Part shown: piece by piece, positions 1 to 64,000 of the stretch | Layout: each line of letters opens with the position of its first letter | How positions within the stretch are numbered: position 1 is the first letter of the stretch | NCBI GenBank assembly: GCA_963828465.1 | Contig: CAWHEU010000002.1 | Coordinates: 128,001-192,000 of the forward strand | From: an uncultured Acidobacteriota bacterium | GTDB lineage: Bacteria > Actinomycetota > Acidimicrobiia > Spongiisociales > ZC4RG35 | Direction: 5' to 3' | Length of the DNA: 64,000 nucleotides | Notes under the pieces: generated by a model | Databases searched by the model: none | Seen by the model: only the letters and a program-made list of their open reading frames with translations | What the model was told of the DNA's origin: nothing | Program-made: the position numbers and the translations under genes

Positions 1-2
1 AC

Positions 3-827
3 TTCTACTCGTCGTATGGGCGTGAGCTGCAGAAGCGGTTCTTCGACCACTTCCTCAAAGGAGAGGCCAACGGCTTCGACGGCACACCTCGGGTCCAGCT
101 CAACATCAGACACCCCGGGGAGAGATTCGTGTGGCGGGGGGAAGACGAGTGGCCCCTGGCACGAACGCAGTGGACCGAGCATCACCTGCATCCCGATCTC
201 TTGCTGAGCGCCGATGTTCCCGCCACCGCCGATGAGCTCGTCTACGAGGCCTTGGGCGACGGGCTCTCGTTCAAGACCCCGCCCTTCGCCGAGGAGACCG
301 AGATCACCGGTCCGCTGGCGGCCAAGCTCTTCGTGTCCTCGACCACCTCCGACGCCGACCTCTTTCTCATCGTGCAACTCTTCGACCCGGACGACAACGA
401 GGTCACCTTCGAGGGATCGACCGATCCCAACACCCCTATCGCCAACGGCTGGCTCCGTGCCAGCCACCGTGCCCTCGACCCGGATAGGTCCAAACCGGGG
501 CGACCGTTTCACCCCCATGACCGCGTCGAACTGCTGGAGCCGGGCGTGGTCTATGAGCTCGATATCGAGATCGTCCCCACTTGCATCGTCGTCCCCGAGG
601 GATACCGGCTCGGTCTCTGGGTGCGAGGCAAGGACTACGAGTATCGAGGCCCTCTCGATGAGTACGGTCAGAGTTTCTATTACGCCACGCGGGGAACAGG
701 TGGGATGACCCATGCCGATCCCGACGATCGCCCGCCGGACGTTTTCGGGGGCACGGTGACGGTCCACATCGGGCCGGAGCATCCCTCGCACCTGCTGGTG
801 CCGATCATCCCCAAGAGAGACGAATGA
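3..827 (+). CDS. CocE/NonD family hydrolase (X-Pro dipeptidyl-peptidase-like), C-terminal part; 5' end lies outside the window
   Basis: The frame is open from position 3 (FYSSYGRELQKRFFDHFLKGE...EDEWPLART). EITGPLAAKLFVSS, GWLRASHR and the LLVPII ending are typical of the PepX_C domain. Confidence 0.85.
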   Translation, partial: FYSSYGRELQKRFFDHFLKGEANGFDGTPRVQLNIRHPGERFVWRGEDEWPLARTQWTEHHLHPDLLLSADVPATADELVYEALGDGLSFKTPPFAEETEITGPLAAKLFVSSTTSDADLFLIVQLFDPDDNEVTFEGSTDPNTPIANGWLRASHRALDPDRSKPGRPFHPHDRVELLEPGVVYELDIEIVPTCIVVPEGYRLGLWVRGKDYEYRGPLDEYGQSFYYATRGTGGMTHADPDDRPPDVFGGTVTVHIGPEHPSHLLVPIIPKRDE

Positions 828-843
828 GGAGGAAAAGCCGATC

Positions 844-2443
844 ATGACGACAACGGTCGACTTCGTCGTCGCCGGTGGAGGGCACAACAGCCTGATCACC
901 GCCGCCTATCTGGCCCGGGCCGGCCAGGAGGTGGTCGTGTTGGACGTTCGCTCCGAGGCAGGAGGGGGGGCGGCGACCGAGGAGATCCTCACGCCCGGTT
1001 TCCTCTTCGACACCTGCTCCACGGGGCAGACCTTGATCCGGGTCAACCCGTTGCTGTCGAAGGACGAGCTCGGTCTCGTGTCCGAATTCGGCCTCACCTA
1101 CATCGAGCCCGACCCGGTGGCCCATGTCGTCTTCCCCGACGGCGAGACCTTCACCATGTGGCTCGACGTCGAGCGCACCATCGAGGAGATCACTCGATTC
1201 TCCGCCGCCGATGCCGCCGCCTACCGGCGGATGCTCGATGAGTTCGACGAGGTAAAGGGGGTATACAGCTCCTACCGCTTCACGCCGATCGGGTACGGCC
1301 CTTCGATCGACGAAGCCCTGGCGGCTCACCCGGCCGGAGCGATATGGCGCCGTCGCAATGTCATGTCGGCATGGGACGTGATCCGGCGCGAATTCGAGAG
1401 CCGGCACATCCAGGCGTTCATGTCGTGGATGGCGTTCATGACCTCACAGCCGATCGACTCGCCGGGATCGGGTTATCTCGCCTACTCCCTCGTGGGGGGT
1501 CGTCAGCGAAGCAGCTGGTCGGTCCCGCTCGGCGGGTCGGCCAGCCTGCCCCGGGCCCTGGTCGCCGCCCTCGAGGCGTACGGAGGCTCGGTTGTCACCA
1601 ACACGCTGGTCACCTCGCTCATCACAGAGGAGGGCCGGTGTGTCGGAGTCGAGACCGAGAACGGCAGCCAATACCGGGCACGAGTCGGGGTTGTCTCCTC
1701 CATCCATGTCAAAGACCTGGTCGACATGGCGCCCGCCGAGATGTGGGGCGAGGGCTTCATCTACGGCGTGGACACCTACGACGAAGGGCTTTCTTCATTC
1801 GCCTCCTATTACGCCGCCACCGAGGCGCCGCAGTTCCGCTCGTCCGGACCAGAGCCGATTGGCGCGGTCTCGGCCGGCACCGCTCCCTGGCCGGAAGACG
1901 TGATCGAGTTCGGCCGTGGGCTGCGCGAGCGCCGGCTCCACCGACCCGGCACCTTCCTTCTCTTCGCCACACCCACCCTCGTCGACGAGACGCGGGCCCC
2001 CGCCGGCGGCCACACCGTCAAGATCCTCAGCCTGGCTCCGTACGACTGTCCCGACGACCTTGGGGACTGGGACACGGGCAAGGACGTCCTGGCCGCCGAG
2101 CACTTCCAGACCTTGCGGCGATTGCGCCCCCAACCTGACCGAGGAGAAGATCCTGGCGTGGAAGGCGAAGAGCCCGGTCGACATCGAGGCGGGAAACCCG
2201 CACATGTGGCGGGGAACCATTCACGGGGGTGACCGCGGGCTCGCCTACGGCGGCCCCCAGCGACCGGTGCCGGGATGGGCCTCGCACCGCATGCCGATCC
2301 CCGGCCTGTACCAGACGGGGGCCACCACCCATCCCGGTGGGTCCATCACCGGTGGGCCCGGTCGCAACGCGGCGATCGTCATCCTCGACGACCTCGGGAT
2401 GAGCCTCGACAGCATGGTTGCAAAAGGAGGAGATGGCACATGA
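844..2443 (+). CDS. Phytoene desaturase-like NAD(P)/FAD-dependent oxidoreductase (COG1233); one frameshift near 2130
   Basis: N-terminal [17 protein letters not shown] Rossmann motif. The C-terminal [24 protein letters not shown] lies in the next frame (ORF 1916..2443), with the switch in a C-run at about 2127-2131. Confidence 0.85.
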
Positions 2444-3588
2444 CCACGACCACCCAGCCCGATCTGGGCTTCGCCCCCAATGAGGATCCGTTCATCGTCG
2501 CCCACGGCGGGTTCTACCGGCGCTGGCTCTCGATGATCGACGACATCGAGGAGTTGAAGGAGGCGGTGTCCAGGCTGGAGGGAACCACCGAGGACAAGTG
2601 GGTCCCGGTCTGGGAGGAGATGGGTCGTCGTCATGAGGACGAAGGCGACCGGCTCGAGACAGCCGGGGACCATGAGGCGGCGAGGAAGGCGTACCTGAAC
2701 GCAAAGAGCTATTACGCCATCGGGCGATTCCCCGGCGAGATCAGCGAGATCAAGACCAAGATCAGCCAGGACTGCGCCCGCGCCTATCTGAAGGCGTGCG
2801 CCCATCTCGACCCGCCGATGGAGGTGGTCGACTTCGAGCATGAGGGGCTGACAGTGCGGGCCCACTTCCGGTCACCTGTCTCGGACACCCCGGTCCCGGC
2901 CGTGCTCATCATGTGTGGCGCCGACGTGTTCAAGGAGGATCGCGGGTTCGCCCAGGACCTGTGCATGGAGAACGGTATGGCGTCCCTGGTGATGGACGGC
3001 CCCGACACGGGGGAGAACCCATTCCCGTGGGCTCCGGAGTCCGTGTCGGCCTGGGAGGCGGCGATCGACTATCTCGCCTCCCGGCCTGAGGTCGACGGCG
3101 ACCGGATCGGGGCATTCGGGATCAGCCGCGGCGGCTACTCGGTGATGCAGCTCGCCGGCACGGCCCCCGACAAGCTCGGCGCAGTGGTGGCCAACGCCGG
3201 CCACCCCTTCGGCTACGTCATGGGAGACGAGGAGCTCGAAGAGTTCGTCCGGGTGCGGAACGAACGGGCCACATGGCGGTTCGGCGCTCCCGACGACCCG
3301 CCTTCGTTCCCACCCACGACAGCGGAGAAGGAGCGGTCAGACTTCAAGCGCTGGGCTCTCTCTGAGCAGGGCATCCTCGAGAACATCACCATGCCGGTGC
3401 TCATGATCAACGGGAAGCTCGACCATCTGGCGCCGATCGGGAACATCTATTTCATGCTGGAGACAGGCCCGGCGACCGGCAAGGAGGCGCGCGTTTACGC
3501 CGATGCCGGTCACTGCGCCTTCAAATACCAGTCGCACTGGGCCCCCGCCACCTTTCAGTGGCTGGCAGAGAAGCTGGGCCGGGCCTAG
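2440..3588 (+). CDS. Alpha/beta hydrolase, FrsA/DUF1100 or 2,6-dihydroxypseudooxynicotine hydrolase-like
   Basis: ATGA overlap with the upstream stop and an AGGAGG RBS. GISRGG nucleophile elbow, INGKLD acid and GHCA histidine. Confidence 0.8.
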
Positions 3589-4739
3589 CCGATACGTCTC
3601 AGTCCCCGGGGCACGTCGTGCAACGGCCGGTGCCCATCGCCGGAGACGACCACCAGATGCCCGGTTTGGACGCCGGCCTTCTCGTCGGTCGTGATCACGT
3701 TGGGTTGGATCACCAGGGCCATTCCTTCTTCCAACCTCATGTCGGGCGTGGGCAGGTTGGGGCGGCTCTTGGTGCCTAGGACCGGGGGCAGATAGCCCCC
3801 GCCATATCCGTGGACCAGGTCGTCGTAGATGGTGAAGCCCATCTCCTCGATGACCGAAGACGCCTCGACCAGATCGCGAACGTGGGTGCCGGGCCGCGTC
3901 GCGGCCCGATGGCATCGAAGGCGGCGTCGGCGGCCGAATGGAGGTCGGCGTAGAGCGGGGTCGGGTCGGCTTCGATGGTGAAGCTCCTCAGAACCTGGCC
4001 GGCGTAGCCCCAGAAGGCGGCACTGATCTCACAGAAGAGGACGTCGCCCGCCTGGAGTCGTCGCGTCGATTGGAACTGCGATGGCACGCACACGTCCGGA
4101 TCGGCCATGGAGGTGGCGGCGAAGTAATGGATGTGGTTGGTCCCGCCCTCGGCGAGATAGGCCGACTCCATGATCGCGGCGAGCCTGCGCTCGTCCATGC
4201 CGACCCGAGCTTCGGCGGCGATGGCCTCCACCGCCAGGTCGGAGAGCCTCGCCGCGACTTCGAGACGCTCGATCTCCTCAGGTGACTTGACCAGACGCAG
4301 ACGCTGGTACTCGCGGTCGAGGCTCACCAGGTCGCCCACCGACCCGGCGAGGTCCCGATGGTCCCGATAGCCGAGCGGTCCCAGAATCCCTACCCGCTGT
4401 CCCTCGATCAGACGCGCACCGACGATCTCCCCGAGCCGCGTGATGGTGGAGGGCCCGCCCCATTCGACCTCACAGTCGGTCGCTATTCGGCGGGCATTGG
4501 GGAGATGGTTGTAGTGCTGGACCAGCAAGTGGAGCGGTTCACCGGGTGTGACGACCAGTGCGGCCTCCCGGGTGACCGGCCACTCCGAGAGCCATTGCAC
4601 CGCGGAGCCGGTCCGCTCCGATCCGTAGGCGATGAGGTGCGATACCCCGGCTGTGCTCCATGACCTCGAGCACGGCCTGGCGTCTTCGTTGCAGCTCGCC
4701 CTCCGAGAACCGGGGGAAGGGATCGGGGTCGCGAGCCAC
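3585..4739 (-). CDS. M24 family peptidase (Xaa-Pro aminopeptidase/creatinase-like); two frameshifts near 4650 and 3905
   Basis: Three consecutive fragments: FPRFSEGELQRR; RLVKSPEEIERL...GYAGQVLRSF; LVHGYG...LEEGMALVIQPN. Confidence 0.75.
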
Positions 4740-4746
4740 TCTCTCG

Positions 4747-6108
4747 TCAGAGCTCGCGCCGGCGTGATGTGTGGAGGACGCAGCTGGTGACATGGCCGGG
4801 TTCGACCTCCTCCAGCTCTACCGGCGCTACGGGGAGAAAGCTGAGCAGGACCTTGTTGCCGTCCACCGAGACGCTCTCCAACGCCGGCGACAATGCCGGG
4901 GGCATGCTCCCGCTGGTCATCGCCTTGCCCACGGCCTCAGCCGAGCCATCGTCGCCGAAGGCGAGGGTGGCGTCGAAATTCGACCGCCGCTCCACGGCGG
5001 TCATGGTGTCCAACAGGTTCGTCTCCACGCTGAGCCAGGTGACCGCGTCGTCTACCTCCCACCCGCAGATCGGCGTCGCCACAGGGCACCGGGTGTGGAA
5101 CCGACACCCTTCGGGAGGATTGGCCGGATCGGGGACCGTGCCCTCCAAGCCCTCGATCTCCTTGTCGACATCGGCATCGAGGTCGGGGTTGGCGGCGAGG
5201 AGCGCCTCGGTATAGGGATGTCGCGGGCGCTCGAACAACTCCGTGGCAGTGCCTTGCTCCACGACCTGGCCCAGGTACATGACTGCGATGCGGTCACTCA
5301 TCAGCTTGACCACTCCCAGATCGTGGCTGATGAACAGATAGGTGAGACCCCGGTCACGCTGGAGCTCATGGAGCAGATTGAGGATCTGCGCCTGCACCGA
5401 GACGTCGAGGGCGCTGGTCGGTTCATCGAGCACGATGAAATCGGGATCGAGGGCGAGGGCTCGCGCGATGGAGATTCGCTGCCGCTGCCCTCCGGAGAAC
5501 TGATGCGGGTATCGGAAGAGGTGTTGGCGTCCCATGCCGACGCTTTCGAGCAATGACACCACCCGCTCGGTCAGCTCGGCCCCAGAGGCCTCCTTGTGGA
5601 TGCGCAAAGGCCGGCCGACGATGTCCTTGACCAGTTGGCGGGGATTGAGGGAGCTGAATGCATCCTGAAACACAACCTGGCAGTTCCGGCGATACGCCCG
5701 CCAGGCCTCGCCAGTGAGAGCAGTGATCAGATGGCGGGAGTCGATTCGCTCCATCCTCTTGCGCTGTTCGGGGGTCCGCTCCTTGCCAGGTATCGCGAGG
5801 ATGTCTTCCAGCGCAGCACGGTCCACATCGGGGAGTCGGAAGTAGATGCCACCGCCCGTCGGGGCCGTGATGCCACTGATGCACCGCCCGAGAGTGGTCT
5901 TTCCGCATCCACTCTCACCAACCAGGCCCAACGTCTCACCGCGGCGGATCTCGAGTGACACACCGTCGACGGCTTTCACATGGCCGACCACCTTCTGGAG
6001 CACTCCGTCCTTGATCGGGAAGTGCTTCTCGACATCGATGAGGGTCATCACCGGTCGATCGCCCACCGATCCCTCGCGCTCCAGGGACTGGGCCCACACC
6101 GAAGTCAT
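4747..6108 (-). CDS. Oligopeptide/dipeptide ABC transporter ATP-binding protein (DppF/OppF-like)
   Basis: [38 protein letters not shown]. Confidence 0.92.
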
Positions 6109-6122
6109 CGGGTCATCGGTTC

Positions 6123-7327
6123 CTAAGACGGCACCTCACCGGGGCGGAGGCCTAGCTCGGTTGGATCGTCGTGGACATGACAGGCGACTCCGTGGTCGAC
6201 ATCGTGGCGAAGGAAGCGGGGGTCGACCTTGCGGCAGACCCCGGCCGCATAGGGGCAGCGGGTGTGGAACCGGCAGGAAGGTTGCGGGTCGATGAGCTCT
6301 GGGACGTTGCCTTCGATGGCGGCGAGCTCGCCTCGCTTGTTCCTCGACGACGGAATCGCCGCCATCAGACTCCGTGTGTAAGGGTGGAGGGGCTGTCGGA
6401 ACACGTCGTCGGTCCGACCGATCTCGGCGATCCTCCCGGCATACATCACCGCGACCCGGTCGCAGATCTCGCGCACCAGCGAGAGGTCATGGCTGATGTA
6501 GAGCACGGAGGTGCGCCGCCGCTGTTGCAGCTCCGAATCAGATTCAGGATCCGCGCCTGGATGGTCACATCGAGAGCGGTAGTGGGCTCGTCGGCGATGA
6601 GGAGGTCCGGGTTGCATGCGAGCGCTTGGGCGATGAGGACCCGCTGCTTCATCCCACCCGAGAGCTCATGCGGATAGCTGGCCATGATCCTGCGCGGGTT
6701 AGGGATCTGGGTCTCGGCCAGTGCCTCGGCGACGTGATCGTCGACCTCCTCCCTCATTTTCGCCGCCTTCGACCGCAAGGGGGGGAGTTTCAGCAGGATC
6801 CGCTCCAATTTGCCGGACTGCTGGCTGGCGGCGCGGCGGATGATCACCGGGGCGTTGGGGCCGAGCGGTTCGAGGAGCTCGTCACTCCGGTGCTGGAAGA
6901 ACACCTCGGCAAGCTGATTCCCGATCGAGAGGGCTGGGTTCAGGGCCTTGCTCGGGTCCTGGAAGATCATTGCGATGCGGTTGCCACGGATCTCCAGCAT
7001 CTCGTCGTCGGCGATGGTGAGCAGGTTCACCGGCCCCCCGCCCGCGGCTTGGGTCTCGCTCGACCAGAAGTCGATCTTCCCGCCGGCATACACCCCGGGC
7101 GGGCTGGCGACCAGACGCATGAACGAGCGGGCGGTGACGCTCTTCCCGCATCCGGTCTCGCCAACCAGTCCCAGCGTCTCTCCATCGCGAATGTCGAATG
7201 AGACGCCGTCGACGGCATGGACCATGCCGGCCTTGGTCTTGAAGTGGACGCTGAGGTTCAGCACCGATGCCACCAGCGCCCCGGTTGCCCCTTCGGTGGA
7301 GATGCCGGCCGGTGCCGTCGAGGTCAC
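6123..7327 (-). CDS. Oligopeptide/dipeptide ABC transporter ATP-binding protein (DppD/OppD-like); frameshift near 6533
   Basis: GTGA-coupled start. [26 protein letters not shown]; continues in ORF 6123..6617 (ISHDL, HPYT, CRFHTRC). Confidence 0.9.
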
Positions 7328-8247
7328 CGGGATTCGGTCCTTGGGTCCAGCACGTCGCGAAGACCGTCGCCCACCAGGTTGAAGGCCAGCGCCCACAGGA
7401 AGATCATCAACCCGGGAAAGGTCGAGGCCCACCAGCGCCCGGTGGAGATGCCAACTTGGCCCTCGCTGACCAGGACACCCCACTCGGCCAGACCGGCCTC
7501 CGATAGGCCGATGAAGCTGAGGGTGGCGCCAACGAGGACGATCGCCCCCATGTCCATGGTCGCCTGGACCATGACCGGGGTGATCGAGTTGGGGAGGACG
7601 TCCTTGAGGTAGATCCGGAACTTGGTGTCGCCGATTACGCGAGCGGAATCGACGTACTCGTTCTGCTTCACGTGGATGATCTGCCCCCGGATGATACGGG
7701 CGTACTTCACCCAGTAGACGATGGCCAGGGCGAGGATGATGTTCGAGAAGGACGGGCCGAGAACCGCGGCGATCGCTAGGGCGAAGATGAGCTCGGGTAT
7801 GGCGAGGAAGACGTCCACCACCCGCATCAGGATCTCGTCCATCTTGCCCCCGATGAAGCCGGCCAGGCTGCCGACGATGGTGCCGATGGTCACGGTGACC
7901 GCGACCACGATGAGCGACAGCCAAAGGGAGGTGCGGGAGCCCCAGATGACCCCGTAGAGGACATCGCCGCCGTGTGCCGTGGTTCCAAGTGGGTGGCCCG
8001 GGGTTCCCGGCGGCTCGTTGAGGGCCGTCCAGTCGCGCGGCATCTGGTAGGGGTTGGGCTCGTTGGGAGTTGTCAGAACCGGCGCCAGGAGCGCCATGGC
8101 GAACATCAAGACGATGATCACCAGCCCGATGACGGTGACCGGGTTGCGCAGCGTCTGGACGGTGACCTCGCCAAGCCGTCTGAGACGGACCGTCAGAGCG
8201 CCGGTGGCGGGAGGAATGATCGTGCGGGGCTGGACGATGTCGGCCAT
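7324..8247 (-). CDS. ABC transporter permease (DppC-like)
   Basis: [20 protein letters not shown]-like loop [22 protein letters not shown] ending. Confidence 0.92.
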
Positions 8248-8249
8248 GG

Positions 8250-9264
8250 TCAGCTTCCGAGCACGACGCGACGGTCGAGGTAGGCGTAGATGATGTCGAC
8301 GGCGAGGTTCACCGTGAGGAAGAGAACGCTGGTGAAGAGGACGTAGGCCATGATCGTGGCTTGATCGCCACGCAAGACGGCGTCGGCCAGCCATCGGCCC
8401 AGCCCGGGCCACTGGTAGATGATCTCGACCACCACCGTTCCCTGAAGCAGGAACCCGAAGCTGAGGCCGATGACGGTCATCGTCGGGATGAGCGCGTTCC
8501 GCCGGGCGTGCCGCTTCAGGACCAGGCGCTCGGGAAGCCCCTTGGCACGGGCGGCGTCTACGTAGTCCTCGTTGAGCTCCTCGACGAGCGACGAGCGCAT
8601 CATCCTCGTGATGATGGCTGTCGTCGCCAGCCCGAGGGTGATGGCGGGGAGGACGAGGTGCCAGATGGCGTCCCTGAACGCCTGCCAGCTCCCGGCCATC
8701 AGCGAGTCGATGGTGTACAGCCCGGTGGGATGGGCGATGGAGGCCCAGATGGCCGGGTCAGACCGGCCCACCGGGAACCAACCCAGATACACCCAGAACA
8801 CGATGAGCAGCACGATGGCGAACCAGAAATCGGGCATGCTCGACCCGCTCACCGAGAAGATACGGGTGAGGTGGTCCGGTAATCGATCGCGTCTGGACCC
8901 GGCGAAGGTCCCCAAGGTGATGCCCAGGGTCACGGCCACCAGGCCGGCGGCAGTAGCTAGCTCCATGGTGGCCGCGAGCTTGCCCCGGAATACCTGGGTC
9001 ACCGGAGCGACGGCCACGCCGGACCAACCGAGGTCCCCGCGGAGGACCCCGCCCGCCCAGGCGACATATTGCACCGGAAGCGGGTCGTTCAGGCCGTAGC
9101 GGTCCTCGAGCTCTTCGACTTCCTCGGGTGTCATCTCGTGTGACATGTAGATACCGATCGGTGACCCACCCACCCGGGTCAACGCGAACACGATGATGGA
9201 GACGCCGATCAGCAGTATCGGGAGGACCATCAGACGCCGGATCAGGTAGTCGCGTGATCTGCAT
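8250..9264 (-). CDS. ABC transporter permease (DppB-like); probable 1-nt insertion just after the start
   Basis: [30 protein letters not shown]. The ATG at 9264 gives [11 protein letters not shown] if one base is removed; otherwise the first in-frame ATG is 9230. Confidence 0.9.
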
Positions 9265-9288
9265 GAAAGGGGTGTGCTCAGTGTGGCA

Positions 9289-9320
9289 GGTGGGGAGCCC
9301 TTTGGAACAGGCTCCCCACC
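9289..9320. terminator. GC-rich stem-loop after the solute-binding protein gene (mRNA stabiliser or partial terminator)
   Basis: GGTGGGGAGCC-N10-GGCTCCCCACC, a perfect 11-bp inverted repeat between the SBP and permease genes, with no U-tract. Confidence 0.7.
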
Positions 9321-9326
9321 GTTGGT

Positions 9327-11066
9327 TCACTTGTCGTAGAAGGCGAACTTCACTCCGGGACGCGGCCACAGCGGGTTCATCACGAAGCCAGTCACATGGT
9401 CACGATGAGCGTTCAACGCCGTTTCATTCCCAGCGATGATCCACATCGGGTCGTCGTACAGCATCGGCGCCAGCTCCCCGTAGAGGCCCAGCCGCGCGTC
9501 GGTGTCGAGCTCGGTGGCGGCCTCGTCGATGAGCCCGGCGACTGCATCGGGGTCCTGATACATCTCCCTCATCCCGTGCACCGTCCCCCATTCCCCGTCA
9601 GGATGGATGTAGGCGTTCATCAAGGCAGCGGGGTCGGCGAACGGATCCGCGTTCTTGGCCCACAAGGCGTATGGGATCGGATCCGAGCCATGGGCCTCGT
9701 CGAACTGCGATTCGGCCTGGGCCAAAACCCGGATCTCGAAGGCGGGGTTCAGCGCCGCCATCGAGTCCTGAAGGACGAGCGACGCCACCTCGAACAGGTT
9801 CCCTTCTTCGGCGATAACCGACACCGTGAAGCCCTCGTCCCACACACCGGCCTCCTCGAACAATGCCTGGGCTTCCTCCAGGTTCTGCTCGTACACCGGG
9901 TAGTCCTCGCTGTACCCCAGCATCCCCTGCGGGAAGTAATGAGGCACCCCTCCGCCCAACCCGCCCAGGGCGCCGTCGATGAAGCCCTGGTAGTCGAAGG
10001 TGAGGTTGAACGCCCGCCGGATCCGCGGGTCCTGGAAAAACTCGGGCGTGATCGTGTCTTCTGGGGGCAGCGAGCCCTCCTCGAACCGGGTGTTGAATCC
10101 GATATGGATTGGCTCGAGCAGGAACCCGCCCTGGTAGATCTCGACTACTTCCGCCCCCTCGAGGTCGGGCACTAACGATGGGTCGATCTCCATCATGTCG
10201 TATTCCCCTGCCCGCAGCCCGAGGATCCGCGTGTCGGTGTCCGGAGCGATGTCGATGCGCACATCGATGTTGGCCGGGGTGCCCCAGTAGTCCTCGAACA
10301 CACCGAGCTGGAAGTTCTCGCCCCTGTTCCATGCATCCAATTGGTACGCACTGGAGCCCACGGGGTTGGCGGTCAGGAACTCGTTCACCTCGCCGGCGGC
10401 GACGCCTCCATTGGCTTCAACCGCGTCCTGGCTAACGATCGAAGCCACCGAGGACGTGACCACCGCGTTGATGAAGGCGGCACTGGGTTGTTGCAGGGTC
10501 ACTTCGAACGTCAAGTCGTCGACAACAGTGGTCTCGGCCACGATGTCAGAGAGGAGCCCTGCGTTCCCATCCGGGAGGTCCATGGTCATCGCCCGGTCCC
10601 AGGAATACTTCACATCCTCCGCCGTCAGCTCGGTGCCGTCGTGGAACACGACGCCTTCCCTGATCGGGAACGTGAAGGTGAGACCGTCCTCCGAGATCAA
10701 GCCGTTGTCGATCGTCGGCACCTCCGTGGCCAGGCCGGGGACCAGCTCCGGCCCATCGGGACCGACCTCGATCAGACGCTCGTAGACCTGGGTGATGATC
10801 GTCTCACCGCCCTCGCCGGGCTCCACCTGGGCGGGGTCCAACGTCGTCGCCTCGTCGTCGGCGGCATGGACGAACACGTCACCGCTGCCCTCGCTCTCAG
10901 CGCCACCGGTGGTGGCAGGGGCTTCACCCTCTTCTGTTGTCGTCGCCGGGGCTTCGCTCCCGTCGGTGGTGGAGTCCGTCGTCCCTCCCGTGGTGCAGGC
11001 GCCTGCGACCACAGCGAGGGCGAGTAGCACCGTCCACCATCGTGTCGATCTTCGGCTCGAGCTCAT
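9327..11066 (-). CDS. ABC transporter substrate-binding lipoprotein, family 5
   Basis: AGGAGG RBS. Lipobox-like VAGA-C, then TLDPA, FHDGTELTAEDVKYS, DPRIRRAF. Confidence 0.92.
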   Translation of the reverse strand: MSSSRRSTRWWTVLLALAVVAGACTTGGTTDSTTDGSEAPATTTEEGEAPATTGGAESEGSGDVFVHAADDEATTLDPAQVEPGEGGETIITQVYERLIEVGPDGPELVPGLATEVPTIDNGLISEDGLTFTFPIREGVVFHDGTELTAEDVKYSWDRAMTMDLPDGNAGLLSDIVAETTVVDDLTFEVTLQQPSAAFINAVVTSSVASIVSQDAVEANGGVAAGEVNEFLTANPVGSSAYQLDAWNRGENFQLGVFEDYWGTPANIDVRIDIAPDTDTRILGLRAGEYDMMEIDPSLVPDLEGAEVVEIYQGGFLLEPIHIGFNTRFEEGSLPPEDTITPEFFQDPRIRRAFNLTFDYQGFIDGALGGLGGGVPHYFPQGMLGYSEDYPVYEQNLEEAQALFEEAGVWDEGFTVSVIAEEGNLFEVASLVLQDSMAALNPAFEIRVLAQAESQFDEAHGSDPIPYALWAKNADPFADPAALMNAYIHPDGEWGTVHGMREMYQDPDAVAGLIDEAATELDTDARLGLYGELAPMLYDDPMWIIAGNETALNAHRDHVTGFVMNPLWPRPGVKFAFYDK

Positions 11067-11116
11067 CGCTTCACTCCTCCTCAGTTCTCGCCGGCATCCC
11101 GCACCGCCGGCGGCTG

Positions 11117-11169
11117 GCACAATCGTTTGCTGAATCGATCGTGCAATTTGTATGCCCAATCGATTGTGG
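11117..11169. promoter_or_regulatory. Repeated operator-like sites in the divergent SBP/LLM intergenic region
   Basis: GCACAATCG at 11117, CGATCGTGC at 11136, palindrome CAATCGATTG at 11157-11166. Confidence 0.45.
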
Positions 11170-11226
11170 CTGCGGACAGTAGCCAATACGATCGCCACCC
11201 GGCAACAGGTTCTCAGGAGGTCGACA

Positions 11227-12072
11227 TTGGGCCGTTACGCCATCAAGACACCGACTCATCACACCACATGGGACAAGATGCTCGAAGTGTGGACAGCAGC
11301 CGACGCCGCCGAGGTTTTCGAGTCGGCTTGGAACTTCGATCATTTCTACCCGATTCGGGGCGACACCAACGGCCCGTGTCTGGAGGCATGGGTGACCCTC
11401 TCCGCCCTTGCCCAGGCAACTCAACGAATCCGGCTGGGGACGATGGTGTGCGGGATGCATTTTCGGCACCCGGCAGTGACGGCCTCGATGGCCTCATCCC
11501 TCGACATCGTCTCCAAGGGACGTCTCGAGCTGGGCTTGGGGGCAGGCTGGTACCCACTCGAAGCCGATGCCTACGGGATGGACCTGGGGACGGTCGATGA
11601 GCGCATGACGCGGTTCGAAGAGGGCACCGAGGTCATCCACCTGCTCCTCACCGAGGAGACGACCGACTTCCAGGGCAGGTTCTACTCACTGAGCGAGGCT
11701 CGGAACGAGCCGAAGCCGGTGCAGAAGCCCAGACCGCCGATAGTGATCGGGGGCCGCGGCGAGAAGCGCACCCTCCGACTGGTGGCGCGTTTCGCCTCGA
11801 TGTGGGACGCGCAGTTCGTCGAGGAAGAGCAAGACGAGTGGCGCCGGCTCAGAGATGTTCTGTGGGGGCACTGCGCCGATGTGGGGCGCGACCCATCGGA
11901 GATCACCCTTTCCTCTCATCTGCAAGTCGACCCGGAGCCCGATCCCGCCGAGGTGGCCGGACGCGCCGACATGCTGTTCCAAGCCGGTCTCGACCTGGTG
12001 ATCGTCGGTATCACAGCCCAGCACGACGCCTCGACCGTAGAGAAGCTGGCGGCCGCCTTCGCCGCCCAGTAA
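11227..12072 (+). CDS. LLM-class (probably F420-dependent) oxidoreductase
   Basis: TTG start after AGGAGG. WNFDHF, GRLELGLGAGW, PKPVQKPRPPIVIGGRGEKRTL. Confidence 0.88.
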   Translation: MGRYAIKTPTHHTTWDKMLEVWTAADAAEVFESAWNFDHFYPIRGDTNGPCLEAWVTLSALAQATQRIRLGTMVCGMHFRHPAVTASMASSLDIVSKGRLELGLGAGWYPLEADAYGMDLGTVDERMTRFEEGTEVIHLLLTEETTDFQGRFYSLSEARNEPKPVQKPRPPIVIGGRGEKRTLRLVARFASMWDAQFVEEEQDEWRRLRDVLWGHCADVGRDPSEITLSSHLQVDPEPDPAEVAGRADMLFQAGLDLVIVGITAQHDASTVEKLAAAFAAQ

Positions 12073-12079
12073 CCGTGCG

Positions 12080-12731
12080 TTATCGGCCCATCGCCAGGGG
12101 TGAGCAGGCCCTTCTCGAAGGCGGCGCCCACCGCGGCGGCGCGGTCGTTGACGCCGAGCTTCGCGTAGATGTGGAGGAGGTGGGTCTTGACAGTTGCCTC
12201 GCTCACGAAGAGCCGCTCGGCAACCTCCCGGTTAGTCGCTCCCGCTGCGACGAGTTGAAGCACCTCGAGCTCGCGCTGGCTGACGGATTCCTTCACGGGC
12301 TGGCGGACCTGGTCGAGAAGGCGGGCGGCGACGCTGGGGGAGAGGACGGCTTCTCCGCCGGCGGCCGAATGCACCGCCCTCAGCAGCTCTGCTCGGGGCG
12401 CGTCCTTGAGGAGATATCCGGTCGCCCCGGCTTCGATCGCGGGCAGCACGTCGCTGTCGGTGTCGAACGTGGTCAGCACGAGGACCCGAGCACGGATCCC
12501 GAGATCGGTCATCTGCCTGATCGCGGAGACACCGTCCATCTCGGGCATGCGGAGATCCATGAGCACGACATCCGGGTCGTGAGCACGGGCCTTGGAGATT
12601 GCGTCCGCCCCGTTGGATGCCTCGGCTATTACCTCGAAGCCTTCCTCGCCTTCGAACATGCCACGCAGACCGTCCCGAACCACCGGGTGGTCGTCGACGA
12701 TGAGAAGCCGGACCGGTCGGTCGTCACTCAT
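12080..12731 (-). CDS. NarL/LuxR family response regulator (3' end uncertain)
   Basis: IVDDHPVVRDG, DVVLMDLRMP, TVKTHLLHIYAKLGV. As written it reads on to 11916 through the LLM gene; a 1-nt shift gives TAA at 12080. Confidence 0.88.
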
Positions 12732-13983
12732 TGGATGGGTCGATCGGGATGGCGGGGAGGGTGGCACAGACCGCGGTCCCAGCCCCGGGCTCGGACTCGA
12801 TCTCCAGGGTGCCGGCCAGGCGCTCGACCCGCTGACGCATGGCCGTGAGCCCGAACCCGGGGTCGGGCCTGCCGCCGTTTGGCCCATTCACGGCTGCGAA
12901 GCCGGTTCCGTTGTCCTTGACATCGATGGTGACGATGTCGCCCATGTATGAAAGCGTCACACCGACCCGTGAGGCATTGGCGTGTTTGGCGACGTTGGCC
13001 AGCGCCTCCTGGGCGACCCGCAGCATGGTTACCTCCACCTCAGGGTGGAGACCCTGTGTCTCGCCGGTCGTGGTCACCTCGGTGGGAACCCGGTTGAGAG
13101 ACGACCAGCGTGCCGCCTCGTCCGCCACGGCGTCCGCGAGCTGCCTTCCTTCGAGGGGAGCAGGGAGGATGGCCCGCATCGAGCGGCGGGCCTCGGCCAA
13201 GCTCTCCCGGGCGAGGTTGGTGGCGTTGTCCAACCGTCGCTGAAGTTCCGCCGGGTCGCTCTTCACCTGATTCGCCGCCTCCAGCTGGGTGATGACACCG
13301 GTCAGACCCTGGGCGATCGTGTCGTGGATCTCGCCGGCGATCCGCTGTCTCTCGTCGGTGATGCCCGCTTCCCTGGCCTGGGCCACCAACTGTGCGTGGA
13401 GACCGGCGTTCTCGTCCAGGGCCGCTTCGAGCTCGATGAGCGACTGACGCCGTTGCTCACTGAGCTCGGCGATCTTCTCGCCCCCGACTCCCCCGAACCC
13501 GATGGCGATGGTCTGGATCACGAAGATGATCCCGTAGGTCCACCACCCTTCTGCGCTCGGGTCGGGATAGATGATCCGGGAGTTGATGATTAGGGAGGTC
13601 AGCCCGATCCCGACGAACGCGATCGGCGCCGGCTTGAGGAGGTAGCCGTGGATGAAGCCGGTGATGACGAACACGAAATAGACCGGCAGCAGGTACATGA
13701 ACACGGCGGAGAACACCATCAGCCCGCCGAAGTAGAGCCGCATCCACCTCTGGTCCTTTCGGCGATCCCTCTGCAGGGTGAACATGAAGAGCACCCACGC
13801 GGCGGCTCCGGTGGCCAGACCTATCGAGACCAGACGGTCGGTCCAGGAAGCTGCCGCGAACAAGCTGAGGATGAGCCCGATGGCGAGGGTGACGTACGGC
13901 ACCCATTCCACGACCTTTTCGAAGCCCCGTTCCCATCCGGTCAGCGATGTTTCGGGGGCGACGACGGCGGATTCGGTGCTCAT
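12724..13983 (-). CDS. Membrane sensor histidine kinase (HisKA_3)
   Basis: Several TM segments, ERQRIAGEIHDTIAQG, QEALANVAKHA, DNGTGF, GFGLTAMRQR. Confidence 0.93.
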   Translation of the reverse strand: MSTESAVVAPETSLTGWERGFEKVVEWVPYVTLAIGLILSLFAAASWTDRLVSIGLATGAAAWVLFMFTLQRDRRKDQRWMRLYFGGLMVFSAVFMYLLPVYFVFVITGFIHGYLLKPAPIAFVGIGLTSLIINSRIIYPDPSAEGWWTYGIIFVIQTIAIGFGGVGGEKIAELSEQRRQSLIELEAALDENAGLHAQLVAQAREAGITDERQRIAGEIHDTIAQGLTGVITQLEAANQVKSDPAELQRRLDNATNLARESLAEARRSMRAILPAPLEGRQLADAVADEAARWSSLNRVPTEVTTTGETQGLHPEVEVTMLRVAQEALANVAKHANASRVGVTLSYMGDIVTIDVKDNGTGFAAVNGPNGGRPDPGFGLTAMRQRVERLAGTLEIESEPGAGTAVCATLPAIPIDPSNE

Positions 13984-14723
13984 TCCCAGCGGAAGGTCAA
14001 GGCCGCCAGCACGCCGGCCCCTATCGCGAACGCTGCCATGACCAGGAGACTAGAAGTCGAGGGGGCCAGACCGGACCAGGTGTCCTGCAGCGCCTGGACG
14101 CCGGCTCCGGTCGGCGTCATGTCACTTATGGCGAGCAGCCCGTCCGACATCGCCTCCCGTGGGAAATAGACCCCAGCGAAGAACAGCATCGGGAAGTAGA
14201 CGGCCATGCCGATGCCTTGACCCGAGGAAACGGTTGGAGCGACCGCCCCGATGAGCAGGCCGATGGCCAGCATCGAGACTGCGGCGAGTACGTAGACAAG
14301 GATGAATCCCGCCAGATTCTCCGGGACCGGGATGTCGAACACCACCACGCCGACCGCGATCGCGAGTGCAGCGGACAGTCCCGCCAGCACCATCTGGATG
14401 ATGAGTTGTGCCGCCACCAGACGCCAGGGGCTCACCGGCGTGGTTTGGAGGCGGCGCAGGACGCCGCGCTCCCGATACGTGGCGAGAATCGCTGGCAGCG
14501 TGGCGAAGGCCAGGGTGGCCAGAGCCAGACCGAGGATGATGGGGGCATAAAGATCGATCAGTCGGGACCCGCCCAGGTCCGGGCTCGGGGTATCGAAGCC
14601 AGGGAAGAACAGGCCCAGCGCGATCAAGAGGACCGCCGGGAAAATCAGTCCCCAGAACATGGCGAGTGGCTCTCGGGCGAAGAGCTTTCCTTCGACAATG
14701 GTCAGTTTGCTGAGAGCGGACAT
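13980..14723 (-). CDS. ABC-2 type exporter permease
   Basis: Hydrophobic protein with YRERGVLRRLQTTP and a TFRWE ending. Confidence 0.9.
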   Translation of the reverse strand: MSALSKLTIVEGKLFAREPLAMFWGLIFPAVLLIALGLFFPGFDTPSPDLGGSRLIDLYAPIILGLALATLAFATLPAILATYRERGVLRRLQTTPVSPWRLVAAQLIIQMVLAGLSAALAIAVGVVVFDIPVPENLAGFILVYVLAAVSMLAIGLLIGAVAPTVSSGQGIGMAVYFPMLFFAGVYFPREAMSDGLLAISDMTPTGAGVQALQDTWSGLAPSTSSLLVMAAFAIGAGVLAALTFRWE

Positions 14724-14733
14724 GGTTCTCTCC

Positions 14734-15660
14734 TCAGATCTCAGAGTTTTCGGTGTTCTGCAACGACTTGCCGGTGAGAGCGACGAATGCGTCGTCGAGC
14801 GTCACCTGCTCGACCCGAAGCTCGTAAGCGATGATCTGCTTGCGAGCCAGATAGGAGGTCACCGAGTGCAGCACATTGCCGACGCCGGTCACCACCACGT
14901 GGTCACCGACTCGGTCGACGCCGGTCACGTCTGGCAAGGAGGTGAGCTCCGACTCGTCGACCGGTGGCGAAGGACGGAAGCGGATCCGCTGTTCGTCGTC
15001 AGCCCTGGACACCAGACCGGCCGGCGTGTCGAGCGCGATCAGCTTTCCCGAGTCGATCAGGGCGACCCGATCTGCCAGCCGCTCGGCCTCCTCCATGAAG
15101 TGGGTGACGAGGACGATGGTGACGCCGCGGTCACGCAGCTGCTCCACGAGGGCCCAGGTGTCACGTCGAGCCTGAGGGTCGAGGCCGGTCGTCAGCTCGT
15201 CGAGGATGGCGATCTCGGGGTTTCCGACCAGAGCCAGGGCGACGGAGAGCCGCTGCTTCTGCCCTCCGGACAGCTTGGCGAACCTCGTGTCTCGCTTCTC
15301 GGTGAGACCGAGTTGGTCGATGAGATCGGGCCAGTGGGCGGGGCTCCGATAGAAGCTGCTGTAGAGGTCGAGCGCCTCCCATACCTTGATGCGGTCGGGG
15401 AGACTGCTCTCCTGGAGCTGCACCCCGAGACGCTCTCGCATCTCGGTGGCGTCGTGCTGAGGGTCCAGGCCGAGGACGCTGATCCGACCCTCATCGGGTT
15501 GGCGGAGGCCGGCGATCGACTCCACAGTTGTCGTCTTCCCGGCTCCGTTGGGGCCGAGGATGGCGAAGATCTCGCCCTTCTCGACGGTGAAGCTGACACC
15601 GTCGACCACGGGGACGTCGTCGTACCGCTTGACCAGATTGTCGACTTCGATGACGGGCAT
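14734..15660 (-). CDS. ABC exporter ATP-binding protein
   Basis: GPNGAGKTT, LSGGQKQR, ILDELTTGLDP. Confidence 0.93.
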   Translation of the reverse strand: MPVIEVDNLVKRYDDVPVVDGVSFTVEKGEIFAILGPNGAGKTTTVESIAGLRQPDEGRISVLGLDPQHDATEMRERLGVQLQESSLPDRIKVWEALDLYSSFYRSPAHWPDLIDQLGLTEKRDTRFAKLSGGQKQRLSVALALVGNPEIAILDELTTGLDPQARRDTWALVEQLRDRGVTIVLVTHFMEEAERLADRVALIDSGKLIALDTPAGLVSRADDEQRIRFRPSPPVDESELTSLPDVTGVDRVGDHVVVTGVGNVLHSVTSYLARKQIIAYELRVEQVTLDDAFVALTGKSLQNTENSEI

Positions 15661-15768
15661 GTGGATTCCTTCGTTGTGGGAGCTGACATTCGCCAGCGTG
15701 CCGGATGTCGCTGTCTCTCGCATCGCCCGACTGGCCAGCGTCCGCTCCGGTCCCGGCTGACGCGTGTA

Positions 15769-15784
15769 TCAGCCGATCGGTTGA
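15769..15784. promoter_or_regulatory. Inverted repeat, candidate binding site of the adjacent NarL-type regulator
   Basis: TCAGCCGA-TCGGTTGA upstream of the exporter operon, plus a second half-site CGGCTGA ending at 15760. Confidence 0.55.
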
Positions 15785-15867
15785 CCCGTCTCCACCCTGA
15801 GGTCATCGGGGGATCGCGAGGGGACTCCCCGATAGTGGGAGTGGCCGGCTCGCGTCATGCTCGGGGG

Positions 15868-16731
15868 GTGGATTTGGTCGACCCCACCCTCATCGAAGTC
15901 GCCCCCGAACGCCCCAGCCGGCGTCGCCGTCGTCGGCTTGTTCTCGGGTTGGCGGTGGGCATTGTCGCGGTTGGGGCGATGCTGCTCGTCGGCGACGACA
16001 TCGGTGGTTGGTGGGCCGGGCTCTCCGAGACCCTGGCCAACCCCGAAGCATTCAGGGCGTGGGTCGAAGACCTCGGTGCCTGGGGCCCGATCGGGTATCT
16101 CCTCGCCCAGGCGGCGCAGGTGGTGGTCGTCCCGATACCGGGGACGCTATTCCCGCCGGTCGGCGCACTCGCCTTCGGTCCGTGGCCCGCCCTCGCCCTG
16201 AGCCTGGCCGGGATGGCGCTGGGATCGGCGGTGGTGTTCCTGGTGGCGCGCAGATGGGGGAGGCCGCTTGCGATCAGACTGGCCGGTGCGGAGCGAGTCC
16301 AGCGATATCAGAGCCTGATGACAGCCAGGGGTGGTCTGCTCATCTGGCTCGTCTTCCTCCTCCCTTTCCTTCCCGACGACGCGGTGTGCGCCCTCGCCGG
16401 GCTGTCCGGTATCGGGTTCGGTCGCTTCATGCTGATTGCGACGGTGGGGCGGGTTCCCGCCGTGGCTGCCGGCGTGTTCACCATGGCCGGGTTGGAAGGT
16501 GCCCCGGCCTGGGTGTGGGGGATGGCAGTAGCTGGTTTTGTCATCATCCTTTGGGCGGGGGCGCGGTTCGGCCCCGCCATCGAGCGGCGCCTCGTCGGCC
16601 TCAGCCGGGCTCCGCGACGGGACCCGGATGAGACGGGGCGTGTGTCAAGACCATCGAGTGTGCTTCCCGAGACAGGGTCACTACATCGCCCTTCAGAGCG
16701 ATCTCGTGCTCCCCATCCAGATGTGAGTTGA
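15868..16731 (+). CDS. TVP38/TMEM64 (DedA/VTT domain) membrane protein
   Basis: LGAWGP, QVVVVPIPG, LLPFLPDDAVCALAGLS. The C-terminal tail overlaps the convergent gene. Confidence 0.85.
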   Translation: MDLVDPTLIEVAPERPSRRRRRRLVLGLAVGIVAVGAMLLVGDDIGGWWAGLSETLANPEAFRAWVEDLGAWGPIGYLLAQAAQVVVVPIPGTLFPPVGALAFGPWPALALSLAGMALGSAVVFLVARRWGRPLAIRLAGAERVQRYQSLMTARGGLLIWLVFLLPFLPDDAVCALAGLSGIGFGRFMLIATVGRVPAVAAGVFTMAGLEGAPAWVWGMAVAGFVIILWAGARFGPAIERRLVGLSRAPRRDPDETGRVSRPSSVLPETGSLHRPSERSRAPHPDVS

Positions 16732-16963
16732 ATCGGTCCTCGAGTGCCATCAGCTCGGGCGGCCCCGCCATGCGTGTCGAGGCGACGGGTCCCACCTGGA
16801 GCGTGTCGCCGTCCAAGGTGAACGAGCCGGTGAACCGGTTGACGCCGACCCGTCCGGCCACCCTGTCCCCTTCGAATCGGACCTCCCGTGGGGCTTCGGT
16901 GTCGATCGGCTCGCCATCGATCTCGATCACGAGCCAATCGCCTTCGAGAGGGTGCTCGATCAT
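16601..16963 (-). CDS. META domain (HslJ-like) protein
   Basis: W-L-x-x-I-D-G, G-x-x-G-V-N-R-F-T-G and GPVASTRMAG pattern. A TAGGCT -10 lies just upstream. Confidence 0.75.
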   Translation of the reverse strand: MIEHPLEGDWLVIEIDGEPIDTEAPREVRFEGDRVAGRVGVNRFTGSFTLDGDTLQVGPVASTRMAGPPELMALEDRFNSHLDGEHEIALKGDVVTLSREAHSMVLTHAPSHPGPVAEPG

Positions 16964-17009
16964 CGATGTCAAGCCTACGGAAGAGTTGTCTCGATAGTCT
17001 CGGCTCTCG

Positions 17010-17612
17010 ATGGCCATCATCTCACGTGGGTTCATAGGACGGCGACCTGAGGTCGACCCGAGCCGCCTTCCCCCGGGCCAATACGTTGCCCACGACTTCC
17101 CGGTGCTGTCCGCCGGCCCAACACCCCGGATCTCGCTGGACAAATGGAGGTTCGAGATCACCGGGCTGATCGATGAGCCGAGATCCTGGAGCTGGGACGA
17201 GTTCAACGCTCTGCCCTCGGAGACGGTGACTCTCGACATCCACTGCGTGACGAAGTGGTCGAAGCTGGACACGACCTGGACCGGTGTGTCGGTCGACACG
17301 CTGCTCGACGGTGTGGAGACGGAAGCGACCCACATCATGGCCTCCAGCTACGGCGGCTACACGACCAACCTCCCATTTGCCGACGTGATGGAGGGCCGGG
17401 CCTGGGTCGCGACCGGTTACGACAAGCAACCGCTCCACCCTGAGCACGGAGGGCCGGCGCGTCTCCTGGTTCCGCATCTCTATTTCTGGAAGAGCGCCAA
17501 ATGGGTGCGTGGGATCGAATTGCTGGCGCAGGACCAGCGTGGGTTCTGGGAGAGAAACGGATACCACGACTACGGGGATCCGTGGCGGGAGCAGCGGTAC
17601 TGGGGCGATTGA
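17010..17612 (+). CDS. Sulfite oxidase-like molybdopterin oxidoreductase (YuiH-like)
   Basis: RLPPGQ, DIHCVTKWS, EHGGPARL, KSAKW, GFWERNGYH. Confidence 0.9.
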   Translation: MAIISRGFIGRRPEVDPSRLPPGQYVAHDFPVLSAGPTPRISLDKWRFEITGLIDEPRSWSWDEFNALPSETVTLDIHCVTKWSKLDTTWTGVSVDTLLDGVETEATHIMASSYGGYTTNLPFADVMEGRAWVATGYDKQPLHPEHGGPARLLVPHLYFWKSAKWVRGIELLAQDQRGFWERNGYHDYGDPWREQRYWGD

Positions 17613-18358
17613 GCCAGGCTCCCACGGCTCCGGTGCGGATGGACTGGCTGGCGGCCAGGGTCATCTCGAAGCACGACGAGACCCCACGGGTGCGAAGCAT
17701 CGTCTTCGAATGCCCGATGTGGGCAGGCCACATGGCCGGCCAGCACGTCGACATCAGGCTCACCGCCGAAGACGGGTATCAAGCCCAGCGGAGCTACTCG
17801 ATCGCCTCGGCGCCCGAGGACGACCACCTGATTCTGACCATCGAGCGGCTTCAAGACGGAGAGGTTTCGCCGTATCTGTTCGACGAGCTAGCGCCGGGCG
17901 ACGAGCTCGAGATGAGGGGCCCGATTGGGCGACATTTCGCCTGGACACCCGAGACTGGGGGCCCATTGTTGATGATCGCGGGCGGGTCAGGGGTCGTCCC
18001 TTTCCGCGCCATGCTCCGCCATCGGCGGGCGCATGACGTGGTGACGCCGGCCAAATTGGTCTACTCGGCCCGGACGATCGGGGATGTGATCTACCGCGAG
18101 GAGCTGGACGAGATCGAGACCGCCGAAGGTGCAGAGGTCGTTTTGGTCCTGACGCGTGCCCAGCCCGAGGGTTGGACAGGTTTTGACCACCGCATCGACG
18201 CGGAGATCCTCTCCGAGGTGACGTGGTCACCGGCGGACAATCCGAAGACCTATGTCTGCGGGCCAACCGGCTTCGTCGAGACGGTCGCCAACTGCCTCGT
18301 CGACCTCGGTCACGAACCGGAGTCGATCCGGACCGAGCGGTTCGGCCCGACCGGCTGA
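17609..18358 (+). CDS. Ferredoxin-NADP reductase-like FAD/NAD-binding oxidoreductase
   Basis: RSYSIAS, GEVS, IAGGSGVVP, YVCGP, TERFG. The start overlaps the upstream stop. Confidence 0.9.
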   Translation: MSQAPTAPVRMDWLAARVISKHDETPRVRSIVFECPMWAGHMAGQHVDIRLTAEDGYQAQRSYSIASAPEDDHLILTIERLQDGEVSPYLFDELAPGDELEMRGPIGRHFAWTPETGGPLLMIAGGSGVVPFRAMLRHRRAHDVVTPAKLVYSARTIGDVIYREELDEIETAEGAEVVLVLTRAQPEGWTGFDHRIDAEILSEVTWSPADNPKTYVCGPTGFVETVANCLVDLGHEPESIRTERFGPTG

Positions 18359-18400
18359 TGCGCATCCATCGACACGGGAATTAGGCGGCGGCCTGGGGCC

Positions 18401-19987
18401 TTGAACCAAGGAGCGCACCGAGAAGAGTCACTGGACGAAGCACCCACCACCGCGACCCCGATGACCCATCGTCAGATCCTGCTGGTCCTCAGCGGGTTGA
18501 TGCTGGGTCTCTTTCTGGCAGCCCTCGACCAGACGATCGTCGCCACCGCCCTGCCCACCATCGCCGGAGAGCTGGGTGGTCTCGAGCACCTCTCCTGGGT
18601 GGTCACGGCCTATCTCCTCACTTCCACTGCTTCGGCGCCGCTCTACGGGAAGGTGTCGGACATGTACGGGCGGAAGATCGTCTTCCAGTTCGCCATCATC
18701 TCCTTCCTGATCGGTTCGGTCCTGGCCGGGATGTCCCAATCGATGACCCAGCTCATCGCATTTCGGGCCATCCAAGGGCTGGGAGCCGGTGGCTTGATCG
18801 TGATGACGTTCACCATCGTCGGGGACATCGTCTCGCCCCGGGAGCGGGGGCGGTACCAGGGGTACATCGGCGCAGTCTTCGCGTTGGCATCGATCGCCGG
18901 CCCATTGCTGGGCGGATTCTTCGTCGACAACTTCTCCTGGCGATGGGTGTTCTACATCAATCTCCCCATCGGGCTGGCCGCTCTCTTCGTCACCGCGACC
19001 GTTCTCAACCTTCCCTTCCGCCGGGTCGATCATCCGGTCGACTACCTCGGAGCCGGCCTTCTCGTAGGTGGGGTCACCTCACTTCTGCTGGTCATGGTGT
19101 GGGGTGGCTCGGAGTACCCCTGGGACTCGCCGATGATCATCGGGTTGTCGGTCGTTGCGGTGGTGCTGCTGTGTCTCTTCCTCCTCCAGGAGCGGCGCGC
19201 GACCGAGCCGATCCTCCCCCTCCGGCTGTTCCGTGACCGCACCTTTGCCATCACCTCGGCCGCCGGGTTCATCGTGGGCCTCGGCATGTTCGGCGGCATC
19301 ATCTTCCTGCCTCTGTTCCTGCAGGTCGTCATGGGGACGACGCCTACCAATTCCGGTCTCTTACTGCTGCCGCTCATGGGTGGCGTGGTGGTCTCGTCCA
19401 TCGTCTCCGGGCGGCTGATCACCCGCACCGGCCGCTACAAGATCTTCCCGATCATCGGCACATCCCTCATGGCCATCGGTCTTTGGCTTTTCTCGACCAT
19501 GAGCATCGAGACCCCATTGCTCACGGCGTCGACCTTCATGCTGATCTTCGGCACTGGCGTCGGCCTGGTCCTGCAGGTGCTGGTGATCGCGGTTCAGAAT
19601 GCAGTGGAGGCGCGCGACCTCGGGGTCGCGACCTCGTCGGCCACTTTCTTCCGGTCGTTGGGCGGGTCCTTCGGGACCGCCCTCTTTGGAGCGGTTCTCA
19701 CCAGCCAGCTGGCCATACGCCTGGCCAGTCTCCTCCCCGAGGGATCGGAGATGGGGGAGCTCACCGGGAGCCCCGATTTGATCGCCCAGCTCCCGGCAGC
19801 GACCAGGGAGGTGGTGATGGGTGCATTCTCCGGCGCGATAACCACGTCCTTCGCCATCGCCGTCCCGTTCGCCCTGGCCGCGCTGTTGCTGGTCGTATTC
19901 CTTCCTGAACTGCCTCTGCGCGACACCGCCCATGTTGGGGCGGGCGAACCCGACGCAACCGTCTCTCCGGGCACGATCGGGCACTGA
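18401..19987 (+). CDS. MDR MFS transporter, DHA2 (EmrB/QacA) family
   Basis: LDQTIVATALP, GKVSDMYGRK, WRWVFYINLPIG. Confidence 0.93.
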   Translation: MNQGAHREESLDEAPTTATPMTHRQILLVLSGLMLGLFLAALDQTIVATALPTIAGELGGLEHLSWVVTAYLLTSTASAPLYGKVSDMYGRKIVFQFAIISFLIGSVLAGMSQSMTQLIAFRAIQGLGAGGLIVMTFTIVGDIVSPRERGRYQGYIGAVFALASIAGPLLGGFFVDNFSWRWVFYINLPIGLAALFVTATVLNLPFRRVDHPVDYLGAGLLVGGVTSLLLVMVWGGSEYPWDSPMIIGLSVVAVVLLCLFLLQERRATEPILPLRLFRDRTFAITSAAGFIVGLGMFGGIIFLPLFLQVVMGTTPTNSGLLLLPLMGGVVVSSIVSGRLITRTGRYKIFPIIGTSLMAIGLWLFSTMSIETPLLTASTFMLIFGTGVGLVLQVLVIAVQNAVEARDLGVATSSATFFRSLGGSFGTALFGAVLTSQLAIRLASLLPEGSEMGELTGSPDLIAQLPAATREVVMGAFSGAITTSFAIAVPFALAALLLVVFLPELPLRDTAHVGAGEPDATVSPGTIGH

Positions 19988-19997
19988 CGCAGGCGGA

Positions 19998-21164
19998 TCA
20001 GCCGAGCGGGACCGAGAATCGGACCCGCCCGCCGGGGCCGGCCTCGATGGCGATGGTCCCTCCGTGAGCCTCGACGATGCCCTTGGCGATGGCAAGCCCG
20101 AGCCCCGTCCCGCCGGATTCGCGATTCCGGGAATCGTCGGCGCGGACGAACCGCTCGAACACGCTATTCACCATCTCTGTTGGGAATCCGGGGCCTTCGT
20201 CTACCACCGTGGTGACTGCATCGGACCCGTTTCGCTCGAGCAGGAGCCTCACCTCTCCTGATTCCGGGCTGTGCCGGATCGCATTGGCCAGGAGATTTCT
20301 CAGCACACGGCCGAGGGCGGCTGGGTCGCCTTGAACCGCGACGTGCCCCGGGGAATCGACGGCGAGGGCGACCCGCCGCAGCGCAGCCGAAGGGGTCACC
20401 GCCTCCACCGCCTCGTCGGCGAGCTCGGCCATGTCGACACCGATTCGCGAGAGCTCGAGACGCCCGGACTCGATCCTTGACAGGAGGAACAGGTCGTCGA
20501 TCAGGTGGCGAAGATGTTCCAGGTCGAGGGCAAGGCCGCGCAGATACGCCTGCGGGTCGGGAGCGACGCCATCCTGGAGCGCTTCGACCGCGGCCTGCAT
20601 CGACCCCATTGGTGTGCGGAGGTCGTGGCCGATCGCTGAGAGCAGGTGCCGGCGCTCGATCTCGGAGGCCTCGAGTGTGGCGATGGTCTCGTCGAGGGCG
20701 GCTGCGGCACGACCGAGCTCGTCGCTTCGGGTCACGCCGGTCCGAGCGCTGAGGTCACCTGCCCCGACCCGCTCGGCGGTCCGTGAAATCGCCTCGAGGT
20801 CGGCGGTGAGAGGGCGAGCGACCGCTCCAGCGATGACACTTCCCAGGCCGACACCCAACCCGATGGCCACGAGGACGAGTGTCAGGTCGTGGGGCTCGAT
20901 GAACATCGTCAATGCTGCAACCGCCACCGCTGCCCCGGTCACGACGACGGCGGCGTAGGCGATGACGATGAGACTGGTGCGGAGGGAGTGGAACCGGGTC
21001 GCCAGTCGCAGCGAGATCACCGCAGCCAGGAACGTCGCCAGTGCCATGACGCCAAAGATGAGATAGAGGAGTCGGCGGTCGGCCGGTGTCACATCCATGG
21101 CTAGCTCAGCGACCAGGAGCACGATCGCCACGACCAGGATCAGGGCCAGAACGGTGCGTCTCAT
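19998..21164 (-). CDS. HAMP-domain sensor histidine kinase
   Basis: HDLRTP, NLLANAIRHS, DEGPG, GTGLGLAI. Confidence 0.93.
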   Translation of the reverse strand: MRRTVLALILVVAIVLLVAELAMDVTPADRRLLYLIFGVMALATFLAAVISLRLATRFHSLRTSLIVIAYAAVVVTGAAVAVAALTMFIEPHDLTLVLVAIGLGVGLGSVIAGAVARPLTADLEAISRTAERVGAGDLSARTGVTRSDELGRAAAALDETIATLEASEIERRHLLSAIGHDLRTPMGSMQAAVEALQDGVAPDPQAYLRGLALDLEHLRHLIDDLFLLSRIESGRLELSRIGVDMAELADEAVEAVTPSAALRRVALAVDSPGHVAVQGDPAALGRVLRNLLANAIRHSPESGEVRLLLERNGSDAVTTVVDEGPGFPTEMVNSVFERFVRADDSRNRESGGTGLGLAIAKGIVEAHGGTIAIEAGPGGRVRFSVPLG

Positions 21165-21859
21165 GAACCGAGCCGATATCCGACGCCCCACACGGTCTGA
21201 ATCCAGCGTGGATCCTGCGAGTCCGCTTCGATCTTCTGGCGAATACGGCGGACGTGGACCGTGACGGTCGCCGGGTCCTGCCATTCGGGTGAGGAGCCCC
21301 AGACCTGGCCGAGCAGATCGCCTCGGCTGAATACCTGGAGAGGGTGGGCGACGAGGAAGGCAAGCAGGTCGAACTCCTTCGCGGTGAGCTCAACTCGCTC
21401 TTCCTCGACGATGGCGACCCGTCGCGTCGTGTCTATGACGATCCCGTCGTACTCGTATGGGTCGGAGAGCGGTTTGGTCGTCGATCGGCGAAGAACCGTG
21501 CGGACACGGGCCACGAGCTCCCTGGGGGAGAAGGGCTTCACCACATAGTCGTCGGCGCCGAGCTCCAAACCGGCCACCCGATCCGACTCCTCGGCCCGTG
21601 CTGTGAGGAGGATCACCGGGAGGTCGCCATCGCGTCTGATGTCGTTCAGCACGTCGAAGCCGGACACGGCTGGGAGCATCAAGTCGAGCACGACCAGATC
21701 CGGCTTGAACTCGGTCAGGCCCCTTCGGGCGGTCTCGCCGTCCACCGCGGTCTCGACCTGGTACCCGTCGCGACGGAGGTAGGTCGCCACGACCTCCAAG
21801 ATCCTGGGCTCGTCGTCGACGATGAGGATCCGCTGTCCGTTGGGATTTTGGAGTGCCAC
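21161..21859 (-). CDS. OmpR family response regulator
   Basis: LDLMLP, GADDYVVKPFSPREL, TVWGVGY. Confidence 0.94.
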   Translation of the reverse strand: MALQNPNGQRILIVDDEPRILEVVATYLRRDGYQVETAVDGETARRGLTEFKPDLVVLDLMLPAVSGFDVLNDIRRDGDLPVILLTARAEESDRVAGLELGADDYVVKPFSPRELVARVRTVLRRSTTKPLSDPYEYDGIVIDTTRRVAIVEEERVELTAKEFDLLAFLVAHPLQVFSRGDLLGQVWGSSPEWQDPATVTVHVRRIRQKIEADSQDPRWIQTVWGVGYRLGS

Positions 21860-21956
21860 TCCGGTGAGATGGTACGGGGCAGCTCCCGAAATGGTCCTGG
21901 GCCTGCTCTTCCGTTTAGGAAGATTTCATCTTTCCGCGGCTGCGATTTCGGATCGC

Positions 21957-21973
21957 TCAACAAACCCTTAACA
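21957..21973 (+). promoter_or_regulatory. 11-bp-period direct repeat, candidate OmpR-family binding site
   Basis: TCAACA-N5-TTAACA between the response regulator and the fasciclin gene. Confidence 0.45.
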
Positions 21974-22046
21974 GACGGTGAAACGGGGCATGCTCGCCCC
22001 AAACCAGACGTACGTTGCTCGGGTCGACCCGACCAAGGAGGCTCGA

Positions 22047-22625
22047 ATGAAATACCGCTCTGCCTTACTGATCGTCCTCGGCGTCTTCATCGCCGCATGC
22101 GGAGAGGATGCCGCAACTGAGACGACTGCCGAGATGATGGATGACACACCGACCACTGCCGAGATGATGGAAGACAACGCGACGACGGCCGACATGATGG
22201 ACGAGGACGTCCTCGCCGTTGCCGCCGCCGAAGGCGATCTCGACACGTTCCTCGGCGCCCTCGAGGCCGCCGGCATCATGGAGGACTTTCACGGCGAGGG
22301 GCCGTTCACCCTGTTCATTCCAACCGACGACGCCTTTTCCGCCTATCTGGAGGAGTCCGGGATGAACGAGGAAGAGGTGTTGGCCGGCGGCGAGATGCTT
22401 CAGTCGGTCCTCGGCTATCACGTGGTCACGATGATGGAAGACTCCGAGATGGTGATGGGCATGGACGATCAGACGTTCACGACGCTCAACGGCGCCCCAC
22501 TGGATGTCACCGTCGACGGCGAGACAGTGATGGTGGGAGATGCCACCATCGTCCGGTATGACCTCTCGGCCTCGAACGGAGTGATCCACGTCATCGACAC
22601 CGTTCTCATCCCGCCAGAGGCTTGA
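22047..22625 (+). CDS. Fasciclin (FAS1) domain lipoprotein, Met-rich
   Basis: AAGGAGG RBS. IAA-C lipobox, GPFTLFIPTDDAF, SNGVIHVIDTVL. Confidence 0.9.
   Translation: MKYRSALLIVLGVFIAACGEDAATETTAEMMDDTPTTAEMMEDNATTADMMDEDVLAVAAAEGDLDTFLGALEAAGIMEDFHGEGPFTLFIPTDDAFSAYLEESGMNEEEVLAGGEMLQSVLGYHVVTMMEDSEMVMGMDDQTFTTLNGAPLDVTVDGETVMVGDATIVRYDLSASNGVIHVIDTVLIPPEA
22122..22211 (+). repeat. Three imperfect 30-bp tandem repeats encoding TTA(E/D)MM(D/E)(D/E)xx
   Basis: acgactgccgagatgatggatgac / accactgccgagatgatggaagac / acgacggccgacatgatggacgag. Confidence 0.85.
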
Positions 22626-23185
22626 TGGATCGACGGCGCTGGCTCACGATCGGGTTGGTGGCGGCCCTGGCCGTGGTTGCGTTCCTGCTGTTCCGGCCCG
22701 ACACCCTGGTCACCGAGGTGGTGGCAGCAGACCCGCTGGAGGAGGCCTTTCCCACGACAACGTCGACGATGGACGAAGAGACGACGACCACAGCGACACT
22801 GACGACGATCGCCAAAACGACCCTCGCGACGTCGACGACCACGATGCCGGTCGGGCCGGTGCAGCTCGCATCAGGTCAGTTCGTCGGCATCGAGCACCGC
22901 GCCGCCGGGACTGCCTCCGTCTATGAGCAAGATGGTCGGCACGTGCTCCGATTCGAGGACGACACCGACATCCAGAACGGTCCGGACCTCTATGTCTGGG
23001 TGTTGCCGGCCGCGTCCTACGAGGGCGGAGCCCCCGAGGAGTACATCGACCTCGGGTTCCTGCAAGGGACTGTTGGCGGGCAGAACTACGACCTGCCCGA
23101 CGAGTTCGACCCCGACGTCCACCGAACTGTCCTCATCTGGTGTCTTCGCTTTGCCGTGCCGTTCGCAACCGTGCCGCTCAGCTGA
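22622..23185 (+). CDS. DM13 domain protein, membrane-anchored
   Basis: N-terminal TM segment, Thr-rich linker, NGPDLYVW, GGQNYDLP, IWCLRFAVPF. Confidence 0.88.
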   Translation: MMDRRRWLTIGLVAALAVVAFLLFRPDTLVTEVVAADPLEEAFPTTTSTMDEETTTTATLTTIAKTTLATSTTTMPVGPVQLASGQFVGIEHRAAGTASVYEQDGRHVLRFEDDTDIQNGPDLYVWVLPAASYEGGAPEEYIDLGFLQGTVGGQNYDLPDEFDPDVHRTVLIWCLRFAVPFATVPLS

Positions 23186-23202
23186 GCCTGCGGCCTAGAG
23201 AA

Positions 23203-23553
23203 TCAGTCGTCGCTCCAGTCGAAGACCGGCTCGGGTGGAGCCACGTGTGCCGGTCCCTGGAGCAGATCTAGCCCATTGACGTCCTCGACGAACTCCAGCC
23301 ACCATCGGTCGTAGACCGAGCTCGGGTCCCATTCACGAAGACGCATACGACTCAGGCCGGCGGGGGAGATGTCGTACACGCTCACCCCGAGGTCGGTCTC
23401 ATGGCCATGGTTGATCCAATAGGCGTGACCCTTCACCTCGAATCGTCGATTGAGGTCCTGGTATTCCTCGAGGTGTGGCGTCAACTCGGTGGCGAGATCG
23501 CGATACCGATCCGTCTTGCCCGGTCGTAGGGGAACTGCGCTGGCGAACAGCAT
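23203..23553 (-). CDS. Hypothetical protein (small dimeric alpha/beta-barrel-like)
   Basis: AAAGGA RBS before MLFASAVPLRPGK. Natural-looking 116-aa sequence. Confidence 0.7.
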   Translation of the reverse strand: MLFASAVPLRPGKTDRYRDLATELTPHLEEYQDLNRRFEVKGHAYWINHGHETDLGVSVYDISPAGLSRMRLREWDPSSVYDRWWLEFVEDVNGLDLLQGPAHVAPPEPVFDWSDD

Positions 23554-23645
23554 GCTCGTGTCCTTTCGTGGGAGGCGAATGTTGCCACTGCGATCGATCC
23601 CGGTTGATACTGAATCCAGGAGGTCTGGAGACCGATATACGGTCC

Positions 23646-24737
23646 ATGCCTGTGCGAATCCTGTCTTTGGCGCGCCTGACTGCATTGTTGGCCGTCGTCC
23701 TCGTGGCGTCCTGCTCGGCTGCCTCGCCGGAGACGACAGTGGGCAACTCGACCACGAGCGCATCACCGGCGTCGTCGTCCTCGACCAGACCCACCTCGAC
23801 GACGACGACGAGCACCACGACTCTTCCCGGGTCGACCACGACTGAAGTGTCCACGACGACGACCGTCGCTGCCATCGCAACCACCACCACCACGACCACC
23901 ACCGTCATCGCTCCGCCCGTAGACGACCCCCTGTACTCGCCACCGGCGACCGGCCTCTCCGGCGACCCCTCAGCCGCGATGCCGCCGGGCGCCGAGGACG
24001 TGACGGTGGCTTCGATAACAGACGGCGATACCCTCGATGTCCGGGCCGATGACGGGTCGGTCTTCGAGGTCAGGATCATCGGGACCAATACACCCGAGAG
24101 GGGTGAGTGCTTCGCGGACGAGGCCACGCGGGTTCTCGCTGCGTTGGCCCCGCCGGGCTCGAGGATCGGCATGACGAGCGATGTGTCTGACATCGACCAG
24201 TTCGATCGACTTCTGCGCTACTTGTGGGTCGGGGCCATGTCGATCAACGAGGAGACAGTTCGCCGCGGGGCCGCCCTCTCGAGGAGCTATCCCCCTGACA
24301 CGGCGATGACCGAACGGTTCGATGATGCCCAGGCCGCAGCCAAGGAGGCGGGGCTCGGCCTGTGGTCGCCTACGGCGTGCGGCCCACGTGCCGAGGCCAC
24401 GCTGGGCATCGTCGAGGTGATGTCCGACGCCCCGGGGAACGACAACGAGAATCTCAACGGGGAGTGGGTCGCGATCCGGAACGAGGGAGAGACCTCGGTC
24501 GATCTCACCGGCTGGGGGATCAAGGACGAGTCGGCCAGCCACCGGTACGAGTTCCCGGTGTCATTCACCCTTCTTCCCGGGGAGACGGTCACCGTGAGGA
24601 CCGGCTGCGGCGCCGATTTCGACACCGATCTGTATTGGTGCAACCAGGGATCAGCTGTCTGGAACAACGGCGGCGACACCGCCTTCCTCCTCGATCCCAG
24701 CGGCAACACCCACGTCGCTTACGCCTATTCGGGGTGA
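23646..24737 (+). CDS. Secreted lipoprotein with thermonuclease (SNase) and lamin-tail domains
   Basis: VAS-C lipobox, Thr/Ser linker, DGDT, VRIIGTNTPE, DQFDRLLRY, GLGLW; LTD motifs EWVAIRN, DLTGW, VWNNGGD. Confidence 0.88.
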   Translation: MPVRILSLARLTALLAVVLVASCSAASPETTVGNSTTSASPASSSSTRPTSTTTTSTTTLPGSTTTEVSTTTTVAAIATTTTTTTTVIAPPVDDPLYSPPATGLSGDPSAAMPPGAEDVTVASITDGDTLDVRADDGSVFEVRIIGTNTPERGECFADEATRVLAALAPPGSRIGMTSDVSDIDQFDRLLRYLWVGAMSINEETVRRGAALSRSYPPDTAMTERFDDAQAAAKEAGLGLWSPTACGPRAEATLGIVEVMSDAPGNDNENLNGEWVAIRNEGETSVDLTGWGIKDESASHRYEFPVSFTLLPGETVTVRTGCGADFDTDLYWCNQGSAVWNNGGDTAFLLDPSGNTHVAYAYSG

Positions 24738-25988
24738 TCGCAGCAGGCGACCAAACTGCACCGATGCAGGAGACCGCCTCCGTCCGTAAACGTCTGTCCG
24801 CCGTCTTGTTCGGTGGTGTCGCTCTCGGCTCAACGGCCTACATCGCGGCGGTGACCATCGCCACCCTGGCCGTTGACGAGATCACCGGATCTGCCGCATT
24901 GGCCGGTGTGCCCGGGGCAACGGCCACCCTAGGGACCGCGGTGGGGACCAGCCTCCTGACCCGAAATGTGGCGCGTCGCGGTCGTCGCCCGGGCTTGGCT
25001 ACGGGTTATGCCGCCGCGGTGGTCGGCAGTGGGTTGAGCATCCTGGGGCTGACCATTGATTCGCTTCCTCTGCTCCTGGTCGGGATGGCGCTCCTCGGCC
25101 TCGGAAACGCATCTGGCCACCTGGCCCGGTATGCCGCGGCCGAGATGTTCCCTGAGGATCGCAGGGGCCGGGCCCTGGGCAGGGTGGTCTGGGCCGGAAC
25201 CATAGGATCGGTCCTCGGCCCAGCGCTGCTCCAGCCCTCCGGTCGGCTCGCGGTCGACCTCGGCCGGTCGGAGCTGGCGGGTGGTTTCCTGGTGAGCTTC
25301 GTGTTCATGGGGATCGCCTTGGTCCTCTACCTCGTGGGCTTGCGGCCCGACCCGGCCACCCTCGCCATCGATCGGACTGGAACCGACCGACGCACCGCCC
25401 GTTGGCTTGGGGCCGGCGTTTCGCCTGCCGGTGGTTCGTGTCGCGCTGATCGCCATGACCGCCGGCCAGGTGGTGATGGTGATGATCATGACCTCCACCC
25501 CCCTCCACATCCACCATCACGGCTCCGACCTGGGGATCGTCGGTCTGGTGATGAGCGCCCACACCCTGGGCATGTTCGCCCTGTCGCCGCTCACCGGGAG
25601 GCTCACCGATCGATGGGGCGGGTATCGGGTGATCATGTGGGGCATGGCCCTTCTCGGGCTCTCGGCGTTGGTGGCGGCCTATGGCCCCAACGACTCCACG
25701 ACTCTGCTGGTGGTCGTTCTGTTCGCCCTCGGCTACGGCTGGAATCTGGCGTTCGTCGCCGGCAGCTCCATGCTCACGATCGGCGTGGGCAGCGACATCC
25801 GGAGCCGTCTCCAGGGGAGGGTCGACTCGCTCACCTGGACCGCTGGAGCCCTGGCCAGCCTCTCTTCTGGGGTGATCTATCAGGCCAGCGACTACCGGGC
25901 CATCAGCCTGATCGGGCTATTGCTCCTGGTCGTCCCGGTGGTGTTCATGTTCCGCCATCGGCGTGCTCCGTTGGCGGTCGGAACATGA
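24734..25988 (+). CDS. MFS transporter; frameshift near 25400
   Basis: RRGRRPGL and ARYAAAE in the first half. VMVMIMTSTPLH and HTLGMFALSPLTGRLTDRWG in ORF 25407..25988. Confidence 0.85.
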
Positions 25989-26000
25989 GCCAGGGGACGA

Positions 26001-27083
26001 TCAAGTCTCGGTTCGCAGTGGCCGCGGAGCATCGGAACTTGGGTCGAACAAGACCTTGATCTGGGGTGACTCCCCTTTGGCCATCGGGATCAGCCCTACT
26101 TCCAGGACTTGTTCCAGGGGGTAGACCGTCGGTGCCACCTCTGCCCACGCCCCCGGGTCGGCTGCGATCAGGTCAACCGCCCCGGGGAAGTCCTGGGCGA
26201 AGACATGGGCCTGGGTACCGATGATCTCCAGCTCGTCGAGGGCGACCTCCCTGAAGTCGACGGCCACGGGCTCGGGCTGGTGACCCACGACCACTACCCG
26301 GCCGCCGTCGGCTACGAGCCGAAGGGCGCGGAGAAGCGAGTCGGGACGACCGGTGCATTCGAATACGACGCTCGCCTTGTCATCGTTCAGTAGCTCGTCC
26401 GGCCCGGGTGCTGATACGTCGAGGGTCGAAGCCGCACCGAGACGTGCGGCGGTGTCCAGTCTCGCTGGGTCGAGGTCGACGGCCGTCACCGTCGCCCCTG
26501 CGCCTGCAGCCGCGTGCACGATGAAGCTGCCAATGCCACCCGCCCCCAGCACCGTCACCAGGTCACCCTCGACCACCTGCCCCCGACGGGTGGCATGCAA
26601 TGCGATGGACATCGGCTGGGTCATGGCGGCGAGGTCAGGCGTGATGGCGGAGTTCGAGAGATTGAAGGTGCAAGAGGCGGGGACAACCGCTGCTTCCGCC
26701 AGGCCACCGTTGGAGTGGAGGCCGACCGTCCAATACTCCTGACAGAGGTTGGTATGTCCAGTCCTACATGGTGGGCAGGTGCCGCACGAGACGCCCGCCC
26801 CCACTGCGACCAGGTCCCCCTCGGAGAACCCGGTGACTCCTTCGCCCACTCCGGTCACCCAGCCCGAGAACTCGTGACCGGGGATGGTGGGGCCGGAGTG
26901 GCGACTGTGAGGATGAGCCGTGTCGACGGGGTGAAAGCGTGGGCCATGCACGAACTCTCCCGCATCGGTGCCGCATATGCCGACGGTGGCGACGCGCAGT
27001 TGCAGCTCGCCCGGTCCCGGAGCAGGGACCGGTAACTCTTCGAGCCGGACATCGCCCGCCCCGTGATACCTGACTGCCCTCAC
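26001..27083 (-). CDS. Zn-dependent MDR dehydrogenase (2,3-butanediol dehydrogenase-like)
   Basis: GICGTD, GHEFSG, CGTCPPC..C, GAGGIG. Confidence 0.88.
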   Translation of the reverse strand: MRAVRYHGAGDVRLEELPVPAPGPGELQLRVATVGICGTDAGEFVHGPRFHPVDTAHPHSRHSGPTIPGHEFSGWVTGVGEGVTGFSEGDLVAVGAGVSCGTCPPCRTGHTNLCQEYWTVGLHSNGGLAEAAVVPASCTFNLSNSAITPDLAAMTQPMSIALHATRRGQVVEGDLVTVLGAGGIGSFIVHAAAGAGATVTAVDLDPARLDTAARLGAASTLDVSAPGPDELLNDDKASVVFECTGRPDSLLRALRLVADGGRVVVVGHQPEPVAVDFREVALDELEIIGTQAHVFAQDFPGAVDLIAADPGAWAEVAPTVYPLEQVLEVGLIPMAKGESPQIKVLFDPSSDAPRPLRTET

Positions 27084-27125
27084 ACCCGCCTTTCGACACG
27101 TGGATCGTGGTGCATACTGTGCCGC

Positions 27126-27998
27126 ATGTCCACCTCACCTCCAGCCAGGGTCGGGTTCGCGGGTCTGGGTCGAATGGGCTCACGGATAGCCGCCAACGTC
27201 GCCAAGGCCGGTCATGACATGACAGTGTGGAATCGCACCACAGCGGCGGCAGAAGAATGGGCTGGGGAGAACGGAGGCGTTGTGGCCGGGACCCTCTCGG
27301 ACCTGGCCGGAAGTGAGTTCATCATCACGATGCTGGCCGATGGCGACGCCCTCGAAGAGGTGTATGCCGACCTCGCCGGGAGTCTCGGTCCAGAGACAGT
27401 TGCAATCGATATGGGCACGTCGGGTCCAGAGAGCTTCGAGAAGGCCCGGGCCTTGGTGGAGGCCCGGGGAGCGACCATGGTGGATGCCCCGGTATCAGGA
27501 GCGACAGCGGCCGCCGAGGCAGCCTCGCTGCTGGTGATGGTGGGTGCCTCCGACGAGGTCTACCAACGCGTCGAGCCGATCCTCCAATCGGTGGGCAATC
27601 CCGTGCAGGTCGGGCCAACAGGGTCCGCCGCCGTGCTCAAGCTGGCGGTCAATTCGGTTCTTTATGGCCTGAATCAGGCCGTGGCCGAGGCGGTGGCTTT
27701 GGCGGAGAAATCGGGAGTGGAGCCGGAGACCACTATCGACATCCTGGCCAAGGGTGCCGCCGGAGCGCCGATGCTCACCTATCGCCGGGAGCAGTATCTC
27801 CATCCCGACCAGGCTCCGATCACGTTCACAATCGATCTGGCACGGAAGGACCTGACCCTCGCGCTGGAGCAGGCCCGGCGCACCGGGGCACCAACCGGTC
27901 AGCTGGAGCGAACGATGGAGCTGATGGAGGCCTTGATTGAACAGGGCTTTGGTTCCCAGGACATGGGCTACGTGGTCGAGGCCAGCCGCCGAGCCTGA
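27126..27998 (+). CDS. NAD(P)-dependent oxidoreductase, 3-hydroxyisobutyrate dehydrogenase family
   Basis: GLGRMG, DAPVSG, KLAVN, LARKDL. Confidence 0.9.
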   Translation: MSTSPPARVGFAGLGRMGSRIAANVAKAGHDMTVWNRTTAAAEEWAGENGGVVAGTLSDLAGSEFIITMLADGDALEEVYADLAGSLGPETVAIDMGTSGPESFEKARALVEARGATMVDAPVSGATAAAEAASLLVMVGASDEVYQRVEPILQSVGNPVQVGPTGSAAVLKLAVNSVLYGLNQAVAEAVALAEKSGVEPETTIDILAKGAAGAPMLTYRREQYLHPDQAPITFTIDLARKDLTLALEQARRTGAPTGQLERTMELMEALIEQGFGSQDMGYVVEASRRA

Positions 27999-28000
27999 GC

Positions 28001-29495
28001 TCAGACCATCTCTTCCAGTAACCGGACGACATCGGGCTTGATCGTCTTCCCCATCGCGTTCCGTGGCAGGGCATCGGTGAAATGGAACTCCTTGGGCACC
28101 TTGTGCGGGGCGAGCCGGCCCTTCACCCACGCCTTGAGCTCTTCGGCCTCCACCGGGCCCGACGGAACCAGTACCGCCACAACCCGCTGCCCCCACTCCG
28201 GGTCGTCGACACCGACCACCGCTGCCTCGCTGATCGCCTGGTGGCCCAGCAACACCTCCTCGATCTCGAGGGCGGAAACCTTTTCGCCTCCGGTCTTGAG
28301 GATGTCGATCGAGGACCGGCCCAGGATCCTGTAGCGACCCTCCTCGACGATCGCGGTGTCGCCGGTGCGGAACCAGCCGTCGGAGGTGAAGGCCGAGTCA
28401 GTGTCTTCGGGTCGGTCCCAATACTCGAGGAAGACGGTGGGTCCCCTCACCTGGATCTCGCCGGGCTCATCGCCGTGAGACATCGGATCCGTCGTCGCCG
28501 ACGAGGCGAACCTCGACATCCGGGAGCGGCATGCCGACCGAGCCCGGGATGCGCTCCCCTCGGTAGGGGTTGGACAGACCCATCCCGATCTCGGTCATCC
28601 CGTACCGCTCGAGCAGGGTGTGACCGGACAGCTCACGCCATCGCTCCAGGACCGGAACGGGCAGCGCAGCCGAGCCGGAGACCATGAGCCGCAGGCGGCC
28701 AACCCCGTCCCGGAAGGCGGATGTCGCTTCATCGGGCGTCTGTTCTAGTTGGGCGATGAGCCGGTGATAGATGGTGGGGACGGCCATGTACAGGGTGAGG
28801 TCGCCGGCGGTGAGGCGGTCGACAACCTGGTCGGCGGCGAACGAGGGGAGCATGTCGCACCGCGCCCCGCTCCAAAGGGCGCAACCGATGACGTTGACGA
28901 TGCCGTGAATGTGGTGCAGGGGGAGGGTGAGCAGGATGCGGTCGTCCTGATCCCACTCCCAGGCCTCGACCAACGAGATGATCTGGGCCTGGATGTTGGC
29001 GTGGGTGGTGACCACACCTTTCGGCCGGCCCGTGGTCCCGCTGGTGAAGAGGATCATGGCTCGTCGGTCGGGCTCGATTCGAGGCAGCGGTACAAGGTCC
29101 TGGTTCAACTCCTCCACGAGTAGGAATCGAATACCTCTCGCCGCGGCCAGGGGACGGAGCAGATCTGCGAATGCCGGGGAGGCGATGGCGATGACCGGGG
29201 TCGTGGTGTCGAGCACGTATTCCAACTCAGGTGCCGGGTGGGTGAGACAGAGCGGGACGGCGATCCCACCGGCCCGCCAGATCGCCCACTGGACTCGCAC
29301 GTAGTCGAACGACGGCTCCACCATGAACGCAATCCGGGCCTCGTCGAGGTCGGTCTTGCCATCGAGCAGGCGGGCCGCGCCCCGTTCCGAACCGGTTAGC
29401 AAATCGGCGTAGGTGTGAGTCCCGGCTTGATCGGAGATGGCAATCCGGTCCGGCCACTTGCGGGCCCGGCCGATCAAGGAGATGGACTCACCCAT
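28001..29495 (-). CDS. Acyl-CoA synthetase (malonyl-CoA synthetase MatB/ACSF3-like); frameshift near 28480
   Basis: FTSGTTGRPKGV, LPLHHIHG, ERYGMTE; C-terminal WFRTGD and LPRNAMGK in ORF 28001..28519. Confidence 0.88.
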
Positions 29496-29871
29496 CCGAT
29501 GCCATCTCGCCCCTGGCACCGATGATGACGACGTTCCCATCGGGGTCGGCGACCCGCGCCACCCGTTCGCCCCAAGGCTGATCGACCGGCTCCTCGAGGA
29601 TCGTCACACCAGCAGCCCTGGAGGTCTCCACGACGGCATCGCAATCATTCACGTAGACCCAGAGTGCGAATCGCTCGGCCCCGCTCGCGACATCGAGGTC
29701 GGGATCTGCTCCGATGCCCAAGTGCGAGGAGCCGAGGTCCAGCCCGACGTATTGGGCGTCCCCATCGTCGGGGAAGCGGTAGGTGACCGTGCCGCCTAGC
29801 AGTTCTTCATAGAAGCCGAGCGCCCGGGCCAGGTCCGGTGTGCTCAGAATGGGAAATGCCGACTCGATCAT
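29488..29871 (-). CDS. VOC/glyoxalase family protein
   Basis: DLARALGFY, PVDQPWGER...DPDGN. Confidence 0.9.
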   Translation of the reverse strand: MIESAFPILSTPDLARALGFYEELLGGTVTYRFPDDGDAQYVGLDLGSSHLGIGADPDLDVASGAERFALWVYVNDCDAVVETSRAAGVTILEEPVDQPWGERVARVADPDGNVVIIGARGEMASDG

Positions 29872-30251
29872 TGCTCCAGAGGGGCGAACAGATCGACGGC
29901 GTTGCCGTCATGGTCGTGCACCGTGGCATAGCGCTGCCCCCAAGGTGCGTCGAACGGAGGCAGATGACCACGGCCGCCGGCTGCGACCAGATCCTCGTAG
30001 AGCGCATCCACGGCGGCCGTGGTGTCGCAGAGGAAGGCGAGAGCAGTGCGCGGGCCACCTCCGATGGGCGCCTGCCAGTCAGAGAACGACATCACGCTGG
30101 CCTCGCTGTCCAGCATGACCCGCAGACCGCCCGGTCCCTCCGCCTCAGCATGGACCTCATCGCCCTCGAACTCGAGGCCGACCAACCGGTAGAAATCGAT
30201 GGCTCGGGCCATGTCGGAGACGATGACACCGATTGCGTCAAGACGTGGCAT
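29868..30251 (-). CDS. VOC/glyoxalase family protein
   Basis: DMARAIDFY, PFDAPWGQRYA...DGNAVDLFA. Confidence 0.9.
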   Translation of the reverse strand: MPRLDAIGVIVSDMARAIDFYRLVGLEFEGDEVHAEAEGPGGLRVMLDSEASVMSFSDWQAPIGGGPRTALAFLCDTTAAVDALYEDLVAAGGRGHLPPFDAPWGQRYATVHDHDGNAVDLFAPLEQ

Positions 30252-30271
30252 ACCGGGAGTCTATGGTCGGA

Positions 30272-31540
30272 TCAGGCGGCTGGGGACCAGATGGCGACCT
30301 CCCCGGCGGAGACTCGGACAGGGTCTCCGCCCTCGACCTTCTGCACCCAGATCCCGGCATCTTCGAGGCTCGACCCTCCGGCGTAGGTGAAGGCAGAGCC
30401 GTCCGGGGCCCAGAGTGAGATGCTGAGGGCGAACTGGTCGAAGTAGGCGAGGTAGTCGCGGCCAAAGAGCCCGGTAGGGCTGAACGGGCGGTACGACTTG
30501 GTCTCGTCACCATCCCAAACGTGCCATTGCAAACGCTCGAAGCCATCGGCCGCCCCGACAGTGCTGTAGAGCAGATCTCGGCCGTCCGGGCTCCAGAACC
30601 ATGCAATGTTCCGTGCCCGGCTCACTTCTTCGAGGGCCCCATCCGAGGTCTCGACCACGAACAATCGCTCCGCGTCGATGATGGGCAGATCGGTCTCTTC
30701 GATCTGGGAGAGCGCCTGACTCTCCGGGGACCCCCGTGACATCACCGCCAATCGACTGCCGGTGTCATCGCCGACGTAGGCCATCGGGGCGGCGTAACGC
30801 AACAACTCTCGCTCGATCTCGCCCAGGGGGGTGGCCAGGGCGAGTGCCTCACCCACATCACGGCCGGTCCCAAGCACCACGGACTCACCGACGTGCGCCC
30901 CCAGCCTGAACTCCCCGGTGGCCGGGACCGTCTCCCGCCCCGAGCCATCGATGGCCAGATACTCGAACCGTCCCGAGACCCGGGCGAGCACCTCGGTGCC
31001 GTCAGGCGCCCAATCGAAATACACGGGCGCTCCCTGATCGATCACCCGGATTTGTCCATCTGGCCCGGCGATGGCCAGAAGTAGGTCTCCCATGTCCTGG
31101 CTCCCGGTCAACGCCAGGTGCTTGCCGTCCGGGCTCCACGCGATGTACACCGCGAGGAGCGGCGATGGCCATTCGTTGAGGTCACCACCTTCGCTGTTCG
31201 CCACCAGCAGATACGTCTCCTGATCTGCCCTCCGTTCGGTCCACGCCACTCTGGATCCGTCGGGCGACCAGGTCGGTTGGGTCCGTTCGATGTCCGGATC
31301 AGGCCCGGCAAGTGTGACCGGGTCGGATCCATCGGGCCGCATCGTCGTGATCTCGCTGTCTGTACCCAGCACGAGGAGGCGTCCTGGGGACGTGTCTTCG
31401 ACGGCGGAGACCCCAGTGGCGATCGTTCCGGCGTCGGGAAGTGTGTTTCGAACGGGTTCACCCGTGGCTGTGCACGCGGTGAGGAGGGCGGCGAAAAGTG
31501 AGACCGGAGCAAGAAAGGCTCGCCCGAGCCGGGTCGTCAC
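30272..31540 (-). CDS. TolB-like beta-propeller (PD40 repeat) lipoprotein
   Basis: LTA-C lipobox and repeated W(S/A)PDG motifs. Confidence 0.8.
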   Translation of the reverse strand: MTTRLGRAFLAPVSLFAALLTACTATGEPVRNTLPDAGTIATGVSAVEDTSPGRLLVLGTDSEITTMRPDGSDPVTLAGPDPDIERTQPTWSPDGSRVAWTERRADQETYLLVANSEGGDLNEWPSPLLAVYIAWSPDGKHLALTGSQDMGDLLLAIAGPDGQIRVIDQGAPVYFDWAPDGTEVLARVSGRFEYLAIDGSGRETVPATGEFRLGAHVGESVVLGTGRDVGEALALATPLGEIERELLRYAAPMAYVGDDTGSRLAVMSRGSPESQALSQIEETDLPIIDAERLFVVETSDGALEEVSRARNIAWFWSPDGRDLLYSTVGAADGFERLQWHVWDGDETKSYRPFSPTGLFGRDYLAYFDQFALSISLWAPDGSAFTYAGGSSLEDAGIWVQKVEGGDPVRVSAGEVAIWSPAA

Positions 31541-31550
31541 CTAGTCGACT

Positions 31551-31973
31551 CTACGTCCCGCCGTGCTGAGTCCGCCACGCCTCGACCTGGCGCACTACCG
31601 CGGCCGAGTCGAACCACGTGTTCTCGTAGGCGATGAGGCCCTCACGCAGCTCGAAGAGATGCAGGATGCGCAGCTCGACTGGTGCCCCGCCCCCGGCGAT
31701 CCCGGCCCATTGGCCTTCGACATGACCGGTGACGTCCGACACGTCGACCACCCAACTCCCATCCTCGGATGAGAAGCGGCGGGTGGACACGAATTTCACG
31801 TCGGGGATGGCGGCGATGATGTCCGAATAGACCGCTCCGACCGCCTCCTTCCCGCGCACTGGGCTCAGGGGGTGGGTGACGTCGTCCCACACGATGTCGT
31901 CGGTATACGTGGCCAGGGTGGCGGCGACGTCATGAGCGTTCTCGGCGGCGAAATGCTGATCCACTATGTCCAT
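31551..31973 (-). CDS. SnoaL/NTF2-like (ester cyclase) protein
   Basis: HFAAENAHD, RGKEAV, FELREGLIAYE. Confidence 0.85.
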   Translation of the reverse strand: MDIVDQHFAAENAHDVAATLATYTDDIVWDDVTHPLSPVRGKEAVGAVYSDIIAAIPDVKFVSTRRFSSEDGSWVVDVSDVTGHVEGQWAGIAGGGAPVELRILHLFELREGLIAYENTWFDSAAVVRQVEAWRTQHGGT

Positions 31974-31982
31974 GCCTCGAAG

Positions 31983-32885
31983 CTAATCAAGTGCTCCGGT
32001 CAGGTGACCCAGCTTGTCGGGATTGACCACAGCTCGCACCGCCTGGACCTTGCCCATGGCGACATCGAGAGACACCACCGCCACGATGGCTCCGTCGCCG
32101 CTTTGGACGACTGCTCCCGGCTGGCCGTTGACGTCGACGAGGGTCAGAACCCAGCCCTCGCGATTGGCGCGCGGGCTGAAGGAGGCGAGGAACCGGGCCG
32201 TCTCGGACATGCCGCGGAGGGGCTCCCGCCGAGCCGGCGCCTTGCCACCACCGTCGCCATAGAGAACAACGTCCTGCGCGAGCATGTCCGCAAGGCCCTC
32301 GGTGTCTCCGTTCTCGACGGCGGCGAAGAACTTCTCGGCGAGCGCCCATCGTTTCTCGACTGATGTCTCGAATCGGGGCTTGCCCTCCTGGACCTTCTCC
32401 CGGGCCCGCACCGCCAGTTGCCTGCAAGCAACCTCGGACTTGTCGATGAGCTCGGCGACTTCGTCGAATCCAAACCCGAACACATCGCGCAGCAGGAGCA
32501 CCGCTCGCTCCGGGGGGGTGAGCCTCTCGAGGAGGACCAGAAAGGCCATGGAGAGGCTGTCGGACAGCTCGGCGTGTCGCTCCGGATCGGCAGACCGGTC
32601 GGTGACTATCGGCTCGGGCAGCCACTCTCCCACATATTCCTCACGACGCACCCGCGCCGAACGCAGGTAGTCGATGGCGAGCCGGGAGACGACCGCGCAC
32701 GCATATGCCCGCCGCGACTCGATCTCGGTCCCCTCGTTCTCGGCCGTGTGGACCCGCACATAAGTTTCCTGGACCAGGTCCTCGGACTCGCTGACGCTCC
32801 CGGTCATCCGGTACGCGATCGAGAAGAGGAGCGGGCGAAGCGAAGCGTCGGTTTCGCCTGATTCGGAATCCGCAATCGTGGTCAT
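31983..32885 (-). CDS. sigJ: ECF41 (SigJ-like) sigma factor with C-terminal SnoaL extension
   Basis: Signature WLPEP, DGGGK and NPDKL motifs. Confidence 0.92.
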   Translation of the reverse strand: MTTIADSESGETDASLRPLLFSIAYRMTGSVSESEDLVQETYVRVHTAENEGTEIESRRAYACAVVSRLAIDYLRSARVRREEYVGEWLPEPIVTDRSADPERHAELSDSLSMAFLVLLERLTPPERAVLLLRDVFGFGFDEVAELIDKSEVACRQLAVRAREKVQEGKPRFETSVEKRWALAEKFFAAVENGDTEGLADMLAQDVVLYGDGGGKAPARREPLRGMSETARFLASFSPRANREGWVLTLVDVNGQPGAVVQSGDGAIVAVVSLDVAMGKVQAVRAVVNPDKLGHLTGALD

Positions 32886-32893
32886 GTCCCTGA

Positions 32894-32920
32894 GACGAGT
32901 TTGACCCTTCGATTGTGACA
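32894..32920 (-). promoter_or_regulatory. ECF41 promoter for the sigma factor gene itself
   Basis: TGTCACA-N16-CGTC on the minus strand, ending 8 nt before the ATG. Confidence 0.85.
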
Positions 32921-32932
32921 GCCACGGGCTGT

Positions 32933-32959
32933 TGTCACAGAAACCGCCTCCATCTCGTC
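32933..32959 (+). promoter_or_regulatory. ECF41 promoter for the epimerase gene
   Basis: Exact TGTCACA-N16-CGTC. Confidence 0.88.
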
Positions 32960-32987
32960 CTGGGTAGGGAAGACGAAAGGAGACGAA

Positions 32988-33926
32988 ATGAGAGTCTTCG
33001 TAGCCGGCGCCACCGGGGCCATCGGGCGACGTCTGGTGCCGTTGTTGATCGATTCCGGTCACGAGGTGATTGGCACGACCAGGACCCCTTCCAAGACCGA
33101 CGGCCTGCGTCTTGATGGCGCCACACCGGTGTTGCTCGACGGCAGGGACGGTGCGGCGGTGCGACGGGCGGTCCTCGACGCCGAGCCGGATGTCGTTGTC
33201 CACCAGATGACCGCGTTGTCGGGCGACCTCGACTTCCGCAAGTTCGCCGAGACTTTCGCCGAGACCAACCGGCTCCGAACCGAGACAACCGATCGCCTCA
33301 TCGAGGCCGCGGTCGAGGCCGGAGCTAGGCGATTCATCGCCCAGAGCTTCGCCGGCTGGCCCAACGAGCAAAGTGGAGGACCGGTGAAGACCGAAGAGGA
33401 CCCACTCAACACCGACCCTCCCAAGCAGGTGCGCCAGACGCTCGGGGCCATTCTCCACCTGGAGTCCGTCACGACCGGCACCCCCGGGATCGAGGGCCTG
33501 GCCCTGCGCTACGGCGGCTTCTATGGCCCGGGCAACGCCCTCGGCAAGGGCGGGCTGATGCTGGAGGCTGTGGTCAAACGGCAGATGCCGATCGTGGGTG
33601 GCGGATCAGGCATTTGGTCGTTCCTCCACATCGACGACGCCGCACAGGCCACCGCTCTCGCCGTCGACCGGGGTGCTTCCGGGATCTACAACATCGTCGA
33701 CGACGAGCCGGCGCCGGTCTCCGAATGGCTGCCATATCTGGCCGAGGTCCTCGGGGCCAGGCCCCCGCGGCGGGTGCCGGCCTGGTTGGCTCGGCTCATC
33801 GCGGGTGAAGCCGCGGTGTCGATGATGACCAAGATCCGAGGCTCCTCCAACGCCAAGGCAAAACGAGAGTTGGGCTGGAAGCTGCAGTACCCGACCTGGA
33901 GGGTGGGATTCACGGACGGGCTCTGA
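32988..33926 (+). CDS. NAD-dependent epimerase/dehydratase family protein
   Basis: AGGAG RBS. GATGAIG, LRYGGFYGPG, SFLHIDDAA. Confidence 0.9.
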   Translation: MRVFVAGATGAIGRRLVPLLIDSGHEVIGTTRTPSKTDGLRLDGATPVLLDGRDGAAVRRAVLDAEPDVVVHQMTALSGDLDFRKFAETFAETNRLRTETTDRLIEAAVEAGARRFIAQSFAGWPNEQSGGPVKTEEDPLNTDPPKQVRQTLGAILHLESVTTGTPGIEGLALRYGGFYGPGNALGKGGLMLEAVVKRQMPIVGGGSGIWSFLHIDDAAQATALAVDRGASGIYNIVDDEPAPVSEWLPYLAEVLGARPPRRVPAWLARLIAGEAAVSMMTKIRGSSNAKAKRELGWKLQYPTWRVGFTDGL

Positions 33927-33945
33927 CTCGCCAGAATGAGGCTCG

Positions 33946-34453
33946 ATGGATGACCCCAACCAATATCACTTCATCAATGTCTGGCATCTGAATTTCCGGC
34001 CCGAGGAGGTATACCGCGTGCTCGAGGACATCGGCGGGTACCCCCGATGGTGGCCGGAGGTGCGACGGGTCGATCGGATCGACGACAGCACAGTGCGGAT
34101 CGTGGCCCGGTCTGTGCTCCCCTACAGCCTCACGTTTCAGGCGACCGACTCCCGGCAGGACCAAAAGGCCGGAGTCCTCGAGATCGCCATGCGTGGTGAC
34201 CTGGAAGGGTTCTCGCGCTGGACTATCGAACCCGAGCGCTCCGGGACACTTGCGACGTTCGAGGAAGAGGTCATCGCCCGAAAGGAGTCACTGCGACGGC
34301 TCGCCCGTGGTGGCCCGACCGTTCTTCCGGTGGAATCACGCGGTGATGATGCGCCACGGGCGACGAGGGCTCGGTGTCTACCTGGCCGGGTATAGAGCCG
34401 GCGCCGAGGAGGCCGACCAGCTCCGGAGTGAGTCGTCGGCCCAAGACGGATAG
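33946..34453 (+). CDS. SRPBCC/polyketide cyclase family protein; frameshift near 34305
   Basis: YPRWWPEV, GDLEGFSRW; tail PVVARPFFRWNHAVMMRHGRRGL in the next frame. Confidence 0.78.
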
Positions 34454-34466
34454 CTCGGGACGCTGC

Positions 34467-34693
34467 TCAGCTCTTCTTCTTTCTTTCTTCTTCTTCTTGT
34501 CCGACTTCTTCTTGTTGGACTTCTTGTCCTTCGTCTTCTTCTTGTCCGGCTGTTTCTCCTGCTTCTTCTTGTCCTTCGGGCCAGCAGCTGGTTCGTTCAC
34601 CACAGGTGAGGTAGCCGGAGCCGACAAGCGAGCCGCGGCTTCTGCACTTATGAACCGCCCCGTCGCAGGATCACGAAATCTTGTGGAGGCCAC
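34467..34693 (-). CDS. Small Lys-rich basic protein (ends uncertain)
   Basis: RFRDPATGRFISAE followed by AAG-rich KDKKK repeats. An indel in the AAG run probably hides the stop at 34467. Confidence 0.55.
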
Positions 34694-34748
34694 CTCTTCA
34701 CCCCTTCCTGGTTCGGCCACAAACTAGCCATCACACTGTTTCTCGACG

Positions 34749-35456
34749 TCATCGAGACTTCCAGCTAACTATTTCGCGGGCGTGCTCGACCTCGGCTTTG
34801 ATCGACTCACTGTCTTCATCCGACAGCTCGATCGATGAGGCCGCGGTCAAGGATTCGATGGCAGCCGGCGCTTCTCCAAGCCTGGTGTAGAGCTCGGCCA
34901 GATACAGGAGGGCCCGGGCCCGTTCGATGCCGGGCGCGTCGGAGAATCGTTCCAGTCCATTCACGAGCAACCTGATCGCTTCCACATCATCGCCCTTTGC
35001 GTCGCCGAGCCTGGCCGCGTTCTCGATCACGCGAGCAAGACCTGTGGTTGTGTCTCGGGTCTCCTCGTCGTCACCGAGCTTCGACACCCGCAGCCAGTTT
35101 CCGCCCGGATCGACCACGCTGAATCCCCGCACTGTCCCGTATCTCTTTCTCGGCCTGAGAATGCGAGGGATGCCTGACGCCGGAAGCTTTCCGAACCGCT
35201 CTCGCAACCCGGCAGCGAAGTCTTCATACAAGGTATCCGGATCCGACACCGCGATAATGACGCTGCCATATGACGTCTCCGGGTCGAAGCCGTCGAGCCC
35301 GAAGAGGTGAATACGAATCTCGCTCAACTCGACGACGGCGTACGGATTGGGGCGCTCCTGGCGGTATGTCCGGTTGAACCCGAGCGCCTCATAGAACGAG
35401 ATGGAATCGTCCAGATCGGCGCACGGGAGGATTGGGATTGTGATGGCCGTGGCCAC
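34749..35456 (-). CDS. VOC (bleomycin-resistance-like) domain with a helical TPR-like C-terminus
   Basis: TIPILPCADLDDSISFYEALGF, VVDPGGNWLR, RARALLYLAEL. Confidence 0.8.
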   Translation of the reverse strand: MATAITIPILPCADLDDSISFYEALGFNRTYRQERPNPYAVVELSEIRIHLFGLDGFDPETSYGSVIIAVSDPDTLYEDFAAGLRERFGKLPASGIPRILRPRKRYGTVRGFSVVDPGGNWLRVSKLGDDEETRDTTTGLARVIENAARLGDAKGDDVEAIRLLVNGLERFSDAPGIERARALLYLAELYTRLGEAPAAIESLTAASSIELSDEDSESIKAEVEHAREIVSWKSR

Positions 35457-35458
35457 GT

Positions 35459-35893
35459 TTAGAAGTCGATCCGCATTACGAGTCTGCGGATGGGGCGGAA
35501 GCCTGCTCGGGTGACGAAACAGGTCACCCCCCACACCCTGTCGTCGTTCTTGTCCTCGCTTCGGCCGTCCCAGGGGACACGGGTGTTCCGCAGCAGTCGC
35601 GGATACGCGGTGCGTGGCTCGACCGCGCACCAGCCGACCGGCTCGCCGTCGAGAGAGGCCACCAGACCGCTCGTCGTGCCCGATTCGGGATGGCCACAAT
35701 CGGTGTCGGAGCGAAACCGGAAGGCCAACTCCTCGGCGCCAACCGACGCCCAACTCTCTCCGGGCTCCATCTTGTATCGGGAGCACTGGCATCGAGCCCG
35801 GTCGCCGCGCGTGCCGACCACGGTCTGGAGGTCGTCCCAGCTGGCTTCGTTGGCGGGGACGATCGTCAGCGCGGGCATGGCCATATCTGCCAT
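35459..35893 (-). pseudogene. GNAT acetyltransferase with an in-frame internal deletion
   Basis: CQC, GEPVGWCAVEPR and VTCFVTRAGFR are joined directly to the terminal RRLVMRIDF. The acetyl-CoA-binding RxxGxx segment is missing. Confidence 0.65.
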
Positions 35894-35923
35894 GCCCGCA
35901 CCGTAATGCTCGTTACCTGACCG

Positions 35924-38900
35924 TCAGCTACAGCCGGTCGTGTCCCCGCAGGTGAGGCAGACGTAGCAGCTCCCGTTGCGGATCGTCATGTGGCCGCAGT
36001 TGGAGCAGACCGGGGCGTCGCCCATGTTCTCCTTCAAGGCCGAGTCGACCATCGCTGCCGATCCGGCGAGGACGGCCTCGGTCGTCTTGACAGCGGTTGT
36101 CCCCCTCCCGGCTTCGCCGGCACTCCCCCCTCCGGGGGGAGAAATAGGCCCGTCGAGGAACGCAACGGCGGCCTTCACCGCCTCGACGTCATCCTCTGCG
36201 ACGGCGTCGGTGAGGTCGAGCTGGATCCCTGCTTCCACTGCCATCCCCGCCGGCGGCTCGGGAAGCTGCATGTCGCGGTCTGGTGGCACCTGGGCGAGCT
36301 CGTCCCGCTCCAGGTACTCGACACCGAGGGCCCGGAACACGTAGTCCACGATCGAGTTGGCCATCTTGATGTTGGGATGACCCTCGACCATGCCCCTCGG
36401 CTCGAACGTCTGGAAGGTGAAGGTGTCGACGAACTCCTCGAGCGGCACTCCGTACTGGAGGCCCTTGGAGACGGCAATGGCGAAGCAGGACAGGATTCCC
36501 TTCAGGGTCGCCCCCTCCTTGGCAAGGTCGATGAAGATCTCGCCGAGGGTCCCGTCGTCGTACTCGCCGGTTCGGAGGAACACTTTGTGCCCGCCGATCC
36601 TCGCCTCCTGGTTGTACCCGTTGCGACGCGCAGGGAGCAGGAAGCGGGGCGGCTTCATCCCCTGGTGGTAGGCCTGGGTCGGTGAGATCCCGGCGGGGAG
36701 GTTGCCCCAGTGGATCGCCTTCTCGGTTTCCACCGCGGCCGACAGCGCAGGTGACTCGTCCTCGTTGTCCTCGCCCTCGTCGGAGGTGGAGTTGAGCGGC
36801 TGGGCCGCCTTGGACCCATCTCTGTAGAGGGCCATCGCCTTGAGGCCCCATTCCCAGGACATCCGGTACGACTCCTCGATATCCTCGACCGTGATCTCGT
36901 GGGGCATGTTGATCGTCTTGCTGATCGCTCCCGAGATGAACGGCTGGGCGGCCGCCATCATCTTGATGTGCCCGTAGTGGTGGATGAACCGGGTGCCGTA
37001 CTTCCCGTTCCTGTTGGCGGTGTCGAAGACGGCGAGATGCTCGTCGGCGATGTGTGGTGCGCCCTCGATGGTCTGACGGCCACAGATGTGGTCGTTCGCC
37101 TCGCTTATCTCCGCCGAGGTGAACCCGAGCGCCTTGAGCAGGTTGAATTCCCAGCCGGTGTACTCGTCGACCCCAAAGCCGAGACGCTGCAGCGTGCTCT
37201 CACCGAAGGTGAAGACGTTGAAGGCATGCTTGAGCTCGAACACCGCAGGCAATGCCTTCTCCAACTTGGCCAGGTCCTCGTCGTCGAAGCCCTTGTCCGT
37301 GAGCGTCTCGCGGTTGATGTGGGGCGCCCCATCGATCGAGCTGGTGCCGACGATGTACTCGACGACATCCTTGATCTGGCTTTCTTCGTAGCCCAGGTGT
37401 CGTAGCGACGGCGCCACCGACTGATTGGCGATCTTGAAGTAGCCGCCGCCCGCCAGCTTCTTGAACTTGACCAGGGCGAAGTCGGGCTCGACACCGGTGG
37501 TGTCACAGTCCATCAAGAGGCCGATTGTCCCGGTCGGTGCGATGACGCTGGACTGGGCGTTGCGATAGCCGTGCTCCTCTCCCTGCTCCAGAGCCAGGTC
37601 CCACGAACTGCGGGCCGCGGCGAGGAAGTCGGGCGGGCACAGGTCGGGGTCGATGGCCATCACCTTGTGACTGACACCTTCGTAGTCGCTGTCGCCGTAG
37701 GCGGCGCGGCGATGGTTGCGGATCACCCGGAGCATCGCTTCCCGGTTCTCGGGGAAGCGGGGGAATGGCCCGACCACAGCGGCCATCTCGGCCGAGGTCG
37801 CGTAGGAGTATCCGGTGAGGATGGCGGTCAGCGCCCCGCTGATGGCCCGGCCCTCGTCGGAGTCATAGGCGATGCCCTGACGCATCAGGAGCGACCCGAG
37901 GTTGGCGTAGCCCAGGCCGAGCGTCCGGTAGTCGTACGAGCCCTGTGCGATCTCGGGGGAGGGGAAATGCGCCATGGCCACCGAGACCTCGAGCACGATG
38001 GTCCAGAGCCGGACGGCGTGTTGATAAGCCTCGAGGTCGAAGACACCGGTCTGGTCGTCGTGAAACCTGACCAGGTTGATCGACGCCAGGTTGCACGCGG
38101 TGTCGTCGAGGAACATGTACTCAGAGCAAGGGTTGGACGCCCGGATCCGGCCACCGGCCGGTGAGGTGTGCCACTCATTGACCGTGGTGTCGAACTGGAG
38201 ACCGGGGTCGGCGCAGGCCCAGGCGGCCTCGGCGATCGTGTCCCAGAGATCGCGCGCCTTGATCGTCTTGCGGACCGAACCGTCGGTCCGGTTGATCAGA
38301 TCCCAGTCGCCGTCGTCGATCACGGTTTGGATGAAATCGTTGGTGACCCGAACCGAGTTGTTTGAGTTCTGCCCGGAGACCGTGGCGTAGGCGTCTCCGT
38401 TGAAGTCGGCGGGGAGGCCACCGTGGTTGATCAGCACCCGGGCCTTGTCCTCTTCGACCTTCTTCCAGTCGATGAACCTCTCGATGTCGGGGTGATCGAC
38501 ATCGAGGATCACCATCTTGGCGGCGCGTCTGGTAGTTCCCCCTGACTTGATCGCCCCGGCGGCCCGGTCACCGATCTTGAGGAAGGACATGACACCCGAC
38601 GACTTGCCGCCACCGGAGAGTCGCTCGTTCTCGGCGCGGATGTGGGAGAAGTTGGAGCCGGCGCCCGAGCCAAACTTGAAGATACGAGCCTCGCGGACCC
38701 AGAGGTCCATGATCCCGCCCGGGTTCACCAGGTCGTCCCTGACGCTGAGTATGAAGCAGGCGTGGGGGGCGGGGCGGCTGTAGGAGTCGGGAGAGGCCTT
38801 GAGCTCGCCGTCGGCGCCGTCGACGTACCAGAAGCCCTGGGCGGGCCCGGTCAGACCGTAGGCCCAGTTGAGACCGGTGTTGAACCATTGCGGAGAGTTG

Positions 38901-39316
38901 GGCGCCGCCATTTGGTTGGCCAGCATGTACTTGAGCTCGTCTTCGAATGCGACACCGTCATCGCTGGTCGCGAAGTAGCCCTCCTTCTCACCCCAGTGCC
39001 GCCAGGTGCCGGCGAGACGACTGAACACCTGCTTGGCCGACCGCTCCGGCCCGAGCACCGGCTGGCCGCTCTCGTCGAAGACCTGGGTCCCGTCATCGTC
39101 GAACTGGGGGACACCGGCCTTGCGGAAGTACTTGGACACCATGATGTCCGAAGCCACCTGGCTCCAACCTGCCGGGATCTCCGCGTCGGTCATCTCGAAC
39201 ACTGTCGAGCCATCCGGGTTGGTGATCCTCGAGTCGCGTCTGGACCATTCGAGCTTGTCGAATGGGTCCTTGCCGGCCTCGGTGAAGCGACGGGTGATCC
39301 GCAGGCCTTTGCTCAT
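35924..39316 (-). CDS. nrdJ: Adenosylcobalamin-dependent class II ribonucleotide reductase
   Basis: PNSPQWFN, ACFI, GGTTRRAAKM, SNPCSE, IAPTGTIG, AISKTIN, YRDGSK, a TSCPD-like domain and C-terminal Cys pairs. Confidence 0.96.
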   Translation of the reverse strand: MSKGLRITRRFTEAGKDPFDKLEWSRRDSRITNPDGSTVFEMTDAEIPAGWSQVASDIMVSKYFRKAGVPQFDDDGTQVFDESGQPVLGPERSAKQVFSRLAGTWRHWGEKEGYFATSDDGVAFEDELKYMLANQMAAPNSPQWFNTGLNWAYGLTGPAQGFWYVDGADGELKASPDSYSRPAPHACFILSVRDDLVNPGGIMDLWVREARIFKFGSGAGSNFSHIRAENERLSGGGKSSGVMSFLKIGDRAAGAIKSGGTTRRAAKMVILDVDHPDIERFIDWKKVEEDKARVLINHGGLPADFNGDAYATVSGQNSNNSVRVTNDFIQTVIDDGDWDLINRTDGSVRKTIKARDLWDTIAEAAWACADPGLQFDTTVNEWHTSPAGGRIRASNPCSEYMFLDDTACNLASINLVRFHDDQTGVFDLEAYQHAVRLWTIVLEVSVAMAHFPSPEIAQGSYDYRTLGLGYANLGSLLMRQGIAYDSDEGRAISGALTAILTGYSYATSAEMAAVVGPFPRFPENREAMLRVIRNHRRAAYGDSDYEGVSHKVMAIDPDLCPPDFLAAARSSWDLALEQGEEHGYRNAQSSVIAPTGTIGLLMDCDTTGVEPDFALVKFKKLAGGGYFKIANQSVAPSLRHLGYEESQIKDVVEYIVGTSSIDGAPHINRETLTDKGFDDEDLAKLEKALPAVFELKHAFNVFTFGESTLQRLGFGVDEYTGWEFNLLKALGFTSAEISEANDHICGRQTIEGAPHIADEHLAVFDTANRNGKYGTRFIHHYGHIKMMAAAQPFISGAISKTINMPHEITVEDIEESYRMSWEWGLKAMALYRDGSKAAQPLNSTSDEGEDNEDESPALSAAVETEKAIHWGNLPAGISPTQAYHQGMKPPRFLLPARRNGYNQEARIGGHKVFLRTGEYDDGTLGEIFIDLAKEGATLKGILSCFAIAVSKGLQYGVPLEEFVDTFTFQTFEPRGMVEGHPNIKMANSIVDYVFRALGVEYLERDELAQVPPDRDMQLPEPPAGMAVEAGIQLDLTDAVAEDDVEAVKAAVAFLDGPISPPGGGSAGEAGRGTTAVKTTEAVLAGSAAMVDSALKENMGDAPVCSNCGHMTIRNGSCYVCLTCGDTTGCS

Positions 39317-39399
39317 GAAACGTGCCTCCTCGCACTGGGTGCGCCCCCTTCAGGATAAGGGGCGGGGTCCATTGCCAAAGTGTCGATTCTCAACTCAAA

Positions 39400-39446
39400 C
39401 CACAAGATGTAGTGGTCGAGGGGGAAGTGACCACGACATCTTGTAT
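39400..39446. promoter_or_regulatory. Tandem NrdR boxes
   Basis: CCACAAGATGTAGTGG (39400) and CCACGACATCTTGTAT (39431), 31 bp apart, upstream of nrdJ. Confidence 0.85.
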
Positions 39447-39493
39447 GGACGCCACTACTGTAATTACAACCATGTCATGGGTCAAGTGTTTCG

Positions 39494-39502
39494 TTATCCA
39501 CA
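39494..39502 (+). promoter_or_regulatory. Perfect DnaA box
   Basis: TTATCCACA about 50 bp from the NrdR boxes. Confidence 0.65.
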
Positions 39503-39722
39503 GGCCCCGAGAACTGCCGAGAGCGCGAAAATCGCCGCTCTGACCAGGGAAGTTGACCGCCTCAGACCCGTGCTTGGGGAAGCCACCGCACCCTAGATCG
39601 CTGGCCGAGATCAGACCACCCGCGTCGCTTCAGAGATTTCGCGACCCGGTCACGGCGCTTCGACGTGGAGCCGACCTCGGGTTTCGGCGGGCCGTCGTAA
39701 CGGGTAAGTATCGAAGCCACCG

Positions 39723-40499
39723 ATGGATTTTGCTTCTTTCAACGTGTCTGAACCCGATGTTCTCATCGCCGCCGCGGTCCACAACGGGCACGATCTCCGG
39801 CCTGAACTCGCTGCCGTGACCGCCATCGACGGCGCAACTCGGCTGCGAGAGGAAGACCCGCACACGGGCCGCATCGCTGCCAGGTTCACCAACAGTGTGG
39901 TGGTCCATCGCTCCCGCTTCGAGGTGGACCTCAATCGGGACAGACACGAGGCGGTCTATGCGAGCCCCGAGGCCGCGTGGGGCCTCGACGTTTGGCGGCG
40001 GAATCTCACCAAAGACGAAGTCTCAGCCTCGCTCGCCCTCTACGACCGGTTCTATGGCGATCTGGCCCAACACCTCGACCGACTGGTTGCAGACAACGGT
40101 GGATTCGTCCTCTACGACATCCACTCGTACAACCATCGACGGCTGGGTCCTGACGCCCCTCCCGACCCTGTCGAGGAGAGCCCTGTCGTCAACCTGGGCA
40201 CCGGATCACTGCCCGTGAAATGGAAGCCAGTTGCCGATGCGTTCATGGAGAGTCTCCGGTCCGAGACTTTCCACGACGCCGATCTCGATGTTCGGGAGAA
40301 CGTGAGGTTCGAGGGCCGCCATCTGGCCAGGTGGGTTCATGAGAACTACGGCGATGTGGGATGCGCCCTGGCCATCGAGCTGAAGAAGGTGTTCATGGAC
40401 GAGTGGACCGGCGAGCTCGACCTGGAACGGATGTCGCAGCTCGGAGATGCACTGATGGCCTCGGGCCCTGTGGTTCGGAAGGCCTGGAGCCTGGCATGA
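39723..40499 (+). CDS. N-formylglutamate amidohydrolase family protein
   Basis: AVHNGH, REEDP, SRFEVDLNR, DIHSYN, NLGTG, AIELKK. Confidence 0.88.
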   Translation: MDFASFNVSEPDVLIAAAVHNGHDLRPELAAVTAIDGATRLREEDPHTGRIAARFTNSVVVHRSRFEVDLNRDRHEAVYASPEAAWGLDVWRRNLTKDEVSASLALYDRFYGDLAQHLDRLVADNGGFVLYDIHSYNHRRLGPDAPPDPVEESPVVNLGTGSLPVKWKPVADAFMESLRSETFHDADLDVRENVRFEGRHLARWVHENYGDVGCALAIELKKVFMDEWTGELDLERMSQLGDALMASGPVVRKAWSLA

Positions 40500-41651
40500 G
40501 TGTCGGGGAGATCGACCTTGCCATCGACCGCCGTCTGAGCGAGATCTGCGGACAGCTTCCGATGCTCCGGCTGCTCACACCGATCAATGTGCCCGAGCAG
40601 CGAAGGACGTTCCTGGAAGGAGACGTCGAAGAACCCGAATTCACCTATCGGGATCTCCCAGATCTGGACGGTCTCGCCGATGAACTGGCCGCCATCAACC
40701 CGGAGGAAGCGACAGACCCGGTGCTCATCCACATGATCCGGGGCATGCACCGAGAGCTGGAACGTCGCCTCGAGCTGTTGTCGTCGAGGAACACCGATCA
40801 ATTCCTCCTCGCAGCCGTCGAGCAATACGGGCATGTCGAGACGCCCCTATTGGCACTGGCACATCGGGTGCTCGACGAAATCCCGCCGGGACCCCGCGCT
40901 GATGTGTACATCGACGCCCACGATCTGGCGGGGAGGGCCAACGTCGAGCTCGAGCACTATCGCCGAACATTCCCCGAGCTCTCGACGCTGGTGCATGTCA
41001 GTGAGGCGGTGGCCGGTGTGATGGTGGAGAACGGGGATCTGTTCATCGGCATCGACACATCGATCGCCGGAGACCGGGTGGAGCAACTCCTTCACCACGA
41101 GATCGGCGTTCACGTGGTCACCTACGTCAACGGGAGCGCACAGCCGATTCGGATGCTGTCGCTCGGTCTAGTCCGGATACGAGGAGACCCAGGAGGCCCT
41201 CGGCGTTCTCGCCGAGCACCTCGGTGGGGGTCTTCGCCCGAAGCGGCTGCGCGCCTTTGCGCTTCGGGTGGTGGCCGCAGACTCGGTCAGCGGGCGGGCC
41301 ACCTTCCGGGAGACATACGACAGGCTGACGGATCTCGGCGCCGGGCGAAACAGGGCCTTCACCACAGCGATGCGGGCCCATCGGTCCGGGGGGATGACGA
41401 AGGACGCCCTCTATCTCGGCGGGCTGACCAGGCTCCTCACCTACCTCCAGGAGGGTGGCCGGCTCGATCCGCTCCTGGTCGGCAAGATATCCTTGGCCGA
41501 CGAGCCGCTGGTCGCCGATCTCCTGGAAAGGGGTGTCCTGGTCGACCCGCCGCTCAGGCCCCGATTCCTGGAATCGAGAGACGCGCTCGATCGACTGGCC
41601 AGGATCCAGCAGGGCGCCGGGATCATGGAGCTGGGAGGTGTCGCCGCGTGA
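40496..41651 (+). CDS. DUF1704 ('QEGLA motif', MATCAP-like) metallopeptidase; frameshift near 41172
   Basis: HHEIGVH (HExxxH). Removing one base gives LAGYEETQEALG; TKDALYLGG and LLVGKI follow. Confidence 0.82.
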
Positions 41652-42694
41652 AGGTCGGGATGGTCGTCAACGACGTGATCACGGAGCATCCGGAGTACAG
41701 CACCACCCGGCTCGCATTGGCCGCCCAGAAGCGGGGCCACGAGGTGTGGCTGATGGGTGTCGGCGACCTGGCGCACACTTCGTCCGGCGAAGTGACCGCC
41801 CGGGCGCGTAGCCCTCTGGACAAGACGTATCGCTCTTTGAAGAGCTTCCTCGAGGATGTCCAGCGCGACGACGTGGACCCCGAGCTGATCACTGTCGACG
41901 AGCTCGATGTCCTCATGCTCCGCAATGACCCGGCTGAGGACGCCACCGATCGACCCTGGGCGCAGGCCTCGGGTGTGCTCTTCGGTCAACTTGCTGCCGC
42001 GGCAGGAGTGGTGGTCGTGAACGACCCCGTTCATCTCGCCGACGCGATCAACAAGACCTACTTCCAGCACTTCCCGGAGGAGATCCGACCCCGGACTCTC
42101 ATCTCGCGGACGGTCGGGGACATCAAGGACTTCGTCGACGATCTCGGGGGACGGGCGGTGCTCAAGCCACTACAGGGCTCGGGTGGCCAGAGCGTCTTCG
42201 TCATCGCGGGCAAGAAGGGCCAGAACGTGAATCAGATCATCGAGACCATCACCCGCGACGGCTATGTGGTGGTCCAGGAATTCCTCGCGGATGCGGAGAG
42301 AGGTGATGTGCGCCTCTTCGTGATGAATGGGAAGCCCCTAGAGGTGGGCGGGAAGGTCGCCGCCTTCCGTCGGGTCAACGAGGGCGACGATGTCCGCTCC
42401 AACATGCATGTAGGGGGCAAGGCTCAAAAGGTGAAGATCACCGAGGAGATGCTCCACGTCGTCGACCTGGCACGGCCCAAGCTCATCGAAGACGGCATGT
42501 TTCTCGTTGGGCTCGACATCGTCGGGGCCAAGATGATGGAGGCCAATGTCTTCAGCCCTGGCGGGCTGGGAAGCGCCAGCGCGCTGCACGAGGTCGACTT
42601 CGCCGGCGCAGTTGTGGATGCCCTGGAGAGAAAGGTCGAGATCCGGGCAACCTACGGGCGGTCGCTGCCCAACGCTTCGCTCGCCACGATGTAG
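41648..42694 (+). CDS. Glutathione synthetase-like ATP-grasp ligase
   Basis: GTGA-coupled start. LMLRNDP, KPLQGSGG, QEFL..AERGDVR, RSNMHVGG, GLDIVG, EANVFSPGG. Confidence 0.88.
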   Translation: MKVGMVVNDVITEHPEYSTTRLALAAQKRGHEVWLMGVGDLAHTSSGEVTARARSPLDKTYRSLKSFLEDVQRDDVDPELITVDELDVLMLRNDPAEDATDRPWAQASGVLFGQLAAAAGVVVVNDPVHLADAINKTYFQHFPEEIRPRTLISRTVGDIKDFVDDLGGRAVLKPLQGSGGQSVFVIAGKKGQNVNQIIETITRDGYVVVQEFLADAERGDVRLFVMNGKPLEVGGKVAAFRRVNEGDDVRSNMHVGGKAQKVKITEEMLHVVDLARPKLIEDGMFLVGLDIVGAKMMEANVFSPGGLGSASALHEVDFAGAVVDALERKVEIRATYGRSLPNASLATM

Positions 42695-42702
42695 GCGGGG
42701 GA

Positions 42703-45700
42703 TCAGACCGCGACGGGTGACGCGTCGAGCACGAGGGCGGCGGCATCGAAGGGATTGAGTTGGCGGCCGTTGTGACGGGCAGCCTGGAACACAGGGTCGT
42801 CGAGCGAGTCGGCCATGGCGGATAGTGCGTCGAAGAGCCACATGATCAAGGGCCATGGATGCAACCCGATCCGCTCCCTGACTTCCTCCGCCGCGCCCAG
42901 GGCGATCATGCCGAGCTCAGTTTGGCCCTCCGTGAACGAAAGCGAGGCCGCCGCCTCGAGGGCGTAACAGAGGCCCTCCCGATAGTTCATGCCCCGGAAC
43001 ACATCGAAAGAGCGACGGAGGGCGTCTCTCGCTTCGGGGAGTCGGCCCGAGGAGATGTAGGTGAATCCCATCTGCGCTTCGGCCAGGCCGATCAGGGCAC
43101 CATTGCCGAGCTCGAAGCCCAGGTCCCGGGTCGCCACCTGATACTTCTCGGCAGTCTCGACGTCGCCGTTGGACGCGGCCAGGATGCCAAGGGCGATAAA
43201 GGCGTACCCCTCACCCCACCGATCGCCGAACCCGCGGAATCGGGCGAGCGACACCTCCAGCCTCTCGGTCACTATCGCCGGATCCTCGCCGTCCACGGGC
43301 AGCAGGAGAGCCGATACGAAATCGGTCCAATTGTGACAATCGATGTCGCCGTTGGTCTCCAGGATCTCGACCGCCCTACCGATCGACTCCTTCGAGTCCT
43401 CGTATTGACCCATTTCGTACTGAATTCCGCCCCTGAGGTACCAAAAGCGGCCGGCGAGCGTCTCGTCGAGGTCCTCGGGCGAGCCAACAGCAGCTAGATA
43501 CCGGGCGCCGTCTTTGAGGTGGTTCCCTATCCACAGATAGACCCACATACCGAAGGACATCCGCACCAGGGAGGCGTCGTCTCCCTTCTTCATGAGCCAT
43601 TCGGCAGCGACGTCCATGTTGTTCCAATCGGCAGTGAAGCTCTCCACGACGGCGGATTGCTTGGTCCCGCGGAGATCCTCCAGAGAGCCCTCGGCGACCC
43701 GTACGTAGTAATCAGCGTGCCTGTCCTTCATCCACTCGTACTCGCCCGCTTCATGGAGATGACGCAGTCCGAACTCCCTGATGGGCGCCAGCATCCTCAG
43801 ACGGCCCTCACCACCCTGGGCGGGAAGGATGAGGCTGTTCTCGACGAGCACCATCAGCTGGTCGACGGCATCACCTTCCTCGACTGCCACCTCTTGGGCT
43901 GATTCCACAGTGAAGCCCCCCTGAAACACGCACAACCTGCAGAAGAGGGTCTGCTCCTCGCGGGTCAGCAGCTGATAGCTCCAGTCGATGGCAGCATCGA
44001 GAGTCCGTTGCCGGCTGGGGACATCGGCCGCACCGGAGCCGAGAGCGTCGAGAGATTTGGTGAGCCTTTCAGACAGCGCCCCCGGGCTGAGCATGCGGAG
44101 ACGGGCCGCCGCCAATTCGATGGCAAGGGGTAGCCCGTCGACGATGCGAACGATCGAGGCCACCGGCGATGCATTCTCCTCATCGATCGAGAATCCCGGG
44201 ATCACGGCGAGGGCCCGATCGATGAACAAGCGCACCGCATCCGAGGCCGAGACCGAGTCGGGGCGGTCCGAGCCGGTGGCGGGCAGGCCGAGGGGCTCGA
44301 GTGTGTATTCGTACTCGCTCATGATCCGGAGCGGGACGCGACTGGTGGCGAGGACCTTCAGCCCGGGGCTCCGGCCGAGAAGGTCGGCGACCGACGAGCC
44401 TCCTTTGGCCACGTGCTCGAAGTTGTCGATTACAAGCAGCACCTGCTGGTCCTGGAACTCACTCGACAGGGCGTCGATGGCATCGCCCTCGATGGGTATC
44501 CCGGCAGCGCCGCCGATGGCGAGCAGCACATGGTCCGGGTCTGTGATCGCGGCCAGGTTGACGAAGTAGACCCCGTCGGGGAACTCGGCTGAGATGTCCT
44601 CTGCCACCGCCAGAGCGAGACGTGTTTTCCCGATGCCGCCCGGGCCGACGATGGTGGCGAGGCGAACGTTGGGTCGTTGCAGCATCTCTACCAGCTCGGC
44701 CAGCTCCCTACTCCGCCCGACCAAGGTGTTCTGCGATGCCGGGAGCCGCACCCTTGTGATGGATCGGGCTCGGGGAGGGGGGAAGTCGGCCCGAAGCCCT
44801 GGTGCCCGCACCTGGAATAGCTTCTCGACGCGGGAGAGGCCCTTCAGGGCGAAGGAGCCAAGGTCCTTGATCTCCCATCCCGCGTTCTGGGTTTGGCCCT
44901 CGACCAGCTCCCGGACAGGGGCGGACACGACGATCTGCCCTCCATGGGCGGAGGAGGCCACTCGTGATGCCCGGTGGACATCGAGCCCGACGTATCCCCC
45001 TGACCCGATGCGGGCGGTGCCGGTGTGGAGCCCGAGTCGCGCCTTCACCGACGCCGACTCGGGCCAGCTGCGATCGTCGAGAGATTTCTGGATCTCGACA
45101 GTTGCGCTGACGGCCTGGAACGCATCCTGGAAGACGCTGAAAAGACGTTCCCCTTCGAGATCGACCACGGTCCCATCGTGTCGAAGGGTGGCGTCGGCCA
45201 CTACCTGGTGGTATCCGGCCAGGACCTCGGCGTACTGGTCTCCGAGTTGCTCCACGAGCGTGGTCGACCCGGCCAGATCACCGAACATGAAAGTGAGGGT
45301 CCCGGCGGGCAGCGAGTCGTGGTCTGGTTCGGTCTTGGCGAACCTCTCTGCCATCACGGCCGCCAGGTCTTCGACCAGCATCTCCGCCAGCTCGCCAGGT
45401 GACTCGAAGGTCCGGGTCCTCGATCGTGCATCGGAGCGAGCCCGCTCGAGGAGACCGGTCAGGCCGTCCTCACGTTCAGGGGCGGGCTCCTTGACATAGA
45501 TGAGGCCGGGAAGACCAGAACTGGCCTCGAACTCCCGCTCCAGGTCCGACTCCCAGCCGAACGACTGCCAGTAGATGCCCACGAATATGTCGGCGTCCGC
45601 GATCGAAAGCCCGTCTTGCCCGTTGCGGCTGCCGAGATCGACCCCGATAGGGTCGAGCCTCAGGGTCTTGATGGCGGATTTGGCGGCCTCGCGCTCCGAT

Positions 45701-45792
45701 TTGAGCTCACCGAGGGTCGACGAGACAAAGACCCTCAATCTGGGGTCGTGACTGGGCGACTCGAAGCCGCTCCCCTCCCTGGTCGCATCCAC
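42703..45792 (-). CDS. DUF4062 + class III nucleotide cyclase-like + STAND NTPase + TPR protein
   Basis: RVFVSSTLGELKSER; FGDLAGST...RLGLHTG...DVHRASRV; GPGGIGKT; LVIDNFEH; DGLPLAIELAAAR; helical repeats. Confidence 0.88.
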   Translation of the reverse strand: MDATREGSGFESPSHDPRLRVFVSSTLGELKSEREAAKSAIKTLRLDPIGVDLGSRNGQDGLSIADADIFVGIYWQSFGWESDLEREFEASSGLPGLIYVKEPAPEREDGLTGLLERARSDARSRTRTFESPGELAEMLVEDLAAVMAERFAKTEPDHDSLPAGTLTFMFGDLAGSTTLVEQLGDQYAEVLAGYHQVVADATLRHDGTVVDLEGERLFSVFQDAFQAVSATVEIQKSLDDRSWPESASVKARLGLHTGTARIGSGGYVGLDVHRASRVASSAHGGQIVVSAPVRELVEGQTQNAGWEIKDLGSFALKGLSRVEKLFQVRAPGLRADFPPPRARSITRVRLPASQNTLVGRSRELAELVEMLQRPNVRLATIVGPGGIGKTRLALAVAEDISAEFPDGVYFVNLAAITDPDHVLLAIGGAAGIPIEGDAIDALSSEFQDQQVLLVIDNFEHVAKGGSSVADLLGRSPGLKVLATSRVPLRIMSEYEYTLEPLGLPATGSDRPDSVSASDAVRLFIDRALAVIPGFSIDEENASPVASIVRIVDGLPLAIELAAARLRMLSPGALSERLTKSLDALGSGAADVPSRQRTLDAAIDWSYQLLTREEQTLFCRLCVFQGGFTVESAQEVAVEEGDAVDQLMVLVENSLILPAQGGEGRLRMLAPIREFGLRHLHEAGEYEWMKDRHADYYVRVAEGSLEDLRGTKQSAVVESFTADWNNMDVAAEWLMKKGDDASLVRMSFGMWVYLWIGNHLKDGARYLAAVGSPEDLDETLAGRFWYLRGGIQYEMGQYEDSKESIGRAVEILETNGDIDCHNWTDFVSALLLPVDGEDPAIVTERLEVSLARFRGFGDRWGEGYAFIALGILAASNGDVETAEKYQVATRDLGFELGNGALIGLAEAQMGFTYISSGRLPEARDALRRSFDVFRGMNYREGLCYALEAAASLSFTEGQTELGMIALGAAEEVRERIGLHPWPLIMWLFDALSAMADSLDDPVFQAARHNGRQLNPFDAAALVLDASPVAV

Positions 45793-45837
45793 GAGTCATA
45801 ACGGTAGTGAGTCGGCCGGCGCTATATAGGCCGTGGT

Positions 45838-46479
45838 TCAGCGGTCGAGGTGCTCCCAGGCGTCGGTGCTCGGGTGGGGGGAGATGTCCCAGCGGGGCAG
45901 GAAATACTGGACCAGTGGTCCGATGGCCAGGGCAAAGACAATGGTGCCGATGCCGAAGGTGCCGCCGAGGATCCAGCCGAGAGTGAGGACCGTTATCTCG
46001 ATGACGGCGCGGGTGAGCCTGATCGATGGGCCCTTGCGTGCAATCCCGGTCATCAGCCCATCGCGTGGGCCAGGTCCCAGGTTGGCTCCTATGTAGAGAC
46101 CGGAGGCGATTCCGATCAAAACGACCCCGCCGAGCATCATCGACCAGGCCACACCCGTCACCTCGGCCGCCGGGATGACGACGCCGGTCAGGTCGATGAC
46201 GACTCCGATGATGATTGCGTTGAGCAGCGTGCCCAACCCGTAGGGCTGGCGCAACGGCAGCCAGAGGAGGAGCACGGCCACCGAGACGATGATCGACCAA
46301 GCTCCGACCGTGAGCCCGAAGCGTCGGGCCAGCCCCTGGTGCAGGACATCCCACGGTGGCACCCCCATCCCGGATTGCAGCATCAGCCCGATGCCGATGC
46401 CGAACAGGACCAGGCCGATCAACAGTTGTGTGATGCGGCGGGGGAGACGCTCGCCGGCGACCGGGATGAGGTACTTCAA
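45838..46479 (-). CDS. YczE/YyaS/YitT family membrane protein
   Basis: GVPPWDVLHQGL, GPGPRDGLMTG, GIGT. Confidence 0.88.
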   Translation of the reverse strand: MKYLIPVAGERLPRRITQLLIGLVLFGIGIGLMLQSGMGVPPWDVLHQGLARRFGLTVGAWSIIVSVAVLLLWLPLRQPYGLGTLLNAIIIGVVIDLTGVVIPAAEVTGVAWSMMLGGVVLIGIASGLYIGANLGPGPRDGLMTGIARKGPSIRLTRAVIEITVLTLGWILGGTFGIGTIVFALAIGPLVQYFLPRWDISPHPSTDAWEHLDR

Positions 46480-46483
46480 GACC

Positions 46484-47333
46484 TCAACCCCCCAACGCCT
46501 CGGCTATCCGCGGAGGGAGGTCGGTGCTTGTCGGCGGCATGAAGCTGACCAGCACATGATCCGCCCCCAGCTCCCTATAGGTCGCGGCGAGGTCTGCCGT
46601 CTCGGCATGGGTCGCCGGGGTAACGGAACTGGACCGACACCTCGATCTCGCTGCGCTCTCGCCCGATCTCCTCGCACGCCTCGTCGAGACGTCTCAGCGA
46701 GGCGACGAAAAGCTCCGGCTCCGAGCTGAAATCCGGGTAGTTCCACTGGTCTGCCCAGCGAGCCGCCAAGGGAATCGTCCGGCGGGGACCCGAGCCACCG
46801 ATGACGAACGGCGGCCGGGGCTTCTGCACCGGCTTTGGCTCAAAGTGCGCAGAAGTGATGGTCCGATACTTCCCCTTGAAGTCGAACACCTCCTCGGTCA
46901 TCAGCCCGTGCAGGATCTGGAAGGTCTCCTCGAGCATGTCGAAACGCTCCCGGACAGGTCGGAGGTCGATGTCGAAGGCCTCATGCTCACGCTCGTGCCA
47001 ACCGGCACCGACTCCCAGCTCGAGTCTTCCCTGGGACATTCGATCCAGGGTCACCGCCTGCTTGGCCAGTAGGGCGGGATGCCGAAATGTGTTGGCCGTC
47101 AGCATCGTCCCGAACCGGATCCGGGTGGTGACCGCGGCCAGGCCACCGAAGAGGGTCCAGCTGTCCATGATCGGCCGCGACTCCTCGGCCCGAGGCGGGT
47201 AGAGATGGTCGTTCAGCCAGACGGCGTCCCAGAAACCGCCCCGGTCAGCCTCGATCCACACCTCACGCAGCTCGGGCCAGTCCTGATCCTGGGCCCATAC
47301 CTTGAACGAATGCCGGAAGGGGCGCCCGGTCAT
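46484..47333 (-). CDS. LLM-class (probably F420-dependent) oxidoreductase; frameshift near 46608
   Basis: WLNDH, RHPALLAKQAVTLD, GRLELGVGAGW. The shifted frame continues AETADLAATYRELGADHV...EALGG*. Confidence 0.85.
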
Positions 47334-49241
47334 GGGGTTCCCGGTTCGACTACCAGGGGAACCTCGGGCAGGTCGTCGGCCGGGTCGAATCCGAACACTC
47401 TCCCATAGAAGGCGAGCTCCGACTCCAGGCTATGGATGATGTTCTCCGCCTTCCGGAACCCGTGATCCTCGCCCTCGTAGGTGATATGGGCGTGGGGAAC
47501 TCCGTTCTCGGCCAGGCGCGGCGGAGATGAGCTCGGCCTGCTCCGGGGGCACCACCTTGTCATCGAGACCCTGGAACAGGATCACCGGGACCGTGATCTG
47601 GTCGACCGAGTAGAGAGGCGACCGGCGTCGCATCTCCTCCGGGTCGGTGCCGACCAAGCCGTCGAGATAGCGCGACTCGAACTTGTGGGTGTGGTCGGCG
47701 AGAAGCCCGATGTCGGCGACTCCGAAGTAGGACCCACCAGCGCTGAAGGCATCCCCGAACGCGAGGGCGGCCAAGGTGGTGTAACCGCCGGCACTGCCCC
47801 CGGTGATGATGAGCCGGTTGCCGTCGACCTCTCCTTCGGTGGCCAGATATCGGGCGGCGGCGAGACAATCCTCGACATCTGCGATACCCCATGAGTCACG
47901 CAACAGATTCCTGAATCTGCGCCCGTAACCGGTCGAGCCTCGGTAGTTGACGTCTACCAACCCGAAGCCCCTGGTCGTCCAGTACAGGAACGATGGTCTC
48001 AGGCTGGGAAAGACCTGCGACGTCGGTCCCCCATGCACCTTCACGATGAGTGGTGGCTTCTCTCCGTCTGGGCCGTCGAAGTCGGGGTTTGCCGGCGGGT
48101 AGTACACACCGTGGGCCACCTCACCGTCGGCGGTGGGGAAGGTGATGATGCGGGGTGACGGGATGTAGTCGGGCTCGGCGGGCATCGGGTTCGCGCGGAC
48201 CACACTGAGGGCGCCCGTGTCGACGTCGAGCTCGTAGATGGAACTGGGCGTTGCCGGCCCGTGACCGACGAACCAGGCGCGGGACTCACCGTCGGTGACC
48301 AAAAAACCGAGACCGGTGAGGTGGTTGGGCAGGCGTCGGAGACTGCCATCCCGGTCGACGACGCCGAGATGGTTGATCCCGCCTTCCCAGAAGGCGGTGA
48401 GGATCCTTCCCTCGGAGAGAAAGCCGAAGGTGGTGGGGCCGAAAATCCACAACGGCACCCCGAAATCGGCCTCCATCTCGACGATCGCCGCGGAGCGCTC
48501 TCCGTCAAACCGATGCAGATTCCACCACCCGCTCCGGTCGGTTGCGAACACGATGTCACCACCCGGCGACCACTCCGGTTGGAAGATGGATTCATCGGGA
48601 CCGCCGGCGACCTGCTCGATGTCGATCAGCCCGTCCTCGGTGATGGTCCCTGTGTTGAGGAGGGTCCCGTCCCAGGGCATATTGGGGTGATCCCATTCCA
48701 GCCAGAGGAGCTTCGTGCCATCCGAGGAGGGCCGAGGAGAGGCGTAGAAGTCCCGGCCCGAGGCCAGCACGGTCACATTCTGGGTGCCGGGCTCGATCCG
48801 CACGATCTCGTTTACCGCCTCGCCATCACCGTGGCTCTCCCGGACACAGACGATCCTTCCATCGGGAAGGAACCGCCCGTCGGCATAGCGCAATGCACCC
48901 GGCTGGGAGGGCTCGGGTGTGATCGGCCCCTTGCCCAGGAGATAGAGCCGTTGGTCCGAGAGCTCCGAATAGGCCACGCTGCCGTTGCCGACGGTGAATG
49001 CCCCGCCGCCATATTCATGGACCTGGGTTCGCACGTAGATGGGTGGCGCGGTGATGTCGTCGATCTGCCCGGAATCATCCCGACGCACCAGGACCTGGCG
49101 GCCGCCTTCGGATGGGCGCCCTTCCAACCAATAGAGGTTGTCACCGTCTGCCGCGATCTGCCCAAAATCGACGATGCCCCCGACCGTGTCGGCGGCCGAG
49201 ATGGGTGACTCCCAGGTGCCATATGCTCGGGTTTGAACCAT
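47330..49241 (-). CDS. S9 family peptidase (dipeptidyl aminopeptidase/acylaminoacyl peptidase); frameshift near 47520
   Basis: YGTWESPI, HGGPT, GGSAGG, QGLDDKVVPP; EGEDHGFR in ORF 47330..47563. Confidence 0.9.
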
Positions 49242-49317
49242 CGAGGCAGGCTATCGGTGTGCCGGGTGCTCGCACCAATCATTACCTTGTGGCGATGCGA
49301 GCAAACGATTGGCGCCC

Positions 49318-50391
49318 ATGAGCACACAAACCAGAGACGAAGGGCTCTACGACTACGCGCTCAGAGAGCCCAGGCTCCCCGCCCCGGAGAATCGGGAGAA
49401 CGACAACATCGGCATCCCGATCGAGGCGCGGCTCGGGATGTACGAGATGCAGCAGCTTTTGCGCCAGTTCGAAAAGCGGGCGTACGACATGTTCCTCCAG
49501 AACCTCGTGAAAGGGACATCGCATCTGTCCCTGGGTCAGGAGGCCGTGGCCACCGGGTTCGGGCGGGTGATGAGACCCGATGACTTCACGTTTGCCACTT
49601 ATCGCGGCCACGCCCACACGCTGGCCCGGGGGGCCGACCCGGGTGCTGTGCTCGCCGAGCTGCTCGGCAGGGAGAACGGGATCCTCAAGGGCAAGGGCGG
49701 ATCGATGCACCTGACCTCGGTCGAGCACGGGATGATGGGCTCCTACGCCATCATCGGCGCCCATCTCACGATCGCCAACGGGGCGGCATGGTCGGCCCGC
49801 ATGCGAGGGACCGACCAGGTGGCCGTGTGCTTCTTCGGGGACGGGACCACCAACATCGGCGCCTTCCACGAAGCGTTGAACCTGGCCGCGATCTGGGATC
49901 TCCCGGTCGTGTTCGTGTGCGAGAACAACCTCTGGATGGAATACACGCCCATAGACCTGATCACCGCAGTGGCGAACCCGGCGGCGGACCGGGCGTCCGC
50001 CTACGGGCTGGAGGGCATCGTGGTCGACGGGAATGACGCCGACGCCGTCTACCAGGTGGCGACCCAGGCGATCGGGAAGGCCCGACGTGGCGAGGGACCG
50101 TCATTGGTCGAGGCCCAGACCTACCGGGAACAAGGGCACAGTCGGGCGGACCCGGCGAAATACCGTCCCCCCGCCGAGGTGCAGGCCTGGAAGGAGCGGG
50201 ACCCGATCCCGATGTACCACGAGAGATTGCTTCGCCTCGGTGTCCCGGAAGGTGACCTGAGCACGATCCAGCAAGACGTGGCGAAGCGGGTCGACGAGGC
50301 GACCGAATTCGCCAAGGGCGGCGCGGTGCCAGGCGAGGAGCACCTATTGACCGATGTGTGGGCTGACGGAGGCTCGGCATGGCGGAACTGA
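49318..50391 (+). CDS. TPP-dependent dehydrogenase E1 alpha (pyruvate/acetoin dehydrogenase-like)
   Basis: HLSLGQEA, GKGGSMH, FFGDG...CENN, GHSRAD. Confidence 0.92.
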   Translation: MSTQTRDEGLYDYALREPRLPAPENRENDNIGIPIEARLGMYEMQQLLRQFEKRAYDMFLQNLVKGTSHLSLGQEAVATGFGRVMRPDDFTFATYRGHAHTLARGADPGAVLAELLGRENGILKGKGGSMHLTSVEHGMMGSYAIIGAHLTIANGAAWSARMRGTDQVAVCFFGDGTTNIGAFHEALNLAAIWDLPVVFVCENNLWMEYTPIDLITAVANPAADRASAYGLEGIVVDGNDADAVYQVATQAIGKARRGEGPSLVEAQTYREQGHSRADPAKYRPPAEVQAWKERDPIPMYHERLLRLGVPEGDLSTIQQDVAKRVDEATEFAKGGAVPGEEHLLTDVWADGGSAWRN

Positions 50392-51353
50392 CCTATCGGA
50401 ACGCCGTTGCCTATGGCATCGCGCAGGAGATGCGACGCGACCCGAGTCTCGTCATGCTCGGGGAGGACATCGCCGGCGCGGGCGGGGTGTTCAAGACAAC
50501 TGTTGGCCTTGTCGACGAGTTCGGGCCGGACCGCATCCGCGACACCCCGATCTCCGAGCAGGCGATCCTCGGCGCGGCGATGGGCGCCGCCATGACCGGA
50601 ATCCCGGTGATCGCCGAGATCATGTTCTCCGATTTCATCGCGGTGTGCTTCGATCTGTTGGCCAACGAGATCGCCAAGTCGCGCTACATGACCGGGGGGC
50701 AGGTGACGATCCCGATCGTGGTTCGCACCGCCAACGGAGGCGGATCGCGATTTGGGGCACAGCATTCCCAGAGCGTGGAGAACTGGGTGATGATGATCCC
50801 GGGTCTCAAGGTTGTGGCACCATCCACACCGTTGGACGTGGTCGGCCTGCTGGCTGCTTCGATACGTGATCCTGACCCCGTGGTCTTCCTGGAGCACAAG
50901 TCGTTGATGGCCGACAAGCAGGACGTCCCGGAGGGCGAGATCCTCGACAAACTGGGGGCGGCCAGGGTGGTCCGCGAGGGCACCGACTGCACGATCGCCG
51001 CGCTTGCCTTGATGGTCCCGCGCGCCCTAGAAGCGGCCGATCGCTTAGAGGATCAGGGGATCTCGGCTGAGGTCATCGATGTGCGCACGCTCGTGCCTCT
51101 CGACACCCAGACCATCCTCGGGTCCGTGAGCAAGACCAGCAGGCTGTTCACCGTCGAGGAGAACCCCCGGCTCTGTGGTTGGGGGGCTGAGATTGCCTCC
51201 ATCGTGGCCGATGAGGTTTTTTGGGACCTCGACGGCCCGGTGGTCCGCATTACGACGCCGCATATCCCCCTGCCCGCCGCGGAAGCGTTGGAGGACATGG
51301 CGATTCCGTCCGTCGATCGGATCACCGAGACGGTCACCAAACGCATGGGTTGA
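50379..51353 (+). CDS. TPP-dependent dehydrogenase E1 beta
   Basis: DTPISEQ, EIMFSDF, GAQHSQ, EVIDVRTLVPLD. Confidence 0.92.
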   Translation: MAELTYRNAVAYGIAQEMRRDPSLVMLGEDIAGAGGVFKTTVGLVDEFGPDRIRDTPISEQAILGAAMGAAMTGIPVIAEIMFSDFIAVCFDLLANEIAKSRYMTGGQVTIPIVVRTANGGGSRFGAQHSQSVENWVMMIPGLKVVAPSTPLDVVGLLAASIRDPDPVVFLEHKSLMADKQDVPEGEILDKLGAARVVREGTDCTIAALALMVPRALEAADRLEDQGISAEVIDVRTLVPLDTQTILGSVSKTSRLFTVEENPRLCGWGAEIASIVADEVFWDLDGPVVRITTPHIPLPAAEALEDMAIPSVDRITETVTKRMG

Positions 51354-51386
51354 GGCGCCGGGAAGGGCGGGAATTCGGATCTGGGC

Positions 51387-51413
51387 TAAACCCCGGCGTC
51401 TGACAGCCGAGAC
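51387..51413 (+). promoter_or_regulatory. Candidate sigma28-like promoter
   Basis: TAAA-N15-GCCGAGAC ending 9 nt before ATG 51423. Confidence 0.4.
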
Positions 51414-51422
51414 AATTACTAC

Positions 51423-52397
51423 ATGACCGGTCTTCGCCCGCCGCCCAAGGCAGAAACCACGAGCCGGGTCTTCCTGCGGTTCGTGGTGCTCGTCCTCCTA
51501 TTGATCGCGGCCGGGGCGGCGATCTGGACGACGGTCACCCTCGATCGCATCGAGCTCATCGAAGACGTTTCGCTCGGGGATCTAGAGAACGACACCGTCG
51601 AGACCACCAACGGCACGGTTCTCAATGTCGTGAGACAGGGAGAAGGGGCTGTTCCTCTCGTGCTGCTTCACGACGTCGACGTGGCCGGAGGGGTGATCTG
51701 GGACGGGGTGGTTGACGAGCTCGACCCGAGATTCTCGGTGATGCGAGTCGATCTCCCAGGTTTCGGCCTCAGCGCCCGGATCCCCGAAGAGGGGAGCCGG
51801 CACACCGTCGCCTCGATGGCCGAGGAGGTCTCTGACGTCATCCAGCAGTCCTTCGGCCAGCCTGCAGTCGTCGCCGGCATCGGGCTCGGGGGCGAGGTTG
51901 CCGCCGAGATAGCTGTGACCCACCCCGATCTCGTTGCCGGCCTGGTCATGCTCGATGTCGACTTCTTCAAACCCCGGGCATGGGACGAATTCGTCGAGAG
52001 GCTGCCGTGGGTTGGCATTGCGGCCACTTACGCCCTCGAGACCGGTGGACCGTTCGCCGCCGGTCGCTGGGCACCCAATTGTGAGAGTGGAGGATGGTGC
52101 CCGACACCCAGCCAGGTCCAGGCACGGGATAGGGCCGAGACCATCGTGGACACATCCGAGTCGATTCATTTCTTCCGCCGGACTCCGGCCGCCTCACAGG
52201 TGCCATCGAAGCTGGGCGAGATCAACACGCCAACCAGCTATCTCTGGAGCCAGGCCGGAGATGTCCCGCGGGAATCGGTCGACCGGGTCCAGGAGGCCAT
52301 GCCGGCCGCAACAGTCGAAGTGGTGACCGAGGCGTGGAAGGCACATCTGGACACCCCGGGAGTCGTGGCGTCGACCATCGCCGGCTTCCTGCAGTAG
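51423..52397 (+). CDS. Membrane-anchored alpha/beta hydrolase-fold protein, apparently non-catalytic
   Basis: N-terminal TM segment and DLPGFGLS. GIGLGG stands in place of GxSxG and LLHD in place of LHG. Confidence 0.8.
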   Translation: MTGLRPPPKAETTSRVFLRFVVLVLLLIAAGAAIWTTVTLDRIELIEDVSLGDLENDTVETTNGTVLNVVRQGEGAVPLVLLHDVDVAGGVIWDGVVDELDPRFSVMRVDLPGFGLSARIPEEGSRHTVASMAEEVSDVIQQSFGQPAVVAGIGLGGEVAAEIAVTHPDLVAGLVMLDVDFFKPRAWDEFVERLPWVGIAATYALETGGPFAAGRWAPNCESGGWCPTPSQVQARDRAETIVDTSESIHFFRRTPAASQVPSKLGEINTPTSYLWSQAGDVPRESVDRVQEAMPAATVEVVTEAWKAHLDTPGVVASTIAGFLQ

Positions 52398-52399
52398 CC

Positions 52400-53416
52400 C
52401 TAGCGCGCCTCGAACTCGACGGTGTGGACCAGGTTGTTGGCGTAGCCCTTCTCGTTCCACTGCGGGCTCATCGGTTGGCTGTTCCCGGCCGAGTCCGTGG
52501 CCCTGGCCATCACCGTGTGCTTGCCCGGGACGACGACCACCTCATGTCGCCAGGCGACTGCCGCCAGTGGACCCGAGCCCGTTGACATCTCTGCGGCGTG
52601 CCAGGTCTCTGCCCGATCCATCGAGACCACGACATCCTCGACAGGCCCGCTGCCTGACCATGCCGAGCCCATGATCACGACAGGCCCGGCCGGGACCGAC
52701 TCCCCGTGGCCGGGTGACGCGATCACCGACCTCACCTGGATCTCCGCAACCGGTGACGCCTGCTCGAACCTGTCGTCGCCGAGATATCGGTAGCGTTTGA
52801 CGAAATGGCCGGCGAAAGGCTCGACTACCCCTTCGATAGTGGCCAGCCACTTGACCGACCGCATCGCGTAGTGCCCTGGCAATACGAACCGGATCGGCCC
52901 TCCGTGCTCCATCCCCAGCGGTTCGTCGGCCCAACGGGTGACGAGGAGCGAAGACCCGTCTTTCACCCGGTCGATGGGAACCGAGAACTGATAGTTGACA
53001 TCCCCCTCCGGCCACACCGTGCCGCGATCGGACCCGGTCAGAACGAGCTCGGCGACATCGTCGGGTACCGGCCCGAGGGCATCTACGAGCCGCACACCGC
53101 CGAGCCTGATCGGGGACGCGCCGCCGAGGCCCCATGCCAGACCGCTCACCGCTGGCCGGACCAACGACCTGCCGTTGCCGGCGCATTCCAGGACCATCTC
53201 GACCTCGACCTGCTCCAGTTCCGCCAGGGTCTCCACGGACAGGCTCCGTTGCGGAATGCCCGGGAGCAGGACATCGACAACCTCTGGGACGTCGTCCGGG
53301 AAGGGGAAGCTGTTACGGAGATAGGCCCGATCCTGGGGGAGGGGACGCCCGTCGAACGCGGTCATGGGCACGCCGGCGTTGGGGGGCGATGTGGTGATGT
53401 ACTCGAGATCGGACAC
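52400..53416 (-). CDS. Sulfite oxidase family molybdoenzyme (catalytic plus Mo-co dimerisation domain)
   Basis: LECAGNGRS, EHGGPIR, SVKWL, ARATDSAGNSQP, WNEKGY. Confidence 0.88.
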   Translation of the reverse strand: MSDLEYITTSPPNAGVPMTAFDGRPLPQDRAYLRNSFPFPDDVPEVVDVLLPGIPQRSLSVETLAELEQVEVEMVLECAGNGRSLVRPAVSGLAWGLGGASPIRLGGVRLVDALGPVPDDVAELVLTGSDRGTVWPEGDVNYQFSVPIDRVKDGSSLLVTRWADEPLGMEHGGPIRFVLPGHYAMRSVKWLATIEGVVEPFAGHFVKRYRYLGDDRFEQASPVAEIQVRSVIASPGHGESVPAGPVVIMGSAWSGSGPVEDVVVSMDRAETWHAAEMSTGSGPLAAVAWRHEVVVVPGKHTVMARATDSAGNSQPMSPQWNEKGYANNLVHTVEFEAR

Positions 53417-53427
53417 TTCGGCTGAAC

Positions 53428-54075
53428 CTATCGCGTCGATTCCTTGTCTCCTGCATTGAGCGTTTGGCCCACCCATTCCGCCCAACGGCGGGTCAGGTCG
53501 TCGACGGCGGCGCGGTCGGTGCCGGTGGCATGTAGCGCAGGGCCGATGATCACGTCGACGCGCCCTTTTCGGAACTTGTTGTCGACTCCGAAGACCTGGT
53601 CGGTCCCGTTGACTGCAACGGCCACCAATGGCACGCCGGTGCGGGCTGCCAACCAAGCCGCCCCGGGCTTGAACCCGGCATCACCGAATGTCTCCACGCG
53701 GATGCCCTCGGGAAACAGACCGACCACGCCCCCGGATTCGAGATGGGCCAGGCATTGACGCACCGTGCCCAGCGGGACAGTGCCGCGGCGAACGGTGATG
53801 GCCTCCCAACCATGGAGGGCCCAGTCGAGAGACTTGTGGTTCCCGAAGAGGTCGATGAGGGCGATGAACCGGGCGCGTTTCCCGTAGATCGCTCCGACCA
53901 GAGGAGGGTCGAGAAAGGAATAGTGGTTGGCGGCCAGGACGAACGGAGGAGTGGGGAACCCCGGCCCCCGGTCGACCCTCAGCCCCCACAGGATCCTGGC
54001 TCCGAGCCTTATCGCAGGGAGCGAGATCAACCACCACAGACGATGCCTGGGTTTCGACGGGACGGGCAGGGTCAA
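53428..54075 (-). CDS. 1-acyl-sn-glycerol-3-phosphate (lysophospholipid) acyltransferase
   Basis: ANHYSFLD, FPEG, FKPGAA. Confidence 0.88.
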   Translation of the reverse strand: MTLPVPSKPRHRLWWLISLPAIRLGARILWGLRVDRGPGFPTPPFVLAANHYSFLDPPLVGAIYGKRARFIALIDLFGNHKSLDWALHGWEAITVRRGTVPLGTVRQCLAHLESGGVVGLFPEGIRVETFGDAGFKPGAAWLAARTGVPLVAVAVNGTDQVFGVDNKFRKGRVDVIIGPALHATGTDRAAVDDLTRRWAEWVGQTLNAGDKESTR

Positions 54076-55040
54076 GGGAGTAGCAGGACCTTGCCGGTGG
54101 TCTGTCTTCCCTCCAACGCCCGATGGGCATCGGCGGCGTTGGCCAGTGGGTACTCGTGGCCGATGCGCACTTCGACCTCTCCAGATTGAACCCAGGAAAA
54201 GAGGTCGGAGCACCGCGACAGCAGCTCATCCCTGGTCTGGAGGTAGTGCGCCATCGTTGGTCGGGTCAGGAACAGCGAGCCCTTCTGCGAGAGGAGAAGG
54301 GGGGCGATCTCGGGCGGCGGGCCAGATGCGTTGCCAAATGTCACCATCATTCCCCGGGGCCGGAGCAGATCGAGGCCGTTCATGAACGTGTCGGCGCCGA
54401 CTCCGTCGTAGACCACATCGAGCGGCTTGGGCCCGGCGATCTCCTCGACCTGGTCCTTGAAGTCGGTCTGTGTGTACACGATGACGTGGTCCGATCCCGC
54501 TTCCCGGCTCAATTCGGCCTTGTCCGCGCTTCCCACCGTGGTGAACACCTCGGCGCCGAGCATCTTGGCGATCTGGGTGAGGAGAAGCCCGACGCCCCCT
54601 GCGCCGGCATGGATGAGGCACTTGCTGCCTGGGCGGAGCGGGAACGTGTCCGTGGCCAGATAGTGGGCCGTGAGACCCTGCAACAGGACGGCGGCCACCG
54701 TCCTCGAGTCGAGGCCATCCGGGATGGGCACCGCCCGATCGGCAGGTATCGCATGCCGTTCCGCGTAGGAACCGCGCACGTCGGTCCACCCCACCCTGTC
54801 TCCGATCCGGAAGCCCGCGACGTCGTCGCCGACCGCTGACACGGCACCGGCCCCTTCCTGACCCGGGATGAAGGGGAGGGTCGCGTCGTAGAGACCGCGC
54901 CGGTGGTAGATGTCGACGTAGTTCACCCCGGCCGCCGTCACGTCGACCAGCAGCTCCCCGGGACCCGCCACCGGCTCGGTCATCTCGTCGAGGACCAGGT
55001 TCTCGGGGCCACCGAGCGCGGGAACGATTATTGCCTTCAC
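54072..55040 (-). CDS. qor: NADPH:quinone oxidoreductase (zeta-crystallin family)
   Basis: GVNYVD, HAGAGGVG, VVYDGVG, KGSLFLTRP, TTGKVLL. Confidence 0.9.
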   Translation of the reverse strand: MKAIIVPALGGPENLVLDEMTEPVAGPGELLVDVTAAGVNYVDIYHRRGLYDATLPFIPGQEGAGAVSAVGDDVAGFRIGDRVGWTDVRGSYAERHAIPADRAVPIPDGLDSRTVAAVLLQGLTAHYLATDTFPLRPGSKCLIHAGAGGVGLLLTQIAKMLGAEVFTTVGSADKAELSREAGSDHVIVYTQTDFKDQVEEIAGPKPLDVVYDGVGADTFMNGLDLLRPRGMMVTFGNASGPPPEIAPLLLSQKGSLFLTRPTMAHYLQTRDELLSRCSDLFSWVQSGEVEVRIGHEYPLANAADAHRALEGRQTTGKVLLLP

Positions 55041-55456
55041 GGTCGCTCCACGTTCCATCCTCGGCTCTTCAGCTCTAGTGCCAACAGCTCGTCACTGATG
55101 AAAGAGAGGTCGGGCACCCTGGCATCGGCGCCGAGGCATCGCTCCACAGGGTCTCTGAGGGTCCGAGCCCAGGCCTTTCCCTTCGCCTCCGCCTCCAGCG
55201 TGAGCGTGGAATCGGGATTGACTGTGTACACCCGGGCCGTGATCTGTGGGTTGGCCCGGGAGCCTCGTTCGCCATAGACCAAGAGGGTGGCGCCCATCGG
55301 CAGGTCCTGTATCCCCCCGGTTGCCACGAATGGCCCATCGAAGGCCCAACCCGACGCCCTGGTGTCGTCCACCGACTCCACCACCTTCGCCCAGTTCTTG
55401 TGACGTTCGTCTCCGACCTGGGGGACGTCGACCGCCACCATCACCATTTCGCCCAT
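55037..55456 (-). CDS. Hypothetical protein
   Basis: TACCCT-N6-ATG leaderless start. Translationally coupled to qor. Confidence 0.75.
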   Translation of the reverse strand: MGEMVMVAVDVPQVGDERHKNWAKVVESVDDTRASGWAFDGPFVATGGIQDLPMGATLLVYGERGSRANPQITARVYTVNPDSTLTLEAEAKGKAWARTLRDPVERCLGADARVPDLSFISDELLALELKSRGWNVERP

Positions 55457-55522
55457 ATGCCGAGGGTAGGCGAAGGCAGCCGGGAGTCGCGAGGTGATGT
55501 CGGTACGCTTTAGGCTCGACCT

Positions 55523-56521
55523 ATGGCCAAGCTTCGCCTCTTCGCAAACCTCCGGGAACTGGCCGGCACGTCGCGACTCGATGTGCCCTCCGAAACCGTA
55601 GGCGGGGTGATCGAGGCGGCATCGGAGAAGTTCGGGCCTGATTTCCGCCGAGGGGTGGAGACGTCACGGGTTTGGGTCAACGGTGAGGCGGCGTCGATGG
55701 ACGACAGCGTCACCGAGCACGACGAGGTGGTGTTGATACCTCCCGTCTCGGGTGGGGATCAGCCGGCCACCACTTTCTCCGCCTTGGACCTGATGGCGTT
55801 CCTGCCCGCCGCGGTCGCCATCGTGGCGATTCTCGCCAACACCCAGGGCCAGGAAGTATGGGCTGCCGTCCTCGTTCTCATCGTGGCCATATGGGCGCTG
55901 GACATCGGGACGTCGTTCGCGGCCAGGGGCCGGGAGTTCGCCTCGCTTGCCGTAGTGGTCACGGCCGCCGGGTCCGCCATGGCCGCCCACGTCGCCGGAG
56001 GCGGCGGGTATGCCCTGGCTCTGGTCATCGCCGCGGTCGTGAGCCTCGGTTGGGCCGTGGCTTTCCCTCAATACCGGCACGTGGACGTGTTGAGCCCGAC
56101 CGTGATGGTCTCTCTCCTCGGCGGGTTGGGCACGGCGTCGCTCGTGCTCGCCCGGTCCGCTCACACGCCTGAGGCGAATGCGGTCGATGTCTTCCTCGTG
56201 TCCGTCATCGCCGCTGTGGGTCTCAGTGCGATTGTCGAGCGGATCAATCCCATACCGCTCCTCGACCCCTTCTCGGTCACCGCTCTCGGTGCGGTTCTGG
56301 CCTCGGTCGCCGCCGCTGTGATCTGGGACCTATCCGTCGTTTCCTATCTCCTCGTCGGTCTGGGGATCGCGGTGGCGCTGCTGGCAGGCAGAGGTCTGTC
56401 GTCCATGTTGCGAATGGGCCGGGTAGTCCTGACGGAGCGACCACCGGGGGCGCTGGTCAGCCTCGATGGGGTCGCTCTTGCCGCTGCCATCTATTACCCG
56501 TTGCTGCTCCTGGTCTTGTGA
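55523..56521 (+). CDS. MoaD/ThiS ubiquitin-like domain fused to a polytopic membrane domain (degenerate CdsA-like)
   Basis: LRLFANLRELAG...VWVNG...DEVVLIPPVSGG, then about 8 TM segments ending SLDGVALAAAIYY. Confidence 0.8.
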   Translation: MAKLRLFANLRELAGTSRLDVPSETVGGVIEAASEKFGPDFRRGVETSRVWVNGEAASMDDSVTEHDEVVLIPPVSGGDQPATTFSALDLMAFLPAAVAIVAILANTQGQEVWAAVLVLIVAIWALDIGTSFAARGREFASLAVVVTAAGSAMAAHVAGGGGYALALVIAAVVSLGWAVAFPQYRHVDVLSPTVMVSLLGGLGTASLVLARSAHTPEANAVDVFLVSVIAAVGLSAIVERINPIPLLDPFSVTALGAVLASVAAAVIWDLSVVSYLLVGLGIAVALLAGRGLSSMLRMGRVVLTERPPGALVSLDGVALAAAIYYPLLLLVL

Positions 56522-56605
56522 GCTCCACCGACGACGCCGCAAGCGTTTGCATCTAGGCCGAATCCGAGTAGAGCAAAACGGCGTCACGGGTTAGCCTTCC
56601 CGCCG

Positions 56606-57694
56606 ATGCGTGCCCAGACGCCGATCCGCGTCGTCACCCTTCTCACCGTCACCGGTCTGGTCGCTGTCCTCTTCCCCCTCGCCGGCCAGGCGGTGACCAA
56701 GACCCAGGTCGAGGAGGCTTGCGCCGATTCTCGTGCCCAACTCGAGGAGTATCGGTCCGCCCAGGAAGCGTTCGAGGTCGCGGCCCACGAATACGAAGGC
56801 GCCGTGATCGAAGTCGATCGCGTGGAGAGGAAACAGGAGTCCGTGGCGGGCTCGGTGTCCAGCCACACCGAGGATCTGGATGAGATCCAGACCAGGATCG
56901 AGGAACAGGCCGTGGAGCTCTACATGCGAGGCGGGCTGGCCAGCCCGGGCATCATCTTCTCGGCTTCGTCGGTCGACGAATTCATGACCACCTCCGAATT
57001 CCTCACCACCGCCGCCACCGGGGGTCAGGAGTCGCTTGATGAGCTGGTCGCCGCCCGTAGCGAGCTGAATCGGTTCCAGGCCGTCCTCGACGACACCCGT
57101 GTCGAGCTGGAGGCGGTGGAGGCCCAAAAGCTCGATGCCCGGAGCAATCAGGAAGCGGCGATGGAGGCCGAGCAGGCGGCGTATGCCCAGTTGTCCGGCC
57201 GATGCAAGGAGCTCGCCACTGAGTACGACCGCGAGCAGGCGGAGCTGGCGGCACGGGCCCGGCAGCGAGCTTCCGGCTCGGTGCAGGTCGGCTCTTTCAT
57301 CTGCCCCTTCACCCCCGGGCGCACGTCGTTCATCGACTCCTGGGGGGCGTCGAGATCAGGGGGGCGCGCCCACAAAGGGACAGACCTGTTCGCCGCCTGG
57401 AACGAGCCGATGTACGCGGTCACCTCAGGTCGCGTCTCGCTTGGCAGCAGCGGGCTCGGTGGCAACACGATCTGGCTGCTGGCCGACAATGGGATCGCCT
57501 ATTACTACGCCCACCTCTCCGATTTCAACGTCGCCTCGGGATCGTCGGTCAGCCAGGGCCAGACGATCGGATTCAACGGTGACAGTGGAAACGCCAGGGG
57601 TGGCTCACCGCACCTCCACTTCGAGATCCACCCCGGTGGACGGGGCTCGTCCGCCGTCAACCCCTATGCAACGCTGGCAGGGGCATGCAGGTAG
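56606..57694 (+). CDS. Coiled-coil plus M23 peptidoglycan endopeptidase
   Basis: Signal peptide, long coiled coil, HKGTD, YYAHL, PHLHFEI. Confidence 0.92.
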
Positions 57695-57704
57695 CCTGCC
57701 TCCC

Positions 57705-58235
57705 GTGAGCGAGCATCGTCGCAGAATCGACACCGTTCTCGAGCCGGATTATCTGGCCGACATCTCCGAGGCCGACCTCGATGAGCTGCGGAGGCGCCGG
57801 GAGTCCGCCGAGGACGTCGAGGCGCAGATCTCGTATTACCGCCGTCTGCTCCATGGAAGGGTGGATCTGCTCAATTTCGAGCTACGCCGGCGCAGCGGGC
57901 AGGAGGAGCGGAGTCTGATCGAGGCATTGCCCGAGATCCTGGCCTCAGGGATGACCTTCGGCAACGAGCCCAACCTGCGACATCTCGACCCGATGCCTCC
58001 GATCCCGGCCACCACGGGCCGGCGACTCATCGACAAGATCATGGATGACGGGATCCTCACACAGCTTCCGGAGCTGACCGACGATGAGCTCACCGAGGCG
58101 ATCGACCGCGTGCAGGAGGTGGAGGCCGAGCTCTCGGCACAGCGGCGCCAGCTGCATGTGGTGATCGACGCCCTCCAGGACGAGATCATCGCCCGCTATC
58201 GGAGCCAGCAGGGCGAAGCTCAGCCAGCGGGCTGA
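57705..58235 (+). CDS. rsiG: RsiG/AmfC-like c-di-GMP-binding anti-sigma factor
   Basis: Two ExxxSxxRxxx(H)xxxD motifs (EAQISYYRRLLHGRVD, EAELSAQRRQLHVVID), RRIDTVLEPDYL and EIIARYR. TAGCCT -10 with a leaderless GTG. Confidence 0.82.
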   Translation: MSEHRRRIDTVLEPDYLADISEADLDELRRRRESAEDVEAQISYYRRLLHGRVDLLNFELRRRSGQEERSLIEALPEILASGMTFGNEPNLRHLDPMPPIPATTGRRLIDKIMDDGILTQLPELTDDELTEAIDRVQEVEAELSAQRRQLHVVIDALQDEIIARYRSQQGEAQPAG

Positions 58236-58238
58236 AGG

Positions 58239-59192
58239 TTGCTCGCGGCCAGAACACGTTCGGGTCTGGTCGAGACGATGCACGACGGGGCGGTCGCCGT
58301 TGTGTCCGCCGACGGTGCTTTGGTGGCCCATTCGGGCGACATCGACCAACCCTTCTTCCTCCGGTCCGCCGCCAAGCCGTTTCAGGCTCTCGTTTCGCAA
58401 GAGCACGGGGCGGCCCTGGGGCCTCTCGAGCTCGCCCTCTCCTGTGCGTCCCACGACGGTCATCCCGTGCACGTCGCCCTGGTCGAGTCGATGCTCGCCC
58501 GCGTCGGGCTCCGGGAGACCGATCTCCAATGCCCGCCGAGCTGGCCACTGTCGGCAGAAGCCGAGACCCGACTCCGGATGGAGATGGGAAGCAGTGGCGA
58601 GCCACGCCCGATCTGGCACGACTGTTCCGGCAAACACGCGGGTTGGCTCCGGGCTTGTCAGACACAAGGTTGGATGATCGATGGCTATCTGGCCCCGGAT
58701 CACCCCCTCCAGGTGGCGATCACCGATCTGATCGCCGATCTGAGTGGCTTTCCGGTTTCGCCGGTGGGGGTGGACGGTTGTGGGGCGCCCGTCCATCGCA
58801 CGACCACCCGGGCCATGGCGACTCTCTACGCCCGCCTCGCATCGCTCCCACGGCTCAGGGAGGTCTTCGAGACAATGCATCGCTATCCGGCGCTGGTATC
58901 GGGCACCGGCAATGGTGATGCATCGATCGGGAGTGCACTGAACACAGCTGCCAAACGAGGGGCGGCCGGCTGCATCGGTGTGGCACTCGATGGAAGGTTG
59001 GGTATTGCGGTCAAGTCCTGGGACGGGATCCAGGAGGTCGCCGATGCCGCGGCGATCGCCACTCTCGCCGGGTTGGGAGAGATGCCACCAATTGCAGGAG
59101 ATCGTCTCGCCTCGCTTGCCCGGCCCACGGTCCTCGGCGGTGGCCGTCCCGTAGGCGAGCTCGAGCCGACTGTGGATTTGCAATGGGCATGA
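58239..59192 (+). CDS. L-asparaginase II (rhizobial AnsA-type) family protein
   Basis: RSGLVE..H, RSAAKPFQA, CASH, CSGKHAG, VDGCGAP. Confidence 0.88.
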   Translation: MLAARTRSGLVETMHDGAVAVVSADGALVAHSGDIDQPFFLRSAAKPFQALVSQEHGAALGPLELALSCASHDGHPVHVALVESMLARVGLRETDLQCPPSWPLSAEAETRLRMEMGSSGEPRPIWHDCSGKHAGWLRACQTQGWMIDGYLAPDHPLQVAITDLIADLSGFPVSPVGVDGCGAPVHRTTTRAMATLYARLASLPRLREVFETMHRYPALVSGTGNGDASIGSALNTAAKRGAAGCIGVALDGRLGIAVKSWDGIQEVADAAAIATLAGLGEMPPIAGDRLASLARPTVLGGGRPVGELEPTVDLQWA

Positions 59193-59608
59193 GAGAGGTG
59201 CTCGAGCGTCGAATCGAGCGATGGCTCGCCGACCCCGATTCGAGCGTCGAGTACGCCGAAGAGGTCGAGGGCCGCTGGGCGGTGCGGATGCGGCAGGAGG
59301 TGCGCGACGCCACCACCACTTGGTTCACGATCGGGCAGCGCAGCCTCGAGTACGAGGCATACGTCCTGCCGGCGGAAGAGGCCGGCAGCGAGTTGTTGAG
59401 GCAGGCGTTGCAGAGGAACATGAAAGGGTGGCGGTCGTACTTCGCCCTCGACCAAGAGGGCGGGCTGGTGCTGCGCGGGCGACTTGCCGAGCCTCAGGTG
59501 ACCGACCTCGAGCTCGACCTTGTCCTGGGCGAGATCTATGACGCCATCGAGGTCGGCTTCCGACCATTACTCCGCTCCCTCATCGCAGGTCGCGAAAATT
59601 CCGGTTAG
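59189..59608 (+). CDS. YbjN domain (T3SS chaperone-like) protein
   Basis: ALQRN, FALDQEGGLVLRGRL, ELDLVLG. ATGA-coupled to the upstream gene. Confidence 0.75.
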   Translation: MREVLERRIERWLADPDSSVEYAEEVEGRWAVRMRQEVRDATTTWFTIGQRSLEYEAYVLPAEEAGSELLRQALQRNMKGWRSYFALDQEGGLVLRGRLAEPQVTDLELDLVLGEIYDAIEVGFRPLLRSLIAGRENSG

Positions 59609-59613
59609 AAACT

Positions 59614-59649
59614 TGTGAACAAACCCATGTGGACAAAGCCTGTGGAAAG
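59614..59649 (-). promoter_or_regulatory. Cluster of three co-oriented DnaA boxes
   Basis: TTGTTCACA (59614-22), TTGTCCACA (59628-36) and CTTTCCACA (59641-49) on the minus strand, 13-14 bp apart. Confidence 0.65.
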
Positions 59650-59748
59650 TGGCGATTCCTGTTGGTAACGCCGATCGAGGCCGAATCGGCGCCCTATTTG
59701 GTGATGCTGAGCGTTACTTGGCGTTAGACGGCGTCCAGGCCGGGGTCG

Positions 59749-59777
59749 TTGCTTCCAGGCCGCAGAACCCGTACCTT
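59749..59777 (+). promoter_or_regulatory. SigmaA-type promoter
   Basis: TTGCTT-N17-TACCTT. Confidence 0.6.
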
Positions 59778-59784
59778 TGGCGCT

Positions 59785-59869
59785 GCGAACGCCCGAGAGG
59801 CAAACCAGAGAACCGTCCGTTCGGGGAAGTGCGGAGGAGGCTCAGGTAGGTCACTCGGGCGTTTGTTTT
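59785..59869 (+). ncRNA. Candidate ~85-nt hairpin small RNA of unrecognised family
   Basis: 5' CGAACGCCCGAG pairs with 3' CTCGGGCGTTTG, followed by TTTT. Inner stems are present, a promoter lies directly upstream, and there is no credible ORF. Confidence 0.55.
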
Positions 59870-59919
59870 CATGCGGGCTCGCCGGATGGCACCAGTCTCG
59901 ATCCGGTACGATCGGTAAC

Positions 59920-60777
59920 TTGGCCGGCCTCCAGAAGAAGAACCTCGACAAGCCGGACGAGCGCGTCCAGTTCGACGGGCTCGAGGCCGACATCGTGCAG
60001 GTGGGCGAGACCTCGATCTCCCGGAATGTGTTTCAACCCGGTGCTCACTGTGCCCTTGGCGGGCGCCGTCTGAGTGGCAACCATCGAGCAAAGGAGAGCT
60101 GTCAGGCCCATCACTCAGGTGTCGTCGTTCAGGGGCGGTTACGGATCGAGATGGACGACGGCTCGGCTATGGATCTGGGGCCTAACGAAGTGTTCGACAT
60201 ACCTCGGGGCCACGACGGTTGGGTGGTGAGCGAAGAGCCCTGGGTCGGCATCAACTGGTCCGGAGTCCGCACCTGGCTTCCTCAGGTCGAGTCCGGCGAC
60301 CGGGTCCTGGCCACCCTTCTCTTCACCGACATCGTGTCTTCTACCGAGAAGGCCGTTCAGTTGGGTGACAGTGCGTGGCGTGATCTCCTGGGCCGACACA
60401 ATCAGGAGGTCAGGGACCAGCTCGATAAGTTTCGAGGACGCGAGGTCACCACGACCGGAGATGGGTTTCTGGCAGTCTTCGACGGGGCGGCCAGGGCCAT
60501 CCATGCAGCGCACGCCATACGTGATCGCGCCCGCGGCCTCGGTCTAGAAATCCGATCCGGGATCCACACCGGTGAGGTCGAGGTGGTGGGCGACGATGTC
60601 AGGGGCGTCGCGGTGCACGAAGCGGCCCGGATCGCAGCGGTGGCTTCACCGGGTGAGATCCTCGTCTCCTCAATGACTCATGACCTGGCTGCCGGCGGCG
60701 AGTTCACCTTCGAGGAGACACCGGGTCGAGAGCTCAAGGGCTTTTCCGGAGCGAGAATCTTGCATACGGTTGTGTAG
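59920..60777 (+). CDS. Cupin-domain plus class III adenylate/guanylate cyclase
   Basis: TACGAT-N7-TTG leaderless start. SCQAHH...HDGWV cupin; FTDIVSST, TGDGF, RSGIHTGE, HEAARI. Confidence 0.88.
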   Translation: MAGLQKKNLDKPDERVQFDGLEADIVQVGETSISRNVFQPGAHCALGGRRLSGNHRAKESCQAHHSGVVVQGRLRIEMDDGSAMDLGPNEVFDIPRGHDGWVVSEEPWVGINWSGVRTWLPQVESGDRVLATLLFTDIVSSTEKAVQLGDSAWRDLLGRHNQEVRDQLDKFRGREVTTTGDGFLAVFDGAARAIHAAHAIRDRARGLGLEIRSGIHTGEVEVVGDDVRGVAVHEAARIAAVASPGEILVSSMTHDLAAGGEFTFEETPGRELKGFSGARILHTVV

Positions 60778-60793
60778 CAAGCCTGTTGTCGAA

Positions 60794-61510
60794 TCAATCG
60801 TGACAAAGCTGGGCGAATCGGCTCGCCTCGAGGCACGACTGCCCGGGGATCACGGCCTTGTCCGGTGGCACGACCATCGTTGTGGTGGTAGTCGGCGGCG
60901 CCGCGGTGGTGGTGGTCGAAGGTGCGGTTGTGGTCGGTGCCGGAGTCGCCGGCTCGCCTCCCTCGTTCGACGGCGGTGCAGTGGTGGCCGGTGAGTCGGT
61001 AGGTGGCGGTGGCGGAGCCGGGGCTTCGGTGGTGGGAGGTGCCTCGGTCGTCGGTGGGGCGGTTTCGCCCTTCTTCATGAACACAACGGTGACGTAAAGG
61101 GATCCATCGCTGCTGGTGTCGGTCCCGACGCCGACGTAGTTGTAATCGCCGAGGATGTTGGCGGCGTGCCCGGAGGAGTTCATGAACGCCGTGTGCAGGG
61201 AGGAGGGCGACTGCCCTCTTCCGACATTCTCACCGACCTGTGACCAGCCACTTCCGGCGGCGGCCGAGAGCTCCCCTGAACTGGAGTGAAAGATGTCACC
61301 CTTGTCGATCATTGCCTGGGTGTGATTCCGGGCATGTGAGCGGAGACCGCCGTCTACTTCGAGGGGCCCCAGTCCGTTGTTGGCGCGGGTCGAGTTGATC
61401 AGGGAGACGAACTCGCTCTCCGTTCCCGAATCAGCGGTTGCGGCGACGCCGAGCGCGGTCGAGATGAATGCGACCAGCAACAGCGAGAGCCAATGCTTTT
61501 TCCCGGGCAT
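60794..61510 (-). CDS. Secreted CAP (SCP) domain protein with a Pro/Thr-rich tail
   Basis: Signal peptide, INSTRANNGL, GENVG, FMNSSGHAANIL, VGVG. Confidence 0.9.
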   Translation of the reverse strand: MPGKKHWLSLLLVAFISTALGVAATADSGTESEFVSLINSTRANNGLGPLEVDGGLRSHARNHTQAMIDKGDIFHSSSGELSAAAGSGWSQVGENVGRGQSPSSLHTAFMNSSGHAANILGDYNYVGVGTDTSSDGSLYVTVVFMKKGETAPPTTEAPPTTEAPAPPPPPTDSPATTAPPSNEGGEPATPAPTTTAPSTTTTAAPPTTTTTMVVPPDKAVIPGQSCLEASRFAQLCHD

Positions 61511-61518
61511 CCTTGGGG

Positions 61519-61546
61519 TTATCGGCCCCGATGCGAAACCCCTTGA
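61519..61546 (-). promoter_or_regulatory. Sigma28 (WhiG/FliA-type) promoter of the CAP gene
   Basis: TCAAG-N15-GCCGATAA ending 8 nt before the ATG. Confidence 0.75.
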
Positions 61547-61573
61547 GTCACCGGACGTACTAAGTAGATCGCC

Positions 61574-62455
61574 TCAGATCCCGAACATGACCTCGCGCAG
61601 GCTGATCACACTTGCCTCGAGCGTCACCGGGTCGAGACGCATCGATCCAAGACGGAGACCCTTCATCCCTTCGCCGGTGTTGGTCATCACCCTGAGCCCG
61701 TCTTCCTCGTTACCGAGGATCCCGAGTCCCAGGCAACCACCGTCCTCGTCCTGTACGCCGACCAGCACATCGTCGAGCCGTCCCAGGTTGAGACCCATCG
61801 GAAGCGTCGGTGCGAAGACCGTGGGCCGGACCTTCCACCGATCGAGTGGCGGAGCCAGCGCCCGGGCAAAGGACTCGGTCCTCCGCTGGGCTCGCTCGTC
61901 AGGGGAGATGGGCATCACATTGGGGTCGGCGGGGGTGACGGTCACCTCCATGCCGAGGAACCGGCGCAGCATCCCGACCACCGGCTCCATCTCACCGCCA
62001 CGTTGCAGGGCAACGACCTTGTCCGGCCGACACAGCTCCGCCTTGTGGTACTTGAGAGTCTCGCCGGCGACCCCGGAAACGACTGCGGTGGTATCGAGGA
62101 TCACGAGGTCGGCCATCCCCCTGGCCACGTCGACCATCGCCGCTGTGGCGACGACCTGTTGCAGGACGAGGCGCGCTGGGGAGATGGTGCCCACGAAGTG
62201 GAGCCGGTCCGGTGTCGCCACGTCATCGAGGTCCTCTGGAGTGCGAAGGATCTTCAACCCGACACACGCCGGGGGCCCGACGGTCGAGTTGCCCACGTCG
62301 GCGTCGACGATCGCCACGGTCCGGCCGGCGCCGAGGGCGAGACGAGCCGCCTGTAGGGCCAGGGTCGTCTTCCCCGTGTCGACGCTGCCCAGGAGCATCG
62401 CCACATTCGCACGGGACACCTCCCGCGCGACTCCGTCGTGGCTCGTCTCAGACAT
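61574..62455 (-). CDS. Clp1/Nol9-family polynucleotide 5'-hydroxyl kinase
   Basis: GSVDTGKTT, DADVGNSTVGPP, FVGTISP, ILDTT, ERAQRR. TATATT-N6-ATG leaderless start. Confidence 0.85.
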   Translation of the reverse strand: MSETSHDGVAREVSRANVAMLLGSVDTGKTTLALQAARLALGAGRTVAIVDADVGNSTVGPPACVGLKILRTPEDLDDVATPDRLHFVGTISPARLVLQQVVATAAMVDVARGMADLVILDTTAVVSGVAGETLKYHKAELCRPDKVVALQRGGEMEPVVGMLRRFLGMEVTVTPADPNVMPISPDERAQRRTESFARALAPPLDRWKVRPTVFAPTLPMGLNLGRLDDVLVGVQDEDGGCLGLGILGNEEDGLRVMTNTGEGMKGLRLGSMRLDPVTLEASVISLREVMFGI

Positions 62456-62476
62456 CGCGGCAATATAGGACCACGC

Positions 62477-63310
62477 ATGACCGACAACGCACTCCCCATC
62501 AGCTTCCTGTCCGACTTCGGTCACTCCGACGAGTTCGTAGGCGTCGTGCATGGGGTGCTGGCCAAGCTGGCGCCGGAGTCACGGGTCATCGATGTCGGCC
62601 ATGGCACTCCGCGGGGTGATGTGAAGGCCGCCGCCCTCAGTCTGACCCGTGCCATCCAGTATCTCCCGGAAGGAGTCGCCCTCGTGGTGGTCGACCCCGG
62701 CGTCGGCTCCGAGCGCAAGGCGCTGGCCCTCGAGACGGACTGGGGTTTCTTCGTTGGTCCGGACAACGGGGTGCTGTCGCCAGCGGTGGCGATGGTGGGC
62801 GGGGCCCGGGTGATGGTCTCGATCGACAATCCCGAGGCGAGGATTCCATCGCCGGGCGAGACCTTTCAAGGCCGAGATGTATTCGCCCCGGCGGCTGCCC
62901 TCCTGGCCTCGGGGGAGGCCGCGATCCAGGATCTCGGTCCCGAGGTGGGTCCCGATGCCGTGCAGCCATTGCTGCTCCCTCTACCGGAGACGCAGGGAAG
63001 CCTGGTTACCGGCGAGGCGTGGTGGGTGGATCGGTTCGGGAACGTTCAGACCAACATCGGTCCCGACGACCTGGCCGCGGTAGGTGTCTCGCCCGGGTCC
63101 GTGTTGACGATGAAGGTGGGCGCCACTCTTCACACGATCACGTGGGCTGTCACCTATTCCGATGTGGAGCCCGGGGAGGCGCTGGTCCATGTCGATTCGG
63201 CCGGGCTGATTGCAATAGCGATTCGGGAGGGCGCAGCCGACGAGGAGTTGAACCTGTCCGCGGGCGTGGCGGTCACCCTGGCTGGGACAGGATCGACGTC
63301 AGCTGGATGA
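62477..63310 (+). CDS. SAM hydroxide adenosyltransferase / chlorinase-fluorinase family (DUF62)
   Basis: LSDFG, VVDPGVGSER, GPDNG, TFQGRDVFAP, VDRFGN. Confidence 0.9.
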   Translation: MTDNALPISFLSDFGHSDEFVGVVHGVLAKLAPESRVIDVGHGTPRGDVKAAALSLTRAIQYLPEGVALVVVDPGVGSERKALALETDWGFFVGPDNGVLSPAVAMVGGARVMVSIDNPEARIPSPGETFQGRDVFAPAAALLASGEAAIQDLGPEVGPDAVQPLLLPLPETQGSLVTGEAWWVDRFGNVQTNIGPDDLAAVGVSPGSVLTMKVGATLHTITWAVTYSDVEPGEALVHVDSAGLIAIAIREGAADEELNLSAGVAVTLAGTGSTSAG

Positions 63311-63374
63311 TGCCGGCGACTGCGATGAGAAGCAGAAGGATGACCAGGACGACGGCGGTGGCGGGTCTCAACAC
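63273..63374 (-). CDS. Putative 33-aa single-pass membrane peptide (below the ORF track cutoff)
   Basis: MLRPATAVVLVILLLLIAVAGIIQLTSILSQPG*. Confidence 0.5.
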   Translation of the reverse strand: MLRPATAVVLVILLLLIAVAGIIQLTSILSQPG

Positions 63375-63405
63375 TCACACGATGGCAGACCACGATCGGC
63401 CGCCG

Positions 63406-63444
63406 AAAAGTGATGAGGCCCCCACGCGTGGCGGGGGCCTCATC
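63406..63444 (-). terminator. Intrinsic terminator
   Basis: 12-bp perfect stem GATGAGGCCCCC/GGGGGCCTCATC, followed on the minus strand by ACTTTT. Confidence 0.75.
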
Positions 63445-63553
63445 TGCACGATTGGAGAGTTCCGTACCGTGGGGCGGGCTGGGAGGCTATCCGTTCACAC
63501 CTTGGACGAACGTGCCCTTGGTATGAGGGGAACGGTTGACCCTCCATCCGTGC
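63406..63553 (-). ncRNA. Candidate ~150-nt sigma28-dependent small RNA
   Basis: Bounded by a sigma28-type promoter and an intrinsic terminator. No convincing ORF. Confidence 0.5.
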
Positions 63554-63560
63554 GTGTCCA

Positions 63561-63588
63561 TTATCGGTCACCCACGGTGGTTACTTGA
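63561..63588 (-). promoter_or_regulatory. Sigma28 (WhiG/FliA-type) promoter
   Basis: TCAAG-N15-ACCGATAA, same geometry as the site at 61519-61546. Confidence 0.68.
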
Positions 63589-63839
63589 ACAATTCAGCCT
63601 TCAGATTCCTGATCAGGGCCGGTTGTCCTCTTTGCGATGAGGCGCGCCCGCTTGTCGAAAAGGCCGTGGCGAGCGTCGGTGGCACGGTCCGCGAGGTCGA
63701 TATCGACACCGACGATGCTCTGACCAGGGAATATGGGTTGCGGGTGCCGGTTCTCCTCGGGCCGGCCGACATCGTGCTGGCCGAGGGGAAGATCGAGGCG
63801 AGGCCTCTACGCAAGGCGTTGCGGAGAATGGCGAACTAG
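63585..63839 (+). CDS. Glutaredoxin-like protein (DUF836)
   Basis: RAGCPLCDEA, EVDID.D, YGLRVPVL. Confidence 0.85.
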   Translation: MNNSAFRFLIRAGCPLCDEARPLVEKAVASVGGTVREVDIDTDDALTREYGLRVPVLLGPADIVLAEGKIEARPLRKALRRMAN

Positions 63840-63861
63840 GGAAAAAAATCCGAAGGTTTGG

Positions 63862-63999
63862 CTACGAGGCCGGTGCAAGGGCGGCCGCGGCGCCGCTCAC
63901 CGTGGTCGTCGTCTCTCCCTCGGCAGGCGCCTCTTCGCCCGGTGTGGTCTCTCCCGGAGCCTCTCCCTCCTCGCCCTCTGCCGGGGCCAGGCCGCAGTC
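63862..63999 (-). CDS. C-terminal acidic low-complexity tail of a gene starting beyond the window
   Basis: DCGLAPAEGEEGEAPGETT...ALAPAS* is open to the window edge. Confidence 0.6.
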   Translation of the reverse strand, partial: DCGLAPAEGEEGEAPGETTPGEEAPAEGETTTTVSGAAAALAPAS

Positions 64000-64000
64000 G

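Follow-up and report, generated by a model that had tools for sequence, protein, structure and literature searches.

An RsiG-type anti-sigma gene lies in the 64,000-nucleotide stretch of uncultured Acidimicrobiia DNA analysed here (the window), raising the question of what an RsiG-WhiG switch regulates in such an organism. RsiG-WhiG is among the few structurally understood cases of c-di-GMP controlling a sigma factor, and its output beyond Streptomyces and Rubrobacter so far consists mostly of predictions. We find that this bacterium has the known RsiG/WhiG pair, and that the predicted outputs are secreted-protein genes and a small RNA, not sporulation or flagellar genes. A sequence-only reading of the window had proposed secreted proteins and a small RNA in place of sporulation genes, which the conservation of the promoters and the presence of WhiG now support.

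The anti-sigma gene and its two motifs, the latter located by translation and alignment with Streptomyces venezuelae RsiG, are:

57705-58235, plus strand: rsiG, twin-motif anti-sigma factor of 176 aa (Pfam RsiG; alignment with 6pfj_T)
57819-57866, plus strand: RsiG motif 1, E39-x3-S43-x2-R46-x3-H50-x3-D54
58122-58169, plus strand: RsiG motif 2, E140-x3-S144-x2-R147-x3-H151-x3-D155

The Pfam profile PF22802 matches this reading frame in two stretches with 92 bits (cut-off 27), and the S. venezuelae RsiG chain 6pfj_T aligns over its full length (residues 17-173, E 3.3e-15), bearing out the earlier description of an RsiG-like protein with twin binding motifs. The gene starts 10 nt past the stop codon of an M23 peptidase gene (56606-57694). 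Both motifs are in register with S. venezuelae RsiG and keep E, S, R and D intact, while His (H50 and H151) replaces the published Gln in each. A His variant is also found in C. woesei RsiG, which is reported to bind c-di-GMP with a Kd of 25 uM (PMC8325347), and twin-motif RsiG has already been reported for three of four Acidimicrobiales species (Schumacher et al. 2021, PMC8325347). We identify the protein as a monomer-type twin-motif RsiG, with binding of c-di-GMP and WhiG predicted.

Its partner, a whiG/fliA homologue that the sequence-only reading had proposed to look for, is present. The source genome (G000) encodes a single WhiG-type sigma factor (G000:C18:247056-247721), which scores 267.6 bits against TIGR02479 FliA_WhiG (cut-off 189.6). 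Among proteins of solved structure it is closest to S. venezuelae WhiG, with 268 bits compared with 162 for FliA. The NCBIfam WhiG equivalog NF004935 gives 325.7 bits, under its cut-off of 343, but is still the top-scoring model. Of 61 relatives, five of them unpublished genomes, 58 yielded an RsiG and 59 a WhiG (56 above cut-off). WhiG thus occurs together with RsiG in the source genome, and neither flagellin nor FlhA was found in this 92%-complete assembly, indicating that the targets are not flagellar.

The published WhiG2 consensus consists of a -35 element T(A/C)AA, N16 and a -10 element GCCGATAA with a central CGA (Denis et al. 2026, bioRxiv 10.64898/2026.01.14.699351). Two sites near rsiG follow it, with the transcription units that they precede:

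60794-61510, minus strand: CAP/YkwD-like protein gene, 238 aa (Pfam CAP, 44.4 bits)
61519-61546, minus strand: WhiG-type promoter of the CAP gene, TCAA-N16-GCCGATAA, exact match to the WhiG2 consensus
63402-63553, minus strand: structured small RNA, ~150 nt (5' end predicted; fold and covariation)
63412-63444, minus strand: terminator hairpin with a 14-bp stem, then CACUUUUCGG (fold)
63471-63487, minus strand: invariant, mostly unpaired 17-mer GCCUCCCAGCCCGCCCC, identical in 35 of 35 aligned sequences
63561-63588, minus strand: WhiG-type promoter of the small RNA, TCAA-N16-ACCGATAA (sequence; upstream conservation)

Read from 61546 to 61519, the CAP site is TCAAG-N15-GCCGATAA, ending 8 nt ahead of the ATG (61510); the small RNA site, read from 63588 to 63561, is TCAAG-N15-ACCGATAA, with one mismatch to the consensus at the first -10 base. 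The two promoters of identical geometry noticed earlier within 6 kb of rsiG are therefore where they were said to be and match the WhiG consensus. Their closeness to rsiG is a case of conserved synteny, for which a functional role is putative. Judging by eye, the CAP protein has a signal-peptide-like N-terminus and its C-terminal part is rich in Pro and Thr; it scores 67.8 bits against the NCBIfam YkwD family, below the cut-off of 171.

Both sites are conserved upstream of orthologues, as the earlier reading had anticipated, in the form cT(C/A)AAG-N14-16-nCCGATA. The CAP promoter is kept in 18/21 orthologous upstream regions, 8-9 nt ahead of the ATG, with C/A switches within the permitted -35 and divergent spacers, and the small RNA is preceded by the motif in 86 of 88 homologous loci against 0.016 expected by chance, although these loci are kin and not independent. 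Since the -10 element ends so close to the CAP start codon, the CAP mRNA is predicted to be leaderless. From these conserved promoters we infer that both transcripts depend on WhiG and start just downstream.

A genome-wide motif scan gave a more mixed answer. The strict pattern TCAAG-N15-[GA]CCGATAA occurs twice in the 3,069,762-base genome (both strands scanned), precisely at the CAP and small RNA sites, against 0.049 matches expected genome-wide from half-site counts. For the a-priori consensus T[AC]AA-N16-GCCGATAA, the count is one and the expectation 0.115. Eight of the 24 weight-matrix (PWM) matches of at least 16 bits have the predicted leaderless geometry, compared with 8.7% in controls. 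Overall, the enrichment is weak to modest, which indicates a small regulon.

Weaker matches upstream of two further genes had also been pointed out:

23611-23638, plus strand: weaker WhiG-like site TGAA-N16-ACCGATAT, conserved in 12 of 12 aligned loci
51387-51413, plus strand: ambiguous site TAAA-N15-GCCGAGAC, conserved in 19 of 21 loci

The former holds up through its full conservation, although its -35 (TGAA) deviates from T(A/C)AA; it lies 7 nt ahead of the ATG of a gene for an SNase+LTD lipoprotein, a secreted nuclease (23646-24737). The latter, 9 nt ahead of the ATG that opens a gene for an alpha/beta hydrolase (51423-52397), stays ambiguous despite its conservation because it overlaps an inverted repeat with compensatory changes (palindromic co-variation). 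In other parts of the genome, conserved sites of this kind also precede a predicted leaderless gene for a 262-aa HATPase_c protein (13/13), a group-2 sigma gene (25/25) and the gene for an M23 peptidase, whose conserved leader is long (8/9).

The predicted fold of the small RNA has one outer and one inner stem plus a hairpin whose loop is CACGUUC (minimum free energy -80.7 kcal/mol, z -5.85). In the alignment 87.4% of cells are paired, against 41-51% with a slid partner, a comparison inflated by taking the reference structure from the source genome's own fold; compensatory changes affect 26 of 46 pairs, and none of 500 shuffles equals the observed pairing values. The terminator helix (helix 8) shows such changes in 9 of its 14 pairs. 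Numerous G-U pairs place the RNA on the minus strand, with a promoter and a terminator of its own and a convergent adjacent gene. The C-rich 17-mer sits in an internal loop and contains CCUCC, the anti-Shine-Dalgarno core of the 16S rRNA end. In 6C RNA (RF01066), another small RNA of actinobacteria, unpaired C-rich stretches lie in hairpin loops instead; its model matches nothing in the genome at E<=1. Searching the window against Rfam 15 gave no match at the gathering score and chance-level matches only at E<=10. Metatranscriptome contigs from two studies cover the RNA, and three of them (records 7, 15 and 16) reach beyond its predicted 5' end, into promoter and adjacent gene; records 7 and 15 come from RNA runs, and record 16 from X20, which is only guessed to be RNA.

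By BLAST, the small RNA is found in 30/30 genomes of the genus and in 6/6 other genera of the family. Of 151 genomes of the order, 65 give a covariance-model match, always a single one, and 60 contain the exact 17-mer as a single copy. Among public records containing the 17-mer, the promoter motif accompanies 19/19 strong covariance-model matches; of the 82 loci that score below 30 bits or have no match to the model, 10 carry it, nine of these being Actinomycetota-type records. One genome (G063) has the RNA behind a sigma-70-like TTGACT-N17-TACAAT in place of the WhiG-type promoter. Family f10 has neither WhiG (0/18), RsiG (0/2), GGDEF (0/3) nor the small RNA (0/18). Families f2, f7, f8 and f11 have WhiG and RsiG with no credible match to the RNA, the only two model matches in f2 being weak and probably false; in f9, 18 genomes gave a single exact 17-mer and no match to the model.

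We think it likely that the RsiG/WhiG pair acts through these conserved promoters on the CAP gene and others, with the small RNA as the post-transcriptional arm and c-di-GMP as the ligand. At high cyclic dinucleotide levels WhiG would be held by RsiG; on a drop it would be freed and guide RNA polymerase to the conserved promoters. The small RNA would then act through its invariant unpaired 17-mer, most likely by pairing with G-rich, Shine-Dalgarno-like stretches of mRNAs. Small RNAs of Gram-positive bacteria typically use unpaired C-rich stretches as pairing seeds, and this, together with the RNA's own promoter and terminator and the convergent next gene, speaks against its being a cis element or an RNA that binds or sponges a protein, for example by titrating an RNA-binding protein. 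Such a non-pairing role seems unlikely, although 17 invariant bases across several families exceed the usual need of a pairing seed and no specific target stands out, duplex energies being the same as those of shuffled seeds. The promoter itself has also to be weighed against an AT-rich, plus-strand sigma-70-type -10 element serving the glutaredoxin-like gene at 63585-63839, with the small RNA arising from elsewhere or by read-through. TTGACC-17-CATTAT does occur at 63536-63564 on the plus strand, and RNA contigs span 63553-63627. A scan, however, gives one such site against 0.8 expected, and CCGATAC and CCGATAT in other families break the plus-strand CATTAT and spare the sigma-28 -10. As the TCAAG spacing is fixed relative to the -10 and the small RNA and not to the neighbouring gene, and the G-U pairs assign the RNA to the minus strand, we regard this reading as highly improbable.

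The identity of the ligand turns on the cyclic dinucleotide enzymes. In the source genome and 5/5 close relatives (92-98% complete), the sole GGDEF-family protein is a response-regulator fusion (REC-GGDEF-like) with a GGDDF site, and neither a canonical GGDEF nor an EAL protein was found; canonical GGDEF domains are retained by G001, which belongs to the genus but is less closely related, and by other families. Together with the His in both RsiG motifs, this would fit a switch that works without c-di-GMP, responding to another nucleotide or to no ligand after canonical diguanylate cyclases were lost in the sub-lineage. We consider this possible but rather unlikely, as the E, S, R and D residues of both motifs are intact, the His variant of C. 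woesei binds c-di-GMP, and the GGDDF protein keeps the other landmarks of its domain (by eye). The source genome also has at least five strong HD-GYP matches, and GGDEF, WhiG and RsiG are jointly missing from family f10. Control by c-di-GMP, most likely made by the GGDDF fusion and removed by the HD-GYP proteins, is what these sequences suggest. In a very unlikely variant, release of WhiG would shift the mode of translation: the small RNA would block Shine-Dalgarno sites on leadered mRNAs, and the mostly leaderless WhiG regulon (CAP, nuclease, HATPase, kinase), being without such sites, would escape and be favoured, the signal coming from a single phosphorylation-controlled GGDDF cyclase or from a nucleotide other than c-di-GMP.

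Several features are shared with the RsiG-WhiG system of S. venezuelae (PMC7005675), including a monomer-type RsiG equal in length whose two motifs lie on two helices, the promoter consensus and the close kinship of the sigma factors. The differences are the His for Gln in both motifs, predicted targets other than whiH/whiI-type sporulation regulators, and a sub-lineage in which canonical GGDEF enzymes were not found. The (RsiG)2-(c-di-GMP)2-WhiG switch of Rubrobacter radiotolerans, which controls type IV pili, belongs to a non-sporulating actinobacterium and likewise drives another regulon, and its promoters were also located by consensus (Schumacher et al. 2021, PMC8325347). There, however, RsiG is a single-motif dimer and the switch acts on pilus and DGC/PDE genes, whose start sites were mapped, whereas here RsiG has twin motifs and secreted proteins, regulators and a small RNA are the predicted targets. 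A phylum-wide prediction of WhiG1 and WhiG2 regulons, in which WhiG2 goes with RsiG and without a flagellar cluster, used the same search logic and consensus and also lists sigma factors and regulators among its predicted targets (Denis et al. 2026, bioRxiv 10.64898/2026.01.14.699351). Because it accepted only sites with a start codon no more than 200 bp away, RNA genes were out of its reach; its main text contains no 'Acidimicrob', 'sRNA' or 'small RNA', and its supplementary tables may hold related targets.

Small RNAs under sigma-28 in E. coli and Campylobacter also form a post-transcriptional arm of a flagellar-type sigma regulon, but are linked to flagellar genes and mostly derived from UTRs (Melamed et al. 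2023, PMC10578931; PMC11187230); cmscan of the region revealed no sequence or structure family in common with them. Expression of the actinobacterial small RNA scr1906 of Streptomyces coelicolor requires whiG, yet Swiercz et al. (2008, PMC2602773) could not find a WhiG-type promoter for it and suggested that the effect is indirect. The RNA in the window, by contrast, has a conserved consensus WhiG-type promoter directly upstream. Our literature searches found no small RNA driven directly by WhiG. RsiG in Acidimicrobiales and WhiG regulons outside sporulation are already published; the small RNA family is previously undescribed, and the content of the regulon is also new.

These results define a conserved predicted output of the RsiG-WhiG switch for an abundant, uncultured soil lineage, and add a small RNA family, new and spread across the order, that has a consensus sigma-28 promoter and whose 17 invariant bases are a sharp handle on its partner. 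As RsiG, WhiG and their promoters are kept where no canonical diguanylate cyclases were found, this lineage offers a natural test of whether a GGDDF enzyme or another ligand may serve the switch.

The genome under study (G000; 3.07 Mb in 29 contigs, 64% G+C, 92% complete) encodes both RsiG, the anti-sigma factor, and its partner WhiG. The window covers 128001-192000 of its contig C2. The RsiG-like protein with twin motifs that the sequence-only reading had described is borne out: it scores 92 bits against the Pfam RsiG model (cut-off 27), and its residues 17-173 can be aligned to the RsiG of S. venezuelae (structure chain 6pfj_T; E 3.3e-15) with both c-di-GMP motifs in register, each carrying His instead of Gln. 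The same reading had called for a whiG/fliA homologue, and one is present, being the sole gene above the TIGR02479 cut-off (267.6 vs 189.6 bits). The closest solved relative of its product is S. venezuelae WhiG (268 bits; FliA 162 bits), and the NCBIfam WhiG equivalog is its top model at 325.7 bits, slightly under the cut-off of 343. Neither flagellin nor FlhA was found in the G000 genome.

Features of the switch in G000 (window positions unless a contig, C, is named)
57705-58235 (+), rsiG
Residues E39-x3-S43-x2-R46-x3-H50-x3-D54, RsiG motif 1, from the translation and the 6pfj_T alignment
Residues E140-x3-S144-x2-R147-x3-H151-x3-D155, RsiG motif 2, from the same sources
C18:247056-247721, FliA/WhiG-family sigma gene
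61546 to 61519 (-), CAP promoter, TCAAG-N15-GCCGATAA
63588 to 63561 (-), small-RNA promoter, TCAAG-N15-ACCGATAA
C18:38911-39840 (-) (locus L009:1261-2190), REC-GGDDF protein gene, between ribD-like and ribulose-phosphate-epimerase-like genes (named by eye)

An M23 peptidase gene (56606-57694, +), whose N-terminal half is long and coiled-coil-like, stops 10 nt 5' of rsiG, which makes co-transcription of the two probable. A gene for a class III adenylate/guanylate cyclase domain protein lies 1.7 kb downstream of rsiG (59920-60777, +). Elsewhere in the window, the divergent genes for a CLP1_P-type P-loop protein and a SAM hydroxide adenosyltransferase are separated by only ~22 nt (62456-62477), assuming internal ATG starts, which suggests leaderless or overlapping promoters.

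Two promoters of identical geometry had been claimed near rsiG, and both were read as such; the strict pattern TCAAG-N15-[GA]CCGATAA occurs genome-wide only at these two sites, against 0.049 occurrences expected from half-site counts. T(A/C)AA-N16-GCCGATAA is the WhiG consensus given in Denis et al. 2026 and Swiercz et al. 2008 (PMC2602773). The CAP gene starts with an ATG 8 nt past the end of the -10 and encodes a 238-aa protein with a CAP domain, YkwD-like yet under the NCBIfam cut-off. We aligned this promoter across 25 loci from published genomes of the genus, in 21 of which the CAP gene is recognisable in place. Conservation of the motif upstream of orthologues, which the earlier reading had named as a check, was found at both promoters. 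At 18 of the 21 CAP loci, T[AC]AA-N16-nnCGAT is followed 6-13 nt on by a start codon; the other three retain the -10 with a degenerate -35. The second base of the -35 is C at some loci and A at others, either of which fits the consensus, and the flanks and spacer diverge. At least four genomes (G005, G010, G022 and G025) have no CAP gene at the locus, and in G005 and G010 another leaderless gene stands in its place behind the same motif. Beyond the genus, the CAP region was matched by the neighbouring P-loop gene alone.

For the second promoter, we examined 88 small-RNA loci (G000 and unpublished genomes excluded), 47 of them known solely through a model that leaves out the promoter. T[AC]AA-N15-17-nnCGA[TA]nn lies upstream of 86, against 0.016 per window expected at its genome-wide rate; as the loci are kin, this count is to be read as a footprint and not as a probability. 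The consensus is cT(C/A)AAG, a spacer and (G/A)CCGATA, the spacer after T(C/A)AA being N16 at 47, N15 at 16 and N17 at 4 of 67 distinct sites. Of the two exceptions, locus L187 reads TTAAG...TCCGAAGT, and L188 (G063:C1:798013-798337) has a sigma-70-like TTGACT-N17-TACAAT in place of the WhiG-type motif, with WhiG present, which looks like a promoter swap at the small RNA of G063.

Downstream of ACCGATAA lie ~150 nt (63402-63553, -) with a predicted fold of -80.7 kcal/mol (z -5.85), ending in a 14-bp hairpin and a short U run; the next gene is convergent. Rfam gave no match in the whole window at gathering score and only chance snoRNA or terminator-like matches in the RNA region at E<=10; 6C RNA did not match either. 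By BLAST, the small RNA occurs in 30/30 genomes of the genus and 6/6 other genera of the family, with a conserved core in other families (tallies that take in the unpublished G018, G027, G028, G039 and G050). An alignment of 35 sequences from published genomes contains 17 consecutive invariant columns, GCCTCCCAGCCCGCCCC, a mostly unpaired stretch at 63471-63487 (hereafter the 17-mer). When the structure was imposed on the alignment, 87.4% of cells were paired vs 41-51% with slid partners, a comparison that is inflated because the structure derives from G000's own fold. Compensatory changes occur in 26 of 46 pairs, and none of 500 shuffles reached the observed values. Frequent G-U pairs place the RNA on the minus strand. 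A reading frame of 24 codons begins at an ATG that overlaps the -10, yet this ATG precedes the predicted RNA start and lacks conservation, so we rejected a peptide.

We then ran the covariance model, built without the promoter, on 151 genomes sampled from the order and obtained a match in 65, with one copy each.

Covariance-model matches by family of the order (genomes with a match/genomes sampled)
f1, 19/19
f2, 2/19, weak, probably false
f3, 1/2
f4, 2/2, both unpublished
f5, 7/7
f6, 17/18
f12, 16/18
f7, f8, f9, f10 and f11, none

The f2 matches (34-36 bits) were taken as false, as their sequence is coding-like and the motif is absent. The exact 17-mer is single-copy in 60/151 genomes of the order, with none for a reversed-pattern control. 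In public genomes, it occurs at no fewer than 120 loci. Among the matches listed, the promoter motif accompanies 19/19 loci scoring at least 45 bits with the model, 9/19 scoring 30-45 bits and 10/82 below 30 bits or without a model match; many proteobacterial chance matches to the 17-mer served as the negative control. Nine of those ten low-scoring loci, among the matches listed, are Acidimicrobiia, Actinomycetes or Actinomycetota records with TCAAG-N15-nnCGAT ~90-125 nt 5' of the 17-mer, suggesting relatives that have diverged further. The small RNA is a new family; no prior description was found in the literature searched.

The small RNA also keeps its place near rsiG. In a hand tally of 41 published genomes with both features, they lie within 12 kb on one contig in 30 (from f1, f3, f5, f6 and f12), 18 kb apart in one and on separate, mostly short contigs in 10. 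This proximity is conserved synteny. Two genomes, G012 (C34, C35) and G029 (C4, C5), hold the whole rsiG-CAP-RNA region in two diverged copies; with contamination of 5-8%, mixed strains in the bin are more likely than duplication.

To look for further regulon members, we applied to G000 a weight matrix (PWM) trained on the small-RNA promoters of other genomes. Eight of the ten top matches are intergenic.

Highest-scoring PWM matches in G000
Rank 1, small-RNA site, 32.1 bits
Rank 2, site 258 nt 5' of an M23 peptidase gene, 23.2 bits
Rank 3, site ahead of a 72-codon ORF, 20.6 bits
Rank 4, CAP site, 20.2 bits
Rank 5, histidine-kinase gene, 19.2 bits

A coding-like ORF starts 5-12 nt past the -10 at 8/24 matches of at least 16 bits, vs 8.7% of control positions; a match inside the leucyl-tRNA synthetase gene was a false positive. 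The motif is conserved at 13/13 loci of a leaderless 262-aa HATPase_c gene and at 25/25 of a group-2 sigma gene, a footprint that is less specific because the entire region is conserved. Two weaker sites of the sequence-only reading fared differently. The one at 23611, preceding a secreted SNase+LTD lipoprotein, held up (12/12 loci, with TGAA as -35). The other, at 51387, is ambiguous: it is present at 19/21 loci, yet overlaps an inverted repeat, CTCGGCyG...CrGCCGAG (51392-51412), with compensatory changes across the genus, just 5' of a leaderless alpha/beta hydrolase gene, so an operator or hairpin is as likely as a promoter.

The M23 peptidase site (8/9 loci) is followed by a leader of ~260 nt (C22:431850-432107; L228:251-508). 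This leader, conserved across 7-9 genomes of the genus, is a possible cis-regulatory RNA; on it and three other loci, Rfam matched only a tRNA. Apart from the M23 peptidase gene next to rsiG, two such genes in the genome have WhiG-like sites upstream (C22:280315 and C22:431821). A hairpin element of ~58 nt, GAAGCCCCGACGGG...GGGGCTTCTTATTT, occurs twice, 500 nt apart (C22:431749-431806 and C22:431245-431301). It is also found in relatives and resembles a repeated terminator. Identical 28-nt WhiG-like sites (CTCACG...GCCGATAA; C26:3349-3376 and C16:6937-6964) lie 10 nt ahead of identical 439-codon ORFs, probably a repeated element or else an assembly duplicate.

There is a hint that the RNA region is transcribed. 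Contigs from two metatranscriptomic runs (two studies), and from a third run whose RNA origin was only guessed, together cover 63378-63627 (0-4 differences); they carry no strand or end information, and parts left uncovered are uninformative. Three contigs extend beyond the predicted RNA start. One contig stops at 63546, with adapter-like letters after it, and this stop was not read as a 5' end. As for targets, a perfect complement to the 17-mer occurs nowhere else in the G000 genome, and across 2,913 start regions its duplexes were no better in energy than those formed by three shuffled seeds. The best of the near-contiguous duplexes, 5' of chorismate synthase, was taken as chance.

WhiG is above cut-off in 127/151 genomes of the order and in 59/60 of those with the exact 17-mer, but this co-occurrence is weak evidence, confounded by descent, as only one family is without WhiG. 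That family, f10, lacks WhiG (0/18), RsiG (0/2), GGDEF (0/3) and the small RNA (0/18); its genomes include several single-contig ones with a completeness of 91-97%.

The sole GGDEF-family protein in G000 is a 309-aa response-regulator (REC-GGDEF) fusion with the active site GGDDF, and a protein of this type is the only GGDEF match in 5/5 close relatives of the genus. Canonical GGDEF domains occur in G001 (a more distant genus member), G063 (another genus of the family) and members of f2, f5, f6, f9 and f12, an apparent loss of canonical cyclases in the sub-lineage. No EAL domain was found in the G000 genome, and HD-GYP gave at least five strong matches. The ligand step is the least certain part in this sub-lineage, because the repertoire is limited to GGDDF and RsiG carries His variants, although a His-variant RsiG is reported to bind c-di-GMP (PMC8325347) and the HD-GYP proteins also speak against this doubt.

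The components were observed, as were their geometry and conservation; what had been noticed in the window is confirmed and its interpretation supported. By analogy with Streptomyces and Rubrobacter structures, ligand-armed RsiG would sequester WhiG, and free WhiG would transcribe CAP, the small RNA and the other conserved promoters. The small RNA may in turn act on G-rich mRNA sites via its unpaired, C-rich 17-mer. The switch is of a known kind: twin-motif RsiG in Acidimicrobiales (3/4 species) and a WhiG regulon outside sporulation have been published (PMC8325347), and sigma-28-dependent small RNAs have precedents in enterobacteria and Campylobacter. The small RNA scr1906 of S. coelicolor is whiG-dependent yet without a WhiG promoter (PMC2602773). 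Denis et al. 2026 predicted the WhiG regulon phylum-wide with a design unable to detect RNA genes; their main text mentions neither Acidimicrobiia nor small RNAs, and their supplements may bear on protein targets. New here are the conserved content of the regulon and the family of small RNAs, along with the fact that canonical cyclases appear to have been lost.
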